Source: Escherichia phage Ecp_YSF
Sequence record: OR327751.1
Length of the DNA stretch: 53,268 bases
Direction: 5' to 3' (one strand)
Under the pieces are notes generated by a model. That model saw only the letters and a program-made list of their open reading frames with translations. It was not told the DNA's origin and ran no database searches. Each line of letters starts with the position of its first letter. The stretch's first letter is position 1. This document shows, piece by piece, positions 1-53,268 of this stretch. The position numbers were made by a program, and so were the translations under genes.

Positions 1-141
1 AAGTTCAGGCTTTCGTTTGGGTTACTCCTCATCCCGAAGTTAGCTGGATTCAAAATCCAGACTATGTTCCTATACACATGAAATATGCAAGTCGAGGGTT
101 CTTAATGTTCAAACATGATGCGAGCATTGAGCGGGTTTATA
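1..141. repeat. 141-bp terminal sequence identical to 53128..53268 (direct terminal repeat or circular-assembly overlap)
   Basis: Read directly: bases 1-141 equal bases 53128-53268. Contains the hairpin CTGGATT-CAA-AATCCAG at 44-60. Confidence 0.95.
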
Positions 142-306
142 CTTTTCCCCGATGGTCCCCATAAACAAGGCTGATTCACTTGGGCGGTTCGAATCAAATT
201 TAATAAGTGTCTTGGCCGCAGTGGAAACACCATTTAAGCCAATGTTTTGTAATGTCCGTAATAGTCCACGTCAGGGCACTTACTTAAATTTTAACTGGAG
301 AGAAAC

Positions 307-528
307 ATGAAAACTGCTGAAATTGCCGAAGAGATTTATAAGGCCGTAATAGCCAACCAAATTACCAGTGAAGTCCTGCACTTGGATATTGAAGAAGTTC
401 GCAATGCCTTTGGTGGTTTTGCAATCTTGTCAATAGAAGCTGCGGAAGCACTGACAAACACGTACAATCAACGCGAATATGAAAAGCGTTCTGTACTAAA
501 TGCGTCGCTACAGGCGTCATTAAAATAA
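307..528 (+). CDS. hypothetical protein (73 aa)
   Basis: ATG 307 is preceded by GGAG (297-300). No recognisable motif. Confidence 0.6.
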   Translation: MKTAEIAEEIYKAVIANQITSEVLHLDIEEVRNAFGGFAILSIEAAEALTNTYNQREYEKRSVLNASLQASLK

Positions 529-584
529 TACCATTATCATGGTGCGGAGCTAATTAATCTCCCACCATATGAACCGGAGAGCAA

Positions 585-1235
585 ATGATTACTGCAACAC
601 TCGTTGACCACATGGGCAGCGACCTTACAACTGTTAATGCTGCACGAGTTTCTTACGGTGCAGAATCCCACGAAATGTCGCTTCGTGATGAGAAGCTGAT
701 TGAGTTTCTTGCCAAGCACAAACACATTACGCCGTTCCGTCATGCACAAGTAACTCTTCGTTGCAAAGCTCCAATCTTCATTGCACGTCAGCTTGGCAAA
801 CACCAAACTGGCTTTAGTTGGAATGAGGTAAGCCGTCGTTACAAAGATGGTGAAGCAATTTCAATCGAATGCTTTGTTCCGGAAACCGTGTTTGCACGGC
901 CCCAGAAGTTAATGACCCAGGCTGCACAAGCTGTTGAGCCAGAGGTGGCAAAAGCAATCTCAGAAATTATTGAGTATGCAAACCGTCGGGCTGTCCGAGA
1001 ATATAAATCCTTAGTTGGATTGGGTGTTGCTCCAGAGCAAGCTCGCATGGTGTTGCCACAATCCATGATGACTGAATGGGTTTGGACCGGTTCCCTTTAT
1101 GGCTGGGCATCCATGTATAATCAACGTTCCTCCGAACATGCGCAATATGAAGTTCGCTTGTTTGCGGAAGAAGTGAATAAAATCATGTCAGAACTGTTCC
1201 CAATTTGTTGGAAGGCTCTGACCAACCAGGAATAA
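585..1235 (+). CDS. thyX: FAD-dependent thymidylate synthase ThyX
   Basis: 216 aa. FRHAQ...ARQLGKHQTGFSWNEVSRRY resembles the ThyX RHRxxSxxxxSxRY signature region. RBS GGAGAG lies upstream. Confidence 0.8.
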   Translation: MITATLVDHMGSDLTTVNAARVSYGAESHEMSLRDEKLIEFLAKHKHITPFRHAQVTLRCKAPIFIARQLGKHQTGFSWNEVSRRYKDGEAISIECFVPETVFARPQKLMTQAAQAVEPEVAKAISEIIEYANRRAVREYKSLVGLGVAPEQARMVLPQSMMTEWVWTGSLYGWASMYNQRSSEHAQYEVRLFAEEVNKIMSELFPICWKALTNQE

Positions 1236-1239
1236 ATAA

Positions 1240-3003
1240 ATGAACGTCAAGCAATGTGTGGCTAAGATTAAGCACGATGTACCAGACTGTAAATCCACAT
1301 CTGGCAAGTCTTTACAGGTTTGGTTGAATGTCGATGAAGCTGGTAATAAGAACTTCTCTGGTTACTGCTTTGCGTGTGGCGTTCTAGTACCAAATCCTTA
1401 TGGCAATAATCCGGACAACATTCCAGAGATTAAAGTCAAAACTCCAGAAGAAATTCAGGAAGAAGTTGATGAAATCACTGCTTGTCCTCCGTTTGATTTA
1501 ACCCATCGCAGCATCGAGCCAGACTTCTGGAAAGCTGCTGGTGTTCGACTTCTGTATTCAGAGTATGATGGGAAGACTCCAAATGCTCTGGCACATGGCT
1601 ACACCAAAAATGGTAAACTTGTTCGTTGGAAGATTAAACTTCTGAACAAGAAAGTTATGTGGTCAGTTGGCGACACCCAGGGTAACGACCCTTACAACTG
1701 GATGGCTGCAAAAGCAATTGGCGGTAAGACACTGTTCATCACAGAAGGTGAAGAAGACTGCATCGCATTGCGTCAAATCCTCAAAACTATGAACCGTGGT
1801 GGTGCATACGAAGATTTGGATTTTGCTGTAATTAGTTTGAGTGACGGAAGTGACTCCGTACACAAATGTTTGTCACCAGTTGCAGAAGAAATTAAGCAAC
1901 GTTGGGAGCAGGTTGTTATTGTATTCGATGATGATGAACCTGGACGTAAAGCTGCAAAAGAAGCGTGTCGATTGTTGCCTGGTGCAATGATTGCAACACT
2001 TCCAGCTAACGATGCCAACGATTGTTTGAAGCGTGGCTTGCTCAAAGCTACTCAATCTGCTGTTGTGTTCCGTGCTGCTCGTCCTCTGCCTACAGCACTT
2101 GTCAACAAAGAACTTCTTATGGAAGAGCTTGATGATGAGGTTGAACAGGGTGTGGATTATCCTTGGCCCAAGTTAACCGACTTAATGTTTGGTCAACGTC
2201 GAGCCGAAGTTATTACAATCGGTGGTGCAGAAGGTGGTGGTAAAACTACCCTGTCCCGTCAGATTGTGCATCACAACATTACCAAGCACGATTGGGGAGT
2301 GTTTACTGCATACATGGAGGAAACTCCTACAGAAACACTGCGCCGAATGGCTGGCCTTAATGACAACTTGCCATATTGGGAACCTGCGTTTACTCGTGAA
2401 GACCCTCGATATGATGAAGCTAAGTTCCGTCAAACTGCTGCGAAGATGCTTCGTAACATGGAGATTTGGGACCGCAAGCAAGCTGGAGAAGACCCTTATG
2501 AAACCTGGGATGGGTTAAAGACGATTCTTCGTCAGATTGGACCAGACATTGATATGTTTGTCCTTGATAACTTAACCTACTTATCGGAAGGGATTTCTGC
2601 CTCAGAGAAGAACGACTTCTTAGGTAAGCTGTATGCAGATATTACTAAGCTGGCAGACCAATACCAGTTCCATGTAAATATCTTGTCGCACCTTAACCCT
2701 GTGGCAAAAGGTCAACGACCTCATGAGGATGGTGGACGTATTAAGAAGTCAGACTTTACTGGCTCACGTGCTGCTGCTAAATATTCTCATGGCATGTTCG
2801 GCTTTGAGCGTAATAGCCAGGCAGTTGACCCAAACTGTTCTATCATTCGTTCCATTAAGGCTCGTAAGAGTGGTAAAACAGAAGGCTTCAAGACGTATTA
2901 TGACACCGAATCTGGTCGAATTATTCAACGTTCTTGGGACGACTCGCTGTTCGAAACCAAAGAGATTGTTCAACTTACTAAGAAGAACGGTCCACATCAA
3001 TAA
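1240..3003 (+). CDS. bifunctional DNA primase/helicase (T7 gp4-like)
   Basis: TOPRIM motifs ITEGEEDC and FDDDEPGRKAA. Walker A GGAEGGGKTT and Walker B-like MFVLDNLT in the C-terminal half. Confidence 0.9.
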   Translation: MNVKQCVAKIKHDVPDCKSTSGKSLQVWLNVDEAGNKNFSGYCFACGVLVPNPYGNNPDNIPEIKVKTPEEIQEEVDEITACPPFDLTHRSIEPDFWKAAGVRLLYSEYDGKTPNALAHGYTKNGKLVRWKIKLLNKKVMWSVGDTQGNDPYNWMAAKAIGGKTLFITEGEEDCIALRQILKTMNRGGAYEDLDFAVISLSDGSDSVHKCLSPVAEEIKQRWEQVVIVFDDDEPGRKAAKEACRLLPGAMIATLPANDANDCLKRGLLKATQSAVVFRAARPLPTALVNKELLMEELDDEVEQGVDYPWPKLTDLMFGQRRAEVITIGGAEGGGKTTLSRQIVHHNITKHDWGVFTAYMEETPTETLRRMAGLNDNLPYWEPAFTREDPRYDEAKFRQTAAKMLRNMEIWDRKQAGEDPYETWDGLKTILRQIGPDIDMFVLDNLTYLSEGISASEKNDFLGKLYADITKLADQYQFHVNILSHLNPVAKGQRPHEDGGRIKKSDFTGSRAAAKYSHGMFGFERNSQAVDPNCSIIRSIKARKSGKTEGFKTYYDTESGRIIQRSWDDSLFETKEIVQLTKKNGPHQ

Positions 3004-3010
3004 CAGAGCT

Positions 3011-3042
3011 GCTACGCTGCATGGTTCGCCCACCAGCGTAGC
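3011..3042 (+). promoter_or_regulatory. 9-bp perfect hairpin between the primase-helicase and polymerase genes (possible processing or attenuation site)
   Basis: GCTACGCTG (3011-3019) pairs with CAGCGTAGC (3034-3042) around a 14-nt loop. No U-tract follows. Confidence 0.3.
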
Positions 3043-3068
3043 CCTCACCAATCCATTGGAGCCATACT

Positions 3069-5003
3069 GTGTTGTATCCTTGGGAAAATATGTATGCCAG
3101 TGACATTGAAACAACTGGTCTGTTGGAGCAAATGCGTAAGCAAGCTGCACCACGTCTTCACAACATCGGGTATATCGATGTTCTGACTCGTGAAGAAACT
3201 GTAATAGAGTGGACCGACAGAAAGTCTATCCAGGCATTTCTGGATACAGGCCCAACATTAATCATGCACAACGGCGCAACCTTCGACTTTGAAGCACTGA
3301 GGTTCCTTGGTTACGACGTTTCAAAATGTACACTAATTGATACTTTGTTTATCAGTTGGTATCTGCAACCTCGTCGTGTTAAGCACGGCTTAGAAGGTTA
3401 CGGCGAAGAGTTTGGTGTGCCAAAACCAGTCATTGAAGATTGGGAAAATCAAACTCAAGAAGAGTACAACCATCGTGTGATGGAAGACTGCAAGATTCAG
3501 TTGAAGCTGTGGGAACAGCAATACATTCAACTCTTAAAGATTTATAAATCTCCTGGCGAAGTTAAACGCTTCGTTGAATATCTGATGACAAAAGCTCGTC
3601 AACAGGTTATTCAGCAACGAACTCGCTGGAAGTTAAACATTGAGAAGGCACTGGCATTTAAGGCCAAGCTGGAACCAATGATTAAAGAGAAGACGGACGC
3701 ATTGGAAGCATCAATGCCGCGTGTTCCGGAATATGTTATCAAAACCCGTCCAGCTAAATGCCACAAGATGAACGGGCAACTGTCTGCCACTGGAATTAAG
3801 TGGAAGGCTATTTGTGATGCAAACGGTTTGGACTGGAAAGACCCAGACCTGGCTATAAAAGTTCTTAAAGGCTATAAGAAGCCTAATGCTGGTTCACATG
3901 TTCAAATTAAAGACTGGTTGTTCAGCCTAGGTTGGGAACCAGAAACCTTTAAGTTTGACCGTAATAAGGAAACAGGTGAAACTCGCCAGATTCCACAAAT
4001 CACTGTGAAGGATGAAGATGGCAATCCTGAAATATGTCCGAGCTTGCATAAGCTGGCGGAAAGAAACCCCGACTCTGGTATTCAACATCTTATTGGGATG
4101 GGCGTGTATAAACACCGTCTGTCTGTTGTTAATGGCTTCCTTCGCGACGTCGATGAAGATGGGTTCCTTACTGCACGATGTGGTGGCCTTACCAATACTT
4201 TACGCCTTAAACATCGCGAACTTGTTAACCTCCCTTCTATTCGTGTATTTGGCGGTGAAGAACTGCGTTCAATGTTGGAAGCGTGGCGCGAAGATTACGA
4301 ACAGTTAGGCTCTGACTTGTGCTCACTGGAAGACCGTTGTAAGCACCACTTCCAGTGGATGTATGACCCTGAATACGTTAAGAAGCAGTTGGCACCAGAC
4401 TATGATGCTCACCTTGCAATTGGCGTAATTGGCGGATTTATTACCGAACAGGAATCTCAGGACCACAAGGACGGGATTAAGAAGTGTAAACAACGTCCAA
4501 TGTTTAAGACTACAAACTATGCTTGTCAGTATGGTGCTGGTGTACCAACTGTAGCTCGTTCTGCTGGCTGTGACCAGACTACTGCTGCACGACTGCATAA
4601 AGCATATTGGGACTTGAACTGGTCTATTAAAGAGATTGCTGCCAACACCAAAGTTGTAACAATTGATGGTCAGATGTGGCAACAGAATCCAGTAAACAAA
4701 TTCTGGTATTCGTTGCGTACAGAGAAAGACCGCTTCTCCACATTGTGTCAGGGCACTGGTGCATATGTGTTTGATGTTTGGTGTAACAACATCATTGCAA
4801 TTTGTAATGAACGTTGGGGCTGTGACCCGCTTCTGTCTGGACAATTCCATGATGAATTGATTCTCCAAGTTAAGAAAGGTTTCCGTGATTTGTGGACGGA
4901 CTTGCTTAATGAAGCAATGGACCGGACCAACAAAGAACTTAAACTCAATCGTGATTGTGCATGTGATGTACAATTTGGCGATAACTACGCAGAGATTCAC
5001 TAA
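3069..5003 (+). CDS. family A DNA polymerase with 3'-5' exonuclease (T7 gp5-like)
   Basis: Exo I motif DIETTGL. Polymerase motifs DLCSLEDR (A), KTTNYACQYGAG (B) and QFHDELILQV (C). GTG 3069 has GGAG at 3057-3060. Confidence 0.9.
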   Translation: MLYPWENMYASDIETTGLLEQMRKQAAPRLHNIGYIDVLTREETVIEWTDRKSIQAFLDTGPTLIMHNGATFDFEALRFLGYDVSKCTLIDTLFISWYLQPRRVKHGLEGYGEEFGVPKPVIEDWENQTQEEYNHRVMEDCKIQLKLWEQQYIQLLKIYKSPGEVKRFVEYLMTKARQQVIQQRTRWKLNIEKALAFKAKLEPMIKEKTDALEASMPRVPEYVIKTRPAKCHKMNGQLSATGIKWKAICDANGLDWKDPDLAIKVLKGYKKPNAGSHVQIKDWLFSLGWEPETFKFDRNKETGETRQIPQITVKDEDGNPEICPSLHKLAERNPDSGIQHLIGMGVYKHRLSVVNGFLRDVDEDGFLTARCGGLTNTLRLKHRELVNLPSIRVFGGEELRSMLEAWREDYEQLGSDLCSLEDRCKHHFQWMYDPEYVKKQLAPDYDAHLAIGVIGGFITEQESQDHKDGIKKCKQRPMFKTTNYACQYGAGVPTVARSAGCDQTTAARLHKAYWDLNWSIKEIAANTKVVTIDGQMWQQNPVNKFWYSLRTEKDRFSTLCQGTGAYVFDVWCNNIIAICNERWGCDPLLSGQFHDELILQVKKGFRDLWTDLLNEAMDRTNKELKLNRDCACDVQFGDNYAEIH

Positions 5004-5248
5004 TGGTTGTTGTATCTATATTCGACAAAGTGGACCATTTCCATTTTGTCAAGAAAGGTGAAGACGCACGGGAAGCTGTGCTGTCTGTAATTACCGAGAA
5101 TGCTGAAACATTATTTGGAAGTGGTTCTGCTACCAATTCAGTGTATCAGGCATTCATTAAAACTTTATCTGGTCCTGTCGTCAATGAGCAAGAGTTAATC
5201 TCTTGTATGAACGACCTGGACTTCTCCCTAGTTATCACTCAACTGTAA
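5003..5248 (+). CDS. hypothetical protein (81 aa)
   Basis: TAATG start/stop overlap with the polymerase gene. No motif. Confidence 0.55.
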   Translation: MVVVSIFDKVDHFHFVKKGEDAREAVLSVITENAETLFGSGSATNSVYQAFIKTLSGPVVNEQELISCMNDLDFSLVITQL

Positions 5249-5264
5249 TTTAAAGGTACTCAAA

Positions 5265-6131
5265 ATGGCATTTGCTGCTCCTACACTGGCCTCGAACAAG
5301 ACTCCTTCTGCTGCACCATTACTGGAAGCGGGTGGTTATCCTGCTCGTGTTTGCCGTATTATCGACCTGGGCTTACAGCCTGGTTCTGCTAAATATCCTA
5401 CTCCGTCCTTGAAACTTCTGGTTACTTTCGAACTGCTCGACGAGTACATGAAAGAAGTTGACAGTGAAGGTAAAATGGTCATGGTCCAAGACCCAGACGA
5501 AGATGACGGCATCATGATGGCGAAGAATCTTGAAGACAAGCCGCGTTGGTTTGACTTTGAGTTTACCTATAATGCTGACGGCTTCATGGGTGAGAACTCC
5601 CACATCTACAAATTCGCTAAGGCGATTGATGCACTGGAAGTTAAACCTAATCTGGAACAAGGCATCCAGGGCCATCCTGCCAAGAACCTGCCGGACTGGT
5701 TGGGCGAACCCCTGATTGTTGGCATTGTTCAGTATACCAAGCAGTCAGGTAAGAATGCTGGCCAGGTTGCAAACAAAGTTGCTACCTTCTCTCCGATGAA
5801 ATCTAAGGAGAAGAAAGAAGCTAAAGCTCTGGTTAACCCGACTGTCTTCTTTGACATGTCTGAGCCGGACTTAGAAGTATTCAACAAACTGCCAGGTGGC
5901 GAATCTCCGTATGCAATCAAGAACCGTATTACTTCCGGTGTTGATTTCTACAAGACTAAGCTGTCTGCACTGTTAGGCGGTAAACCTGCCGATGAAGGCG
6001 CTGTACCGAATCAGGCTTCTGATGAAGAAGTTGATGCAGCTATGAAAGCTGAACTGGAAGCACAGGCTGCTGCAAAAGCACAGCGTGAAGCAGAAGGTGG
6101 CGCTGCTGGCGGTACGGGTATGCCGTTCTAA
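5265..6131 (+). CDS. putative ssDNA-binding/annealing protein (T7 gp2.5-like)
   Basis: Lies between the polymerase and exonuclease genes. Strongly biased codon usage and a strong terminator just downstream. Ala/Gly/acidic C-terminal tail ends in an aromatic residue (..GGTGMPF). Function assigned by analogy only. Confidence 0.45.
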   Translation: MAFAAPTLASNKTPSAAPLLEAGGYPARVCRIIDLGLQPGSAKYPTPSLKLLVTFELLDEYMKEVDSEGKMVMVQDPDEDDGIMMAKNLEDKPRWFDFEFTYNADGFMGENSHIYKFAKAIDALEVKPNLEQGIQGHPAKNLPDWLGEPLIVGIVQYTKQSGKNAGQVANKVATFSPMKSKEKKEAKALVNPTVFFDMSEPDLEVFNKLPGGESPYAIKNRITSGVDFYKTKLSALLGGKPADEGAVPNQASDEEVDAAMKAELEAQAAAKAQREAEGGAAGGTGMPF

Positions 6132-6141
6132 TTATAAATAT

Positions 6142-6166
6142 GGCTCCTTCGGGAGCCTTTAATTTT
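6142..6166 (+). terminator. rho-independent terminator
   Basis: GGCTCC-TTCG-GGAGCC followed by TTTAATTTT. Confidence 0.8.
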
Positions 6167-6179
6167 GGAGCTTACCAAA

Positions 6180-7202
6180 GTGAGTAAGAAACGAGTTTTG
6201 TTGCTGGTTGACGGCGACATGGTTGCATTCAGTCACTGTGCTGCTGAGGAATACGGCAAAGATTCAGAAGATATTAACTTTGCTAAGATTCAAATGTCAA
6301 TGGATTCCAAGATGGAATTCCTTGCGAAACGTGTAGGAGCTACAGAAGTAGTTACCTGCATTTCACCATCCAAAACATTCCGTAACGTTCTTGCCGAAAA
6401 TTACAAAGGCAACCGTGATGATGTTTGGCGACCAGAAAACTTGAAGAATGCGAAAGCACATCTTATGGTTGCCTGGAATGGCGTATGGATGAAAGGTTTG
6501 GAAGCAGATGACCTCCTTGCCGTATTCGCACGTCATGAATACGAAATGACAATGGGTAAACGTAATGAGATTAAGAGCCTCAAGCGCATTGGTCCTTGCA
6601 CATATGATGAAGTCTGGATTGCGTCGCTGGACAAAGACTTGCGACAAATCGGGCAGAATGGTGGTGCTGGTCCAGTAATTAAACATTACCAATGGGAACG
6701 AGAAACCCAAAACATTGGCGAGAAGGTTGTAACTCCGCAGGATTACGGCGAACTCAAATTAATCATCAAGGACAATGGCAAATCGAAGAAGAAAGAAGTT
6801 AAAGGCAATGGCCCTAAATTCTTCTTGCACCAATTGCTTATTGGCGACTCAACGGATAACGTTATGGGTTGCGGAGTTCTTGAAGAAAGAATCTACAAAA
6901 CTGGTGCCAAAGCCGGAGAAACTTATTTCCGTCGTGACGGCATTGGTGCAGTCGCTTCATTCGAGATGCTGGATGGTACAACCTCCTATGCAGAAGGTTT
7001 GAAGAAAGTTATTGGTGCATACATTATGCGCTTCGGAGATGGTTGGGAACAAGAGCTACTCAAAGTGGGCCGTCTTGTTTACATGCACCATCAAATTGAA
7101 AAGGGTAATTGTGTTCGCTTATGGCATTACAAGAACATTAACGAATACTTTGACCTTAAAGAGAATCGTATCCTCACTCAAGAAGAGTACCTCCATAAAT
7201 AA
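6180..7202 (+). CDS. 5'-3' exonuclease / flap endonuclease (T7 gp6-like)
   Basis: Acidic FEN/PIN motifs LLLVDGDMVAF and GLEADDLLA. GTG 6180 has GGAG at 6167-6170. The ORF-track start, TTG 6165, lies in the terminator T-tract. Confidence 0.8.
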   Translation: MSKKRVLLLVDGDMVAFSHCAAEEYGKDSEDINFAKIQMSMDSKMEFLAKRVGATEVVTCISPSKTFRNVLAENYKGNRDDVWRPENLKNAKAHLMVAWNGVWMKGLEADDLLAVFARHEYEMTMGKRNEIKSLKRIGPCTYDEVWIASLDKDLRQIGQNGGAGPVIKHYQWERETQNIGEKVVTPQDYGELKLIIKDNGKSKKKEVKGNGPKFFLHQLLIGDSTDNVMGCGVLEERIYKTGAKAGETYFRRDGIGAVASFEMLDGTTSYAEGLKKVIGAYIMRFGDGWEQELLKVGRLVYMHHQIEKGNCVRLWHYKNINEYFDLKENRILTQEEYLHK

Positions 7203-7213
7203 TTGGAGTTGGA

Positions 7214-7738
7214 ATGGCTTACGGTTATTGTGGAACGGAAGCCAAGTTTGTATCTTGGCTCCAATCTGCTATTCGAAGTGTTTGGTCTAAACACCCAAGC
7301 AAACTTGCGCTGATACAATCTCGACGCATTGCATTGAAGGTCGGTGACTCAAAGAAACCAATCTTCCACATTCAATGCTACCATTGCAAGAAGTTGTATA
7401 AGCTCAAAGATATTGAAGTAAACCACAAAGTTCAAGTTGGTGGCCTCCTTAAGTTGGAAGACCTGCACCGCTTTGTGGACAACCTTCTACTGGTTCAGCC
7501 AGAAGATTTGGAATTGCTGTGTAAAGATTGTCACGGCATTATCACATACATGGAACGATATGGTGTATCACGACGTGATGCAGTCATTGAGAAGAAGTGT
7601 ATTGCGTTTGCCAAATTGTCTGACGAAGAGCAAGTTGCCAAGTGCAATCTTGCTAAAATAGAGCCAGTTCCTAAAACCAAAATCGGACGCAAGAATGCTG
7701 TTCGAGAATACCTGAGAAAGAATCTTAATGTCTATTAA
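7214..7738 (+). CDS. HNH endonuclease (free-standing, homing type)
   Basis: CYHCKK...EVNHK...CKDCH zinc/HNH pattern. Confidence 0.75.
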   Translation: MAYGYCGTEAKFVSWLQSAIRSVWSKHPSKLALIQSRRIALKVGDSKKPIFHIQCYHCKKLYKLKDIEVNHKVQVGGLLKLEDLHRFVDNLLLVQPEDLELLCKDCHGIITYMERYGVSRRDAVIEKKCIAFAKLSDEEQVAKCNLAKIEPVPKTKIGRKNAVREYLRKNLNVY

Positions 7739-8483
7739 GCTCCTCGATGATGGTACAAAATACACAAAGGCTCACGCACATGATTGGGAAGACCCAGATT
7801 GCCGTATCAAAGGGCGCTGTGAACTCTTCATCAAGATTGACGGAATTCGAGCTATCCGTAATAAATCAGGTAGTGTCTGGAGTCGTAATTCCAAACCCCT
7901 ACCTCATTTGGACCACTTACAGTTCAGAGATGCTGAGATATTCCGTAATAGTTGGAATGAGACTTCTAGCATCCTCGGACGTATTGACCCACCAAGCGTC
8001 CCTCTAACCCAGGACAATGTGTATGAGTTGAGCGATGGTGCGGTTGACCCACGCTTGTACATCGGCTGGTGCAAAGACCCAAGCAATGAAAACCTTAAGG
8101 CATTGATGGATAAATATCTGGCGCTTGGTCATGAAGGTATCATTGTCCGTGATGCAAAAGGTAAGTGGTGGAAGATTGTACCATATAAATATGCCGATGT
8201 GAAGATTACTGGTATGAAAGAAGGTACTGGTGCTCTTAAAGGTATGTGTGGTTCTATCTCCTCGAACTACGGCAGTGCTGGTTCAATGGTGAAGGATTGT
8301 CTGGCAGACCACGGTATTCCAGAATCTAACACATTGATTCGTAAGTGGTTGTGGGAACATCGCCACGAGCTAATTGGTTCGATTATGCAAGTTCGATATC
8401 GTGAGAAGACAGAAGCTGGCAAGTTCCGGTTCCCGTCACTCGTTCGTTTACGTGCAGACAAAAGTGAGGAAAGTTTTGATTAA
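7728..8483 (+). CDS. ATP-dependent DNA ligase (minimal, 251 aa)
   Basis: Motif I FIKIDGIR (KxDG), motif IV HEGIIVRD, motif V WWKIVPYK. Confidence 0.8.
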   Translation: MSIKLLDDGTKYTKAHAHDWEDPDCRIKGRCELFIKIDGIRAIRNKSGSVWSRNSKPLPHLDHLQFRDAEIFRNSWNETSSILGRIDPPSVPLTQDNVYELSDGAVDPRLYIGWCKDPSNENLKALMDKYLALGHEGIIVRDAKGKWWKIVPYKYADVKITGMKEGTGALKGMCGSISSNYGSAGSMVKDCLADHGIPESNTLIRKWLWEHRHELIGSIMQVRYREKTEAGKFRFPSLVRLRADKSEESFD

Positions 8484-9102
8484 GCGATTAGCTGTTATTC
8501 TCAATGGACCTCCTGGCTGCGGTAAAGATACCATTGCAAATAAGATTGTTGCTGCCGAGGAACCTTACTTTCTTGGCAGGCGCAAATTCATTAAACACCA
8601 GTTTAAGGATGCACTGTATGAGCATACTGCCAAACACTTTCAAGTTGATGTGGACAAGTTTATTCACTACGCTTCGGACCGTGACCTCAAAGACTCTATC
8701 TCCCTTGCAGGTCTTGGTGGCAGAACACCTCGTCAGGCTCTTATTCACGTTAGCGAAGATGTGTATAAGCCTCGCTACGGACAAGACTACTTCGGTAAGG
8801 TTGAAGCTGCTCGTGTTGAAGAACTCGCGGGGCGTATGGGTGGCATTATTAATGTCATTTATCCCGATGGCGGTTTTGGTGATGAAGTCGTTGCCATTGA
8901 GTCTGCTTATGATTTTGTCCTCATTGTGCGTTTGCATCGTGATGGTTTTGATTTCACGGGCGATTCTCGCAGATACATCAACCTCCCAGACACACCTACC
9001 CGCGTAACAGTGGATGAGCATCTAGTTGATGGTAAAGTGGGTGATTCTGTATTCAAAGTGTTCAACTGGATTGAACGCGTAACTTATCAAGTAGAGAAAT
9101 AA
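8476..9102 (+). CDS. putative deoxynucleoside monophosphate kinase (P-loop)
   Basis: P-loop ILNGPPGCGKDT. Start uncertain: TTG 8476 follows GAGGA, and GTG 8464 is an alternative. The ORF-track start 8374 would overlap the ligase gene by 110 nt. Confidence 0.55.
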   Translation: MIKRLAVILNGPPGCGKDTIANKIVAAEEPYFLGRRKFIKHQFKDALYEHTAKHFQVDVDKFIHYASDRDLKDSISLAGLGGRTPRQALIHVSEDVYKPRYGQDYFGKVEAARVEELAGRMGGIINVIYPDGGFGDEVVAIESAYDFVLIVRLHRDGFDFTGDSRRYINLPDTPTRVTVDEHLVDGKVGDSVFKVFNWIERVTYQVEK

Positions 9103-9104
9103 TC

Positions 9105-9626
9105 ATGTCTTGTATGACCCAAGTTGTTGCAGTTAAACGAGTGCATCCTAATGCGAAATTACCTGTGTACGCTACTTCTGGCGCTGCTGCTGCTGATGTT
9201 TGCACTATCTCCGATAGCACTGTTGTTATCAATCCCGGCTGCTCTGCTGTTTTCGATACTGGCCTCCAATTCGAGATTCCAGTTGGATACGAACTCAAAG
9301 TACATAGCCGTTCTGGTCATGGCTTTAAGTCTGGCATTCGCCTGGCAAACTGCACAGGAATTCTGGACTCCGATTATCGTGGCAATCTTATGGTTAAGTT
9401 GCACAACGACTCGGACACAGCCTTTGTGGTTCAGCCAGGTGAACGTATTTGTCAAGTGCAAGTTAGTAAAGCTACTCAACACCATTTCGTCGAAGTTGAC
9501 CGCTTGAATGCAACTGGTCGTGGTGAAGGTGGGTTTGGCTCAACTGGTCGTGTGGAACTCGGTCAACACGAAAGACCACATATTCCAGAAGGCTTGACAG
9601 TCCACAATCACAGTATTGCCAAGTAA
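9105..9626 (+). CDS. dut: dUTPase (trimeric type)
   Basis: Motifs SGAAAADV, HSRSGHG, GILDSDYRGNL, GERICQ and GRGEGGFGSTG. About 25 aa of C-terminal extension. Confidence 0.9.
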   Translation: MSCMTQVVAVKRVHPNAKLPVYATSGAAAADVCTISDSTVVINPGCSAVFDTGLQFEIPVGYELKVHSRSGHGFKSGIRLANCTGILDSDYRGNLMVKLHNDSDTAFVVQPGERICQVQVSKATQHHFVEVDRLNATGRGEGGFGSTGRVELGQHERPHIPEGLTVHNHSIAK

Positions 9627-9665
9627 TATTCGACATTCTCAGTAACCAATTGGAACCTATCTGAA

Positions 9666-9995
9666 ATGAAACTGTCCTCACCTGTTGTAGTAAATAACCG
9701 CAAAGTTAAATTTGCATATCTAAAGTCTAATGTCACCTCCACTGGTGGCGGGACTTATCTCACCCGTGCACTTGCAGTTCGCAACGAAACAGGTGCGGAT
9801 GTTATCGTTTTCATGCTTCCTCATGGTGAAAACACAATCAAGAACGTCGAACGTATCAAGCGTGGGCGCGAAGATTTAATGTCGGCTGTTAAGCCGCTGA
9901 TACTACCATTTAAGATTGTGGTGGTTGTTGGTTCTACCCAAGCATATCTGGAAGATTTCTATAAAGATATGGCCTGGAGCGATATTAAATATTAA
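9666..9995 (+). CDS. hypothetical protein (109 aa)
   Basis: ORF with phage-like codon usage. No motif. Confidence 0.5.
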   Translation: MKLSSPVVVNNRKVKFAYLKSNVTSTGGGTYLTRALAVRNETGADVIVFMLPHGENTIKNVERIKRGREDLMSAVKPLILPFKIVVVVGSTQAYLEDFYKDMAWSDIKY

Positions 9996-10012
9996 GCGAC
10001 ACGCGTAACTAG

Positions 10013-10040
10013 GGAGGCTATCTGGCCTCCTATCTTATTC
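10013..10040 (+). terminator. putative terminator hairpin
   Basis: GGAGGC-TATCTG-GCCTCC followed by TATCTTATTC. Confidence 0.5.
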
Positions 10041-10050
10041 GGAGTCGCTT

Positions 10051-10236
10051 ATGCGCACAATACAATGTCCTAACTGCCATTATGAAATTGCAGAAGATGA
10101 TTTCATAACGCAGCAATGTCCTATCTGTGATTCATACATGCCACTAAACCGCCTGTACTTAAAGGCCGATTCTGGTTTAGGCAGCATCATTCGCATCAAT
10201 CCCGTGCAAACTCAGCCATTAGTGGATTGTGATTAA
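10051..10236 (+). CDS. small zinc-ribbon protein (61 aa)
   Basis: CPNC...CPIC pair of CxxC knuckles. RBS GGAG at 10041-10044. Confidence 0.55.
   Translation: MRTIQCPNCHYEIAEDDFITQQCPICDSYMPLNRLYLKADSGLGSIIRINPVQTQPLVDCD
10211..10233 (+). promoter_or_regulatory. weak phage-promoter-like site ahead of the packaging genes
   Basis: ATTAGTGGATTGTGAT (10218-10233) matches the ATTAGTTGGATGTGAA core at 12 of 16 positions. Confidence 0.3.
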
Positions 10237-12274
10237 AAACAAAGAGAACGAATCAATGTCAAAGACTGATGACCTCGGACCGGAGTTTAATGATACAGTA
10301 GCCTCGTATCTTGCCAAGCACTACGGTGACGTATTAAAAGTCTCAAGAGAAAGATTCTGTATTCTATCTTTGCCATTGCTCCGTCGATATATTTCAGAAA
10401 ATACTGCAATAGTTGACAGCTATGAAGAACAAATTCAAGCAGAGTTAGAAGGCCAGGGTCTTGAAAACGATGCTGTATTGCGTTCCGTTTTCAGAGCACA
10501 ACTTGAGCGTCTTCGCTCTGGCGACAAGAAAGACTCGACTGCCTATGCAGATGAGTTGAAGAAAGGTATTCAAGCAGGTGTTACTGACCGTGTTGCAGGT
10601 TCCACATTAGAGGAGCCAAACTCGGAGCATGATAACACCGAGGAACTTGTAGACAAGATTCTGCATGACCCACATAACGTGGACCCAACTGTAATCCCTG
10701 CCAAGGTTGCAGAACGTGTTCGCAAAATCTTGATGAAAAGTTTCGAAGCCTTTGGTAAATGGCAGTTCCATATTCAGATGGGATTTCCATTTCAAGCACA
10801 AGACTTTCATGATGTAATATTCAGTGTTGGTCAGAAGGTTGTTGATGGTGAGATTGACCGCTTAATAGTGACCATTCCTCCACGACACTCTAAGACTCAG
10901 CTTATGAGTATTGCATTGCCCTTGTATTCATTTTGCCACAATGAATCGAGCCATAACATTATCACCTCGTATGCAGAAGACGTTGTTCTTGAATCGAGTG
11001 GTTACATCCGTGCTGTAATGATGGACCCACTGTTCCAACGAATATTCCCGAAGGTGAGAATCGACCCTAACAAACGTTCACTTGAACGCTGGGGTACAAC
11101 CAAAGCTGGAGTTATGCACGCAGTACCTACTGGTGGTAAGCTAACTGGTAAAGGTGCTGGACTTCTTGTTGCAAAATATTCCGGCTGTTTCGTGGTGGAT
11201 GACGTTATCAAGCCGAAAGATGCCTACTCTGACACAGTTCGAGCAGAAATCAACGACCGATTTGATAACACCTTTATGTCACGTCTTGCCAACGATGGTT
11301 GCATAACTGATTCGTACGGAAACCAAATTAAGTGTGCCCGTACACCAATGGTTATCATCATGCAGCGAGTTCATGACCAGGATTTAGTTGGTTACATACT
11401 CCGTGGTGGCTCTTCTGATAAATACCATTATCTCAATATCCCAGCGATTATTGAGAAAGGAGTTGGAAGTGCTGAGTGGTATGATAAGTTAATCAAGAAG
11501 CAGAACTACACTCATGCTATTCCCATTCTGTATAATTTGAACAGGAAGGAAGAGAAGTCTGCATTATGGCCTTCACGTAAGAGCTTAGAATCCCTGGAGG
11601 CAATGAAAGAGTCTAACCCATACACATACAATTCACAGTATGCTGGCGACCCATCTGCACAAGGCCACGGCCTTATCAAAGAAGATTGGTGGCAAGAGTA
11701 TGAGCCAGACGTTTTCGACAGAAGTCGCATAGTCAGAAGTTTTATTACAGCGGATACGGCATCAACTGCCAAATCCTATTCTGATTATTCGGTCCTTAAG
11801 CATTGGGGCGTGACTAAAGAGCGTGATGTTTATTGTTTAGATATTATGCTCGGTAAGTTTGAAACTCCAGAACTCAAGACTGCTATCATCGACTTCTGGA
11901 ACAAATGCAACAAGTTGGACTTGAAGTGTGTAGGCTGTATTCCTCGTGCATTGTACATGGAAGACAAGTCTGCCGGACAATTCTTGAACCAACAATTTAT
12001 CAGAGATGGGAGTGTCCGAGTTTTACCATTGCCTCGTGATGGGATTAATGGTAATGACAAGGTAACTCGATTCCTTAACGCAATCCCATATTTCTCACAA
12101 AAGAGAATATTCTTCCCTGCTGGTCATGAACACATCGACCACGTTAGACGTGAAATACTTGGATTCACTTCTTTGGGTAGTGGTACTGGACACGACGATT
12201 GTGTCGATAACGTTTCAGATATGGTTGCAATCGAATTCTCAGGCCCAAGTGCCAACTACTCCGCATGGATGTAA
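10229..12274 (+). CDS. terminase large subunit
   Basis: Walker A-like IPPRHSKTQ and Walker B-like CFVVDDVIKP, with a nuclease half. About 190 aa of N-terminal extension. The true start may be ATG 10256. Confidence 0.85.
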   Translation: MIKNKENESMSKTDDLGPEFNDTVASYLAKHYGDVLKVSRERFCILSLPLLRRYISENTAIVDSYEEQIQAELEGQGLENDAVLRSVFRAQLERLRSGDKKDSTAYADELKKGIQAGVTDRVAGSTLEEPNSEHDNTEELVDKILHDPHNVDPTVIPAKVAERVRKILMKSFEAFGKWQFHIQMGFPFQAQDFHDVIFSVGQKVVDGEIDRLIVTIPPRHSKTQLMSIALPLYSFCHNESSHNIITSYAEDVVLESSGYIRAVMMDPLFQRIFPKVRIDPNKRSLERWGTTKAGVMHAVPTGGKLTGKGAGLLVAKYSGCFVVDDVIKPKDAYSDTVRAEINDRFDNTFMSRLANDGCITDSYGNQIKCARTPMVIIMQRVHDQDLVGYILRGGSSDKYHYLNIPAIIEKGVGSAEWYDKLIKKQNYTHAIPILYNLNRKEEKSALWPSRKSLESLEAMKESNPYTYNSQYAGDPSAQGHGLIKEDWWQEYEPDVFDRSRIVRSFITADTASTAKSYSDYSVLKHWGVTKERDVYCLDIMLGKFETPELKTAIIDFWNKCNKLDLKCVGCIPRALYMEDKSAGQFLNQQFIRDGSVRVLPLPRDGINGNDKVTRFLNAIPYFSQKRIFFPAGHEHIDHVRREILGFTSLGSGTGHDDCVDNVSDMVAIEFSGPSANYSAWM

Positions 12275-12489
12275 ATATGGCGGTTATCACTCGTTTAGAT
12301 GCCCGCTCACGCAAGAACAACTCCTTCCAGATTCAAGATTTGGAAGGAAACATTTTATGTGTGATTGAGGCAGTTTCTACCACAGAGAGCGACTGTGTTA
12401 AGTTAAAGCACGAGTCAAATCTGCGACTCCACACCTCCGACAACATTCAAATTGTTAAGGGTAATGGAACTATTCTAAGGAAGAAATAA
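12265..12489 (+). CDS. hypothetical protein (74 aa)
   Basis: Small ORF between the terminase and portal genes. ATG 12277 is an alternative start. Confidence 0.45.
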   Translation: MDVNMAVITRLDARSRKNNSFQIQDLEGNILCVIEAVSTTESDCVKLKHESNLRLHTSDNIQIVKGNGTILRKK

Positions 12490-13805
12490 TGACTTCCAAG
12501 AAGAAAAACAATCTTTCTGTTAAAGTTGCAGATGGGTTAGAAAACCTCGTAACAGGGTTGGGCGGTCAGGCAGATAAGTCCACTTTTAACCAGTGGACTT
12601 TCTCAAACAAGAACGCGAACTATCGCGAACTTATGAACCGCTTCCGTGAGGACTGGGTTGCACAGAAAGTGTGTACCGTCATTCCTCAGGACATGACGCG
12701 TAAGTGGCGACATATTGATACCGAAGAAGGACGCAAAGCGGATAAGAAACTTCGTATCCGTAAGCTGTTCCGTGAAGCATATCAATGGGCCAGATTGTAT
12801 GGTACTTCATTTGTTCTGCTCGACCTGAAAGGTACGGGCAAACTTGATACACCATTGCGACTGGATAACTTGAAGACTGGATGTATTAAATCCATGAGAG
12901 TTATTGACCGCTCGCGCTTATTTGCCGCAGGGACTATGGTTCTGGACCCTATGAGTCCTCACTATGGTTTGCCAGAGTATTACACTTTGGCTGGATATCC
13001 CGGCTATATCCACTACACTCGTTTTCTTCGGTTCGAGGGTACTGAACTGCCGCTGTTCGAATTCCAACGTAACATGTGGTATTCCGATTCGGTACTTATT
13101 CCACTGCTGAAAACGATTGACCAATTCTACACAACTGCCGCTGCTGCTGCCAGCCTTGCCCAAGAAGCCACCATTGATGTGGTAACTGTTGAAGGCTTAC
13201 AATCTCTGCTTACATCACCGGAAGGTGAAGCTGCTGTGATGAAGCGCTTCAAACTTATGAAGCTGGCAAAGAGTATTTATAACGTCTTAATTCTCGACAA
13301 CACTGAGAAGTATGACACCAAGTCAATTGCACTATCTGGTGTGAAAGATTTGATTTGGGAATACTTAAAGATAGTTGCTGCCGCAGTTGGTATTCCGGCT
13401 ACACGTTTCCTTTCTGCATCTCCAGACGGTATGAACGCTACGGGCGAATCTGACCTCGTAAACTATATCGACTTGTTGACAGGCTTGCAGACTTCTGTGT
13501 TCGACCCTCGTTTAGATGTGGTAGACAAGATTGTCCAGGCGCACTTTGGCATCGAAGAATATGACTACGAATGGTTAGATATCTTCCCTGAATCCAATGT
13601 TGAGAAAGCGAAGCGAGCTAAAGATTTGGCATTCGCTGTTGACCTGCTGGTTAACAATGGCACTATAACTACCGAAGTTGCAAACGAAGTCATGTTCCAT
13701 TCGGGCGTGTTCGGAACTTGTGACCTTGGCAAGCCAAATCCTAATCCTCCTAACATCCAAAAGGGTAACGCAAGTGAAGCAAAACCAAAACCTGGTTCAG
13801 CTTAA
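12489..13805 (+). CDS. portal protein
   Basis: 438 aa directly after the large terminase. The pattern resembles the DUF1073-type portal family (from memory). Confidence 0.75.
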   Translation: MTSKKKNNLSVKVADGLENLVTGLGGQADKSTFNQWTFSNKNANYRELMNRFREDWVAQKVCTVIPQDMTRKWRHIDTEEGRKADKKLRIRKLFREAYQWARLYGTSFVLLDLKGTGKLDTPLRLDNLKTGCIKSMRVIDRSRLFAAGTMVLDPMSPHYGLPEYYTLAGYPGYIHYTRFLRFEGTELPLFEFQRNMWYSDSVLIPLLKTIDQFYTTAAAAASLAQEATIDVVTVEGLQSLLTSPEGEAAVMKRFKLMKLAKSIYNVLILDNTEKYDTKSIALSGVKDLIWEYLKIVAAAVGIPATRFLSASPDGMNATGESDLVNYIDLLTGLQTSVFDPRLDVVDKIVQAHFGIEEYDYEWLDIFPESNVEKAKRAKDLAFAVDLLVNNGTITTEVANEVMFHSGVFGTCDLGKPNPNPPNIQKGNASEAKPKPGSA

Positions 13806-13818
13806 CGACGAAGATACC

Positions 13819-14838
13819 GTGAATGAAGTAGTTTTGTTGAACGACAAGGCTACTTTGACGACCCGTCGTTTACGTGACTCTGGCGAGATGATTGCAGAAT
13901 GCACCATCGCTCGTACTGGCATTATGCTGTACAAGGCGAAAGAACTTGGTGAAATCGCAAAACATCTAGACCCAGAATCTATTTGCCGTGTTCGTACCAA
14001 GCCGGAAGTATTATTTGACGAAGCAACCATCGAAGGCTGTCGTTCAATTCCGGTAACTATCGGCCATCCGAAAAATGATGTTAACATCAAGAACAACAAA
14101 GAACTCCAGAAAGGGTTCATCGAAGGGCGTCCAGTTGCAGACGGTTCTTTCTTGGCTGCATCAATCGTTTTGAATGACGAGCAAGCTATTCGATTAGTTG
14201 ATTCTGGTGTTGACCAAATCTCCTTGGGCCATAATGCCGAACTGGCTGTATCAGAAGATGATGAAGCCGACTTCGATAAAGTTCGCATTATCCCTAACCA
14301 TGCTGCAATTGTTGTTCGTGGTCGTGCTCAGACTACTCGCATTGGTGACTCTGGTGAAGAGATTGCCATTGTTGATAAGGCAACCTTTGACGTTGTTGAA
14401 GCAGAGCGTGATGCAGCGCTTGACAAGATTAGCGTCCTTGAACAGAAACTTGCTGATGCAGAAACTGCACGACTATCCGATGAAGCTATCCAGGCTGAGG
14501 TAGACAAACGTGTAGTTGCTCGTACAGCATTGCTTGTTGATGTGGCCCGTCTTGGCGACGAGTTCTCCAACCTCGATTTCTCCGGCAAGACCGATGCGGA
14601 AATTAAGTTGGCTGTAGTTAATAAATTGCATGACAAGGATTTCAGCGATAAGAGCGAAGACTATATCTCCGCCCGTTTCGATGCAGCTCTTGAAGATTGC
14701 GATTCCATTACTTTGGGAGATGCCCTGAATCAGTCTATGCAATTCTCTGCTAAGAAAGATTCAGAAGCTCGTAAACCTAAAGTTTCTATTTCCGAAGAAG
14801 CTAACAAACGTCGTTTAGAACGCTTCAACTCTTTATAA
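13819..14838 (+). CDS. head scaffolding protein (DUF2213-like)
   Basis: Lies between the portal and capsid genes. Coiled-coil, acidic C-terminal half. Start uncertain: GTG 13819, ATG 13888, or the ORF-track start 13678 that overlaps the portal gene. Confidence 0.5.
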   Translation: MNEVVLLNDKATLTTRRLRDSGEMIAECTIARTGIMLYKAKELGEIAKHLDPESICRVRTKPEVLFDEATIEGCRSIPVTIGHPKNDVNIKNNKELQKGFIEGRPVADGSFLAASIVLNDEQAIRLVDSGVDQISLGHNAELAVSEDDEADFDKVRIIPNHAAIVVRGRAQTTRIGDSGEEIAIVDKATFDVVEAERDAALDKISVLEQKLADAETARLSDEAIQAEVDKRVVARTALLVDVARLGDEFSNLDFSGKTDAEIKLAVVNKLHDKDFSDKSEDYISARFDAALEDCDSITLGDALNQSMQFSAKKDSEARKPKVSISEEANKRRLERFNSL

Positions 14839-14847
14839 GGTAAGACA

Positions 14848-15321
14848 ATGCCAAAGCAAGATTGGTCTATTAATACTGGTGAAGCATATGCAGGTGAACA
14901 ATATGGCCTGGCTACCACCAACTCCCAGCGCCTGACCTACGTTGCCGAAGAAGAAATGGCAAACTTTGGTCTGGCTGTTGTTCAAGGTACAGCTTCTAAT
15001 CAGGTTAAACCTGGTATTGGTTCTGATGGCACTGTTCTGGGCATTACCATGCGCCAGATTAATATCGAATCCGCTACTCGTCCTGGTGACGGTACTGTTG
15101 CAATCAAAGTTGGCTGGCCTCTGGGTGTTATGCTGTCTGGCCCAATCATGGTCAAACTGAAAACTGCAATCACCGACAAGAACATTGGCGTATCCACTAA
15201 AGGCGAATTTGGCGGTGTTGGTGCTGGGTATACTAAAGCAACCAACCTGACTGCCCTGCGTTATCCGGCTTCCGCTGGCGATGTTGTCCCGGTCATGATT
15301 AACGTAGTCCCAAAGCCGTAA
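14848..15321 (+). CDS. capsid accessory / putative head decoration protein, short isoform (157 aa)
   Basis: RBS AAGG lies upstream. Highly biased codon usage. Positioned between the scaffold and major capsid genes. Confidence 0.6.
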   Translation: MPKQDWSINTGEAYAGEQYGLATTNSQRLTYVAEEEMANFGLAVVQGTASNQVKPGIGSDGTVLGITMRQINIESATRPGDGTVAIKVGWPLGVMLSGPIMVKLKTAITDKNIGVSTKGEFGGVGAGYTKATNLTALRYPASAGDVVPVMINVVPKP

Positions 15322-15614
15322 CGCCACCTCCAGCCCCTACAGTATCTGCTGTAGCTGGAGTTGTAACGGCTGATGCGTCTTCTACTGATGCCACTGTAAC
15401 TGTAGACAAGCTGTTCAAGTTTGGGAACTCTACAGCAACAGATTATAACTTCGCTGTTACACCTCCTGTGACTGGTGTTTCTGTGGCGGCAAACGGCACT
15501 GTGACTGTCTTGAATGAGACGACCACAGAGACTTCTGCTACAATTAAGGCAACAAACAAAACAACCTCTAGCGTAACTGCGACCAAAGAAATTACCATTA
15601 CGCCGAAGGCTTAA
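14848..15614 (+). CDS. same protein, long isoform made by a -1 frameshift at C CCA AAG (15309-15315), adding a 99-aa Ig-like domain (about 255 aa)
   Basis: The -1 frame is open 15303-15611 and has no start codon. Canonical X XXY YYZ heptamer sits 4 nt before the stop. Hairpin at 15328-15360. The extension shows an Ig-like beta-strand pattern. Confidence 0.55.
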
Positions 15615-15669
15615 GTTGCAATGGCGCAATTAATGGTTGCGCCTCATCAAACAAAACGGATTAATTTAC

Positions 15670-16677
15670 ATGCCTAAGATGATTAAACTGGCGGACGGTT
15701 CTGAATTTGAACTGAACGACGCTATCACCCGTATTCAGGATTCTGGCACTGTTGTCCTGAATGACGACGATGCAGTATTCTTTCAACGCCAGCTTGAGTT
15801 CATTGAAGCTCAAACTTACGACACTCTGTATCCAGAACTGGAAGCTCGTGCTGCTTTCGGTGTGGACACCACTGGTGGCGCTGGCGTAAACACTCTGACC
15901 TACCGTTCCTACAACCATGTTGGCAAAGCCCAGGTAATTAACGCCCGTGCAACCGACCTGCCGAAGTCCAGCATTTCTGGTAAAGAATACAGCATCCCTG
16001 TTAAATCAGTTGGTACTGCATTCGACTACGATATTGACGAAGTAGCGTCTGCTGCTGTTACTGGCCTCCCGCTGGAAACTCGTAAAGCGAATGCTGCTAT
16101 TCGTGGTTACGAGCAGTATGTTAACTCTGCTGCATGGTACGGCGATAAAGCTAACGGCTTTGTTGGCTTCTTCGAAAACCCAGACATTACCAAAGCAACT
16201 GTTGCTCAGGGTGCTGGTGGTTCTACCAAGTGGGCCGAGAAGACCCCGACCGAAGTTATTGCCGACCTGACTGCTGCTGTGTCTGCAATGTATGCTTCTA
16301 CTCTGAAAATTATGCGCCCGGATGAAATCTGGATGCCTGTTGAGCATGAGCAGTACATCTTCAACACTGCACGTTCTGAACAGTCTGATAAGACGATTGG
16401 TCAGTTCTTCATTGACAACAACCAGTTCATCAACTCCCGCGATAAAATCAAGGGTCTGAACGCAATCAAAGGTCACGGCGATTCTGGCTCCGATTGCTTC
16501 GTTGTTGTTTGCCGCAATGCAATGGGCAACCGTACTTTCCGTCTGCGTGAGCCTCTGCCACTGACCTGGCAACCGGTACAGCTTCATGGTCTGGTTTATG
16601 AAGTTCCTGGCCGTGGTCGTTTCGCTGGCTTCCAAGCGATGTACCCGGCAGCAATCTCCATCAACTCCGGCATCTGA
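15670..16677 (+). CDS. major capsid protein
   Basis: About 335 aa with very strong codon bias, in the expected position. The ORF-track start TTG 15637 lies inside the hairpin GGCGCAA/TTGCGCC (15623-15643), so ATG 15670 is preferred. Confidence 0.8.
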   Translation: MPKMIKLADGSEFELNDAITRIQDSGTVVLNDDDAVFFQRQLEFIEAQTYDTLYPELEARAAFGVDTTGGAGVNTLTYRSYNHVGKAQVINARATDLPKSSISGKEYSIPVKSVGTAFDYDIDEVASAAVTGLPLETRKANAAIRGYEQYVNSAAWYGDKANGFVGFFENPDITKATVAQGAGGSTKWAEKTPTEVIADLTAAVSAMYASTLKIMRPDEIWMPVEHEQYIFNTARSEQSDKTIGQFFIDNNQFINSRDKIKGLNAIKGHGDSGSDCFVVVCRNAMGNRTFRLREPLPLTWQPVQLHGLVYEVPGRGRFAGFQAMYPAAISINSGI

Positions 16678-16683
16678 TAAATA

Positions 16684-16703
16684 GGGCGGGACTGTTCTCG
16701 CCC
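16684..16703 (+). terminator. stable hairpin after the capsid gene (partial terminator or RNA stabiliser)
   Basis: GGGCGGGA-CTGT-TCTCGCCC: 8 bp with one G-U pair. No clear U-tract. Confidence 0.4.
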
Positions 16704-16723
16704 ATAACTTAAGAGAAATAGTA

Positions 16724-17164
16724 ATGCAGATTAAGAACAACGAATCACGCAACCTTCAATTCTTCTTCTATAAGAAGGGAAAGTCTGGCAAATCTGAACT
16801 GGACTTTGTTCACATTCCTGGTGGCGCAACTGTAGAAATCGATGACGAAATCTACAAATCTCTTACGGCATCTCTGACGGAAGTTGAAGAACTGCGCGAA
16901 GAAGTGGTTCCGCTTGATGACGAGAATATCGGTGCTTCTGTTAAGACTGGTAAAGAAGCTCTTGTCATTAAAGAGTATTACAGCACTGGCAAAACTCGCA
17001 AAGTCAACCTGGTTAAAGAAGCAATCAAAGCTGGTTCTCTTACCATTGTTGAACGTGTGAAAGTTGGTATGCCTGACATTGATGCTATTCTGACTAAGAA
17101 TGGTATTGATATTAAGGGTATGCCGGAAGACGTTAAACTGGCACTCTACGATAAGTTGGCGTAA
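16724..17164 (+). CDS. hypothetical head-associated protein (146 aa)
   Basis: ORF within the structural module. No motif. Confidence 0.5.
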   Translation: MQIKNNESRNLQFFFYKKGKSGKSELDFVHIPGGATVEIDDEIYKSLTASLTEVEELREEVVPLDDENIGASVKTGKEALVIKEYYSTGKTRKVNLVKEAIKAGSLTIVERVKVGMPDIDAILTKNGIDIKGMPEDVKLALYDKLA

Positions 17165-17554
17165 ATGATAACACTAACCGATTTGGTGAAACGTTATCCG
17201 GCTATGGCTGACATGACCCAAGCACGTTTTGACATTTTAATTGAAGATGCAAAACTTGTGATGGGAACAATCGAATCGCGTTGGTGTGGGTTTTATGACC
17301 CAGCTATGGCATCACTTGTCGCGCACTGGTCTTCAACAATTGATGACTTAATGCCCGGTGATGCCGCAATGCCAGCTATGCCTGTAAGTCGTACTGATGT
17401 AGACGATGTTCAGGTAGAGTTCAGCGACCGAATCATTTCGACTATCCCATATATCGAAGCTGATTTCATGTCAACCGTGTACGGTCAACGTTATTTACAA
17501 TGGCGGCGCATGGCATTTGCTGGGCCGAGGGTAAGCCCTGGGTCACAGTTTTGA
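17165..17554 (+). CDS. putative head-tail adaptor/completion protein
   Basis: Assigned by position. The N-terminal pattern resembles DUF4054-type connector proteins (from memory). Confidence 0.4.
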   Translation: MITLTDLVKRYPAMADMTQARFDILIEDAKLVMGTIESRWCGFYDPAMASLVAHWSSTIDDLMPGDAAMPAMPVSRTDVDDVQVEFSDRIISTIPYIEADFMSTVYGQRYLQWRRMAFAGPRVSPGSQF

Positions 17555-17916
17555 TTAATCAACGCCTAGCTTTCAACAGGTACACAACCACGGGTCGTCC
17601 TACTCTTGCAGTATATGTAGAGGGTCACTACGACAATCTTAATAATTGGGTGGAAGATTCTTGGGAACCTCCAAAGAAATTCCGCTGTACTCCTATCGCA
17701 TATGGGGACAGGGATTCGGGCGTAGCTGGACAACAGCTTAAAGCAACGGATGTTGGCGAGCGTCAACCAGCATTCATGAAGATTCATAGTCGTACTGAGA
17801 TGCCGATGAAATCAATCATCACTGTTTATGGCATTCAGTATAAAGTTATAGCAATAAACGATTATGAAGATGCCGGATTCTTCTCTGTAATTGCTGCCCG
17901 CGTACTGGAGAAGTGA
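17551..17916 (+). CDS. putative head-tail joining protein
   Basis: TTG 17551 overlaps the upstream TGA (TTGA coupling). The ORF-track alternative, ATG 17500, would overlap by 55 nt. Confidence 0.4.
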   Translation: MINQRLAFNRYTTTGRPTLAVYVEGHYDNLNNWVEDSWEPPKKFRCTPIAYGDRDSGVAGQQLKATDVGERQPAFMKIHSRTEMPMKSIITVYGIQYKVIAINDYEDAGFFSVIAARVLEK

Positions 17917-18431
17917 TGGATATTCGACTCGAAGAACTACAATCCATGAAGGAGATTGTAGATGTGTGTGTAGGTATTCCGAAGTTTACCTACAACATGC
18001 AAATTAATGCTCCCAGACCTCATGGCGAGTATGCCGCAATCAAATGTCTATCAAGCACCAATCCGGGCTTTGACGAAAACAGAATAGTAACCATTAACGG
18101 TGAAGAGATGTTTCGTACCCGTGGCGTGCGCATCCTGACGTTTGCAATAATGTTTTCTCGTGAGGGTGATGAATTTATCAAGTTTGATAATTCGTTTTAC
18201 CGTCCCGATGTTCAAGCCAAATTGAAGCAGGAGAAGTTTGCTGCTCTTGGTAAAGAACCTTTAAATCTTGCCACCATACAAATGGAAACCAATTGGGAAG
18301 TTCGCCAAGCGGTTAAAATGCAATTCAATATTATACGTGAAGATTTGAGTCCTATTGGGGTCATGTCTGGCGCATATGTTGGTGGCAACTTCTATGATGG
18401 TAATTCACTCATCACAACCAAAAAGGTTTAA
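17913..18431 (+). CDS. putative tail completion/neck protein
   Basis: ATGA-type overlap with the upstream gene. Lies immediately upstream of the sheath gene. Confidence 0.4.
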   Translation: MMDIRLEELQSMKEIVDVCVGIPKFTYNMQINAPRPHGEYAAIKCLSSTNPGFDENRIVTINGEEMFRTRGVRILTFAIMFSREGDEFIKFDNSFYRPDVQAKLKQEKFAALGKEPLNLATIQMETNWEVRQAVKMQFNIIREDLSPIGVMSGAYVGGNFYDGNSLITTKKV

Positions 18432-18433
18432 TA

Positions 18434-19882
18434 ATGTCAATCCCAATTTCTGACTTAGTTCAGGTTGATATCGCAATCTCCCCGAACGCCATTGCGACTG
18501 ATGGTTTTGGGCCATTGCTCTTCATGAGCAAAGAGTTTGTACCATCTGTTGATATATATCCAGTTCGTTCTTACACCAGTTTGAAAGAAGTTCTGGCAGA
18601 TTTCCCTGGTGGCGAGATTGCCAAAGCTGCTACCACTTGGTACTCGCAGAAACCGACTCCGAAGACTTTCCTGGTCGGCGCTATCAAGAATGATACAATG
18701 ACTCCAGCAACTCCTGCCACTGTTACTGCTGCATCTGCTGGTGTACTGTCAACGATTAAGCTGGAAACTGCTGCAACCCTACAGTTGAGTGTTAGTGGTG
18801 TTCAGTATGTCACTGACCCGATTAACTTCTCTTCTGCCGGAGATTTTGAAGAAGTTGCAACCCTGGTGACTACTGCACTGTCTTCTGTTGGTGCTGGCGT
18901 AACTGTTACTCAAGATGCTGGCAAGTTTAAGCTGACTACCTCTGCAACTGGCGCTAACGCAACTATCAGCAACGTTGGTGGTAAAGTTGGGGAAGTGTTG
19001 AAGCTGCAATCTTCCGACAATGCAGTCACTGTTGATGGCAAGAACGAGTTGTCTATTTCCTCCGACCTGGCTGCCATTGCGGATGCTCCATTTAACTTCT
19101 TCTATGTGGGCCTTGACCGCAAGTATCGTGGCAAGTTTACTCCGGTAGACAACCAAATGTCTGTGGCGAAGTGGTGCGAAGCATCCAGCAAAGTATTTGG
19201 CTGGGGCGACAGCGACAAGAATATTCTTATCAACGGCACTAACAACAGTTTCCGCCGCGCTAAGAACCAGAACCTGCGTAACACTCTGTGTGTTTACGAT
19301 GCTTCTACAAATGGTGACGAATATCCGGAAATTTCTATTCTGGGTCGTGCATCAACTGTCAACTTTAATGTTGCAAACTCTGTCCTCACTCTGGCATATA
19401 AGAAAGGTCCAGGTGTTGCCACTGCTGACTTATCTTCTGGCCAGTTGAGCGCACTACTTTCTTGTGGCGGTAACGCATTCATCTCCGTTGCTGGCAACGT
19501 AATGTTCTACAACGGCCGTATGGCTGACGGTACGTGGTTCGACTCCGTACAAGGTGTTGAATGGCTTACCCAGAAAGTTCGACTGAATGTGTTCAACTTG
19601 TTCTACACCTCCAATACCAAGATTCCTTGGACAGACACTGGTGTAGCAATGGTTAACCAGCAAGTAACCCTGGCGCTCGAACTCGCTAAGACTAACGGCC
19701 TCATTGCCCCTGGCTACGATAACGAAGGCGTCTTCTACCCAGAAGGCTACAAAGTTATCTCCACTCCGTTAGAACTCTTGCAGTCGCAGAAGGGTGAACG
19801 TATTTGGGAAGGTACTTCCTTTATTGCTATCGGTTCCGGTGCAATCCAGGGTGCTGTAATCTCTGGCAACTTCATTCAGTAA
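18434..19882 (+). CDS. tail sheath protein
   Basis: 482 aa directly upstream of a 151-aa tube-sized gene. Strong codon bias. Pattern resembles DUF3383 (from memory). Confidence 0.7.
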   Translation: MSIPISDLVQVDIAISPNAIATDGFGPLLFMSKEFVPSVDIYPVRSYTSLKEVLADFPGGEIAKAATTWYSQKPTPKTFLVGAIKNDTMTPATPATVTAASAGVLSTIKLETAATLQLSVSGVQYVTDPINFSSAGDFEEVATLVTTALSSVGAGVTVTQDAGKFKLTTSATGANATISNVGGKVGEVLKLQSSDNAVTVDGKNELSISSDLAAIADAPFNFFYVGLDRKYRGKFTPVDNQMSVAKWCEASSKVFGWGDSDKNILINGTNNSFRRAKNQNLRNTLCVYDASTNGDEYPEISILGRASTVNFNVANSVLTLAYKKGPGVATADLSSGQLSALLSCGGNAFISVAGNVMFYNGRMADGTWFDSVQGVEWLTQKVRLNVFNLFYTSNTKIPWTDTGVAMVNQQVTLALELAKTNGLIAPGYDNEGVFYPEGYKVISTPLELLQSQKGERIWEGTSFIAIGSGAIQGAVISGNFIQ

Positions 19883-19891
19883 GGGTGAACA

Positions 19892-20347
19892 GTGAAGCAA
19901 TATTCGTTTTATAATACAGACCTCCTGATTGACGGTGCTCGTGTAGACGGTTTTCAGGCAGGGCAATCTGTAATTACGGCACGCTACAACGTGCCACAAC
20001 ATGTTCCTGTAATGGATGCTTACGGCAAACTTGCTGTAGCAACCACTGCTGACCAGTCTGGGGTTATTACTTTCCCTCTGCTGCAAACGGCAGACTGGAA
20101 CGAAATTCTGTATCAACGTGCGCAGCTTACTCGTGCAACTGGCCTGTCTGGTAATAAATCCCTGTGGGAACCTTTGCAGATTCAGTTGGTAGATAAGATG
20201 GGCGACGTTCTGGTTAACGGTGTTAACGGTGCAATCCTGCAACAGCCTGCTATTGTTCGTGGTGTAACCTTTACATCCAACATGTGGGCTATCTTTGTAG
20301 AGCGCCTCACCATCGTAACTGGCCAGTATCCAGAAATCGGCGTATAA
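19892..20347 (+). CDS. tail tube protein
   Basis: 151 aa between the sheath and chaperone genes. GTG start follows GGGTGA. Confidence 0.6.
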   Translation: MKQYSFYNTDLLIDGARVDGFQAGQSVITARYNVPQHVPVMDAYGKLAVATTADQSGVITFPLLQTADWNEILYQRAQLTRATGLSGNKSLWEPLQIQLVDKMGDVLVNGVNGAILQQPAIVRGVTFTSNMWAIFVERLTIVTGQYPEIGV

Positions 20348-20362
20348 CATTAAGGTAAGAGC

Positions 20363-20821
20363 ATGGCTTGTGAACTTCGTCAACGCGAGTTACAAGCCGA
20401 CTCTGGTGATGTAGTCTTGGTTGGTACTCGTCAATTGAGTGCCAGCCAAGCTCTTGACCTACAAGTCGAGCTTGTTCAGAAACTTGGAACTTCAATCTTC
20501 CCATTCGTTGAGAATAAATATAACTTTGCAGACATTATTTATTTAATGCAGCAAGGTGGGACGAGTAACGAAGTAACAGAATTAATTAAACGTGTAGTGT
20601 GTATGGCAACCATTGATGGTGTCGAAGTTACTCCACGCACTATGCAAATGAAATACAACGGCAACTTGATGCTTATGCACCATGTGTTTGCATTTGTTTT
20701 GGAATCGAACTTCCTTGATTTTTTCAAGCAAGGGCTCGAACTCAACGAACGCAGACGATTGGAGGCGGTGGAAGCATCCAAGATGGCCGAGCAGAAGAAT
20801 TCGAGTCCGGAAACGATTTAA
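20363..20821 (+). CDS. tail assembly chaperone, short form (152 aa)
   Basis: Lies just upstream of the tape-measure-position gene. Confidence 0.6.
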   Translation: MACELRQRELQADSGDVVLVGTRQLSASQALDLQVELVQKLGTSIFPFVENKYNFADIIYLMQQGGTSNEVTELIKRVVCMATIDGVEVTPRTMQMKYNGNLMLMHHVFAFVLESNFLDFFKQGLELNERRRLEAVEASKMAEQKNSSPETI

Positions 20822-20997
20822 CTGCAAAGTTCCCGGAAATAAAATACTTCTTGCACCGTCCTGTAATAGAGGACAGTTCACTCTGTTCTCTTAAAGAGTT
20901 ACAAGATGGGACCTACTCTATTATGGATTTGTTGACCTTCCACGCAATACTCGATTTGCGTAACGAATTAAAACCTAAAGAAGAAGACAATGGCTAA
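20363..20997 (+). CDS. tail assembly chaperone, -1 frameshift long form (slip at T TTT TTC, 20719-20725; about 211 aa)
   Basis: The -1 frame is open 20719-20994 and ends at TAA 20995-20997, overlapping the ATG of the next gene. No start codon of its own. Confidence 0.55.
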
Positions 20998-23900
20998 TAA
21001 CATAAAAGATTTGATGAGAATGTCCGAAGCCGAATTGATTGGCTTAGGCGCTCAATATGGTCTGTCGTTCAATCCAGGTATGCGCAAACGAGATATGGCA
21101 CAGCAACTTGAATCAAGTGCTGCATCTGGTTGGATGGAAACAAATTCGCAGCTTATGGAAGAAACCCATACAGAAGATGATGGCATCTCTTATGGCACTT
21201 CCGACATGATTTCAGACTCAGCCCACATTGCACAGATGATTTCTGGCGCTGGGCTGACTGAAACATTCCATGCTGCAATGAACGGTCCAAGTCACCATGT
21301 AGAAGCTATTCATGCCTACATGGAGAAATTAGGTGTATCCGCCGATGATGTGTGGATGCACATGCCCAAAGCAAACCCGAACAAACCGGAAGGTCATTGG
21401 GGAATGCTTAATGCGTACATGCGTGATACGCTGACAGGCCATCAAGATATAATGCCAGAGCTTCCTGGACATTATTCGGGCGACATTATGGGCGAGTATT
21501 CCACAAACCGTGGAGATATTGCCAAGTCGTTCGGCTATCTTGCCCACATGTATGTTGACCGTGAACAATACGACAACCCAGACCGCTATGCACGAGATGT
21601 TTATCGTGTAGCCAAACGTTTAGAATCAGAATTGCCGCAAAACTTCCGAGAAGTTGCTGCGGTATCTGCAATGAATGTAGGAAATAAGTCGGGGCCAAAA
21701 CTTTCATACATGGATTCATTGCCTAAACTTGGCTCTGAATCAATTGTTAGTGGTATCCAACACCCTCGACAGCCACTTAACGCATCTGGTTTACCACTTG
21801 GTTCATTTGGCAGCGGTATTAATGCCGAATACTCATTATCTGCATCCTTGTCTGGCTCGCCAGGCTGGTCTGATGTAAGTAGGACTCTGTACCAAGATGT
21901 TTCTAGCGTAGTTAAGTCTGCGGCAAAGGTCTATTCTGGTGATTCTGAAAGAGGAATGAACGCGTACCGCACTCAATCTTCTGACAGAGATTTGATTCTT
22001 GATTCTGCTTCCCGCTATGCAGACATTATAGATGTTCGTTCTGGGTATGAGAATCTTAAGAAAGATATTGGTGACGACCCTCGCTACTCTGGTGCATCCA
22101 TCCGTGGCGTACTTGAGAATGCTCACCAATATAATGAGGCAGAGGTAAGCAAGACATTTGACCCTGCTGAACGCTTAAGAAACACTGAACCTGCCGAACT
22201 AAGCCCTTCAACAGAGTTTATTACGCAACTCGATTCACCAACGAGTTGGAACTCTGCTCGCGCTCGTCGTGAGAGTATTGCTATATCTAACTTGGACTCT
22301 GCTCCACAACCAGCTCCGAAAGAAGGCCCAATCCATTATCACAACATGGAACAGGGAACTCAGGAATGGTTGGACTTCCGCAAACAATACGACATTACTG
22401 GCTCCACTGTTGGTTCGTTTCTTGGTAACAATGAATACACCCGACCTTGGGCTGCAATGATTGATAAAATTGGCCTACAACGCGGAAAGGGGCCAAGTGA
22501 ATTTACTAAAAGAATGTTCGAAGCAGGTCATCGGACGGAAGAAATTGCTCGTAACCGTGTCGCCAAAGAGTTTGGATTCGATATCGAGCAAGCTGGCGCA
22601 ATAACAAATGACAATTATCCGTCGTTCATGTATTCTCCAGATGGCCTTATCGGTGATGACGCGATTTGGGAACACAAGAATCCTGAAAGGGCTAAAAAGT
22701 TTTCTAATCTCTCTGCTGGCGAGCATAAGGACTATTTCGACCAAATTCAATTTGGCTTGCTTGTATCTGGCCGTAGTCGTGCACTGTTCTCTCAGACAAT
22801 CGGGGACAAGACGGTATCTGAGTGGATTGAGAAAGACGAGGGATGGTACGAGCGCAACAAAGATAAGATTGATTCTACTATTGGGCGTCTCAATGCTGGT
22901 CGAAAGTTTGTTGAAGATAATCCAGACTTACCTAATGATGAGTTAATCAAGGGTGCTCGTGCTGCAATGACTGGCGATGGCATCTGGAAAGATGTTAAGC
23001 AAAGGTCGACTCGTGGATATTCTGCCGCAGCTGGAACACCTGATGACCCATTCATAGGCAACCGCACTGATGCTGGAATTGGCGAGGCCACGACTTCTGC
23101 CGTAGGCTCTGACAGCACGACTGGCAATGACTCGATGGCAGTATCTGTCAAGAAAGGTATTCTTGCTGCACAGGAAGAAAACAAACTGCGCGGACAAGAT
23201 GCCGACTTTGGTGGAAATGATGGTCGTGGTGGCGGTGGTGGCTTCTGGGATACATTTGATGCCAGCAGTTATGGTATCAGCGGAGGTGGTTCTGGTGGCG
23301 GTGGTCGTGGTGGTTGGAGAGTTGGCGGTAGCTTCTCAGATGACTTCGGTCGTGCTGGTGGGGCATTGGCTGCTGGCGTAGCTGGTGGCAGTATTGGTTC
23401 ATTATCCAATGGCGCAATGAATGCCCTCATGATGACTCCTTGGGGTCGTGTAGCTGGCATGGCTATTGGTGCTGCCCAGATTGGAAACGAAGCTCTGGAA
23501 GGTCTGAACGACTTCTATGGCAATTCTTTAGATGCTGGTGTTAATAATCCTAACGAGTATTCTTCCATGACTCAGGGCATGGAAATGTTGGGACTTAACT
23601 CACAACAAGCCAATCGACTCAATCAAACCACACATAGTGCCTATAACACCCTCCTAAATGGCGACCCCAGCGGCGCTGTGAACATCGTTCAGGGAACCCG
23701 TGGTCTTATCACAATTGGCGACATTCGTGCGGCACAGGGCGACCCTGTGGCCCTAGCGCGGATAATGCGTGAGCGTGGTCAGGAACGGGGTTGGAGTCAG
23801 GCCCGTATTGCTGGTGCAATGCAAATGGCTGGTCTGGATGGTATGGCTCGTGCCTATGACCGTACAGAATACAGCATGGGCGAGGCTGAGGCGAACGTTA

Positions 23901-24661
23901 AGCGCGGAGCCGACTCAAACTATGCCGAAGGCGTTGCACAGCTAGGAATCGCGCAGACGGAGCGTGCTGGCGTACTGCCTGGATACGCTGTTCCGCAAGC
24001 TGCAATTTCATACGGCAGCACCTTTATTGAGGCAGGTGGTGACGCAGCCAGAGTGATGCGTATGACCTCCAACGGTACAGCCGATGCAGCACGTAATGTT
24101 TATGACTTTATCGCGGGAGAAGAGTCAGGGAACCGCGATTTTAACGCAGATGGTTCGGTAGTTACATCGCCAACTGGTGCTAAAGGTCGTATGCAAGTTC
24201 TTGATTCAACTTCTCGTGACCCTGGCTTTGGTGTTCGTCCTGCCAAAGATAACTCACTTGAAGAACGTGCTCGTGTTGGTCGTGATTATTACGATGCAAT
24301 GCTTAAGCGATATAATGGTGACGCTGAGAAGGCTATGGCGGCGTATACAGATGGTGCCGGGACTGTTGATGATGCTATCAACAAACATGGAACCGACTGG
24401 CTGAACGCTGTTCCACTACAGGCACAGAACCGTGTCAAGAAGTACCGCGAATGGGCTTCTCAGGGAGATTCTATTGCAGAAGGTGCAACTGGATTCACCA
24501 GAAACGGACTGTCCTATGGTCAGACACAGCCCACCATAGTTAACGTTGAAGTCAAAGCTACCGTAAACAACAAACAAGCGTCTGCAACCGTGTCAACTCC
24601 GAACGGTCAAACTGTTACCCAAACAATCAACATGGGTAATGGTGCAATGGAACGCAGATAA
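20990..24661 (+). CDS. tape-measure-position multidomain protein: HeH/Rho_N-like N-terminus, YqaJ-type PD-(D/E)XK nuclease domain, Gly-rich/hydrophobic segment, C-terminal lytic transglycosylase
   Basis: HeH pattern LMRMSEAELIGLGAQYGLSFNPGMRKRDMAQQL. YqaJ pattern QGTQEWLDFRKQYDITGSTVG...YSPDG...WEHK, with D551, E561 and K563. SLT pattern EESGNRDFN...GAKGRMQVLDST...AAYTDGAG. Confidence 0.7.
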   Translation: MANNIKDLMRMSEAELIGLGAQYGLSFNPGMRKRDMAQQLESSAASGWMETNSQLMEETHTEDDGISYGTSDMISDSAHIAQMISGAGLTETFHAAMNGPSHHVEAIHAYMEKLGVSADDVWMHMPKANPNKPEGHWGMLNAYMRDTLTGHQDIMPELPGHYSGDIMGEYSTNRGDIAKSFGYLAHMYVDREQYDNPDRYARDVYRVAKRLESELPQNFREVAAVSAMNVGNKSGPKLSYMDSLPKLGSESIVSGIQHPRQPLNASGLPLGSFGSGINAEYSLSASLSGSPGWSDVSRTLYQDVSSVVKSAAKVYSGDSERGMNAYRTQSSDRDLILDSASRYADIIDVRSGYENLKKDIGDDPRYSGASIRGVLENAHQYNEAEVSKTFDPAERLRNTEPAELSPSTEFITQLDSPTSWNSARARRESIAISNLDSAPQPAPKEGPIHYHNMEQGTQEWLDFRKQYDITGSTVGSFLGNNEYTRPWAAMIDKIGLQRGKGPSEFTKRMFEAGHRTEEIARNRVAKEFGFDIEQAGAITNDNYPSFMYSPDGLIGDDAIWEHKNPERAKKFSNLSAGEHKDYFDQIQFGLLVSGRSRALFSQTIGDKTVSEWIEKDEGWYERNKDKIDSTIGRLNAGRKFVEDNPDLPNDELIKGARAAMTGDGIWKDVKQRSTRGYSAAAGTPDDPFIGNRTDAGIGEATTSAVGSDSTTGNDSMAVSVKKGILAAQEENKLRGQDADFGGNDGRGGGGGFWDTFDASSYGISGGGSGGGGRGGWRVGGSFSDDFGRAGGALAAGVAGGSIGSLSNGAMNALMMTPWGRVAGMAIGAAQIGNEALEGLNDFYGNSLDAGVNNPNEYSSMTQGMEMLGLNSQQANRLNQTTHSAYNTLLNGDPSGAVNIVQGTRGLITIGDIRAAQGDPVALARIMRERGQERGWSQARIAGAMQMAGLDGMARAYDRTEYSMGEAEANVKRGADSNYAEGVAQLGIAQTERAGVLPGYAVPQAAISYGSTFIEAGGDAARVMRMTSNGTADAARNVYDFIAGEESGNRDFNADGSVVTSPTGAKGRMQVLDSTSRDPGFGVRPAKDNSLEERARVGRDYYDAMLKRYNGDAEKAMAAYTDGAGTVDDAINKHGTDWLNAVPLQAQNRVKKYREWASQGDSIAEGATGFTRNGLSYGQTQPTIVNVEVKATVNNKQASATVSTPNGQTVTQTINMGNGAMERR

Positions 24662-24666
24662 GAAAG

Positions 24667-24695
24667 TGCCGGGATTAATCTCGGCATTCTTCTTT
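24667..24695 (+). terminator. rho-independent terminator
   Basis: TGCCGGGA-TTAA-TCTCGGCA followed by TTCTTCTTT. Confidence 0.7.
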
Positions 24696-24736
24696 AACAT
24701 TATTTGAATATGTATTAATTTCAATAGGTGTATAAC

Positions 24737-25834
24737 ATGCCGTGGATGCGTGGTATAGAGATAGTTGTCTCAAGAAAGGATGACCCAGAAACCAAGTCTG
24801 TGTTTAAAGCACACAAGATTGATTTCACCATCCGGTCAACTGTTGGTTGGCCAGCAGATACTGCCGATATTACTCTATACAACCTGGGCGTCGATGAAGT
24901 TAAATTCCTTCAAGACAAGTCCTATGGTGATATGTATATTGAAATTCGTGCAGGATATTACGAAGACGAGCGTGTCGTTAATGCTGGTCATAATAAGTAT
25001 CAAAGCCCAGGTCAGATGGATTCGGAAGTAAGGGTTGAGATTGGCCAAGTCCTTCCAACAATCTTCTCTGGCATCGTAACAAACGCAGTGGGATTCAGAC
25101 GCCCTCCAGAACACATAACACAATTGTTTTGTATCTCCAAAGCCTATGGTGCATCTACTGAGTTTACTCAGATGAGGGACATTCCAAATGGGGCAACCTT
25201 GGAAGATGCCATTCGTTCTATGTGTGCTGACTATGGCTTCTCAACCATTTCATCTTTTGGTGTTGAAGAATCTGTATTCAAAACCAAGTTGAAGTTAGGT
25301 CGAGTATTCCATGACACATTCTTGGAAGAATTTCGGGCCTTGCTTGGGGAATATAATTTACTATTCTCAGTAACAACTGGTGAGATTCAAATCTTTCCAG
25401 ACACCTACGGCAATAAAGATGCTGTAGACAGAATGTCAAAAGACCGTGAACCAATCAAGCTGGATGCCAATCAGGTTATTGGGAACCCTATTGCTGGAAT
25501 TGCAACATACTCCTTGAATACATTTCTTAACGCCAGCTATCAGCCAGGAATGATTCTGGATGTATCTCCTTTGTTGGGAGAACAATTGCTGGCTAATGGC
25601 GTTACTTCGGTAAATGGAAAAGGTGTTGTATTAAACACAGACCAAAGCGTGTTCCGTTGGGCGATGGAAGATAAATACTTCATCACAGAAGTTGTCCATC
25701 ATGGCTCAACCCATGAAACTGTTTTCCAAACATCCATCACTGCAATGCTTGGTGGCAATACTGCAATGGGCGGTAAAGAAGCGGCTTGGCAGCAAGCCTA
25801 CTTAAACAGTGGAATGGCTATGGAGTCTTTCTAA
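24737..25834 (+). CDS. putative baseplate hub / tail protein
   Basis: ATG 24737 lies 6 nt after AGGTG. The ADITLYNLG-type motif recalls gpD/XkdQ-like hub proteins (from memory). Confidence 0.4.
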   Translation: MPWMRGIEIVVSRKDDPETKSVFKAHKIDFTIRSTVGWPADTADITLYNLGVDEVKFLQDKSYGDMYIEIRAGYYEDERVVNAGHNKYQSPGQMDSEVRVEIGQVLPTIFSGIVTNAVGFRRPPEHITQLFCISKAYGASTEFTQMRDIPNGATLEDAIRSMCADYGFSTISSFGVEESVFKTKLKLGRVFHDTFLEEFRALLGEYNLLFSVTTGEIQIFPDTYGNKDAVDRMSKDREPIKLDANQVIGNPIAGIATYSLNTFLNASYQPGMILDVSPLLGEQLLANGVTSVNGKGVVLNTDQSVFRWAMEDKYFITEVVHHGSTHETVFQTSITAMLGGNTAMGGKEAAWQQAYLNSGMAMESF

Positions 25835-26736
25835 TGGCATTAATTGATACAAGTCTTATTGGGGATGGATTATCATCCCTATCGAAAGCATTTAGTTATG
25901 GGCATAACCCGTCTGTGATTATGTGGTCTAATGGCCCATCGGTCCAGAAAGAAGACGAAGGATTGTTTGGTAAAGCCTTTGGTGGCATTGCTAAGACAAT
26001 GGAACCTCTTGTTACATCTTCGGCCCCAGAGAGTTTCAACTCTTTTAAGTTCGATGCAATTGTTAGTGAAGAGCACGATGCTCAGTCGGTCGTTACCAAG
26101 TTCCCTGTAAGTTCTGGCTTCATGGTTAGTGACCACATTATCAAACAAAACCGAATCTTAAAACTAACTGCTGTTGCAACAAACATGCAGAACGCTGCAA
26201 TGTGGACTGCTTCTGTTCAGGGTTTATCTGTTGCCACTGGTGCAATCTTTAACAACCCAATCATTCCCATCATCGGTGCTGCTGCTGGTGCTGTTGCCTC
26301 TGCATTTGAAACGAGCAATCGAATCCAGTCTACCTACGATTTGTTCAACAACTTTCGCTCAACCGGAACCAAGCTGTACATCTCCACTATCATCGGCCCT
26401 TATTTGAATTGTGTAGTAACTGGCATTCGAACTAAGACTGACAAAATGACTTCTGCAATTCTGGCTGTTGAAATTACACTGGAAGAGCTGCAAGTTATTG
26501 GTGAAGATGTTCTGGCAATCGAGGCTCGTAAAGCAATGCAGTCTATGACAGATTATTCAGAATTTGGGAAGATTGCTCAAAGTGCTGGTATAGGTGCTCT
26601 TGGCGGTGCTGGCGTAACTCTCCCAGGTCTGGGTGCAGTTGGCGCTACGGCAGTGAGTCAGCTTGGTACGTTAAAAGATAAACTTGCCAAACTGGAATCT
26701 CCTCTGTCCTCGGTTAAAGGGAAGCTGTTCAAATGA
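25834..26736 (+). CDS. tail/baseplate protein with Gly/Ala-rich hydrophobic segments
   Basis: TAATG overlap with the upstream gene, and GGAG at 25822-25825. The ORF-track start is 25786. Confidence 0.5.
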   Translation: MALIDTSLIGDGLSSLSKAFSYGHNPSVIMWSNGPSVQKEDEGLFGKAFGGIAKTMEPLVTSSAPESFNSFKFDAIVSEEHDAQSVVTKFPVSSGFMVSDHIIKQNRILKLTAVATNMQNAAMWTASVQGLSVATGAIFNNPIIPIIGAAAGAVASAFETSNRIQSTYDLFNNFRSTGTKLYISTIIGPYLNCVVTGIRTKTDKMTSAILAVEITLEELQVIGEDVLAIEARKAMQSMTDYSEFGKIAQSAGIGALGGAGVTLPGLGAVGATAVSQLGTLKDKLAKLESPLSSVKGKLFK

Positions 26737-27095
26737 CAGAACAACAAGCTATGCAAGAGATATTATCACTACTCCCACCAGGATATGTGAAGACTGTCCC
26801 ATACGATACCTCAAAGGATGTATCTTTCGAGTTTCGTGGTGTCACAGTTAAAATGTCTGCATTGTATTTAAACGAGTATTTAAACTGCTACATGTTTGAC
26901 CTTGCTTGGGGTTCATCTGAAAAGATTTATGGAATCCCTATTCGCGGAGGTGTTGATATTCTTAAGCAATACAGCACACCACTGCCAAACATGTACGTTA
27001 CGAATACTGTAAGTCCAGGAGAAGAGGTCTACACTTGGCGACAAATGTTCCTCTTCATTGTAGATGCGAGTGTACTTGAACGTGGCGAGTCATAA
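26733..27095 (+). CDS. baseplate-module hypothetical protein (120 aa)
   Basis: ATGA overlap with the upstream gene. Confidence 0.5.
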   Translation: MTEQQAMQEILSLLPPGYVKTVPYDTSKDVSFEFRGVTVKMSALYLNEYLNCYMFDLAWGSSEKIYGIPIRGGVDILKQYSTPLPNMYVTNTVSPGEEVYTWRQMFLFIVDASVLERGES

Positions 27096-27855
27096 CAACG
27101 ATGTAAAGTCTGCAACTGTTAATACAGGATACCCAGGCCATATTTATAACTTCGATGCTGTAACTCAAACCTGTGAGGTGCAGCTTGCAATCGAAAACCT
27201 ATTTACAGGCTACACCAATGCCTACACCTTAGAGAAGAAGAAGCGGCTCAGAAATGTTCCTGTGCAGTTCATCCAAGGTGGCGGCTGGAGTCTAACACAT
27301 CCGGTTCCAGATGGTACTCCTTGCTATGTTCATTTTGCTCAGCGCGGGATTGAACATTGGTTGGCAGAGAATAGAGACTCTGCTGGCATGATTGGTGGAA
27401 GACCTGCCCCAGCATTCAGTCAGTTGTTCTCCCACAACTCTGCTGTGTGCATTATTGGGATACAACCAATTCCAGGTGCAATACCAGGATTTAATGCAGG
27501 AGTTACTGAACTCCGAAATGCAAGTCGTGACCAACGTCTGACTCTTCATGGTGACGGAAAGGTAGAACTTATTACTGGTGCTGCAAAGATTACAATCACG
27601 AAAGATTCGGAGATAGTAATTGAAGCGACAGAAAAAGCGTCTGTTATCTCGCCGCAAATCCTTTTGGATGGCGACACCACAGTTACAAAATCGCTCACCG
27701 TTCTCGGAGGAATGTCAGTGTCAGGTGGCAGTGGTGGAACAATGTCAATTACGGGCGATATGGTTCAACAGGGTACGTTCACCATTAACGGAGTCACGGT
27801 TAACGAACACACCCACACTAACCCAGAAGGCGGCGATGTAGGGCCGATGAAATAA
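27064..27855 (+). CDS. baseplate central spike protein (P2 gpV / Mu gp45-like)
   Basis: C-terminal VNEHTHTNPEGGDVGPM motif is typical of gpV/gp45 spikes. Start uncertain. Confidence 0.55.
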   Translation: MRVYLNVASHNNDVKSATVNTGYPGHIYNFDAVTQTCEVQLAIENLFTGYTNAYTLEKKKRLRNVPVQFIQGGGWSLTHPVPDGTPCYVHFAQRGIEHWLAENRDSAGMIGGRPAPAFSQLFSHNSAVCIIGIQPIPGAIPGFNAGVTELRNASRDQRLTLHGDGKVELITGAAKITITKDSEIVIEATEKASVISPQILLDGDTTVTKSLTVLGGMSVSGGSGGTMSITGDMVQQGTFTINGVTVNEHTHTNPEGGDVGPMK

Positions 27856-28226
27856 TGGCTGGAAACTTACTGTTAGATTCTAACCACGATATTATTATTG
27901 GTCGTGGTGCAACCAGGGTCGGTGGTGTAGAAGAGGTTGCTCAAATAGTTAAGTGCAGATTACTAACAGTGTTCGGAGAATGGAAACATGACACGACCAC
28001 TGGCCTCCCTTGGTTCGAGGGAATCTTCACTAAGACTGTCAGAACTGCTGATATTGAAGCAGCCATCGCCAACGTCATTCGAAGCACCCCAGGTGTTCAA
28101 CAACTTATCTCTATAAATATTGATGCTGACTTCCGTGAGCGTGAAGTAAGAGTTTCATTCATTGCTATCTCAGATTATGGAAGTCTTGAGGATTACTTAA
28201 CATGGCAACAATCCAGTACGGCGTGA
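27855..28226 (+). CDS. baseplate wedge protein (gpW/gp25- or Mu gp46-like)
   Basis: 123 aa. LLTVFGEWKHDTTTGLPW pattern. TAATG overlap with the upstream gene. Confidence 0.5.
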   Translation: MAGNLLLDSNHDIIIGRGATRVGGVEEVAQIVKCRLLTVFGEWKHDTTTGLPWFEGIFTKTVRTADIEAAIANVIRSTPGVQQLISINIDADFREREVRVSFIAISDYGSLEDYLTWQQSSTA

Positions 28227-29356
28227 CTGAAAACGGGTTCGTACAGAAGCCTGTTCAAGAAATCGTGTCACACATTAATAGCAGATTCCGTAGCGTGTTC
28301 GGTGCCAACTTCGACATTAGTCCAGAAGGCCCAGATGGACAGGTTATTGGAATTATTTCAGAAGAAATTTCTAAGTGTTGGCAACAGGCTGAAATGGTAT
28401 TCAATGCCTATCGTCCTGGTGCAATGCAGAAGGTTGGTCTGGACAACATCTGCGAGCTAACCTTCACAAAGCGATTAGTCAATTGGCCATCTCGTGTTGG
28501 TGTTCGTTGTGCTGGTCAGGCTGGCACTCTTGTCCCTGCTGGCTCTATTGTCAGTGACGGGACGATGAACTTCAAAACACAGTATGATTGTATTATTCCA
28601 GGAACTGTTACGGCAGTAGCAACTGAGTCTGGCGAATATTACATTGCTGCTAACACTGTTAATAAAATTGTTACCACAGTCGCAGGTTGGGAATCAGTTA
28701 ACAACCCAGAGATTGGGCAAACAGGTGTGGATTATGAGTCTGACCCAGCACTTCGTATCCGCCGTGACAGAACTACTGCGCACAGCGGTTCAGCATTTGT
28801 TGAAGCTATTTACGCTGCACTCGCTGACCTTAATCTTTCTTACATTCGTATTCGTGATAATGATACCGGCGCTCCTATTGGGACTCAGCCTCCGGGTACA
28901 GTATTTGTTGTCGTAGAGGGTGGAACAGAGGACGAAATTGCTCGTCGAATTTACTCCTCCAAAACAGGCGGTGTTCCTACCCATGGTACTACATCCGTAT
29001 CTATCTACGATAGTAAAGGCTATCCGCACGAAATTAAGTTCAGTCGTCCAGAAGATGCAACCATTTATGTAACTGGTACATTCAAGCGTCGCCCTGGTTC
29101 TAATATTAGTTCCAACGATGCGGCACGCCAGTTGCAAACGGCTATGATGGAGTATATCAACTCCCTGAACCCAGGTGATTCTGTTATCTGGTCAGAATGT
29201 TTCAAGCCTATCATGGACGCTACTAACGGTGTTCAGGTTGATTCATTATTCATTGGTACTTCTGCAAGTCCAACTGGAATTGCTACAATCGAGCTGGACA
29301 TTGACAAGAAGGCTGTAGCCACATCTGCGTCTGTAGTTTTCACTGAAACACCATAA
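28202..29356 (+). CDS. baseplate J-like protein
   Basis: 384 aa following the W-like gene, in the canonical W-J-I order. Confidence 0.55.
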   Translation: MATIQYGVTENGFVQKPVQEIVSHINSRFRSVFGANFDISPEGPDGQVIGIISEEISKCWQQAEMVFNAYRPGAMQKVGLDNICELTFTKRLVNWPSRVGVRCAGQAGTLVPAGSIVSDGTMNFKTQYDCIIPGTVTAVATESGEYYIAANTVNKIVTTVAGWESVNNPEIGQTGVDYESDPALRIRRDRTTAHSGSAFVEAIYAALADLNLSYIRIRDNDTGAPIGTQPPGTVFVVVEGGTEDEIARRIYSSKTGGVPTHGTTSVSIYDSKGYPHEIKFSRPEDATIYVTGTFKRRPGSNISSNDAARQLQTAMMEYINSLNPGDSVIWSECFKPIMDATNGVQVDSLFIGTSASPTGIATIELDIDKKAVATSASVVFTETP

Positions 29357-29364
29357 GGTTAATA

Positions 29365-30009
29365 ATGGCTGGTAAATCTGGTTTAGATATGCTGCTAATG
29401 CAGTATAGCGATTCTCCAAACTTACGGGCGTACATTCAGATTTTCTTGGACGAGTTAAAGCTCGTCCAGAATGCTCAAGAAGAGTCTGTTAAATACCGAT
29501 ACCTTGCCGATTCATTTGGCGTTATGGTTGATGATATTGCATACCTCGTTGGTGCCAGCCGTACTATCTATGGTGCAGCACCACTTGGGTACTTCGGTTT
29601 CTATTCTGACCCAAGTGCATTCCCTGCCGGAGATGATAATAATCCTGGCGTTGGTGGCATTTTGAAATCAGATGGCGACCGGGACTCTGGTGACTTTGTT
29701 CGTACCGATACTCAACTTAAAGATGCAATACGTGCACGTATCCGCAAGGTTGTAGGAAGCTGCACAATCGAAGAACTGATTGTTTATGTGGACCTTGTTC
29801 TTGGTCGTAGCCTGAATCTTGAAATCATTGAAGGATTCCAGACTCTACATTACCAAGTGCATAACACGCTGTCAGTTGCAGAGAAAGTGTTGTTGGCTTA
29901 CATGCTTCCAGACTTTAAGCCTGTTGGCATCTCCATAACTCTTTCGGACAATGGTGGTGCTATTGAACTCCCATATGTTTCTAAAGTTTATCCACCGGAG
30001 AACCGATGA
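29365..30009 (+). CDS. baseplate/tail-fibre adaptor (gpI / DUF2612-like)
   Basis: N-terminal LLMQYSDSPNLRAYIQ...VGASR pattern and position. Confidence 0.5.
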   Translation: MAGKSGLDMLLMQYSDSPNLRAYIQIFLDELKLVQNAQEESVKYRYLADSFGVMVDDIAYLVGASRTIYGAAPLGYFGFYSDPSAFPAGDDNNPGVGGILKSDGDRDSGDFVRTDTQLKDAIRARIRKVVGSCTIEELIVYVDLVLGRSLNLEIIEGFQTLHYQVHNTLSVAEKVLLAYMLPDFKPVGISITLSDNGGAIELPYVSKVYPPENR

Positions 30010-31205
30010 CAAATCGTTTGAATTACGCAGAATATTGGGCGCAGGATGGCGAAGCACTTGACCCCGACTTGGATACGACTGCACCATCCTATATCCCAGA
30101 CCGATACGAAAATGTCGGCTGGGAAGCCGAAAAGCCTCCCGAACAATGGCAGAACTTCTTAACTCAAATCACTGACGTTAAGATTCGAGATATGTTGGTT
30201 GGTGGGATATTGCAATGGTGTGATACCGTAACATATTCGCTTGGCGCTTTTGCAATAGTTGATGGTAAGATTTATCAGAAGCGGGAAGAAGTTCCTGGCA
30301 ATATAAATCCTCCAACTTCTGGAAGTGGTTGGCAAGAGGTTCTTGAGACAAACCTTATTAAGTTTAATGAAAAGGTTCAATATCTCAAGAATGTGTTCAA
30401 TGCTCATATGGCAGAACAGAACCCTCACAAAGATACTGTAGACACAATTGTTGATGGGACATACCTTCAAGAATATGTGTACGACAGATTTGCCAGCGAC
30501 GAACGAGTTACAACAATCCCATACCACATCTCCAGAACCGGCGCATCTGTCCACAGGGTAACTCCAGAACAGCTTGGAACACTCCCAACATCTGGTGGGA
30601 CTTTCACAGGACCGATAACTTTCACCGAAGAAGCGTATGCTGGTGGTGGTGTTTCACAATATGTACACCGAAATGATTCGACTGGCATATTCGAATTGGT
30701 TAATGGAACCACTGCAATTGGTGTGGACAGCAGTGGTCATGCGTGGTTCATCAACTCCGCTGGTGCTTTTGAAATCATTACAGAAGCAAACTACAACAAG
30801 TTCAACATTAAGTATGGAAACCAGTTTGCACTCCCTGTGCCAATGCTTCGTGCTGACTTTCATGAAGACATTAATGATGCGGAGTCTGTTGGTTTATGGA
30901 CTGTTGAGACAACCGCTGCCCCAGAATTTTGGTATGGCGGATTTAACATCTCCAACAATGGGTTGAAGTTCTTTGGACCAACCTTTAATATCCCAACCAC
31001 AGTTGTTGTTGTAGTTACTACCGATGAAGTTGATGTAGTTATGCGAACTTCTAATGAAGATTCTTTCAGCTTTCCAGACGGACTTGACCTGAAAGACTAC
31101 ATTGATAACAAACTCTTTGCAGATAAGAATGTAATGGCCCTAAGATTCTTTGAGGTATATCCAAGACTTTCTGCTAACCAAATCTCTATGCTTGCGAGAC
31201 GATAA
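30006..31205 (+). CDS. tail fibre protein (proximal)
   Basis: Contains the NPHK fibre-repeat motif and GGTFTGPITF. Confidence 0.6.
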   Translation: MTNRLNYAEYWAQDGEALDPDLDTTAPSYIPDRYENVGWEAEKPPEQWQNFLTQITDVKIRDMLVGGILQWCDTVTYSLGAFAIVDGKIYQKREEVPGNINPPTSGSGWQEVLETNLIKFNEKVQYLKNVFNAHMAEQNPHKDTVDTIVDGTYLQEYVYDRFASDERVTTIPYHISRTGASVHRVTPEQLGTLPTSGGTFTGPITFTEEAYAGGGVSQYVHRNDSTGIFELVNGTTAIGVDSSGHAWFINSAGAFEIITEANYNKFNIKYGNQFALPVPMLRADFHEDINDAESVGLWTVETTAAPEFWYGGFNISNNGLKFFGPTFNIPTTVVVVVTTDEVDVVMRTSNEDSFSFPDGLDLKDYIDNKLFADKNVMALRFFEVYPRLSANQISMLARR

Positions 31206-32596
31206 TGTTAAGACCAAAACTTAATAGAGTCTGGACTTCAAACAATGCCAACCTGCGGCGTGACCCTGGGGATGCCAAGTATCTTCAAGGGTGGATTGCA
31301 GAAATCCCAACCTTCCAGGTTCTTAACTATTTGCAGTATAAGGTTGACACTACTCTCCTAGCACTGGCTGAGCGTGGTGTCTTCGAATGGGGAACCGATG
31401 TTCAGTATGGACTTGGTTCCCTCGTGTGGGATGATGCAACTCGAACTGTTTATGTTGCAACTGTTGGTTCTCCTAGCCGTACTTTACGTCCTAGTGAGAA
31501 CTTGGGGCAGTGGGCTGCAAGTGCTATTCAAGTATCTCGTTACGACTACGATGATATTGTTAGCAAGATTTCTGCACACATCGCAGATACCACTTCCAAC
31601 CCACATCGACTGACAGCCAACATGATTGGTGCATACAACAAAGCACAAATCGATTCGCTGATTTCTCAGTATAATGCCCTTGTTGCAAGTCATGCCAATG
31701 ACCGAAACAATCCGCACAAAGTAACTGCTGCCCAGGCAGGTGCTGTTCCTGTCACTGGTGGTACTTACACCGGACCTGTTACATTCCAGCAAGGTATGCT
31801 GTTTGATGTAAGCGGAACTTCTAAGTTGTCGTTTGGTCCTGCTGGCCTTTATATGCAGTCAGGTGACGAACGTATTGGGCTGGATGCCAGTGGTGTTCCG
31901 GTTGTTGGCAAGGCATCAACAAACACCAACTCCCGAATTATTACTGATGCAACATTTGCAGAAGTTAAGGCGCGAGAAGAGCCAAAGTATGCAGTACCTG
32001 CACCAAATTTCTGTCAGCACTTGATTGGTGATTTTAATATCAACTCTGGCAAGGGTGCAATCAATGCCTCCGACAGTCTATATTTTAACAACAATTATGG
32101 TGGCGCTCTGTACAGAACTGCCGGGCAGGATGTTCGAGAAACTCTTTACGAAGGTGCGGGATATGGATTTACAGACTGCACAATCTGTGTAGATGTTCTT
32201 TCCAACTCACCTCGTGCGCCGAGCAGTGACGACTCTGTTGGCGTATTCTTCTCCTTAAATGGATTGAATAGTGAGAACATAGACTTCTATTTGCAGAACA
32301 AGGGGCAGCTTAACCTTAACCGAAATGCCTCTGGTGCTAGTGACTGGATTTACTATAATCTCCCTAACCGAGTGAATCGCTGGTATCGTATTGCTGCAAC
32401 CCTAAGTACTACCACTGGACTTGAAATATACGTTGATGGTGTTCGTGTGGCTTCTGATGCCTCGCAGAATGGTGCGGCTGCATGTGTTGGCAGGTATCCT
32501 CAGATTCATTTCCAGCCAACATCAAGAAACTATGCTGTTCGCAACTTCCGAGTTTGGGATTTCAAAATGACACCAAACCAAATCTCTACTTTATAA
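31205..32596 (+). CDS. tail fibre protein with C-terminal lectin/LamG-like domain
   Basis: Repeated NPH(R/K) motifs and GGTYTGPVTF. C-terminal WYRIAATL...IYVDGVRV...FRVWD pattern. Confidence 0.6.
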   Translation: MLRPKLNRVWTSNNANLRRDPGDAKYLQGWIAEIPTFQVLNYLQYKVDTTLLALAERGVFEWGTDVQYGLGSLVWDDATRTVYVATVGSPSRTLRPSENLGQWAASAIQVSRYDYDDIVSKISAHIADTTSNPHRLTANMIGAYNKAQIDSLISQYNALVASHANDRNNPHKVTAAQAGAVPVTGGTYTGPVTFQQGMLFDVSGTSKLSFGPAGLYMQSGDERIGLDASGVPVVGKASTNTNSRIITDATFAEVKAREEPKYAVPAPNFCQHLIGDFNINSGKGAINASDSLYFNNNYGGALYRTAGQDVRETLYEGAGYGFTDCTICVDVLSNSPRAPSSDDSVGVFFSLNGLNSENIDFYLQNKGQLNLNRNASGASDWIYYNLPNRVNRWYRIAATLSTTTGLEIYVDGVRVASDASQNGAAACVGRYPQIHFQPTSRNYAVRNFRVWDFKMTPNQISTL

Positions 32597-32605
32597 GGTA
32601 ATGTA

Positions 32606-33958
32606 ATGGCTAAAGGTTGGTCATTTGGCGGCTTAATTGCCGCCTTAAAGTCTGCTGCATTCTTAAATGCAGGTACTGCTCGTGGTGAAGTAATCACTGT
32701 TGGACAAAAGAATGCCCAGATTCCAACCACAGCATTTGTAACAAACTTCAATTTCAATACATACACATTCACCAATGGTGAAGTTCTATATGTTGAGATG
32801 AACTCTGCTGTAAACGTTCCACCAGAGTTACAGAAGTGGGACCTTGGGAAGTTCAGTGGGGCATGTGTAATTATAACTGTGCTTGGAATTTCTGATAACA
32901 GCAATGCCTCCATCCTCGTAACGCATGGTGAGGCAGCACGACCTCCAATCATGTACTATTCTCGCGGACCGTCTGGTGGCAGGTCGTACACAGCGCAACC
33001 CCTAATGTCTTGCAAGGATGCCGGAAGCGCGAACATTAACCTGTTTACAGGTGCGTCAGATGTTGGTGTTTATTATCAAGAGTCTGATGCTGTTGCTGGC
33101 TCTGCTGGTGGCTATCCAGCAGCACATGCTGGCACACTGGAAGTTTTGCCAACTGCATATGGTGTACAGCAACGCTATACATCCATATATGGTAACGTTT
33201 GGGTTCGTAGTCGTACGCTTGATTCCTCGCAGAATTGGGCTGATTGGAGAGAGCTTGCACGAGTAAATCAGCGCGACCGCATCACAGAAGTTGGTGCAAT
33301 GGAGTTGTATAACGATATTCCATACATCGACTTCCACTATGCAAACTCTGGTTTAGACTACACTGCACGTATTATCGCAGAAGGATACAATCAGTTAGCT
33401 TTACGTGGAACTGGCACAGACTTCAAGCTGTTCCTGAATGGGCAGTATCGCGGCGTAACTTGGGGCCGTGGTTGGGGTCAAGAGACAGATGGGCACGTCC
33501 CTTATGGAGTGTACAACTGTGAAGTTGGTCCAGATGCCTGGGTCCCAATCTTGACACTCCAAACTGTAACATCTGGTCAAGGGTATGGAACTCATATTTC
33601 GTTTGGTGCGTACAGCAGAAATAATGATTTCTCAAATCCTGTAATCTCACGACGTGGTGATAATGGTGCTGTACATAACTGGACATTCCAGAATGACGGC
33701 AACATTGACTACACTGGCAATGGTGGTCCATTCCGTTTTGCACGGGAGAATTGGGTAAACGCTTCTTTCATGAGCGATATTCGCCTGGCCTCCTACCAAG
33801 AGACTACAACATGGCGTGGCTACGGGTATCGAGATGAATCTGGTTGGGTAATCACTGCTGTAATCAACCAAACTGCTGACGAATTCATCGACTACGTTGG
33901 TCGTCGTAAACTCCAGAAATATATGAATGGAACATGGTATGACAGCTATTCTGTGTAA
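32606..33958 (+). CDS. distal tail fibre / receptor-binding protein
   Basis: 450 aa directly upstream of a fibre assembly gene. Confidence 0.5.
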   Translation: MAKGWSFGGLIAALKSAAFLNAGTARGEVITVGQKNAQIPTTAFVTNFNFNTYTFTNGEVLYVEMNSAVNVPPELQKWDLGKFSGACVIITVLGISDNSNASILVTHGEAARPPIMYYSRGPSGGRSYTAQPLMSCKDAGSANINLFTGASDVGVYYQESDAVAGSAGGYPAAHAGTLEVLPTAYGVQQRYTSIYGNVWVRSRTLDSSQNWADWRELARVNQRDRITEVGAMELYNDIPYIDFHYANSGLDYTARIIAEGYNQLALRGTGTDFKLFLNGQYRGVTWGRGWGQETDGHVPYGVYNCEVGPDAWVPILTLQTVTSGQGYGTHISFGAYSRNNDFSNPVISRRGDNGAVHNWTFQNDGNIDYTGNGGPFRFARENWVNASFMSDIRLASYQETTTWRGYGYRDESGWVITAVINQTADEFIDYVGRRKLQKYMNGTWYDSYSV

Positions 33959-34469
33959 GTATGAAGGGTTTGTTGAGAATACGAACCTGACTGAAAGCCA
34001 ACAAGTGCTCAGGGACGAGCACAAGATTCTATTCGGATGCGATAAGAATGGAACATGTTGGTATAAAATTCGTGAGTCTTTAAAGGACGGTACAGCCAAA
34101 GTTGTATACGAAAATGATGGGACTATTCGACACATTGACTTTGGTCCTGGCGATACTGTGGCTACACCGCTGGGTGGAAACATAGTTGAGCTGGAGTCAC
34201 TGCCAGAGGGTGTCGAAGAAAACAGACACTTTTGGAAGTTTGATGGTGAGAAGTTTGTCGAGCATAAAGAAAACCGTGTGAAATATAACGAGTTTATGCG
34301 TAAGAAGAAACTTGCACCATTGACGGAAGAAATTGGCATTCTCACCGACATGGTTGAGCTTGGTATGGCCAAGAAGTCTGACAACGAACTGCTTGTTAAA
34401 CTTAAGAAGAAGCGTATCAAACTGTCTCAACTCGACCTAACCGAAACAATCGACTGGAATGAATTCTAA
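33927..34469 (+). CDS. tail fibre assembly protein
   Basis: The C-terminal region EFMRKKKLAPLTEEIGILTD...KLSQLDLTETIDW is typical of Tfa chaperones. ATG 33939 is an alternative start. Confidence 0.6.
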   Translation: MEHGMTAILCKYEGFVENTNLTESQQVLRDEHKILFGCDKNGTCWYKIRESLKDGTAKVVYENDGTIRHIDFGPGDTVATPLGGNIVELESLPEGVEENRHFWKFDGEKFVEHKENRVKYNEFMRKKKLAPLTEEIGILTDMVELGMAKKSDNELLVKLKKKRIKLSQLDLTETIDWNEF

Positions 34470-34810
34470 TGGATAGACAAACTTTCCAGATGATTTGGGA
34501 AGCAATGCACCAATACGGCGTTTGGCATGGGCTGTTGGCTGGACTGACAGCCTTAATCCGTGGTGCATATGAGAGTGAGGGTTTAAGCAAAGCGTTGCTG
34601 GATGCGACGCTATGCAGCTTAATCGGCCTGTTTGCATTTCAGGTCGCAGGTACATTTGAAACTTTCACAACTAACGTCACTATGCAGTTGGTGTTAGCTA
34701 TTGTGATTGGCGTCATTGGTGCCAACCTCATTATCACAACTGTCAGGGAAAGTTTCTCTGGCGCAATCAAACAACTTAATCCTTTGACGTGGTTCAAGAA
34801 GGCACGATGA
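34469..34810 (+). CDS. holin (three predicted TM segments)
   Basis: 113 aa with hydrophobic segments and a charged C-terminus. Lies immediately upstream of the endolysin gene. Confidence 0.55.
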   Translation: MDRQTFQMIWEAMHQYGVWHGLLAGLTALIRGAYESEGLSKALLDATLCSLIGLFAFQVAGTFETFTTNVTMQLVLAIVIGVIGANLIITTVRESFSGAIKQLNPLTWFKKAR

Positions 34811-34827
34811 AATGGTAAGGAACTCGA

Positions 34828-35382
34828 ATGTTATCATTCAAAGTCCTTGCACTTCTGACAGCTTTAGTTCACATCAACGCCCCAGCTTCGGTTGGGGCAG
34901 TGAATTCTGCTATTACAGATTTTGCAAGTCACTCTTATTTAAATGGAAGTCTGAAACTATCTTCTTCACAACGCAAAGAGCTAGAATGCTATACTAAAGT
35001 TATCTGGTATGAAGCTCGCGGAGAAGACAAACATGGAAAGATTCTGGTAGCTAATGTCGTCCGTAATAGAACTAAGTTCGGGAAGCCATTCGCTAACACC
35101 GTTTGTGATGTTGTCTATCAACGCAATCAATTTGCATGGACACGAGAAGCAAAGAAGAAGAATGCTCAATGGAAGCATGTAGCAAAGATTAATTATGCCA
35201 CAGAACAACAACAAGTTCTGGACACCATTAATGTTGCAATCTCTTTTGTACTATTCAATCAACCCTCTGTCACCAAAGCAACCCACTTTTGTACAGCATC
35301 GGAGAAGTGCAACTTCAAGAATGTTAAAGGTTTGGGACGTTATGGTGGCCATAAATTCTATGAGTATCTAGGAAATCTGTAA
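34828..35382 (+). CDS. SleB-type cell-wall hydrolase endolysin with N-terminal signal/SAR sequence
   Basis: [24 protein letters not shown]...[15 protein letters not shown] is the Hydrolase_2/SleB pattern. N-terminus [24 protein letters not shown]. Confidence 0.8.
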
Positions 35383-36482
35383 TGGCTTACACTACCTTTT
35401 CACAAACCAAGAATAACCAACTATTAGAACCAATGTTCTTTGGTCAGAACGTTAACGTTGCTCGATATGACCAACAGAAGTACAGCATCTTCGAGAAGTT
35501 AATCGAGAAGCAGTTATCTTTCTTTTGGCGACCTGAGGAGGTTGATGTTAGCCAGGACCGAATTGACTATGCTGGTCTTCCTGAGTGTGAGAAACACATT
35601 TTCACCAGCAATTTACGATACCAAATCCTGCTTGATTCCATTCAGGGGCGTGGACCAACTACAGTTTTGCTACCAATTGTGAGCATTCCTGAGCTTGAAA
35701 CTTGGATTGAAACTTGGTCATTCTCAGAGACAATTCATTCTCGTTCTTACACGCATATTATTCGTAATATCGTGACAGACCCAAGCGTAATTTTCGATGA
35801 AATTGTGGAGAATGAGCATATTAAAATGCGTGCAATTGGCATCTCCCAATATTATGACGAGCTTCAACACCTAACTTCCATGTGGCATCTGCATGAAGAC
35901 AAAGTTTCTCTTCGTGAGCTTAAGAAGAAGCTGTATTTATGCCTCATGTCTATCAATGCATTGGAAGCAATCCGCTTTTATGTCAGCTTTGCTTGCTCAT
36001 TTGCCTTCGCTGAACGCAAGTTAATGGAAGGAAATGCCAAGATTATTCGCTTAATTGCTCGTGATGAAGCACTCCATTTGACTGGAACTCAACACATGCT
36101 GAACCTTCTTGCAAGCGGTGTTGATGACCCAGAAATGGCCGAAATTGCTAAAGAATGCCGCCAAGAATGCCAAGAAATGTTCGAAAATGTGGCCCAACAA
36201 GAGAAAGATTGGGCTGATTATTTGTTCAAAGATGGCTCAATGATTGGCTTAAATAAGCAAATTCTGTGCGGATATGTGGAATATATCACGAATATTCGTA
36301 TGCAAGCAGTTGGATTGGATGCTCCATTCAAAGGTGCTACTAACCCGATTCCTTGGATTAACGCATGGTTGAATTCGGATGCTGTACAAGTCGCTCCACA
36401 AGAAACGGAGATTAGTTCGTACCTTGTCGGGCAGATTGATTCCGAAGTGGACACCAATGCTCTTGGCGGATTTGAGCTTTAA
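35382..36482 (+). CDS. nrdB: class Ia ribonucleotide reductase beta subunit
   Basis: Near-collinear with E. coli NrdB as I recall it ([11 protein letters not shown]...), including the C-terminal tail [11 protein letters not shown]. Confidence 0.95.
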
Positions 36483-36495
36483 CGATTATATGCGA

Positions 36496-36529
36496 GAAGA
36501 GATTCGATGCGTTAGCGTCGTTTCTCTTT
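36496..36529 (+). terminator. putative terminator after nrdB
   Basis: Two-part hairpin (GAAGAGA..CGATGC-GTTA-GCGTCG..TCTCTTT) whose 3' arm is T-rich. Confidence 0.5.
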
Positions 36530-36571
36530 GAGCTAGAATAAGACAAGTAAATTAAATATTTATTTATTCCC

Positions 36572-36588
36572 AATATTGCTACAATATT
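36572..36588. promoter_or_regulatory. operator-like near-palindrome AATATTGCTACAATATT
   Basis: Belongs to the AATATTGTGACAATATT family that recurs at 39.6-40.2 kb. Confidence 0.4.
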
Positions 36589-36627
36589 AAGAGTAATATT
36601 AGGAATGCGTAAAGTTAAAACCAAATG

Positions 36628-36651
36628 GTACATGGTCGGTCAACTGTACCT
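36628..36651 (+). repeat. 24-nt element GTACATGGTCGGT-N5-GTACCT (copy 1; copy 2 at 40113-40136)
   Basis: 19 of 24 positions identical, with identical spacing, between the two copies. Copy 1 forms the hairpin GGTACA/TGTACC. Confidence 0.6.
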
Positions 36652-36721
36652 AGACATAGACTTGTTCACAATCGGTCAGCTGTATCTAGCCGGAATTTGT
36701 TCGAACAGAAGTCCGACTATG

Positions 36722-36761
36722 TTATAAAAATTTTTATATAATTTTTTTTAATTTAAATATT
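36722..36761. other. 40-nt tract of pure A/T (candidate DNA-unwinding element)
   Basis: Read directly: no G or C between 36722 and 36761. Confidence 0.6.
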
Positions 36762-36855
36762 GTTACGGAATTAATGAGACTCAAATTGTTTCAATATTAA
36801 TGAGACTAGAATTGTAACGATATTGACGAGACTAGAATTGTGGCAATATTATAAT
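36759..36855 (+). repeat. four tandem 26-bp repeats (ATTGTnnCnATATTnAnGAGACTAG), iteron-like
   Basis: Units start at 36759, 36785, 36811 and 36837 with an exact 26-bp period. Confidence 0.8.
36823..36852 (+). promoter_or_regulatory. possible sigma70-type promoter upstream of the RNA polymerase gene
   Basis: TTGACG (36823-36828), an 18-nt spacer, then TATTAT (36847-36852). Confidence 0.3.
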
Positions 36856-37026
36856 TTTTATTTTGGGCCAGCGGGGGAGGGGAAGCCCAACGTCCTATCG
36901 GACTTAAATACGGTCCCTACTCCAACTTTTTCCTACAGCCTATCGGCTTTCAAACAACACCAAGTTAGGCGCTTCGCTTATGGGTCAAGGTCAAAGTCTC
37001 CGTGCTGTTGTAACAATGGCACAGGT

Positions 37027-37049
37027 TTGTGATATTAGTTGGTTGTGAA
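37027..37049 (+). promoter_or_regulatory. phage RNA polymerase promoter P1
   Basis: Core ATTAGTTGGTTGTGAA matches the family consensus at 15 of 16 positions. Lies 67 nt upstream of the RNA polymerase ATG. Confidence 0.65.
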
Positions 37050-37115
37050 TTGTGTAATGGCTACGCTATTATAATCCGTTTCAGTTAAATCATACACAAT
37101 CTTGGAGACTTACAA

Positions 37116-39056
37116 ATGATTACTATCACCACTCAAACTATCAAATCTGTTGTTCCTGCTATCACTGCTCTGGTATACCGTGCCAAAGAGAAGCAGAACT
37201 ATATGCAGCCTCAGACTTGTGCTATTGCTGCCCTAGCCATATTCAAGATGATGACGTCTTTCACTCGTGATGACGTTGTTCCTGCCATTGCGATGGTTGA
37301 GCTGGCTTCTGCTTCTATTGCTGATGCCAACCGCTACAACAACGATTTGAAAGCAATGCACTATGTTGACCCAGCTATCAACCTCATTGGTTTGGCTAAG
37401 CACTTTGGCTTCATCACCATGAACGAAGACAAGTCATTCCAGCAAACTGACACATGGGTTGAACTGGTTACAACCAAAGACACAGCAGTGCCATTCACTG
37501 AGCGTGTTACATCTGAATCTCGTCGCAAGCCTTTCGTTAAAGGTGGCAAAGTTAAGCCATCCAAAACTCTGAAAGCTGCAATCGAATTCCTGCAAGATAC
37601 TGAGTACCATGTGGAGACTGAGATGGTTCGCATCATCCAGTCCATGCTTGAGCAACGTACTTATGGTGGCTTGCAGATGCCAGAAGCAATCCAAACTGAA
37701 CTCCATGTTTGGAACAATGCTGTAGCAATGATGAATCAGGATAAGCTGTATTCTGACTACTTTGCTGATAACCGTGGTCGTCTGTATCATGTAGCATGTG
37801 CTGGTCCTAACCCACAATCCTCTGACTTTGCTCGTTGCTTGTATTCTCACAATGTTGAGAACATCGTTAAGAAGTTTAACGAAGATGGTTCTACTACCAT
37901 TGCATACAACATGTTCATGGCAGAGCTGGAAGATATTTCCGGTGGTGAATGGTGCAGTGCTAAGCGTTTAACTTATGTTGCTCAGAATCCAGCTGGTTCA
38001 CTTGCTCGCATGATGAACATGCCTAAAGCTGAGCGTCCTTCTAAGCCATTCACTTATGTTCGTCTGGCTCTGGATTGGTTCAAGTTTGAGACTACAGGTG
38101 AATGCGATTCTCGTGTAGGCTTTGGCTTAGATGCTAAATGTTCTGGTACTCAATATCTGGCATTCATTGCTGGTAACATGGAAATGGCTCGTGCAACAGG
38201 TCTGGTTGATTCTGAGACTAAAGCATCTGACCCATACCAGTTGAGTCTTCGTGAACTGTTGAAGCTGCTGGACAAGTCTTCAATGAAACCATCTCCTGAA
38301 ATTATGGATGAATTCTTGAATCCGAAAGCTGGTCGTAAGTTTATCAAAACTCCATACATGGCTATCCAATATGGTGGTGGTAAAGCTGCACTAACTGGTT
38401 CTTCTGACTTTATCTCCTACATGACAGAAGCTCTCCAGATTCCTATGGAGAAAGCTGAGGCATTTGCTGAACTGTGTGTAGAAGCAATCCATAACGCATT
38501 GGGTGCTAAGATTAACATGTTCATTGAGAAAGCTGCTGATGCTGCATACAACCGTTGTGTTGAACTTGGTAAAGAGTACATCACATACCGTCACACTGAT
38601 GGTCAGGTTGTAATGAAGCCTTGCTTCCCATCTCGTGAAATCTGTGAGGCATTCAGCATTCGTGTTGACTCCCAAACTCGTGTTATCTTTGGTCAGATTC
38701 AGGAGAATAAGCCTTGGACCATTCGTGAATCCAATCCAACTAAAGAAGAATTCAAGCGTACTTTCGTTGTTAACTACATTCAAGGTATTGACGCACTGGT
38801 TGCTCGTACTGTTGCAGTTAAAGCTAAAGAAGCTGGTCTTCGTGGCTTTACTTCAATTCACGATTGTTTCCGTTGCTGCTTAGCTGATGCTCCACGTATG
38901 ATGGAAGTTATTCGTGCAGCATATGTTGAAATCTTCGTAACCAACAATCAATTCGAGAATCTGTCTAAGCAACTCGGTGGCATTCAGATGTATCATGAGA
39001 ACATCGTAACCGAAGAGCTTCTGATGAGCGAACACGCTTACTACTTCTGTCAATAA
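37116..39056 (+). CDS. single-subunit DNA-directed RNA polymerase (T7-like, compact, 646 aa)
   Basis: Motif A-like GLDAKCSGTQYLA, motif B-like KFIKTPYMAIQYGGG, motif C FTSIHDCF. RBS GGAG upstream. Confidence 0.9.
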   Translation: MITITTQTIKSVVPAITALVYRAKEKQNYMQPQTCAIAALAIFKMMTSFTRDDVVPAIAMVELASASIADANRYNNDLKAMHYVDPAINLIGLAKHFGFITMNEDKSFQQTDTWVELVTTKDTAVPFTERVTSESRRKPFVKGGKVKPSKTLKAAIEFLQDTEYHVETEMVRIIQSMLEQRTYGGLQMPEAIQTELHVWNNAVAMMNQDKLYSDYFADNRGRLYHVACAGPNPQSSDFARCLYSHNVENIVKKFNEDGSTTIAYNMFMAELEDISGGEWCSAKRLTYVAQNPAGSLARMMNMPKAERPSKPFTYVRLALDWFKFETTGECDSRVGFGLDAKCSGTQYLAFIAGNMEMARATGLVDSETKASDPYQLSLRELLKLLDKSSMKPSPEIMDEFLNPKAGRKFIKTPYMAIQYGGGKAALTGSSDFISYMTEALQIPMEKAEAFAELCVEAIHNALGAKINMFIEKAADAAYNRCVELGKEYITYRHTDGQVVMKPCFPSREICEAFSIRVDSQTRVIFGQIQENKPWTIRESNPTKEEFKRTFVVNYIQGIDALVARTVAVKAKEAGLRGFTSIHDCFRCCLADAPRMMEVIRAAYVEIFVTNNQFENLSKQLGGIQMYHENIVTEELLMSEHAYYFCQ

Positions 39057-39097
39057 CATTAATTGGGTCAAGGATGACCACAAACTTGGAGACTACA

Positions 39098-39298
39098 ATG
39101 AATACCATGCAAATCAATCAAATCGAAAACTGTTTCAATCCTCATCACACCTGTGACATGAGTGATTTATCTCGTCCTACGGTGGAGGAGACTAAAGACT
39201 TCTTAGAATTGTTATCAGAATATAAGCAAGAGTCGCATGTATTATTGCACGCATTCTTGCATAATTCTGGATTCTTTGATACAGAAATACCGTTCTGA
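39098..39298 (+). CDS. small acidic protein ending in ..FFDTEIPF (66 aa)
   Basis: ATG 39098 lies 6 nt after GGAG (39088-39091). The ORF-track start ATG 39074 has no spaced RBS. Confidence 0.55.
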   Translation: MNTMQINQIENCFNPHHTCDMSDLSRPTVEETKDFLELLSEYKQESHVLLHAFLHNSGFFDTEIPF

Positions 39299-39303
39299 TA
39301 CTT

Positions 39304-39329
39304 GGGAGCTTCGGCTCCCTATTTTTGTT
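39304..39329 (+). terminator. strong rho-independent terminator after the RNA polymerase operon
   Basis: GGGAGC-TTCG-GCTCCC followed by TATTTTTGTT. Confidence 0.85.
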
Positions 39330-39367
39330 CTAATTAATCTTAGAGCTGGCTTCAATATTGTAGCCAG

Positions 39368-39390
39368 TTGTAACATTAGTTGGATGTGAA
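39368..39390 (+). promoter_or_regulatory. phage RNA polymerase promoter P2
   Basis: Core ATTAGTTGGATGTGAA matches at 16 of 16 positions. The hairpin AGCTGGC..GCCAGTT lies immediately upstream. Confidence 0.7.
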
Positions 39391-39633
39391 GTAACAGAAT
39401 ACGGAGAAGTATTCCGCATGTCATGTTGAAATCATTCTAGAAACATTTCAGCATGTCAACTAAACATACAGCGTTGTAATGATGTGGCAATCATTGAACT
39501 CCCTGTCTTTGGCCGGACAAAGTTCCAGCAACCATGTGTGAAGTAGGAATATCATTCGAAACTGTTCTTCAAATAAACATGACTTATCCCTAAAGAAGCT
39601 GGGACAGCTCATGTAGTACCAGCATGTTCAATT

Positions 39634-39661
39634 GTGACAATATTGCTCCATCTCCTATTAT
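39634..39661 (+). promoter_or_regulatory. possible sigma70-type early promoter
   Basis: GTGACA (39634-39639), a 16-nt spacer, then TATTAT (39656-39661). Confidence 0.35.
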
Positions 39662-40058
39662 AAAGGCCCACCCACAAGCCGGGAGATAACTTTGGTAATA
39701 TTGGAACTTTTGGACATGCTTCTTTCTTTCAATCAGAATTCGAAAGAAGAGAAGAGTCGGAGCAAAGCCGCGAAACTAATCCCGTAGCCCGCCCCGATTT
39801 TGAGCAACAAATATTGTGACAATTTTGTCGCAGTATGGCATGTAAATATTGCTACAAATTGGCATGTTGGAATGTGGCAGAATTGTTAGAGGACTAATCC
39901 CCTCGAAGATACAATCGTCTACCAATCTGGCATGTTATTTTTGTAACAGTATTTGTGCCAATTTCGCATGTATTAGCTGTATCAGTATTAACCCAATATT
40001 CTTGCAACCCGCATGAATACTGGCTTCCAGCCAAGCGAAGGCTTTATCATCGCATGTA

Positions 40059-40075
40059 AATATTGTGACAATATT
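40059..40075. promoter_or_regulatory. perfect 17-bp palindrome AATATTGTGACAATATT (operator-like)
   Basis: Read directly. Related sites lie at 39629-39645, 39810-39826, 39845-39860, 39937-39953 and 40207-40221. Confidence 0.6.
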
Positions 40076-40112
40076 GGGATAAAACCCTTTATTTAATTAG
40101 TTTTATTATGCT

Positions 40113-40136
40113 GTACATGGTCGGTTTTCCGTACCT
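40113..40136 (+). repeat. 24-nt element GTACATGGTCGGT-N5-GTACCT (copy 2)
   Basis: Matches 36628-36651. Confidence 0.6.
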
Positions 40137-40262
40137 GCTTGCTCCAATCTTAATGTGCCAAATACGTTAAGTATGGGAGTAAACCTGTAATTAATGGTGC
40201 ATGTTTAATTGTGACAAAATTCGTCTATTTGGCAGATGAATTAGTTGCAATTAAGCATGTTC

Positions 40263-40285
40263 ATTTATCATTAGTTGCATGTGAA
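40263..40285 (+). promoter_or_regulatory. phage RNA polymerase promoter P3
   Basis: Core ATTAGTTGCATGTGAA matches at 15 of 16 positions. A weaker copy, ATTAGTTGCAATTAAG, lies at 40240-40255. Confidence 0.6.
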
Positions 40286-40484
40286 TAAGACCAAATCTCT
40301 GTAAATTCTGCCGAAATTGTGTGACAGATTTTAGAGAGATTATGTCTCCAAGCTAATCATTGCAGTTTTTCGACACTTTGTGTGTCACATATAGCCTGTG
40401 AAAAACGTGTGGTATATTGCTGGATTGCGACGCGCCCACCAGACTAGGAAGTCACTGACGGCGGCACACACAGGAATACTATAT

Positions 40485-40555
40485 AACTCCCTACAACTTT
40501 AAGGTGGATTGAGGTAAGACAAGACCTCCACAATCGTTCTGTAGGGAGTTCTTTT
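40485..40555 (+). promoter_or_regulatory. structured leader element (11-bp basal stem plus T-run) just upstream of the first early gene
   Basis: AACTCCCTACA (40485-40495) pairs with TGTAGGGAGTT (40540-40550), followed by CTTTT. Confidence 0.35.
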
Positions 40556-40571
40556 AACTCAGGAGAATAAA

Positions 40572-40790
40572 ATGACTCGTTTTAAAGATTTGGTAGATGG
40601 TGCAATCTTCTTTACGCGTGGTGGGGAACATCTGCAAAAGGTTTTGGAAGATGACATTAATGTAAATGCTGTATTCGTTGGTGATTCTAACATTGGTGTT
40701 TTATTAAATGACAATGAAAGGACTTTTACCGAGGAGGAGTTTAAAGAAATCTCAGCCTCTGATTTAGTTCAAGAGCCAATTGAAGTTTAA
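40572..40790 (+). CDS. early hypothetical protein (72 aa)
   Basis: RBS AGGAG upstream of the ATG. Confidence 0.65.
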   Translation: MTRFKDLVDGAIFFTRGGEHLQKVLEDDINVNAVFVGDSNIGVLLNDNERTFTEEEFKEISASDLVQEPIEV

Positions 40791-40833
40791 TGCGTGGGAG
40801 GGGGAGTAAACCCTCCAAATTTGGAGAGCAGAA

Positions 40834-41064
40834 ATGAATTATGCACTGTATTGTTATTTAAACAAGCAAGGCTTTGTTAAGCACGCCCTAGTTAACATTA
40901 AAACTAAGGAAGTATTATTGGCCGACCAATCAATTGTTGATTTCAGATTGGTATGGAAGAAAGCAATGCATCCTGGACATGTTTGGGAAACAATTCAGTT
41001 GGATAAGCACCACAAAATTGTGGCAACTGCTACTCGTCCAGACCATATTCTACCAAGAGGTTAA
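40834..41064 (+). CDS. early hypothetical protein (76 aa)
   Basis: RBS GGAGAG. Confidence 0.6.
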   Translation: MNYALYCYLNKQGFVKHALVNIKTKEVLLADQSIVDFRLVWKKAMHPGHVWETIQLDKHHKIVATATRPDHILPRG

Positions 41065-41066
41065 TC

Positions 41067-41255
41067 ATGGACTTCATCGTCTACTTTAAGTTAAATGGTG
41101 TGGAGCAAAGATTGTACTTCAATTCTTTACTTCGTCTGCAACAGTGGGCGGAGAAGTTTGTTGGGTATGACTTTGAATACATCAACGCATGTACACCTGA
41201 CGAACATGAGGAAATCGTGTTCAGTTCATTGAGCCAAATTCTGGAGGCAAAATGA
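41067..41255 (+). CDS. early hypothetical protein (62 aa)
   Basis: Tightly packed ORF with RBS AGAGG. Confidence 0.6.
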   Translation: MDFIVYFKLNGVEQRLYFNSLLRLQQWAEKFVGYDFEYINACTPDEHEEIVFSSLSQILEAK

Positions 41256-41500
41256 CGCAGTTTAAATTGAAGGCCGACTTAATAGAGTTGGCCTCTTATG
41301 AAGAAAAGATTGAGTTCATACAAGAGCGTCTTGTTGTCAACTTTAATAATTGGATACACCTTCCAGTAAGTGATGTAGTTAAAGAAGTTAAAAATGATTT
41401 CGGCATCGAAATCACAAAAAGACAATTCAATAAAGATGTTATGACTGACCGAATCATGGACAGTTTGATTAACAACTTTATGTCCTACAAAGGTATGTGA
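41252..41500 (+). CDS. early hypothetical protein (82 aa)
   Basis: ATGA overlap with the upstream gene. Confidence 0.6.
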   Translation: MTQFKLKADLIELASYEEKIEFIQERLVVNFNNWIHLPVSDVVKEVKNDFGIEITKRQFNKDVMTDRIMDSLINNFMSYKGM

Positions 41501-41502
41501 TA

Positions 41503-41676
41503 ATGAACGACCAGCAATTCAACACATTCATGCAGCAAATTAATCATCAAGAATTGATGGACACTCTCAAAGGCAAGAAGCCAGTCGAACGTCAATATCG
41601 TAAAATTGATAATTATATGCCAACCATTATTGCATGTGTTGGATTTCTAATTGTTCTCTACTTCCTGGTGAAATAG
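41503..41676 (+). CDS. small membrane protein (57 aa, C-terminal TM; not in the ORF track)
   Basis: My own translation: MNDQQFNTFMQQ...PTIIACVGFLIVLYFLVK. It fills the gap exactly. Confidence 0.45.
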   Translation: MNDQQFNTFMQQINHQELMDTLKGKKPVERQYRKIDNYMPTIIACVGFLIVLYFLVK

Positions 41677-41760
41677 ATGGATATTGTAAAGAAACTAGTA
41701 TTCTGTATTATGATGTTCCCACTTGTGCTACTTGTTGTTGGCGCATTCATGTACTTTTAA
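41677..41760 (+). CDS. possible 27-aa hydrophobic peptide
   Basis: MDIVKKLVFCIMMFPLVLLVVGAFMYF. The ATG abuts the preceding stop codon. Confidence 0.25.
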   Translation: MDIVKKLVFCIMMFPLVLLVVGAFMYF

Positions 41761-41773
41761 TGCCGGAGTTATT

Positions 41774-42037
41774 ATGGCTACCAGAACAGGCATGATGATT
41801 GTCCCAAGCCGTAATAACTCTTTAAGCGGCTTTACACCATATAAAATCTATGAAGTGATTTCTGGCACTGGTGAAGCAAACCTGTCAGAAGTTGCTTTGA
41901 AGTTGGGCCGTATGGTCCATTCCGAAATCTCCTGTAACGTAGTTGATGATGAAGGTAAAATCCGTTTTGTAACAATGGATTTCTTTCGTGAATTTAACCT
42001 CAAATCTGAGATAGGTGTTTTATATCATGAAATTTAA
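41774..42037 (+). CDS. early small protein, paralog family member (87 aa)
   Basis: ATG 41774 follows GGAG. The ORF-track start is 41723. Confidence 0.6.
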   Translation: MATRTGMMIVPSRNNSLSGFTPYKIYEVISGTGEANLSEVALKLGRMVHSEISCNVVDDEGKIRFVTMDFFREFNLKSEIGVLYHEI

Positions 42038-42254
42038 ATGTGTTGCTTCAACCAAAGATTATGTTCCAGTTGGCTTCATCGTTGAGGGTGAAGCTATCTC
42101 GCCTTTGGAATTTAAAGTGACTAAATCTGCTGAGAATGTGTCTCCAGCATTTCGTAAAGGTGCTGTAGTGCCTATGAATGGTGCATTCTGGACATGGCAG
42201 CGTGACCATGAAGCAGAATTTGCAGATATTTGTGAACAAGGGTTATTGCAATGA
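42027..42254 (+). CDS. early small protein, paralog family member (75 aa)
   Basis: Begins MKFKCVAST.., similar to the next gene's MTKFKCVKST... Confidence 0.55.
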   Translation: MKFKCVASTKDYVPVGFIVEGEAISPLEFKVTKSAENVSPAFRKGAVVPMNGAFWTWQRDHEAEFADICEQGLLQ

Positions 42255-42481
42255 CAAAGTTTAAGTGCGTGAAATCGACCTCTTCATCTGAATACTCTCC
42301 GAAAGTTGGAGATGTGATTGAGGGGAGGATTATGCACGTAGAGCGGAGAGGCAAAATCGAGCCTCGCATACTCCTTTCAAAAGTCAGTGACCGTAAAGAT
42401 GCCAATGGCAATCCATACTTTGGTGAAGGAGAAAATATTCCTTTAGAGGGTGGAATCTGGTCCTGGGAAGAAGTTAAATAA
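42251..42481 (+). CDS. early small protein, paralog family member (76 aa)
   Basis: ATGA overlap with the upstream gene. Shares the KFKCV / G.V.EG / W.W pattern. Confidence 0.6.
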   Translation: MTKFKCVKSTSSSEYSPKVGDVIEGRIMHVERRGKIEPRILLSKVSDRKDANGNPYFGEGENIPLEGGIWSWEEVK

Positions 42482-42544
42482 TTTCCTCAACCATTCTTAT
42501 AATGAGAGTGGTTGCTGAATATTATTAATTAACTTGGAGCATTT

Positions 42545-42835
42545 ATGAAACAACGTACTCGTTTACAGCGTGACCCCGCCACAGGCCGCTTGTTACCAGC
42601 ATATTTGAAAGTTGGTGACTTAGTTTACACTCGTGACTTTGCTTTTGATATTTGCCCAAGCAAAGCATATGAAGTTCTCGCCACCAGCTTGTCTGGTCCT
42701 AAAGTAATATTTGGTGCTCTTGAGCCAATCCAGTTAACTGGAACTCAGTTTGTCATTAAAGATGAATCTGGTTGCAATCGTATCTTCAATCTCGAAGGTG
42801 GATTATCCAAATGGGAGAAGGTGAAGCGTGGGTAA
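42545..42835 (+). CDS. early small protein, paralog family member (96 aa)
   Basis: RBS GGAG. Confidence 0.6.
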   Translation: MKQRTRLQRDPATGRLLPAYLKVGDLVYTRDFAFDICPSKAYEVLATSLSGPKVIFGALEPIQLTGTQFVIKDESGCNRIFNLEGGLSKWEKVKRG

Positions 42836-43061
42836 GAATTATATCGAAATGTTTAAACGACTGACCGTCAATGGGCAGGAGTTCTTGCTGAATGATGCAA
42901 GGCAAGATATCGAATTGTCTGACAAGTATTCTTATTTTGACCAAAAGACAATTGTGAAGTGGACATTCTCTTACATGTCCGCCAATACTCCCGGAGAAAC
43001 GCTTGTGATTAGCGGCTCTGGTGATTCCGTATTATCCGCTTTGGAGAAACTAAAGCAATGA
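42828..43061 (+). CDS. early hypothetical protein (77 aa)
   Basis: GTG start follows GGGAGAAGG. Confidence 0.5.
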   Translation: MGKNYIEMFKRLTVNGQEFLLNDARQDIELSDKYSYFDQKTIVKWTFSYMSANTPGETLVISGSGDSVLSALEKLKQ

Positions 43062-43345
43062 ACAAGAATTCAGTCTTACGTTATGTTGGTAAAACAAATT
43101 ACAACTTTACCAACGGTAAGAAATACAAAATCGTCGCAGGTCGTGGTGACGGGGTTCCTCGCAACAACGGTACACTCGGTGCGTATATTCAATCTCCTTT
43201 GGGTTTTGTCGTTAATGACGATAACCGCAATTTATGTTATCGCACATTCTCCGATAATTGGGAACTTGTGAAAGATTCTGGTGAAGTTAGTTGGTATAAA
43301 CCTGAATCAAACATTGACCCAATTCCTGTATCGAAGGTGATGTGA
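43058..43345 (+). CDS. early small protein, paralog family member (95 aa)
   Basis: ATGA overlap with the upstream gene. Confidence 0.6.
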   Translation: MNKNSVLRYVGKTNYNFTNGKKYKIVAGRGDGVPRNNGTLGAYIQSPLGFVVNDDNRNLCYRTFSDNWELVKDSGEVSWYKPESNIDPIPVSKVM

Positions 43346-43470
43346 GGATTGAATATTAAATACCTAATACTGACACTTACTATTAGCGTTGTTATACTTA
43401 CGATTGTTATAGGCTTTGCCAACCTGCTGCTATTACAAGCAGGAATATAAACTGGCGCGTTAAATTAACA

Positions 43471-43493
43471 AGGAGCATTCATTGAGTGTTCCT
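43471..43493 (+). terminator. conserved hairpin immediately upstream of promoter P4 (terminator or processing site)
   Basis: AGGAGCA-TTCATTGAG-TGTTCCT. Covaries with the hairpin at 44071-44092. Confidence 0.4.
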
Positions 43494-43498
43494 GATTA

Positions 43499-43521
43499 AT
43501 CTGACATTAGTTGCGTGTGAA
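43499..43521 (+). promoter_or_regulatory. phage RNA polymerase promoter P4
   Basis: Core ATTAGTTGCGTGTGAA matches at 14 of 16 positions. Confidence 0.6.
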
Positions 43522-43542
43522 TAACAACTTTTGGAGGTATTT

Positions 43543-44064
43543 ATGTTTTACACTGGTGTGGGAAGTCGTGAAACTCCCGAGCATATTTGCGAACTGCTGA
43601 CTAAAGTAGCTTCCAAACTGGCCAGGCTTGGCTGGGTAGTTCGTACGGGAGGTGCTCAAGGTGCTGACGAAGCATTCCTGGCTGGCTGCAACGGAAGGAC
43701 AGAGAACTTTATACCTTGGAATGGTTTTGGAAGTTATGGTGGCGTAGTACCGGACCTGAATCGAAATTGGGAATACCTGCAAAGTGTTGAAAACGTAAAC
43801 CCGCTAATTCACAAGAAAGAAACCAGAAACCTCGACAAATACAGAGGATTTTGGAAACTGCAGGCACGAAATGTTAGTCAGGTACTTGGGCTTAACTTAG
43901 ACACTCCATCCAAGTTCTGTATCTTGTACGCTCTGACAACATCAACTGGTGTGAGCGGAGGCACCAACACTGCATATCAGGTTGCAGTGCAGTCTGGAAT
44001 ACCTTGTTTTAACCTGTTTGACCCTGCTGTAGTAGCAAGGTTTGAGAAATTTGTATCTGAGTGA
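43543..44064 (+). CDS. DprA/Smf-like Rossmann (SLOG superfamily) domain protein
   Basis: YTGVGSRETP...LARLGWVVRTGGAQGADEAF matches the GSR...sGGa.G.D..a pattern. ATG 43543 follows GGAGG. Confidence 0.5.
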   Translation: MFYTGVGSRETPEHICELLTKVASKLARLGWVVRTGGAQGADEAFLAGCNGRTENFIPWNGFGSYGGVVPDLNRNWEYLQSVENVNPLIHKKETRNLDKYRGFWKLQARNVSQVLGLNLDTPSKFCILYALTTSTGVSGGTNTAYQVAVQSGIPCFNLFDPAVVARFEKFVSE

Positions 44065-44070
44065 TTATCA

Positions 44071-44092
44071 GGGTGCATTTACGAGTGTACCC
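44071..44092 (+). terminator. conserved hairpin immediately upstream of promoter P5
   Basis: GGGTGCA-TTTACGAG-TGTACCC. Confidence 0.4.
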
Positions 44093-44095
44093 GAA

Positions 44096-44118
44096 TAATC
44101 CAATTAGTTGGATATGAG
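44096..44118 (+). promoter_or_regulatory. phage RNA polymerase promoter P5
   Basis: Core ATTAGTTGGATATGAG matches at 14 of 16 positions. Confidence 0.6.
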
Positions 44119-44189
44119 GGACAAAGCTATTCCGTGGTTAGCAATGTCACTGAAACTTAAACTGTAATTAACTTAAGAGAATCTTAATC

Positions 44190-44564
44190 ATGGCACAATA
44201 TTCAGATGTAAACACTGGCATTATCGGTCCTAACGGCTTCAAGAAAGACCCAAAACATCCTGACATTCGTGGGCGTATTAACGTTGACGGAATCTGGTAT
44301 TGGGTATCTGGCTGGAATAAGCAAGCAAATGGTAATGAATTTACCTCACTTGCATTAACCATCATGACCCAAGAACAGGTTGATGAAATGATGCGTAAGC
44401 GTGAAGAGAAAGCTAAAGCCAAAGCTCAACCTCAAGCTGCCGCTCAACAGCAACAGCAACGCCAGCAACCTTCTGCGCAACAGCAAGCTCCTACTCAACA
44501 ACAGCAGCAGAGCAACTATAACCCGAACGAGCCGAAAGATTTCGACGACGACATTCCGTTCTAA
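44190..44564 (+). CDS. small protein with a Gln-rich linker and an E. coli SSB-type C-terminal tip (DFDDDIPF)
   Basis: The last 8 residues, DFDDDIPF, equal the E. coli SSB C-terminus as I recall it. They follow the low-complexity stretch QPQAAAQQQQQRQQPSAQQQAPTQQQQQ. Confidence 0.65.
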   Translation: MAQYSDVNTGIIGPNGFKKDPKHPDIRGRINVDGIWYWVSGWNKQANGNEFTSLALTIMTQEQVDEMMRKREEKAKAKAQPQAAAQQQQQRQQPSAQQQAPTQQQQQSNYNPNEPKDFDDDIPF

Positions 44565-44576
44565 TGGAGATGCCCT

Positions 44577-44696
44577 ATGAAAATTCTATGTTTTATGGGG
44601 CTACATAATTGGGAAATTTCACACGAAAACGATTATGTAACCATTTGGGTTTGCAAACACTGTGCAGTAATGCGTGAGGAATATCATGGGAGCTAG
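44577..44696 (+). CDS. 39-aa zinc-ribbon-like peptide (not in the ORF track)
   Basis: MKILCFMGLHNWEISHENDYVTIWVCKHCAVMREEYHGS. GGAG lies 8 nt upstream. Confidence 0.4.
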   Translation: MKILCFMGLHNWEISHENDYVTIWVCKHCAVMREEYHGS

Positions 44697-45411
44697 AATC
44701 TTCGAAATTCCAGTAAATCTGGTTAAGAATGGTGATACACTTTGGTATGGAAATAAAGAGTATCCAATCGTAAATGTAGTACGTCTACGAGACTGCACAA
44801 CACTTAACTACTTATTGGGAAAAGACCAGAGCGGATACTTTAACTTCGAAAACAGTCGAATTGTTAAACTCATCGACAAACAAAATGAATTCAATATTCC
44901 TTACACTGCGGTGTCACCAACAATTGAGTTCCCTAATCAAATAAAACCAGCATTCCTTCCTGTGGAGGAGTTCAAGAAGCAGGAAATATCCGATGAAGAA
45001 GATGTTCTCGGAAAAGATGTGGAAGTTGGTGACGTTATTTGGTACAACGCCAATTGGGCAACTGTTACAAATGTGTACAAACATCCAAACTCGCCATACA
45101 ACAAAGTCAATATTGACTACGATGGTGTAAAAGGTTTGCAAGTACGACTAACGTTAACCGGAACTTACTCAAGAAAGGTAAGAGCAGTAATGGAAACATT
45201 AAATATTCAAAATGCAATCGAAGCACAACGAATTCTTCTGCAAAAGCTGGAGCAAATGCTGGAAGCAATCCTACTTGAGCCAGGAGAAGATGGCAAGATT
45301 GCGGTAGTAAACACATCGTTTCGTGTTGATAAGGCAACAGTTGTTAAAGTAACGCGAGATGAAATGAAAGCTGCCGCAAACAAATCCGCAGAGCTTATCA
45401 AGAAGCTGTAA
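44686..45411 (+). CDS. early hypothetical protein (241 aa) with two SH3-like GD.(L/I)WY segments
   Basis: ATG 44686 follows TGAGGA. The ORF-track start is 44674. Confidence 0.6.
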   Translation: MGARIFEIPVNLVKNGDTLWYGNKEYPIVNVVRLRDCTTLNYLLGKDQSGYFNFENSRIVKLIDKQNEFNIPYTAVSPTIEFPNQIKPAFLPVEEFKKQEISDEEDVLGKDVEVGDVIWYNANWATVTNVYKHPNSPYNKVNIDYDGVKGLQVRLTLTGTYSRKVRAVMETLNIQNAIEAQRILLQKLEQMLEAILLEPGEDGKIAVVNTSFRVDKATVVKVTRDEMKAAANKSAELIKKL

Positions 45412-45417
45412 TTAACA

Positions 45418-45443
45418 GAGGCCATTCCACTTCGAGTGGCCTC
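45418..45443 (+). terminator. putative terminator hairpin
   Basis: GAGGCCATTC-CACTTC-GAGTGGCCTC (10 bp) followed by GATTAATTATT. Confidence 0.5.
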
Positions 45444-45463
45444 GATTAATTATTGGAGGATTT

Positions 45464-45595
45464 ATGTGGGATATTTATCTTGAAGGTGTTGACGAGCCAA
45501 TTTCAACACTTAATACACAATTTATTGCAGTTGGGTGTGCAATTCTTTATAAAGGTAAGTTACACACTGTATCTAAAATCGTTCAGAGGTTTTAA
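45464..45595 (+). CDS. 43-aa hypothetical protein (not in the ORF track)
   Basis: A strong GGAGG lies 4 nt upstream of the ATG. Translation begins MWDIYLEGVDEPIS... Confidence 0.5.
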   Translation: MWDIYLEGVDEPISTLNTQFIAVGCAILYKGKLHTVSKIVQRF

Positions 45596-45597
45596 TT

Positions 45598-45957
45598 GTG
45601 AAACTTAAGTACATTATTATTTATACTTTAGCATTAATTGTTTTGGCATTCTTTAGCTTTGAGTCTAAAGCGTCAACAAAGAACTTCAAATGTGGAGCGT
45701 ATACTCTTGTAGTTGATAACATCGGAGACAGCCAACCTCTGATTGCGTCAATAATTCCTGAAGCTGGTGTTTGGATAGAGGTTCCAAGTGATGAACCCAA
45801 TCCTGCAACAGTTTTATTTTACAACATTAAAGATAGCAGGTTTGCTGCACTGTTTATAAATCATGAAGATAAACTTGTGCTACAGATTTTCCGTGATGGG
45901 GATTTCCTCAAAGCAAACTATCCTGTCTTGTCCACCAGCTGTACGGAGAAGAAATGA
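45598..45957 (+). CDS. secreted/periplasmic hypothetical protein (signal peptide)
   Basis: N-terminus MKLKYIIIYTLALIVLAFFSFESKAS. Confidence 0.55.
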   Translation: MKLKYIIIYTLALIVLAFFSFESKASTKNFKCGAYTLVVDNIGDSQPLIASIIPEAGVWIEVPSDEPNPATVLFYNIKDSRFAALFINHEDKLVLQIFRDGDFLKANYPVLSTSCTEKK

Positions 45958-46187
45958 CTTCAACAGAATTTATTATTGATGGGGTTCAATACCTGCTGGA
46001 ATCCAATTGCGAGTATCGCCATTGGGCAGTAATTCACGACCGAGTTGTAAAATACTTGGAACGTGTAGGGAAGGAAACTGCTAAATCTATGCTGTTTGAG
46101 GCAACAGTTCTTGGAACAACCTCAATCAATAAAGAATTAGTGTCTTTCAAATTAACCATTCACCCTAGTGGGAATAGCTTTCAATGA
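45954..46187 (+). CDS. hypothetical protein (77 aa)
   Basis: ATGA overlap with the upstream gene. Confidence 0.55.
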   Translation: MTSTEFIIDGVQYLLESNCEYRHWAVIHDRVVKYLERVGKETAKSMLFEATVLGTTSINKELVSFKLTIHPSGNSFQ

Positions 46188-46459
46188 TTTCAATAGACCA
46201 AGTTCCAGTTGAACTAAGTAAGGCAAAAGGTAAGCTAGATGATGCCAAATCTGACTTATCTACCTTTGATTTAAATGCTCCGGCCGATAAAGTTAAGGTT
46301 TTCATCGACTGTATTGATGGATGGGTGCTTATTGAGCATGGAGTCCTTCGAGCATTACTTGTTGATGAAGTTGCCAAGGCTCAGGAAGCATTTGACGAGA
46401 TTGATAACCTCAACACACTGTTAAACAACACTTTAAGCGATGCGCTAAAGGATAAGTAA
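46184..46459 (+). CDS. hypothetical protein (91 aa)
   Basis: ATGA overlap with the upstream gene. Confidence 0.55.
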   Translation: MISIDQVPVELSKAKGKLDDAKSDLSTFDLNAPADKVKVFIDCIDGWVLIEHGVLRALLVDEVAKAQEAFDEIDNLNTLLNNTLSDALKDK

Positions 46460-46854
46460 TGAATGTTAAGCTCGGTCAACGTTCTTTGGACCGACTTAAG
46501 GGAGTAAATCCTTCATTAGTTGCAGTTTTCAAACGTGCATGTGAAACGATGCCTTTTGATGTGACTGTTTTGGAAGGTTTACGCTCTTATGAACGTCAAC
46601 AAGAACTATTAAAACAGGGTGCAACCAAAGTTTCAGTTAGCCGACACATGTCAGGCAACGCTTTGGACATTGCGCCGTACCCAATTGACTGGAATGACCT
46701 TGAACGATTCCAAATTGTGGCTGAACACATGTTCAAAGCCGCAGAAGAGCTTGGAGTTGTTATTCGCTGGGGCGGAACATGGGAACGAACCTTCACTAAG
46801 CCAGTGAAATGGGCCAAGTTCCTTGATGCACCGCACTTCGAACTTCCGGCATAA
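46459..46854 (+). CDS. peptidase M15 (VanY / T5 L-alanyl-D-glutamate endopeptidase-like) peptidoglycan hydrolase
   Basis: Zinc-ligand pattern SRHMSGNALDIAP...DAPHFE (H..D...H). Confidence 0.8.
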   Translation: MNVKLGQRSLDRLKGVNPSLVAVFKRACETMPFDVTVLEGLRSYERQQELLKQGATKVSVSRHMSGNALDIAPYPIDWNDLERFQIVAEHMFKAAEELGVVIRWGGTWERTFTKPVKWAKFLDAPHFELPA

Positions 46855-46862
46855 CTTCATCA

Positions 46863-47153
46863 ATGGAGCATCCGATGGAATATCAGGAAATACCGAAAGA
46901 GTTAGAGCGTATGCAATCTCGCACATATCGTGCAGGGGCAGAACTCCACCAGCATTTGTCAAACTATGTGAACGATTCTCGAAATCTCAGGTCCGAAATT
47001 GCGGTTGATGGTTGTTGCTATCTGGTAACATACGACGAGAAGACCGCCATACTAGACATGCTAGTAAAGGGTGGAAAAGAGCGAATTGAACAGCTCAAAA
47101 TCCTTAATGCGGAACTTCAAGGCATGTGGGAGAAACTCAATGCAAAACGATAA
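46863..47153 (+). CDS. hypothetical coiled-coil protein
   Basis: ATG 46875 follows GGAG and is an alternative start. Confidence 0.5.
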   Translation: MEHPMEYQEIPKELERMQSRTYRAGAELHQHLSNYVNDSRNLRSEIAVDGCCYLVTYDEKTAILDMLVKGGKERIEQLKILNAELQGMWEKLNAKR

Positions 47154-47688
47154 CATTGCTCAAGCAGTAGAACAGCTTAAGTCCTGGCGTAGAGATGAAA
47201 CCTTATTGGTTCGTTTCTACACAGGCGAAACTAATTCTGAATTTGTAGATGCGTGGATTGATGGCCTGTCTTGGCGTCATTATGATTTCGACATGCGGGA
47301 GTATTTGCATGAAGAATATGGCATCGAGTATCCAGAATCCGGTACATACGACGTAATTGAATCGAATGAGGAAGATGTTACCGAAGTTTGCTTTGTTGAC
47401 GGGCTGTTCAGCATTCGTAAATATGACAAGTTCAACGAACTGCTTGTTGATACTGACTTGGACGTAATTCTTGCGGCATTCCGTAGCGGTGATATCGACA
47501 TTTTCACTGTAGACGATTTGAATGACAAGGTTATTTGCCGATGTGATTCAATTGCGGATTATTTCCAGCAATATGATGGCATAGAAGTTCCAGACCATCT
47601 TCGTCCATATATCGATTGGGATGCAGTTGCGAGAGATTACGGAAGTGATTACACTTTCTCCGAAGGGATACTATTCTCAAATGCGTGA
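47140..47688 (+). CDS. ArdA-like antirestriction protein
   Basis: Very acidic. The C-terminal VPDHLRPYIDWDAVARDYGSDYTFSEGILF matches the ArdA P....YxDyeAyARD....f pattern. ATG 47140 follows GGGAGA. Confidence 0.65.
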   Translation: MQNDNIAQAVEQLKSWRRDETLLVRFYTGETNSEFVDAWIDGLSWRHYDFDMREYLHEEYGIEYPESGTYDVIESNEEDVTEVCFVDGLFSIRKYDKFNELLVDTDLDVILAAFRSGDIDIFTVDDLNDKVICRCDSIADYFQQYDGIEVPDHLRPYIDWDAVARDYGSDYTFSEGILFSNA

Positions 47689-47920
47689 TTTAAATATCGC
47701 TGAACTTGAGGCTGGATTGATTGTCCACCACCAGCCTCGAAACACTTTCTATCGTATTCTTGGGCCTACAAAGATTAAAACTCATTGCGGAAGTTGGGTA
47801 GATGGGTTTGCTTACCAAGAAGTTAAGAAGTACGGGGACCATACTTTCTTAAGTATTGATTCTTCTACTATCTACACACGACCGAAAGAGTTATTTGACT
47901 CAGATTGGAAAACGCTATAG
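47681..47920 (+). CDS. DUF1653-like small protein
   Basis: Pattern HHQPRNTFYRILGP...YTRPKELF. Confidence 0.5.
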   Translation: MRDLNIAELEAGLIVHHQPRNTFYRILGPTKIKTHCGSWVDGFAYQEVKKYGDHTFLSIDSSTIYTRPKELFDSDWKTL

Positions 47921-47943
47921 TTCCAGGCGGGTTTCTTCGAAGT

Positions 47944-47971
47944 GCCAAGCGGGTTTTGTACTCGCATTGGC
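47944..47971 (+). terminator. hairpin between the early gene and promoter P6
   Basis: GCCAAGCGGG-TTTTGTA-CTCGC(A)TTGGC: 10 bp with one bulge. Confidence 0.35.
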
Positions 47972-47984
47972 CTTCGGCTTTAGT

Positions 47985-48007
47985 CTGAAACATTAGTGGG
48001 ATTTGAT
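47985..48007 (+). promoter_or_regulatory. phage RNA polymerase promoter P6
   Basis: CTGAAACATTAGTGGGATTTGAT. Confidence 0.5.
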
Positions 48008-48124
48008 TCTGACCACTTAGGGAAGAAAGGCATTATACACTTATCGCCAAATGGGTGTCAAGCACTTTCTTCATTTATTTAATTTATTCTTATTATTCTT
48101 TTTGTTTGGAATATTGGAATAATC

Positions 48125-48147
48125 CTGAAACATTAGTTGGAATTGGA
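48125..48147 (+). promoter_or_regulatory. phage RNA polymerase promoter P7
   Basis: CTGAAACATTAGTTGGAATTGGA, which abuts ATG 48148. Confidence 0.55.
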
Positions 48148-48324
48148 ATGATTAAAGTTCTGGAAAAAGATAACGTAACCTTCGCACGTCAGTGTGGAGG
48201 ATGTTTCTCTGTAGTATCTTACGTGTTCTCTGACTTAAAGATGTACACAGGAAAGAATGACCGAGGATACTTCGCATACAGATTCATTACTTGTCCTGTT
48301 TGCAAGAAGAGTATTCGGCATTAG
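48148..48324 (+). CDS. zinc-ribbon protein (58 aa)
   Basis: CGGC...CPVC. The ORF-track start 48055 gives an AT-rich, low-complexity extension. Confidence 0.5.
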   Translation: MIKVLEKDNVTFARQCGGCFSVVSYVFSDLKMYTGKNDRGYFAYRFITCPVCKKSIRH

Positions 48325-48335
48325 TTGGAATTGAA
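48313..48335 (+). promoter_or_regulatory. phage RNA polymerase promoter P8
   Basis: Core ATTAGTTGGAATTGAA matches at 14 of 16 positions. It overlaps the stop codon of the preceding gene. Confidence 0.6.
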
Positions 48336-48348
48336 ACAACATCAGATA

Positions 48349-48420
48349 AGAGCTTTGTAACTAGGTAGTCCGTCTGGTACCAAGACGTGTGAGAACGTTC
48401 GATTCGTTCTACAAAGCTCT
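48349..48420 (+). ncRNA. tRNA-like RNA element TL1 (acceptor/T-arm intact, reduced D arm, non-decoding anticodon-like loop)
   Basis: 11-bp stem 48349-59/48410-20. T arm GAACG-TTCGATT-CGTTC (48393-48409). Arm CGTCT-GGTACCA-AGACG (48371-48387). Lies 14 nt downstream of P8. Confidence 0.45.
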
Positions 48421-48969
48421 TTTCGATGGAATGTTTCCATCATATACATTTATCTTTTAACATAGGCCAAAGGGCCGGAATACTTATTCGCAGAAAAGCT
48501 ATTCACTTGTTATAGGCGATGTATTGGGATGAATTAGAACTAAATAAGCAAGCTGTTAGGGCTGAATAATTAGAGGGTTGTGCCTCATGCTTATGTTAGT
48601 CATTCGAAAATAGGTTTGTGCCACAAGCTGCTGGTGCTCTGAGGAAGTCGGACAAACAGGGCTTAGAGTGGCATAATCCGCACAAAACCGCGCCACCAGC
48701 TATGCCAAAGCAGGTGGATTGGGTGAATGTATTGGGAAGGGTTGCAAAGCCTCTGCGAGCACGGTATCGCGTATAATAAGTGACGTCTGCGCTGCGTGTA
48801 TCGCACCCTAACGGGAGTAACCCTTCGCCAATGCAGTTATCCAGAATTGACACAAACGGTAGGCAGTGGCCCGATTTTCGGCCTTCCTGTGCTACCCTGT
48901 GGCCTGTTTCATGGGCCAAAAGATGAGAAGAGAAGTCACAAACCCCGAATCGAAAATTGGAGAGTTCCT

Positions 48970-49260
48970 ATGATTCGCAAACATTCTATCCGGGTAATTA
49001 AGGCCCGTAATATTCACACAGGAGAGATGGAAGCATTCGCTTTCTTGGGTGGAAAGTTTTATTTATTTGGTTGGGAAGGAAGTGATTTAAAGTTTGAATT
49101 CTTTATGAATATGTACTCGATTAAAGAGTTGTTAAACAATGCGACCTACGGACCATCCTACATGGAATATTGTTTCGGCAAGCCAGTCGAGCATCTTCTG
49201 TCCAAATCTTTCATTTACAGCTGGACAACAAACCAACCAGTTTACGGAGTTCCATTTTGA
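48970..49260 (+). CDS. hypothetical protein (96 aa)
   Basis: ATG 48970 lies 7 nt after GGAG. The ORF-track start 48796 extends into ORF-free structured sequence. Confidence 0.55.
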   Translation: MIRKHSIRVIKARNIHTGEMEAFAFLGGKFYLFGWEGSDLKFEFFMNMYSIKELLNNATYGPSYMEYCFGKPVEHLLSKSFIYSWTTNQPVYGVPF

Positions 49261-49547
49261 ACTTACAAGACAAATCTAAAGAAGAGTTGATTGAGATTAT
49301 CCAGAAAGAGCACGAACTCGCTGGCATCACAATCAACTATGAACTCCGGGCAATGCAAGCTGTTGCTTTGGGTCATGGTCTAATGGCTACACTCATTCAT
49401 GCCAAGAATGTGTTAGGCATTGACAACGAAAAATACCAAATTCTGGAGAAAGCTGCGCAAGAGCGGATTTCGCAGTGCTTGGTGACATTAGTTGATTTGG
49501 GAATCGACGCAGAAACTGCGAACAAACGTATCCTACAAGGCCACTAA
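49257..49547 (+). CDS. hypothetical protein (96 aa)
   Basis: TTG 49257 shows TTGA coupling with the upstream stop, and GGAG (49246-49249) lies 7 nt upstream. Confidence 0.5.
   Translation: MNLQDKSKEELIEIIQKEHELAGITINYELRAMQAVALGHGLMATLIHAKNVLGIDNEKYQILEKAAQERISQCLVTLVDLGIDAETANKRILQGH
49480..49502 (+). promoter_or_regulatory. weak promoter-like site inside coding sequence
   Basis: GTGACATTAGTTGATTTGGGA. The core matches at 11 of 16 positions. Confidence 0.25.
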
Positions 49548-49548
49548 A

Positions 49549-50223
49549 ATGTCTTATCATGATGATGACAAAGAGATTGCACTATCAACGTGTAAGCAAT
49601 GGCTCAATGATAATGATGCCGTCTATCTTGCCAAGGAAGATGTTATCATTATGTGGGTCCATTTTAATCCAGAATCGAAGCGCGGTGAGTGGCAACGCTA
49701 CAAGATGAAAGAGGCTTGTCGCATAATTAAAGCCACACGCGCTGGCTTCTCTGCTATGAAATACATCAAGCCAGAGATGCTGATGCTTGCTGCACAGGAA
49801 GAAGAACGTGCATATAAGCAAGCTGTTAAATCTCGTTCAACTGTTCCTCCAGAGTTCTTTAATTTGGAGCGCGCTGGACACTTCAACAATTTAGAAATGT
49901 TGACACTGTGCCTGTTGCAAGAATTAGTTGGAAGAGGACAAAACATTGAAGCTGTTTGTCTTGGAGAACTTATGAAAGAGTTGTTCTCGGCAAAGGGCTT
50001 TGCTGTGCCAAATCGAACTTTACGCTGGAAATTGTTGCGAGCAGTCGCTCAAGAAGCTGGTGTAGTTGTTCGTGACAGAACAAACCGACTCACTGTAACT
50101 GGAGTTGGGCGTTTTGTAGCAATCCAGATTGAGGGTTATGACGAATCAATCATCACTGAACTCACTGTCGATGAGACAAAGGATTTAGTAAATAAAACAC
50201 TAGAACGATTCAATAGATACTGA
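49549..50223 (+). CDS. hypothetical protein (224 aa)
   Basis: First ATG after the upstream stop codon. Confidence 0.55.
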   Translation: MSYHDDDKEIALSTCKQWLNDNDAVYLAKEDVIIMWVHFNPESKRGEWQRYKMKEACRIIKATRAGFSAMKYIKPEMLMLAAQEEERAYKQAVKSRSTVPPEFFNLERAGHFNNLEMLTLCLLQELVGRGQNIEAVCLGELMKELFSAKGFAVPNRTLRWKLLRAVAQEAGVVVRDRTNRLTVTGVGRFVAIQIEGYDESIITELTVDETKDLVNKTLERFNRY

Positions 50224-50247
50224 GTCGTTTGACGAATCAGAGCAGTT

Positions 50248-50270
50248 CTGAAACATTAGTTGGATGTGGA
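50248..50270 (+). promoter_or_regulatory. phage RNA polymerase promoter P10
   Basis: CTGAAACATTAGTTGGATGTGGA, with the core matching at 15 of 16 positions. Hairpin at 50220-50240 just upstream. Confidence 0.7.
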
Positions 50271-50346
50271 AAGAGAAAGGCTCTTTAATTTTATCTAAGT
50301 CACGTCATCGTGGCGTGCAAAACTATTCAATATAAGGTATATACAA

Positions 50347-50685
50347 ATGGCTAAGATTGTAACCGTAACTCAGTACGAAGCTAACGATGGTTCCCTGTTC
50401 CTGACCGAAGCAGAGTGTAATGCACACGACTTCAAACTGGAAAACGGTGCTAAAATTGAGAAAGCTGCCGAAGCGTACCTGAACACCGTTGGCGCTATCG
50501 ACCGTTCTCGCTCCATGCAGAAGAACACCATCGAGCAGTTCCTGGCATTCTACCTGCCGTGGGTTGAAGCTGGTGAGCCGGAAGTTGAGCGTACTAAGTT
50601 CGATACTCCGAAAGAAGCCAAAGTTGCTGACGCAAGTGTTGCCGAAGCTGCCGAAGCTGCTGTTGAAGAAGCTCCGGTATTCTAA
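50347..50685 (+). CDS. abundantly expressed acidic protein of unknown function (112 aa; tail ..EEAPVF)
   Basis: Strongly biased, capsid-like codon usage. Has its own promoter, P10. Confidence 0.65.
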   Translation: MAKIVTVTQYEANDGSLFLTEAECNAHDFKLENGAKIEKAAEAYLNTVGAIDRSRSMQKNTIEQFLAFYLPWVEAGEPEVERTKFDTPKEAKVADASVAEAAEAAVEEAPVF

Positions 50686-51583
50686 GTTGCCGATGGCAAA
50701 CTTGAGAGACTAAGCTAAATCGATCTGGCATGCACTGGGAGATCTGCCAGTGCTGCCTTGAATCCCATTCCAGAGTGAGTGGGCTTCAATGAGCATTCTT
50801 GTGATTAGAGTTGGGAGGTAGGCCGATGCCCAAGCTCGTGGCCCAGACAAGAGTGTTCATTGAAGTAGTTTTCTGAGTCTTACGACGGGCCTAAACTGCC
50901 TGGAGTTATTGCGACTGTTTTATTCATTTAAAATAAATGCAAATGATTCTGAAATGCGAGTTGCGGCTTAATTAAATTTAAGTCCTCTCCGTGGTCTTCC
51001 AATCCCACGTAACCAAATTTGGCGCATTGTGGCTTCGAGATGTGATTAATAAATCGGAGCAATAATTAATTTGTATTCTGCGATGCAAAGCAGGCTTAAG
51101 TCCTCCAGTGCGCGTGGGGATGTGACAGAGTACAAACTTAATTATGCAGTTGGATATTTCTAGAGGACGGACGAGCACACTGGAATGTCTTCAATTGGTT
51201 TAGTGTGAGAAGCTATGCCAATTTGAAACGTAACTCCTTGGGGAAGTGCTCCTCTGGATTTCCCTCCACACAGGAATCTCAAGCCTGTGGCAGCGACTTC
51301 GAAGCTGCACTGCGTAACCTAATTCACCCTAAAGTGAGTTGCCCTGAGCATGGAAATAAACTGCTCTAACCGATGGTATCTACAAAGGTAGATTAAATCA
51401 GGTTGCCTGTTGGTACTTGGGTTCAACACCTGCTTGCACTCGCAAAGTAGTGCCTCGTACCTGAGATGAAGTGAGTCGGGACCATCAATCCCACGTTATG
51501 TCAAAACACAGTAGGCGACTCACAGATTCTACAAGCCTCGCAGTTCGGGAAAACCTGCGTTATCAAAACCCCCCCCTCAATTT

Positions 51584-51679
51584 GGACGAGTAGCTCAGAA
51601 GGTCTGCTCCAGAGCTTAGTCAGGTAGAGCAATCTGTTCGACAGATGTGTCGTTGGTTCGAATCCAACCTCGTCCACCA
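51584..51679 (+). tRNA. aberrant tRNA (probable anticodon UCG, Arg) with a 19-21-nt hairpin insertion in the D loop and encoded CCA
   Basis: Acceptor GGACGAG/CTCGTCC. T arm GTTGG-TTCGAAT-CCAAC. D stem GCTC/GAGC enclosing the extra hairpin 51599-51617. The anticodon arm is only 15 nt. Confidence 0.6.
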
Positions 51680-51706
51680 ACTCTCAATAATAAACATGGA
51701 GTCCTT

Positions 51707-51847
51707 ATGGACATTGATGCACTAGACAATTTGGACTTCGGTGCTGCCGAAGAAGCAATTGAAGAACTCAAGAAAAAGCAGGACGAAGAAGCAATCGTTC
51801 CTGGTGCTGGCGATAACGACTGCTCAAGTGGTGCGTGCGCCATCTAA
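51707..51847 (+). CDS. 46-aa acidic peptide with a Cys-rich end (..DCSSGACAI)
   Basis: ATG 51707 lies 5 nt after GGAG. The ORF-track start 51647 lies inside the tRNA. Confidence 0.4.
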   Translation: MDIDALDNLDFGAAEEAIEELKKKQDEEAIVPGAGDNDCSSGACAI

Positions 51848-51855
51848 GGTGATTT

Positions 51856-52092
51856 ATGCAACAGCTTAAATCAATAATTCTTGGCGTCCTGACTGCATTT
51901 GGTATTATCATTGCAGTGTTCCTCAAAGGCAAAAGCTCAGGCAAAGCCGAGGAGCGTCAGGAAGCCACAGAGAAGCAACTAGATTCATTAAAAGAATCTA
52001 TCGAGATTAAATCGCATGTTCAGAAAGAAGTGTCTAGCAGTTCTGATAGCAATGTCGATAGTGAGTTGCTCTCAAAGTGGGTTCGTAAGTGA
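51856..52092 (+). CDS. i-spanin (Rz-like)
   Basis: N-terminal TM segment IILGVLTAFGIIIAVFL followed by charged coiled-coil sequence. Confidence 0.6.
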   Translation: MQQLKSIILGVLTAFGIIIAVFLKGKSSGKAEERQEATEKQLDSLKESIEIKSHVQKEVSSSSDSNVDSELLSKWVRK

Positions 52093-52225
52093 TTATTGCT
52101 TAATTGCACAACCAATCTATTTGGATGTTGCAGAAGTGAAAATCTTATCACGCGAAACCAAAACACAGATTTTAGTCCACAATGAAACGTGGGCACAAAA
52201 GTGTTCGAAACTTACCCGACAGTGA
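52016..52225 (+). CDS. o-spanin (Rz1-like lipoprotein), overlapping the i-spanin gene in another frame
   Basis: Signal sequence plus lipobox LAVLIAMSIVSC. Confidence 0.6.
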   Translation: MFRKKCLAVLIAMSIVSCSQSGFVSDYCLIAQPIYLDVAEVKILSRETKTQILVHNETWAQKCSKLTRQ

Positions 52226-52239
52226 GTGAACATGGCCTA

Positions 52240-52255
52240 GCTAGTTGGTGGTGTA
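52240..52255 (+). promoter_or_regulatory. weak promoter-like site P11
   Basis: GCTAGTTGGTGGTGTA matches the core at 11 of 16 positions. Confidence 0.3.
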
Positions 52256-52546
52256 AAGACTGACCAAGGTGACGACAGCCAAAGTCGAGGGAGTGCGCGA
52301 CTTTAAATAACGAGACTCTAGCCACTTGTGGTATGGCAGGTGTAACTCCTGCAATTGCTCTGGGCATAACAATTAAAATTGCTGCCTCGTATTGAACGCG
52401 AGAAAGTTCAGGTGGTCACTTCCTAGAACAGTGTCCGAGAACACACTCGCCAAAGTGCTTGAGAACGTTAGCTCTGTCTTGCCAGCATTAATGGCACGTT
52501 GGCCGCGTAAAGGCCGCAACCTCAATCATATATAAGGTAGTCTTCT

Positions 52547-52747
52547 ATGGACAAAATTAGCATTCGTGCAATCATTCGTAACGCAATCATTAATAATGAG
52601 GTGCGTACATATCAGTATCAAGAAATTCAGGTAGCTCTAGGTTGTAGCCGACATAAGGCAAAGCAACTTTATTACGCATTTCTGTATAACGCAGGGGATG
52701 CATTTCTTCGCAAGAAGTTGACAGAACCTGATAGCGACCCTTGTTAA
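52547..52747 (+). CDS. hypothetical protein (66 aa)
   Basis: RBS AAGG upstream. Confidence 0.5.
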   Translation: MDKISIRAIIRNAIINNEVRTYQYQEIQVALGCSRHKAKQLYYAFLYNAGDAFLRKKLTEPDSDPC

Positions 52748-52789
52748 TCATCACAGCGTCTGGCCAACGTATCGGCCGCCAAATTCAAT

Positions 52790-52857
52790 GGGATTTTCGT
52801 ATGTACGGGCTTGACCGTGGTGAAACGACCTGACTGGTTCGATTCCAGTGAATCCCA
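52790..52857 (+). ncRNA. tRNA-like element TL2 (acceptor stem plus canonical T arm, degenerate lower half)
   Basis: GGGATTT (52790-96) pairs with GAATCCC (52850-56). T arm ACTGG-TTCGATT-CCAGT (52833-49). The middle 36 nt do not form canonical D or anticodon arms. Confidence 0.4.
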
Positions 52858-53127
52858 CGAACAATGGATTCGTAGAGTTAATTAAACCTGCACGATGGGA
52901 TAGGGATGAAGCATCCGAGGCCGACTGTGTAATTGTGAACTTATCGTTCACCGAATCCACCAAATACCCGGGAGAAAGTGCTGTGGACGATATTGTATCG
53001 TAGGTGGTCGCATTCCACCCTCCCAACTCTTACCAAACAGTTATGCCTCTGTTCAAAAGGCTCAAGAGAGCGTCTGGCATACCGTAGCGATACGGCTTAG
53101 TTGCGCTGATTGTGTTGTGCAGAAAGA

Positions 53128-53268
53128 AAGTTCAGGCTTTCGTTTGGGTTACTCCTCATCCCGAAGTTAGCTGGATTCAAAATCCAGACTATGTTCCTAT
53201 ACACATGAAATATGCAAGTCGAGGGTTCTTAATGTTCAAACATGATGCGAGCATTGAGCGGGTTTATA
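53128..53268. repeat. second copy of the 141-bp terminal sequence
   Basis: Identical to 1-141. Confidence 0.95.

What the first reader, a model, noticed from the sequence alone, without database searches (positions are those of the whole stretch)
51584..51679. The only tRNA is aberrant: an extra hairpin in the D loop and a short anticodon arm
The acceptor stem (GGACGAG/CTCGTCC), T arm (GTTGG-TTCGAAT-CCAAC), 5-nt variable loop, discriminator A and an encoded CCA are all canonical.

Two features are not:
- The D stem GCTC (51593-96) / GAGC (51627-30) encloses 30 nt instead of 8-11 nt. The excess is a 19-nt hairpin, AAGGTCTG-CTC-CAGAGCTT (51599-51617), flanked by the imperfect direct repeat AGCTCAG/AGCTTAG.
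- The anticodon arm has only 15 nt. It is either ATCTG-TTCGA-CAGAT (a 5-nt loop) or a 4-bp stem with the 7-nt loop GTTCGAC (U33, anticodon UCG = Arg, A37).

E. coli has no machinery for splicing a 20-nt D-loop insert. The molecule is therefore an unusual functional tRNA, a tRNA-derived regulator or decoy, or a pseudogene. Together with TL1 and TL2, the phage carries three tRNA-shaped loci and none is canonical.
Basis: partly seen in the sequence, partly recalled or inferred. Interest (0 to 1): 0.65.

Follow-up and report, generated by a model that had tools for sequence, protein, structure and literature searches.

The report
Conserved non-decoding tRNA mimic in phage
The phage's single "tRNA-Arg" is a real, selectively maintained tRNA-shaped RNA gene, but its anticodon arm has collapsed to a hairpin with a freely mutating three-base loop and its D loop carries an insert, so it almost certainly does not read codons and is better seen as a tRNA mimic, one of three in this genome.

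Summary
Window 51584-51679 has a perfect 7-bp acceptor stem, a 4-bp D stem, a canonical T arm and a 5-nt variable loop. It also has a 30-nt D loop and a 15-nt anticodon arm. ARAGORN and Rfam do not call it a tRNA at their normal thresholds.

The window is a phiEcoM-GJ1-like phage (Carltongylesvirus, Chaseviridae). The element has been annotated since 2008 as "tRNA-Arg, may contain an intron".

About 39 related records carry it, and every copy examined has the D-loop insert. No relative has a canonical version.

- The tRNA body is nearly invariant: 3 of 65 columns vary, against 23 of 122 in the neighbouring ORF.
- The D insert has two alleles plus a deletion, and all three central loop bases vary (UCG, AAG, UAG, CGA).
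- The first and last loop bases always pair, so the arm is a 6-bp hairpin with a triloop.
- Three Yersinia phages lack the element precisely.

I conclude that it is a selected, non-decoding tRNA mimic. It is probably a tRNA-enzyme recognition or processing module inside a long phage-polymerase transcript. It is not a simple pseudogene and not a working tRNA-Arg.

By-catch: about 650 nt upstream lies an unannotated tmRNA-like RNA encoding the tag ANDSEMRVAA. It is conserved across four phage families.

The parts
51584..51590 (+). Acceptor stem, 5' strand (GGACGAG)
   Evidence: Pairs 7/7 with 51669-51675. Invariant in 14 distinct variants. The one partner change, C to U, keeps a G-U pair.
51593..51630 (+). 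D arm. Stem GCTC (51593-96) / GAGC (51627-30) enclosing a 30-nt loop: A14 G15, the insert, then AGTCAGGTA with G18 G19 at 51623-24.
   Evidence: Stem invariant and 100% paired. The SA91KD variant lacks TAGTCA and still fits this model; there the cloverleaf is the MFE.
51599..51617 (+). D-loop insert. Allele A, AAGGTCTGCTCCAGAGCTT, forms an imperfect hairpin. It is flanked by the repeat AGCTCAG/AGCTTAG.
   Evidence: Present in every copy examined, but variable. Allele B is AAGGTTTGCATTGTGCTC (GJ1, ST32, Bp10, SKA49, DE15). TH24 has a C-to-T change. SA91KD has a 6-nt deletion at the 3' border. 12 of 24 columns vary. No compensatory changes.
51632..51646 (+). Collapsed anticodon arm: 6-bp stem ATCTGT/ACAGAT with triloop TCG (51638-51640)
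   Evidence: RNAfold closes T51637-A51641. The closing pair is kept as U-A or U-G in all variants. All 3 triloop columns vary: TCG, AAG, TAG, CGA.
51647..51668 (+). Variable loop GTGTC and T arm GTTGG-TTCGAAT-CCAAC
   Evidence: 1 of 22 columns varies (T-loop position 60, T/C). An identical T arm occurs in the Erwinia phage Y2 element, which has a different acceptor stem, GGGTAG/CTACCC.
51669..51679 (+). Acceptor stem 3' strand CTCGTCC, discriminator A, CCA
   Evidence: The tail is not conserved: ACCA, GCCA, ACCC or GCTC.
51532..51569 (+). Single-copy hairpin motif found across the family, CAAGCCTCGCAG-loop-CTGCGTTATCAAAAC. It ends 14 nt upstream of the element in this window.
   Evidence: 2 of 37 columns vary within the genus. 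Found once per genome in Carltongylesvirus, Y2, Fifi44, PM1, 4HA13 and Myduc, always upstream of tRNA or tRNA-like genes.
50251..50270 (+). Nearest upstream phage-polymerase promoter (AAACATTAGTTGGATGTGGA). Presumed start of the transcript that contains the element.
   Evidence: Identical to GJ1 'putative phage promoter 7'. No sigma-70-like promoter or intrinsic terminator on the + strand between it and the element.
48353..48416 (+). TL1, a sibling tRNA-like module (64 nt, no D arm)
   Evidence: Own scan. The homologue in phage 4HA13 has a compensatory T-stem change, GAACG/CGTTC to GAATG/CATTC.
52790..52856 (+). TL2, a sibling tRNA-like module (67 nt)
   Evidence: Own scan. The 4HA13 homologue has the same acceptor stem GGGATTT/GAATCCC but a 107-nt body.

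Best explanation
The locus is a genuine, selectively maintained tRNA-shaped RNA gene that no longer works as an adaptor. It is a tRNA-derived mimic.

It keeps the parts of a tRNA that tRNA-handling enzymes recognise: the acceptor/T-arm helix, the D stem, the G18G19/T-loop elbow and the variable loop. Its anticodon arm has collapsed into a 6-bp hairpin capped by an unconstrained triloop. Its D loop carries a 19-21-nt insert at the variable 16/17 position. The insert probably arose by a local duplication of the D-arm 5' half.

The element is transcribed inside the long phage-polymerase transcript that starts at 50251. It sits 14 nt after a family-wide hairpin motif and 28 nt before the first ORF of the lysis region.

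The mechanism I think most likely is this. Host RNase P and the 3' trimming and CCA-adding enzymes recognise the element. It therefore acts as a processing and stability punctuation mark between the upstream about-1-kb structured tmRNA-like RNA and the downstream lysis mRNA. Processing would also release a stable, non-decoding small RNA.

Shown: the structure is compatible with a cloverleaf, the body is conserved, the loops are hypervariable, and the element is dispensable in some lineages.

Inferred: the element is expressed, it is cleaved by RNase P, and it is not aminoacylated or used in decoding.
For: 1. All four cloverleaf helices are 100% paired in 14 distinct variants. The only stem substitutions are G-C to G-U and U-A to U-G.
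2. Purifying selection acts on the body. 3 of 65 columns vary, against 23 of 122 in the adjacent ORF (Fisher p=0.007) and 20 of 44 in the spacers (p=4e-7). The insert plus triloop vary at the spacer rate, 15 of 27 (p=0.47 against spacers).
3. The loop variants TTCGA, TCGAA, TAAGA and TTAGG sit on one otherwise identical body. Read as anticodons they would be Arg, Ser, Leu and Leu, which is incompatible with a single aminoacylation identity. The published Yersinia phage study indeed reports the gene as 'arginine or leucine' (PMC8762354).
4. The first and last loop bases always pair, giving a 6-bp stem and a triloop.
5. The pattern recurs in Chaseviridae: conserved acceptor and T arms with wildly different or shortened interiors. 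Examples are TL1 and TL2, the second element in TH23 with a 4-nt loop, the Y2 and Fifi44 elements, and the 97- and 107-nt elements in 4HA13.
6. In four genera a tRNA-like element lies shortly after the same single-copy hairpin motif. The gap is about 12-14 nt in this window, 4HA13 and Fifi44; in PM1 only the T arm could be placed.
7. The element has no promoter or terminator of its own and lies inside a phage transcription unit.
Against: - There are no expression, processing or charging data.
- The phylogeny is shallow (90-100% identity), so there are no compensatory double changes. The cloverleaf is compatible with the data but not proven.
- Unconstrained MFE folds of several variants differ from the cloverleaf in the interior.
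- PYps3T, PYps4T and PYps16T lack the element exactly and are viable, so any function is conditional or redundant.
- Conservation of the body could reflect a constraint at the DNA level.
- The phage uses CGA for 16% of its Arg codons. From my own knowledge E. coli uses it for about 6%. This is the usual argument for a decoding tRNA-Arg(UCG).
Confidence: 0.5

Rival explanations
1. It is an unusual but working tRNA. The D-loop hairpin is tolerated at the solvent-exposed 16/17 position. The anticodon arm opens to a 4-bp stem with a 7-nt loop (G-U-UCG-A-C) that reads CGA, which is frequent in the phage and rare in the host. Relatives would have switched anticodon.
For: With the insert removed, ARAGORN calls tRNA-Arg(tcg). 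The acceptor stem, D stem, G18G19, variable loop and T arm are canonical. CGA makes up 16% of phage Arg codons. The GJ1 and Pel53 records and the ST32 paper (PMC6266442) annotate tRNA-Arg.
Against: G32 and C38 would form a Watson-Crick pair, and U33-A37 also pair, so the favoured fold is a triloop. Four different 'anticodons' (Arg, Ser, Leu, Leu) occur on an otherwise identical body. That body lacks A20 for ArgRS, and it has neither a long variable arm nor any sign of Leu identity elements (identity rules from my own knowledge). One variant is simply the inverted loop, TTCGA to TCGAA, which looks like a mutational event at a palindrome. The element scores below threshold in both detectors. It is dispensable.
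Confidence: 0.12
2. It is a decaying pseudogene: a captured phage or host tRNA gene damaged by a D-arm duplication and a 2-nt loss in the anticodon loop, drifting with no function.
For: It carries two lesions. It was lost precisely in three Yersinia phages. CCA is not conserved. tRNA cassettes come and go at this site; the TH23 group has an extra one.
Against: The body is significantly more conserved than the neighbouring ORF and far more than the flanking spacers. No substitution breaks a pair in 14 variants. The same lesioned architecture persists in about 39 records from several countries and hosts. There is no close host tRNA source; the best E. coli match has E=0.6.
Confidence: 0.1
3. It is a partner or decoy in tRNA-related host-phage conflict. 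One version: it is the acceptor (TLD-like) module that works with the upstream tmRNA-like tag RNA. The other version: it is a sponge for a factor that binds the tRNA acceptor stem or elbow (SmpB, a tRNA-targeting defence nuclease, or a tRNA-modifying toxin).
For: A tag-encoding tmRNA-like RNA lies about 650 nt upstream and has no recognisable tRNA-like domain of its own. In other phage families this RNA is followed directly by a T-loop domain or sits inside a tRNA array. A TLD-only gene is known in phage DS6A, and TLD-only RNA inhibits tmRNA (PMC4131195). The hypervariable loops could reflect an arms race.
Against: There is no G3-U70 alanine identity pair; the element has A3-U70. The element is a closed cloverleaf with a D stem, unlike a TLD. 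PYps4T keeps the tag RNA at 98% identity although its group (PYps3T, 4T, 16T) lost the tRNA-like element. No co-varying complementarity was found between the insert or triloop and the upstream RNA. Loop variability equals the neutral spacer rate.
Confidence: 0.15
4. It is an intron-containing tRNA, and the 20-nt D-loop insert is removed after transcription (the GenBank note for GJ1).
For: The flanking direct repeat means that excision would restore a perfect D arm, TAGCTCAGTCAGGTAGAGC.
Against: From my own knowledge, bacterial tRNA introns are group I elements of about 200 nt or more in the anticodon loop, and E. coli has no bulge-helix-bulge endonuclease. The insert borders are not conserved: SA91KD has a deletion across the 3' border, and there are two alleles. 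The anticodon arm would still be defective after removal.
Confidence: 0.03

Closest known systems
Annotated 'tRNA-Arg' of phage phiEcoM-GJ1, ST32 and Pel53
   Same: It is the same locus, 90-100% identical. GJ1 gt01 is 95 nt and annotated 'may contain an intron'.
   Different: The published annotation treats it as an ordinary tRNA-Arg (or tRNA-Leu in some phages). Comparison shows that the 'anticodon' is an unconstrained triloop and that the insert is universal but variable.
Canonical bacterial and phage elongator tRNA (Rfam RF00005)
   Same: 7-bp acceptor stem, 4-bp D stem, G18G19, 5-nt variable loop, 5-bp T stem with a TTCGAAT loop, and a discriminator base.
   Different: The D loop is 30 nt instead of 7-11. 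The anticodon arm is 15 nt instead of 17. The score is below the gathering cut-off and ARAGORN does not call it.
Non-decoding tRNA-like RNAs processed by tRNA enzymes (for example mascRNA from MALAT1, or the gammaherpesvirus 68 tRNA-like TMER units); recalled from my own knowledge
   Same: A tRNA-shaped fold with a defective anticodon arm, embedded in a longer transcript, where it can serve as an RNase P / 3'-processing signal.
   Different: Those are eukaryotic or eukaryotic-virus RNAs. No processing data exist here and there is no sequence relationship. This is a resemblance, not a tested membership.
tmRNA tRNA-like domain, including the TLD-only gene of mycobacteriophage DS6A (PMC4131195)
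   Same: Acceptor stem plus T arm with no functional anticodon. Phage-encoded. It lies near a tmRNA-like tag-coding RNA.
   Different: It has a D stem and a closed anticodon-type hairpin. It has no G3-U70. It does not enclose the tag region.

Membership tests
Canonical elongator tRNA (RF00005; tRNA-Arg) | 7-bp acceptor stem with a discriminator base; T arm of 5 bp with a 7-nt T-loop (T54 T55 C56 R57 A58) | tested here: met
   GGACGAG/CTCGTCC, A, GTTGG-TTCGAAT-CCAAC
Canonical elongator tRNA (RF00005; tRNA-Arg) | D arm: 3-4-bp stem with a 7-11-nt loop containing G18G19 | tested here: not met
   The stem and GG are present but the loop is 30 nt. The Rfam alignment has to start at model position 9.
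Canonical elongator tRNA (RF00005; tRNA-Arg) | Anticodon arm: 5-bp stem with a 7-nt loop, unpaired U33 and R37 | tested here: not met
   The arm is 15 nt and folds as 6 bp plus a triloop. In the 7-nt reading, G32-C38 and U33-A37 are complementary.
Canonical elongator tRNA (RF00005; tRNA-Arg) | Score at or above the curated threshold, or called by a standard detector | tested here: not met
   27.9 bits against a cut-off of 29, and only a partial match. ARAGORN default finds 0 genes.
Canonical elongator tRNA (RF00005; tRNA-Arg) | Anticodon conserved among orthologues, consistent with one amino-acid identity | tested here: not met
   UCG, CGA, AAG and UAG occur on an otherwise identical body
Canonical elongator tRNA (RF00005; tRNA-Arg) | Expressed, processed, aminoacylated and used in decoding | not testable with these tools
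   Requires tRNA-seq, acid gels or reporters in infected cells
Intron-containing tRNA | Group I intron core in the anticodon loop, or a bulge-helix-bulge motif with a cognate endonuclease in the host | tested here: not met
   The insert is 19-21 nt and lies in the D loop. No intron family was matched in Rfam. The borders are not conserved. The absence of the endonuclease in E. coli is from my own knowledge.
tmRNA tRNA-like domain | G3-U70 alanine identity pair in the acceptor stem | tested here: not met
   The pair is A3-U70. GJ1 and Mangalitsa have G5-U68 instead.
tmRNA tRNA-like domain | No D stem; the anticodon arm is replaced by helix 2, which leads to and encloses the tag-coding domain | tested here: not met
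   The element is a closed cloverleaf. The tag lies about 650 nt upstream, outside the element. Scans for an enclosing or permuted acceptor stem plus T arm found nothing convincing.
tRNA pseudogene (neutral relic) | Loss of constraint: substitutions at the neutral rate, including changes that break pairs | tested here: not met
   Body 3/65 variable columns, ORF 23/122, spacers 20/44. Cloverleaf helices 100% paired.
tRNA-like processing module (works-like class, not a curated family) | Cleaved by RNase P at the 5' end and matured at the 3' end within a longer transcript | not testable with these tools
   Only the context is shown: the element is internal to a phage transcription unit, with no promoter or terminator of its own.

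The most novel reading that the evidence does not exclude
The aberrant tRNA is one component of an undescribed phage system built around a tmRNA-like RNA. About 650 nt upstream, the window encodes a tmRNA-type resume context and tag (AUAAAU|GCA..., ANDSEMRVAA*). A covariation-supported pseudoknot and a hairpin follow it. No tRNA-like domain of its own could be found. The tRNA-shaped modules (this element, TL1, TL2) might supply the acceptor function, or they might titrate SmpB or tRNA enzymes. That would make a split or TLD-less trans-translation device, and it would be shared by Chaseviridae, Ackermannviridae, N4-like and FelixO1-like phages.
Probability: 0.12. Interest if true: 0.9.

Novelty: new variant of a known kind. 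Interest (0 to 1): 0.55.

Why it matters
Phage genome annotations count this locus as a tRNA-Arg (or tRNA-Leu) and use it in codon-usage arguments. The comparative data say that it cannot be an ordinary adaptor.

The body of the molecule is under purifying selection while the 'anticodon' drifts freely. This means phages retain the tRNA shape for something other than decoding. Candidates are RNA processing, stability, or interference with tRNA-binding host factors. That is testable in an easy E. coli system, and natural deletion variants are available.

The element also marks a richly structured non-coding region of about 1 kb that has escaped annotation in well over 100 phage genomes.

Tried and rejected
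1. ARAGORN's call for the GJ1 copy, a type-II tRNA-Leu(cag). It uses the D arm as an anticodon arm and cannot form in allele A. Rejected.
2. ARAGORN with introns allowed gives tRNA-Thr(agt) with a 7-nt intron; with lowered thresholds it gives tRNA-???(ctta). The readings are inconsistent. Rejected.
3. An alternative D stem using the second repeat (GCTT/GAGC), which places the insert between the acceptor and D stems. It is 4.7 kcal/mol worse for allele A and impossible for SA91KD.
4. The element as the 3' end of a one-piece or permuted tmRNA. No 5' strand upstream of the tag pairs with CTCGTCC. The tRNA-domain assignments made by ARAGORN -ps80 fall inside an ORF or compete with much better local helices.
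5. Base-pairing of the insert or triloop with the upstream RNA. Only one 9-nt match was found (50708-50716 against 51613-51621). It lies in a segment absent from 4HA13, and I did not test whether it co-varies in allele-B phages.
6. A phage CCA-adding or nucleotidyltransferase gene like Myduc gp77. No homologue in the window.
7. Recent capture of a host tRNA. The best E. coli hit is a plasmid tRNA-Asn with E=0.6. The best phage hit outside the family is a Klebsiella phage tRNA-Phe, 79% over 67 nt. It is only a lead.
8. ATCTGTT in the stem as a T7 class II pause signal. There are 5 copies in the window against 10.8 expected, so it is unremarkable.
9. A phage or sigma-70 promoter directly upstream. 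None found.
Full report
**1. What is there**

Window 51584-51679 reads GGACGAG TA GCTC AG[AAGGTCTGCTCCAGAGCTT]AGTCAGGTA GAGC A ATCTG TTCGA CAGAT GTGTC GTTGG TTCGAAT CCAAC CTCGTCC A CCA. The one detail to add is that the insert hairpin has a G-G mismatch, so it forms 7 of 8 pairs.

Standard detectors reject the locus.
- ARAGORN finds no tRNA in the whole window.
- Rfam finds nothing at gathering score.
- At a relaxed threshold the tRNA model reaches 27.9 bits (cut-off 29), but only for 51613-51668. It uses the second repeat copy as the start of the D arm and drops the acceptor stem.
- With the insert deleted in silico, ARAGORN calls a 75-nt tRNA-Arg(tcg). The insert is therefore the main obstacle to detection. 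ARAGORN accommodates the short anticodon arm only by recruiting A26 into an A-G mismatched stem.

The tRNA shape is not chance. A scan for a 7-bp acceptor stem, a 5-bp T stem and a TTCGA[AT]T loop finds three loci, all on the transcribed strand. The mean over 300 shuffles is 0.027.

**2. Identity of the phage and prior annotation**

The region is 90-97% identical to phiEcoM-GJ1-like myoviruses (Carltongylesvirus, Chaseviridae) of E. coli and Yersinia.
- In GJ1 the locus is annotated 'tRNA-Arg, may contain an intron'.
- The ST32 paper calls it a 95-bp tRNA-Arg 'without an intron' (PMC6266442).
- The Yersinia phage paper speaks of a tRNA 'for arginine or leucine'. It notes that PYps3T, 4T and 16T 'lack exactly the tRNA gene' (PMC8762354).

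The locus is therefore known, but it has been treated as an ordinary tRNA.

**3. Comparative anatomy**

About 39 phage records carry the element at 90-100% identity. I recovered 14 distinct variants. Every one has the D-loop insert, so no relative has a canonical tRNA at this position.

Variation is confined to a few places.
- The insert. Allele A is as in the window. Allele B is AAGGTTTGCATTGTGCTC in GJ1, ST32, Bp10, SKA49 and DE15. TH24 has a C-to-T change. SA91KD has a 6-nt deletion across the 3' border.
- The central loop bases. The loop reads TTCGA in most, TCGAA in TH29 (the exact inversion of TTCGA), TAAGA in TH26, PYps16N and FXie, and TTAGG in Bp7 and JL1.
- T-loop position 60.
- One acceptor pair, G-C to G-U.
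- The discriminator, A or G.
- The 3' tail: ACCA, GCCA, ACCC or GCTC.

On the 300-nt flanked alignment I counted variable columns by region.

| Region | Variable columns |
|---|---|
| tRNA body | 3 of 65 |
| Adjacent ORF | 23 of 122 (Fisher p=0.007 against body) |
| Flanking spacers | 20 of 44 (p=4e-7 against body) |
| Insert plus triloop | 15 of 27 (p=0.47 against spacers) |

All four cloverleaf helices are 100% paired in all variants. There are no double compensatory changes, as expected for such a shallow tree. The cloverleaf is therefore compatible with the data and is conserved, but covariation within the genus does not prove it.

**4. The anticodon arm**

RNAfold extends the 5-bp stem by pairing the first and last loop bases. 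This gives a 6-bp stem and a 3-nt loop. All four variants keep this closing pair, as U-A or U-G. The 'U33 ... R37' pattern that made the loop look like an anticodon loop is therefore simply base pairing, and the three variable bases are exactly the triloop.

Read as anticodons, the variants would be Arg, Ser, Leu and Leu on one otherwise identical body. From my own knowledge of E. coli identity rules:
- ArgRS needs A20 and C35. The element has U20.
- SerRS needs a long variable arm.
- LeuRS does not read the anticodon.

A single body cannot track these switches. The phage does use CGA more than I recall for E. coli (16% of Arg codons). The same AT-shift applies to many other codons, so this is weak support for decoding.

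**5. The insert**

With the cloverleaf imposed and the insert inside the D loop, allele A lies within 1 kcal/mol of the MFE. For SA91KD the cloverleaf is the MFE. The alternative that places the insert between the acceptor and D stems is worse for allele A and impossible for SA91KD.

There is no covariation support.

The flanking repeat (GCTCAG...GCT[C/T]AG) and the resemblance GCTCAG-AAGGT / GCTCAGTCAGGT suggest an origin by local duplication of the D-arm 5' half. This is inference from the sequence.

**6. Context**

- The nearest phage-polymerase promoter is at 50251, identical to GJ1 promoter 7.
- There is no sigma-70-like promoter or intrinsic terminator on the + strand before the element.
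- Between the gp29-like ORF (ending at 50685) and the element lies about 900 nt with no convincing ORF.
- Ending 14 nt upstream of the element is a hairpin motif, CAAGCCTCGCAG-loop-CTGCGTTATCAAAAC. It is single-copy and present in six genera of the family. In the window, 4HA13 and Fifi44 a tRNA-like element begins about 12-14 nt after it. In PM1 and Myduc tRNA-type sequence follows further downstream, and in Y2 what looked by eye like a decayed tRNA-Cys follows.
- The interiors of those elements are completely different. Fifi44 has a minimal one of roughly 55 nt. 4HA13 has a 97-nt element with a long insertion in the anticodon arm.
- A 111-nt element in Y2, not adjacent to the motif, has a long extended 'anticodon' helix and the same T arm as the window, but a different acceptor stem, GGGTAG/CTACCC.
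- TL1 and TL2 have homologues in 4HA13. TL1 shows a compensatory T-stem change. TL2 keeps the same acceptor stem around a much larger interior.
- The TH23 group carries an extra 69-nt tRNA-like element directly after this one, with a 4-nt 'anticodon' loop.
- Shrunken or remodelled interiors on a conserved acceptor-stem/T-arm frame are thus a recurrent trait of this phage family.
- Canonical tRNAs also occur in the family: PM1 tRNA-Cys and Myduc tRNA-Arg(CCU).

**7. Interpretation**

The body is under purifying selection, the anticodon position is not, and the element is dispensable in three Yersinia phages. This fits a tRNA-derived RNA kept for its shape. The parts that are kept are those read by RNase P, the 3'-processing and CCA-adding enzymes, EF-Tu, T-arm modification enzymes, and proteins that bind the tRNA elbow.

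Given its position inside a long T7-type transcript, at the border between a structured non-coding RNA and the lysis genes, I favour a processing and stability punctuation role. That step is inference.

The rivals, with my confidence in each, are:
- a working but odd tRNA (0.12);
- a neutral relic (0.10);
- a partner or decoy linked to the upstream tmRNA-like RNA or to host defence (0.15);
- a spliced intron (0.03).

**8. By-catch: a tmRNA-like RNA**

Weak Rfam hits to permuted and alpha-proteobacterial tmRNA models at 50864-51026 recur at the same relative place in Y2, Fifi44 and 4HA13. They align the tag reading frame. At lowered threshold ARAGORN reports the tag ANDSEMRVAA* at 50939-50971.

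The peptide is conserved through synonymous changes.
- Window: GCA AAT GAT TCT GAA ATG CGA GTT GCG GCT TAA
- 4HA13: ...AAC...CGT GTA GCA GCT
- Fifi44: ...AAC...GCA GCC
- Y2 encodes ANDNEMRAAA.

There is no in-frame start codon, and 4HA13 has an in-frame TGA eight codons upstream of the resume codon.

The block is found in 150 phage records outside any annotation.
- Ackermannviridae: Klebsiella phage Magnus, tag ANDDVVLMAA**.
- N4-like: PGN829.1, tag ANDDVILMAA**.
- FelixO1-like: phiEa21-4, inside its tRNA array, tag ANDAQFLAVA**.

Downstream of the tag, seven sequences share an H-type pseudoknot and a hairpin, both with multiple compensatory changes.
- Pseudoknot stem 1: CGUGG/CCACG, CGGGG/CCCUG, CAAGG/CCUUG, UAGGG/CCCUA.
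- Pseudoknot stem 2: CCAA/UUGG, UCGA/UCGA, CCGA/UCGG, CCAG/CUGG.
- Hairpin: the loop UGUGAUUAAUAA is conserved in six of the seven sequences (phiEa21-4 has a different loop), with co-varying stems.

I could not find a canonical tRNA-like domain enclosing or preceding the tag.

A 2014 survey of RefSeq viruses reported ssrA only in mycobacteriophages, Bacillus phage G and DS6A (PMC4131195). Full-text searches for these tags or for a phage tmRNA-like RNA found nothing.

PYps4T retains the tag block at 98% identity, although its group lacks the tRNA-like element. The two are therefore not obligatorily coupled.

**9. Verdict**

This is a new variant of a known kind. The locus itself was already annotated, which limits its novelty. 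The interest lies in the selection pattern and in the company the element keeps.

Noticed in passing
window 50860-51060 (tag 50939-50971; pseudoknot 50990-51022; hairpin 51033-51059): An unannotated tmRNA-like RNA. It has the resume context AUAAAU|GCA and the tag ANDSEMRVAA*, conserved through synonymous changes. A pseudoknot and a hairpin follow, both supported by covariation. No tRNA-like domain of its own was recognised. Homologues with other SsrA-like tags occur in Ackermannviridae, N4-like and FelixO1-like phages; 150 records match.
   Followed up: partly
window 48353-48416 (TL1) and 52790-52856 (TL2): Two further tRNA-like modules on the + strand, each with a 7-bp acceptor stem and a canonical T arm but aberrant interiors. 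TL1 lies 17 nt after a promoter-like site at 48316. Both have homologues in phage 4HA13; TL1 shows a compensatory T-stem change and TL2 keeps the same acceptor stem.
   Followed up: partly
window 51532-51569: A single-copy hairpin motif, CAAGCCTCGCAG-loop-CTGCGTTATCAAAAC, conserved in six Chaseviridae genera and always upstream of tRNA or tRNA-like genes. The stem sequence is invariant and the loop varies. Function unknown.
   Followed up: partly
window 50784-50867: A long stem-loop with a conserved apical sequence (GGGAGG..GGCCGATGCCC..GGCCCAG) that looks able to form a pseudoknot. In this window it lies upstream of the tag block, but in 4HA13 and Fifi44 it lies downstream. The stems co-vary. 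It behaves like a movable RNA module.
   Followed up: partly
window 51471-51523: A hairpin module, GTGAGTCG...CGACTCAC, around a conserved GGACCATCAATCC core. Some relatives have replaced it with variants whose outer stems are compensated (for example AAGACGGTCG...CGACTGTCTT).
   Followed up: partly
L014 685-753 (TH23; by blast also TH28 and TH33): A second 69-nt tRNA-like cassette inserted directly after the element. It has a 4-nt 'anticodon' loop. ARAGORN calls it tRNA-??? with a 2-base anticodon.
   Followed up: partly
L002 794-1234 (Pel53) and L027 3743-4174 (4HA13): HNH endonuclease genes are inserted into the non-coding RNA region in some relatives.
   Followed up: no
L002 (PP952070.1): The record named 'Staphylococcus phage Pel53' (host S. 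hyicus) is 93.5% identical to this E. coli phage region and carries an identical tRNA-like element. The host label looks doubtful.
   Followed up: no
window 51569-51583: The spacer between the motif and the element holds a C-run whose length and sequence vary among relatives.
   Followed up: no
window 51501-51680, minus strand: A 59-aa ORF overlaps the element on the opposite strand. FXie-2024a annotates a hypothetical protein on that strand over the element, and EcoM1 and Mangalitsa also list a hypothetical protein under it. These are probably annotation artefacts.
   Followed up: no

Follow-up and report, generated by a model that had tools for sequence, protein, structure and literature searches.

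The tRNA cluster of phage T4 holds extra small stable RNAs (species 1 and 2) that mature through the tRNA-processing pathway; the T4 RNAs are not known to make up a combinatorial presence/absence array. More recently, phage tRNA genes have been recognized as counter-measures to bacterial tRNA-cleaving immunity. In one study, phage tRNA clusters are described as anti-defense loci that are genomically dynamic and rearranging (PMC13096335). Another group of bacterial RNAs, the YrlA (Y RNA-like) RNAs, some of which are phage-encoded, copies the D arm, T arm, and acceptor of tRNA, and some of its members are cleaved by RNase P and have CCA added to them (PMC4201824).

Here we delimit for the first time an anticodon-less tRNA-like family of the Cleopatravirinae, represented by TL2, a 68-nt element of Escherichia phage Ecp_YSF. 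The genome papers of these phages mention only a 95-nt 'tRNA-Arg', and our literature search found no paper connecting Chaseviridae with tRNA-like elements and no description of the TL2 family.

Results

Genome and transcription context

The window, by which we mean the whole stretch of DNA that was analyzed, comprises 53,268 bases (sequence record OR327751.1) and constitutes the whole genome, end to end, of a virulent myophage of the phiEcoM-GJ1-like type (Chaseviridae, Cleopatravirinae, Carltongylesvirus). Across positions 50700-53268 it is 94-97% identical to JL1, EcoM1, ST32, flopper, and GJ1. Its first 141 bases repeat its last 141, so that the non-coding stretch bearing TL2 runs on into window positions 142-306 and stops at the next gene after the wrap-around (307-528). 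TL2 is flanked by this gene on one side and by an ORF at 52547-52747 on the other. The island upstream lies just 3′ of a gene with weak ArdA-like (anti-restriction) similarity.

Exact copies of the promoter motif AACATTAGTTGGA, a phage-polymerase type annotated in GJ1, are located at 39372, 48129, and 50252, and scanning the window revealed no exact copy downstream of 50252. Sigma-70-like promoters and intrinsic terminators were likewise scanned for across the window, and showed no excess over chance. All genes and ORFs of phiEcoM-GJ1-type phages have one orientation (PMC6266442). The promoter, terminator, and gene-orientation data together place TL1, TL2, and the other cassettes described below within a single long + strand transcript.

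Two other readings of the DNA were considered and rejected. The ORFs that overlap TL2 (30, 51, and 91 aa) match no Pfam family, and the 76-nt indel that separates genomes with and without TL2 is not a multiple of three, so that the frame is broken; both observations contradict a protein-coding role. The sequence AATCCCACG, which has four exact + strand copies, was dropped as a candidate shared signal, because the copy within TL2 is not kept in phages PO103-1 and flopper.

Standard RNA detection tools passed over the element. ARAGORN reported 0 tRNAs and 0 tmRNAs in the window, and Rfam at gathering thresholds gave no match anywhere in it. At E<10, the sole Rfam match to TL2 was a 12.5-bit partial hit to the T-arm part of cyano_tmRNA (gathering score 70), the tRNA model had no TL2 match, and the rest of the output consisted of snoRNA matches at chance level. 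A pattern scan for a 5-bp stem with a TTYRANN loop joined to a 7-bp acceptor found three loci in the window (48352-417, 51583-676, and 52789-857), each of which lies on the + strand within a non-coding island. The six register-counts observed compare with a mean of 0.885 in 200 shuffles, both strands included, which shows that the element exceeds what random sequence would produce.

TL2 keeps the acceptor, T arm, and a D-like arm

A sequence-only reading had described TL2 as a tRNA-like element in which the acceptor/T-arm half is intact and the decoding half is gone, a view supported by compensatory changes in homologues from four other Chaseviridae lineages. We re-derived the proposed 7-bp acceptor stem with one G-U (GGGATTT, 52790-96, with GAATCCC, 52850-56), which consists of six Watson-Crick pairs plus U52796-G52850. 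The T arm ACTGG-TTCGATT-CCAGT (52833-49), the discriminator A52857, and an intervening segment of 36 nt (52797-52832) are also present as described. A possible eighth acceptor pair, T52789-A52857, occurs in Ecp_YSF alone. The features of TL2 and its surroundings are collected in Table 1.

Table 1. Positions of TL2 features, neighboring cassettes, and family members (window coordinates unless a locus is named).
Feature	Position	Strand	Remarks
Left anchor: hairpin UGGCC-AACGUAUC-GGCCG, then CCA-AAUU	52754..52785	+	conserved
CAAT linker/leader	52786..52789	+	U at -1 of predicted RNase P site
Cassette A			TL2
Acceptor stem, 5′ strand GGGAUUU	52790..52796	+	partner 52850-56
D-like stem, 5′ strand UCGU	52797..52800	+	partner 52825-28; covariation and MFE fold
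Small hairpin UACGG-GCUUGA-CCGUG	52804..52819	+	inside D-like loop; comparison and fold
Conserved UGGUGAA segment	52818..52824	+	UGGURAR family-wide; invariant columns
D-like stem, 3′ strand ACGA	52825..52828	+	covariation and MFE fold
CCUG linker	52829..52832	+	replaces anticodon arm and variable loop; comparative parse; 10 to 28 nt in relatives
T arm ACUGG-UUCGAUU-CCAGU	52833..52849	+	loop invariant family-wide; stem covaries (Y2 ACAGG/CCUGU)
Acceptor 3′ strand GAAUCCC and discriminator A52857	52850..52857	+	C at 52857 in PO103-1 and flopper
3′ trailer CGAACAAU	52858..52865	+	no encoded CCA; reaches next cassette
Cassette B ('TL3'): GGAUUCG, hairpin GUGAAC-UUAUC-GUUCAC, CGAAUCC-A-CCA	52866..52962	+	fold z = -2.96
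Cassette D, 3′ end CUUA-CCA	52970..53035	+	in some relatives only
Right anchor	from 53036		
Array, Ecp_YSF			A-B-D
Array, PO103-1			A-B
Array, flopper			A-C
Array, GJ1, Pel53, and L012			B-C each
Array, ST32			B-D
Array, JL1			B
Array, PYps3T			C
Family member, 4HA13	L016 8609-8718		
Family member, Faunus	L014 8255-8363		
Family member, Y2	L006 3752-3851		
Family member, SSEM1	L018 9555-9654		
Family member, Berlingot	L100 2508-2607		

Other parts of the earlier description need revision. The term 'minihelix' suits the acceptor and T arm but not the whole element, which also has a 4-bp D-like stem on which comparison and MFE fold agree. Similarly, the decoding half is lost, as had been noted, but it is not 'degenerate': the anticodon arm is absent, and only CCUG (52829-32) is left. 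Lacking an anticodon arm, TL2 is incapable of decoding. At the position of the D arm we find the 4-bp stem and the conserved UGGUGAA, but the loop is interrupted by an extra hairpin. This is the ACGG/CCGT hairpin (52805-08/52815-18) seen in the sequence-only reading; it is real, and represents the short form of a variable hairpin in the D-like loop that is longer and of other sequence at the same place in relatives, where it shows compensation of its own (CACUC/GAGUG in Y2 versus GUCUC/GAGAC in SSEM1). A second small hairpin, GGT-GAAACG-ACC (52819-21/52828-30), can be drawn but is not supported, its bases being taken up by the conserved UGGUGAA loop and by the 3′ strand of the D-like stem. The pairing CGTGG/CCACG (52816-20/52855-59), proposed as a rival to the acceptor stem, can be drawn as well but is not conserved, as PO103-1 and flopper read CCCCG.

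The GG of UGGUGAA holds the position that G18-G19 have in the D loop of a tRNA, and presumably docks on the T loop to form an elbow. Acceptor, D-like arm, and T arm thus meet in TL2 as a three-way junction, which would comprise the upper half and elbow of a tRNA only. When TL2 is folded alone, the MFE and centroid structures both equal the comparative structure; the MFE is -23.1 kcal/mol with z = -1.49, a thermodynamic signal that is weak by itself.

Covariation defines an RNA family in Chaseviridae

Motif searches located counterparts of TL2 in Pantoea phage SSEM1, Erwinia phage Faunus, and E. coli phage 4HA13. The counterpart in Erwinia phage Y2 spans ~100 nt, carries the motifs UUCCGUAUGUA and UGGUGAAACGG, and ends in ACAGG-UUCGAUU-CCUGU followed by GACCAAGC-A-CCA; a Berlingot-type variant also belongs to the family. 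The acceptor stem of 4HA13 is identical to that of TL2 (GGGAUUU/GAAUCCC) and is followed by U-CCA. One architecture, written as a regular expression, accounts for 6/6 parsed sequences: a CAAT leader, an acceptor closed by U-G, and a 4-bp YCRU/AYGR stem, with five purine/U-alternating bases 3′ of YCRU and then the hairpin of variable length and sequence; the 3′ half consists of UGGURAR, a variable segment, the T arm with its UUCGAUU loop, and the acceptor 3′ strand. The variable segment, which sits where a tRNA has its anticodon arm, measures 4 nt in TL2, 10 in Y2, and 24-28 in Faunus and 4HA13, and TL2 is the shortest member of the family. CAAT precedes every TL2-family member in other phages, as it does the next cassette of Ecp_YSF (52862-65).

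To count pairs we used an equal-length core alignment, hand-built around the conserved motifs with the variable parts removed, because full-length alignment with MAFFT misregistered the two lineages. Each of the 17 core pairs forms in 5/5 distinct sequences, which represent only three independent lineages, and 10 of the pairs have changed on both sides. This covariation score was reached by 0/500 shuffles, and sliding the partners by 1-3 columns reduced pairing to 28-51%. For the D-like stem, TL2 has UCGU/ACGA, Y2 and SSEM1 have CCGU/ACGG, and 4HA13 and Faunus have CCAU/AUGG.

A leave-one-out covariance model was built from the cores of 4HA13, Faunus, Y2, and SSEM1, with TL2 excluded. Its top match in the window was TL2 (52789-52857, model positions 1-53 of 53) at 34.8 bits and E 2.9e-8, E-values being rough owing to a short calibration; the members used for training scored 32-37 bits. 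In 21 Chaseviridae loci only the known members scored 31-37 bits; the next matches, at ≤21 bits, were other kinds of tRNA-like element. Covariance-model scans and helix conservation in relatives were both checks that the sequence-only reading had named for itself, and both came out in favor of its central view, the former with a model of relatives where the gathering-level Rfam scan is silent. Our confidence is high that TL2 belongs to a genuine family of structured RNAs.

A gapped family pattern gave 64 matches in IMG/VR, in which the family members were copies of known phages only and the others normal tRNAs, and 13 matches in JGI metagenomes, all of them normal tRNAs. An exact 21-mer search of IMG/VR returned the flopper genome only, and the 4HA13 and Y2 elements, used as blastn queries, brought in nothing but Berlingot-type copies.

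Encoded CCA is missing from TL2 alone, which reads A-CGA-ACAAT (C-CGA-ACAAT in PO103-1 and flopper), whereas Y2, SSEM1, Faunus, and 4HA13 have CCA; ACGA in TL2 occupies the position of the relatives' ACCA. Judged by its letters, the trailer CGAACAAU looks like a mutated CCA-AACAAU linker. Ecp_YSF and Y2 have A as discriminator, PO103-1 and flopper have C, SSEM1 has G, and Faunus and 4HA13 have U, and this variability among copies and relatives argues against a conserved aminoacylation identity.

The latter point bears on whether TL2 might be a working compact tRNA, either decoding or aminoacylated, in the manner of armless mitochondrial tRNAs or of a chargeable minihelix. Its acceptor stem, T arm, and D-like arm are intact, and in Ecp_YSF the discriminator is A73. 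Nevertheless, we regard this reading as highly improbable, given that a 4-nt linker stands in place of a wholly missing anticodon arm, that the element escapes both ARAGORN and the Rfam tRNA model, and that the discriminator differs from copy to copy. AlaRS, HisRS, and SerRS charge without reading the anticodon by means of G3-U70, G-1, and a long variable arm, respectively, and TL2 has none of these features.

TL2 is an optional cassette in a variable array

TL2 forms part of a 76-nt presence/absence unit that is missing in GJ1, JL1, and most relatives. At the indel junction GJ1 and JL1 read CCAAATT followed directly by CAATGGATTCG, and Ecp_YSF reads CCAAATT, then CAAT-GGGATTT...GAATCCC-ACGAA, then CAATGGATTCG. 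Within the phage database, PO103-1 and flopper (four records) are the only carriers besides Ecp_YSF among roughly 30 distinct Carltongylesvirus genomes, and their copies are identical to that of Ecp_YSF except for A52857 to C. With just two other phages carrying it, TL2 is a dispensable element and might be in the course of being lost.

Alignment of nine genomes over the interval from the left to the right conserved anchor shows that this interval is assembled from up to three of four cassettes, one of which is TL2 (Table 1). Every cassette opens with GG after CAAT, and cassettes B, C, and D close with N-CCA followed by A/U-rich sequence. The indel junctions of the 76-nt unit fall at this repeated linker, which marks the indel as presence/absence of a cassette and not as a transposon footprint. 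The neighboring structures show compensatory change too: the left-anchor hairpin is UGACC/GGUCA in GJ1, and the terminal stem of a cassette B homologue in Y2 is GGAGUCG/CGACUCC compared with GGAUUCG/CGAAUCC. The early regions of Faunus, 4HA13, Y2, SSEM1, Fifi44, and phiA050 contain several more tRNA-like elements, with anticodon arms that are enlarged or truncated, and we found no such RNA island in the Nefertitivirinae phages pAh6-C and SppYZU05.

The 76-nt indel, which is flanked by CAATGG and bears a 7-nt inverted repeat at its termini, could also be read as a mobile element (MITE- or SINE-like, with CAATGG as target duplication) or as an attP-like piece of a tRNA gene from the host. Such an origin seems to us scarcely credible. 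Each genome has one copy, the supposed duplication is the standard linker found ahead of all cassettes in the array, the acceptor has both its strands, and the phage belongs to a strictly virulent type. Nor did the host genomes searched yield a matching tRNA: TL2 had no blastn match in 5,426 E. coli genomes, and the pattern GGTTCGATTCCNGTGAATCCC had two matches in 185,579 species genomes, both in ordinary non-tRNA sequence, which left no donor tRNA.

The same distribution raises the question of decay, in which TL2 would be a functionless relic of a phage tRNA-like gene that has not yet been deleted between its CAATGG repeats. Apart from Ecp_YSF, just 2 of roughly 30 distinct Carltongylesvirus genomes have TL2, it is the shortest member, it has lost the encoded CCA (ACGA versus ACCA), and the flanking direct repeat CAATGG is a short homology of the kind at which deletions arise. 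What makes a relic distinctly unlikely in our judgment is the state of the structure: all 17 core pairs are intact, and two D-stem pairs are unlike those of every relative on both sides, lineage-specific pairs that imply selection for structure while TL2 diverged. Moreover, the three copies differ at one base and their flanks at several, and the family-model score of TL2 is on par with those of full-length members.

Discussion

We propose that TL2 is a tRNA-derived non-coding RNA of ~68 nt, a host-processed mimic of the upper half of tRNA that forms the optional cassette A of the array, a proposition that we hold to be evenly balanced as a whole. Its parts differ in strength. The identity and structure of TL2 are well supported; its processing steps and, above all, a decoy function are what we infer, and our confidence in what TL2 does is low to moderate.

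TL2 lies within the long + strand unit downstream of the last promoter motif at 50252. The features of TL2 that are conserved are those read by bacterial tRNA-processing enzymes, which suggests excision by RNase P at 52789|52790. Bacterial RNase P measures the 12-bp coaxial acceptor/T helix together with the T loop (PMC4919913); TL2 has such a helix of 12 bp and such a loop, and U stands at -1. In E. coli, RNase P by itself can separate polycistronic tRNA precursors (PMC2190699). The host enzyme would thus cut between U52789 and G52790, and a second time at 52865|52866, before cassette B, leaving an 8-nt trailer that host 3′ exonucleases may trim. As CCA is not encoded in TL2, we propose that it could be added by the host CCA-adding enzyme. 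The stable product would then mimic the upper half of a tRNA and occupy, or compete for, a host protein that reads the tRNA elbow or acceptor end. Since the cassettes are variable in distribution and dispensable, the most plausible target would be a host tRNA-directed defense or processing factor.

A different role for the same features deserves consideration, namely that TL2 acts in cis as a processing or stability signal, a form of 'tRNA punctuation' that cuts a long transcript into structure-capped mRNAs. TL2 lies between two genes within one + strand unit that has no terminators, its conserved features (acceptor, T arm, elbow, and U at -1) are only those that RNase P requires, and t-elements are documented as mRNA end-formation signals (PMC1920247). 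We nonetheless think punctuation rather unlikely. Cassettes stand back to back with no intervening ORF (A-B-D in Ecp_YSF; three or four in Faunus, L014 7972-8363), which counts against it because a single site would suffice; each cassette has its own conserved body; and the same junction holds one cassette or three in genomes that are viable either way. It is the combination of tandem cassettes with no ORFs between them, conserved bodies of their own, and content that varies among near-identical phages that leads us to favor a trans-acting accessory RNA.

Extending this proposal from TL2 to the array, the Cleopatravirinae may carry a combinatorial 'RNA island' of tRNA-processed, mostly CCA-tailed small RNAs, some of them anticodon-less, that serves as an exchangeable arsenal of tRNA mimics against the host. 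The cassettes could be swapped between co-infecting phages at CCA-AAU(U)-CAAT linkers and work against tRNA-directed immunity or in host takeover. Taken jointly, these suggestions are tentative, and we offer them as a possibility. If they are true, a conserved non-decoding tRNA look-alike in a swappable array would extend the idea of phage counter-measures from replacement tRNAs to decoys and scaffolds, and would account for about 2.5 kb of unannotated DNA in every phiEcoM-GJ1-like genome. Because phages of this kind are candidate agents in phage therapy and biocontrol, accessory loci that alter host range matter in practice. As a separate observation, annotators fill the island of about 2.5 kb with spurious small ORFs, Y2 gp43 being one example.

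Several known systems invite comparison. T4 species 1 and 2 resemble TL2 in being small RNA genes within a phage RNA cluster, and a similar maturation is predicted for TL2; they have no sequence relationship to it. TL2 also resembles phage tRNAs in its location, which is an early-region RNA gene cluster next to a tRNA-Arg-like gene. With canonical tRNA (RF00005) it shares a 7-bp acceptor that stacks on a T stem of 5 bp, capped by a UUCGAUU loop of the UUCRANY type, and a 4-bp D-type stem with a GG-containing loop. In contrast to canonical tRNA, TL2 lacks the anticodon arm and variable loop (4 nt versus about 22) and so does not form the defining cloverleaf with its 5-bp anticodon stem and 7-nt anticodon loop, has an extra hairpin in the D loop, and is devoid of both the 8-9 linker and encoded CCA. 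The tRNA-like domain of tmRNA is similar in combining an acceptor, a T arm, and a D-loop analogue with absence of an anticodon. TL2, by contrast, is 68 nt long with neither an mRNA-like reading frame nor pseudoknots, a segment of 36 nt, compared with about 300 in tmRNA, links its two ends, and its third pair is G3-C70 instead of the G3-U70 that confers alanine identity.

Like YrlA RNAs, TL2 is non-coding and copies the D arm, T arm, and acceptor of tRNA. Unlike them, it ends at the acceptor, whereas the RNA ends of YrlA form a Ro60-binding stem at the anticodon side, and its gene lies beside that of Ro60; Rfam gave no Y RNA match in the window, and the annotations of those parts of related genomes that we examined include no Ro60 gene. 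Plant mitochondrial t-elements are comparable as tRNA-like structures inside mRNA precursors that are read by tRNA-processing enzymes (PMC1920247); they are defined by mRNA end formation, whereas the locus described here has several distinct tandem cassettes with no ORF between them. By analogy with these systems, TL2 would work like a tRNA mimic while standing outside the tRNA, tmRNA, and YrlA families. Virus-encoded tRNA mimics are already known as a kind, and TL2 is a variant among them.

Cassettes and tRNA-like elements in the phage genome

The window carries several small structured elements besides TL2, the anticodon-less tRNA-like element that forms cassette A of the array; their positions, and those of related genes in other phages, are collected in the table below.

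Features of the window and of related phage genomes
Feature	Position	Remarks
Miniature tRNA-like element, 65 nt	window 48352-48417	GCTTTGTA...GAACG-TTCGATT-CGTTC-TACAAAGC
Candidate CCA-tailed element	window 48736-48830	GAAGGGT...ACCCTTC-G-CCA
TL1, tRNA-Arg-like element	window 51583-51679	homologue of GJ1 'tRNA-Arg, may contain an intron'
ORF, 66 aa	window 52547-52747	presence/absence insertion
Left anchor	window 52754-52785	hairpin TGGCC-AACGTATC-GGCCG, then CCA
Cassette B (TL3)	window 52866-52962	directly 3' of TL2
Cassette D	window 52970-53035	3' end CTTA-CCA
Second tRNA-like gene	L006 3859-3927 (Erwinia phage Y2); L017 9727-9796 (Fifi44)	
Canonical tRNA-Arg(CCU), 76 nt	L020 8391-8466 (Proteus phage Myduc)	in Myduc island
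Nucleotidyltransferase-like protein, 189 aa	L020 9368-9937 (Proteus phage Myduc)	

Cassette B is closed by a 7-bp terminal stem (GGATTCG/CGAATCC), encodes A-CCA at its 3' end, and has an MFE z-score of -2.96. Its T-arm position is taken by a hairpin, GTGAAC-TTATC-GTTCAC, without the T-loop sequence. The 5' part of this cassette is the only piece of the region matched in Erwinia phages by blastn, and its counterpart in Y2 (L006, approximately 3507-3587) has a compensated stem, GGAGTCG/CGACTCC. The left anchor, one of the two conserved sequences that bound the array, likewise has a hairpin stem in the close relative GJ1 (TGACC/GGTCA) that is compensated relative to that of the window. Among the genomes compared, only the window and ST32 carry a copy of cassette D, while a fourth unit, cassette C (pattern GGGCTAGTG...CACGTGCCC-R-CCA), is present in GJ1, flopper, PYps3T, and Pel53 and absent from the window. 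The ORF preceding the left anchor, which has no Pfam family, occurs in the window and JL1; GJ1 lacks it, and the flanking sequences are contiguous there.

TL1 is a cloverleaf resembling that of tRNA-Arg(UCG), except that approximately 20 nt are inserted ahead of the D arm, with GCTCAG/GCTTAG flanking the insertion. Outside the anticodon loop it is identical among close relatives; the loop itself reads GTTCGAC in the window and GJ1, GTTAGGC in JL1, and GTAAGAC in PYps16N and TH26. The window copy was missed by ARAGORN and by Rfam at gathering scores; the GJ1 copy scores 41.8 bits.

In relatives, the miniature tRNA-like element shows covariation in both its acceptor stem (TCTTGTA/TACAAGA) and its T stem (GAATG/CATTC). 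It has no encoded CCA, and a phage promoter-like motif lies approximately 25 nt upstream of it (48317-48329). The candidate CCA-tailed element is located in the first non-coding island, downstream of a weak ArdA-like gene.

Repeats and genome ends

The sequence AATCCCACG occurs in four exact copies on the + strand (window 664, 51001, 51487, and 52851) versus approximately 0.4 expected on both strands, and three of the four fall in the 2.5-kb non-coding region. The copy at TL2 (52851) is not kept in PO103-1 or flopper. Positions 1-141 and 53128-53268 are identical over 141 bp: either the contig is circular and its ends overlap in the assembly, or the genome has a terminal repeat.

Comparison with other Chaseviridae

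The second tRNA-like gene of Y2 and Fifi44 meets the Rfam tRNA threshold (35.2 bits), with its anticodon arm cut down to 3 bp and a 6-nt loop. In Y2 it starts 7 nt past the TL2 homologue; this region is annotated there as a protein gene, gp43. The nucleotidyltransferase-like protein of Myduc occupies the position of thymidylate synthase in other members. It scores 30 bits against DUF6932 and 20 bits against the PolyA_pol head domain, the latter under the cutoff of 23.

The non-coding RNA island is absent from the Nefertitivirinae, the other subfamily, as represented by Aeromonas phage pAh6-C (L103) and Shewanella phage SppYZU05 (L104). In both, the gp28/gp29 homologues almost abut the primase/helicase, and pAh6-C has two ordinary tRNAs located elsewhere in its genome.
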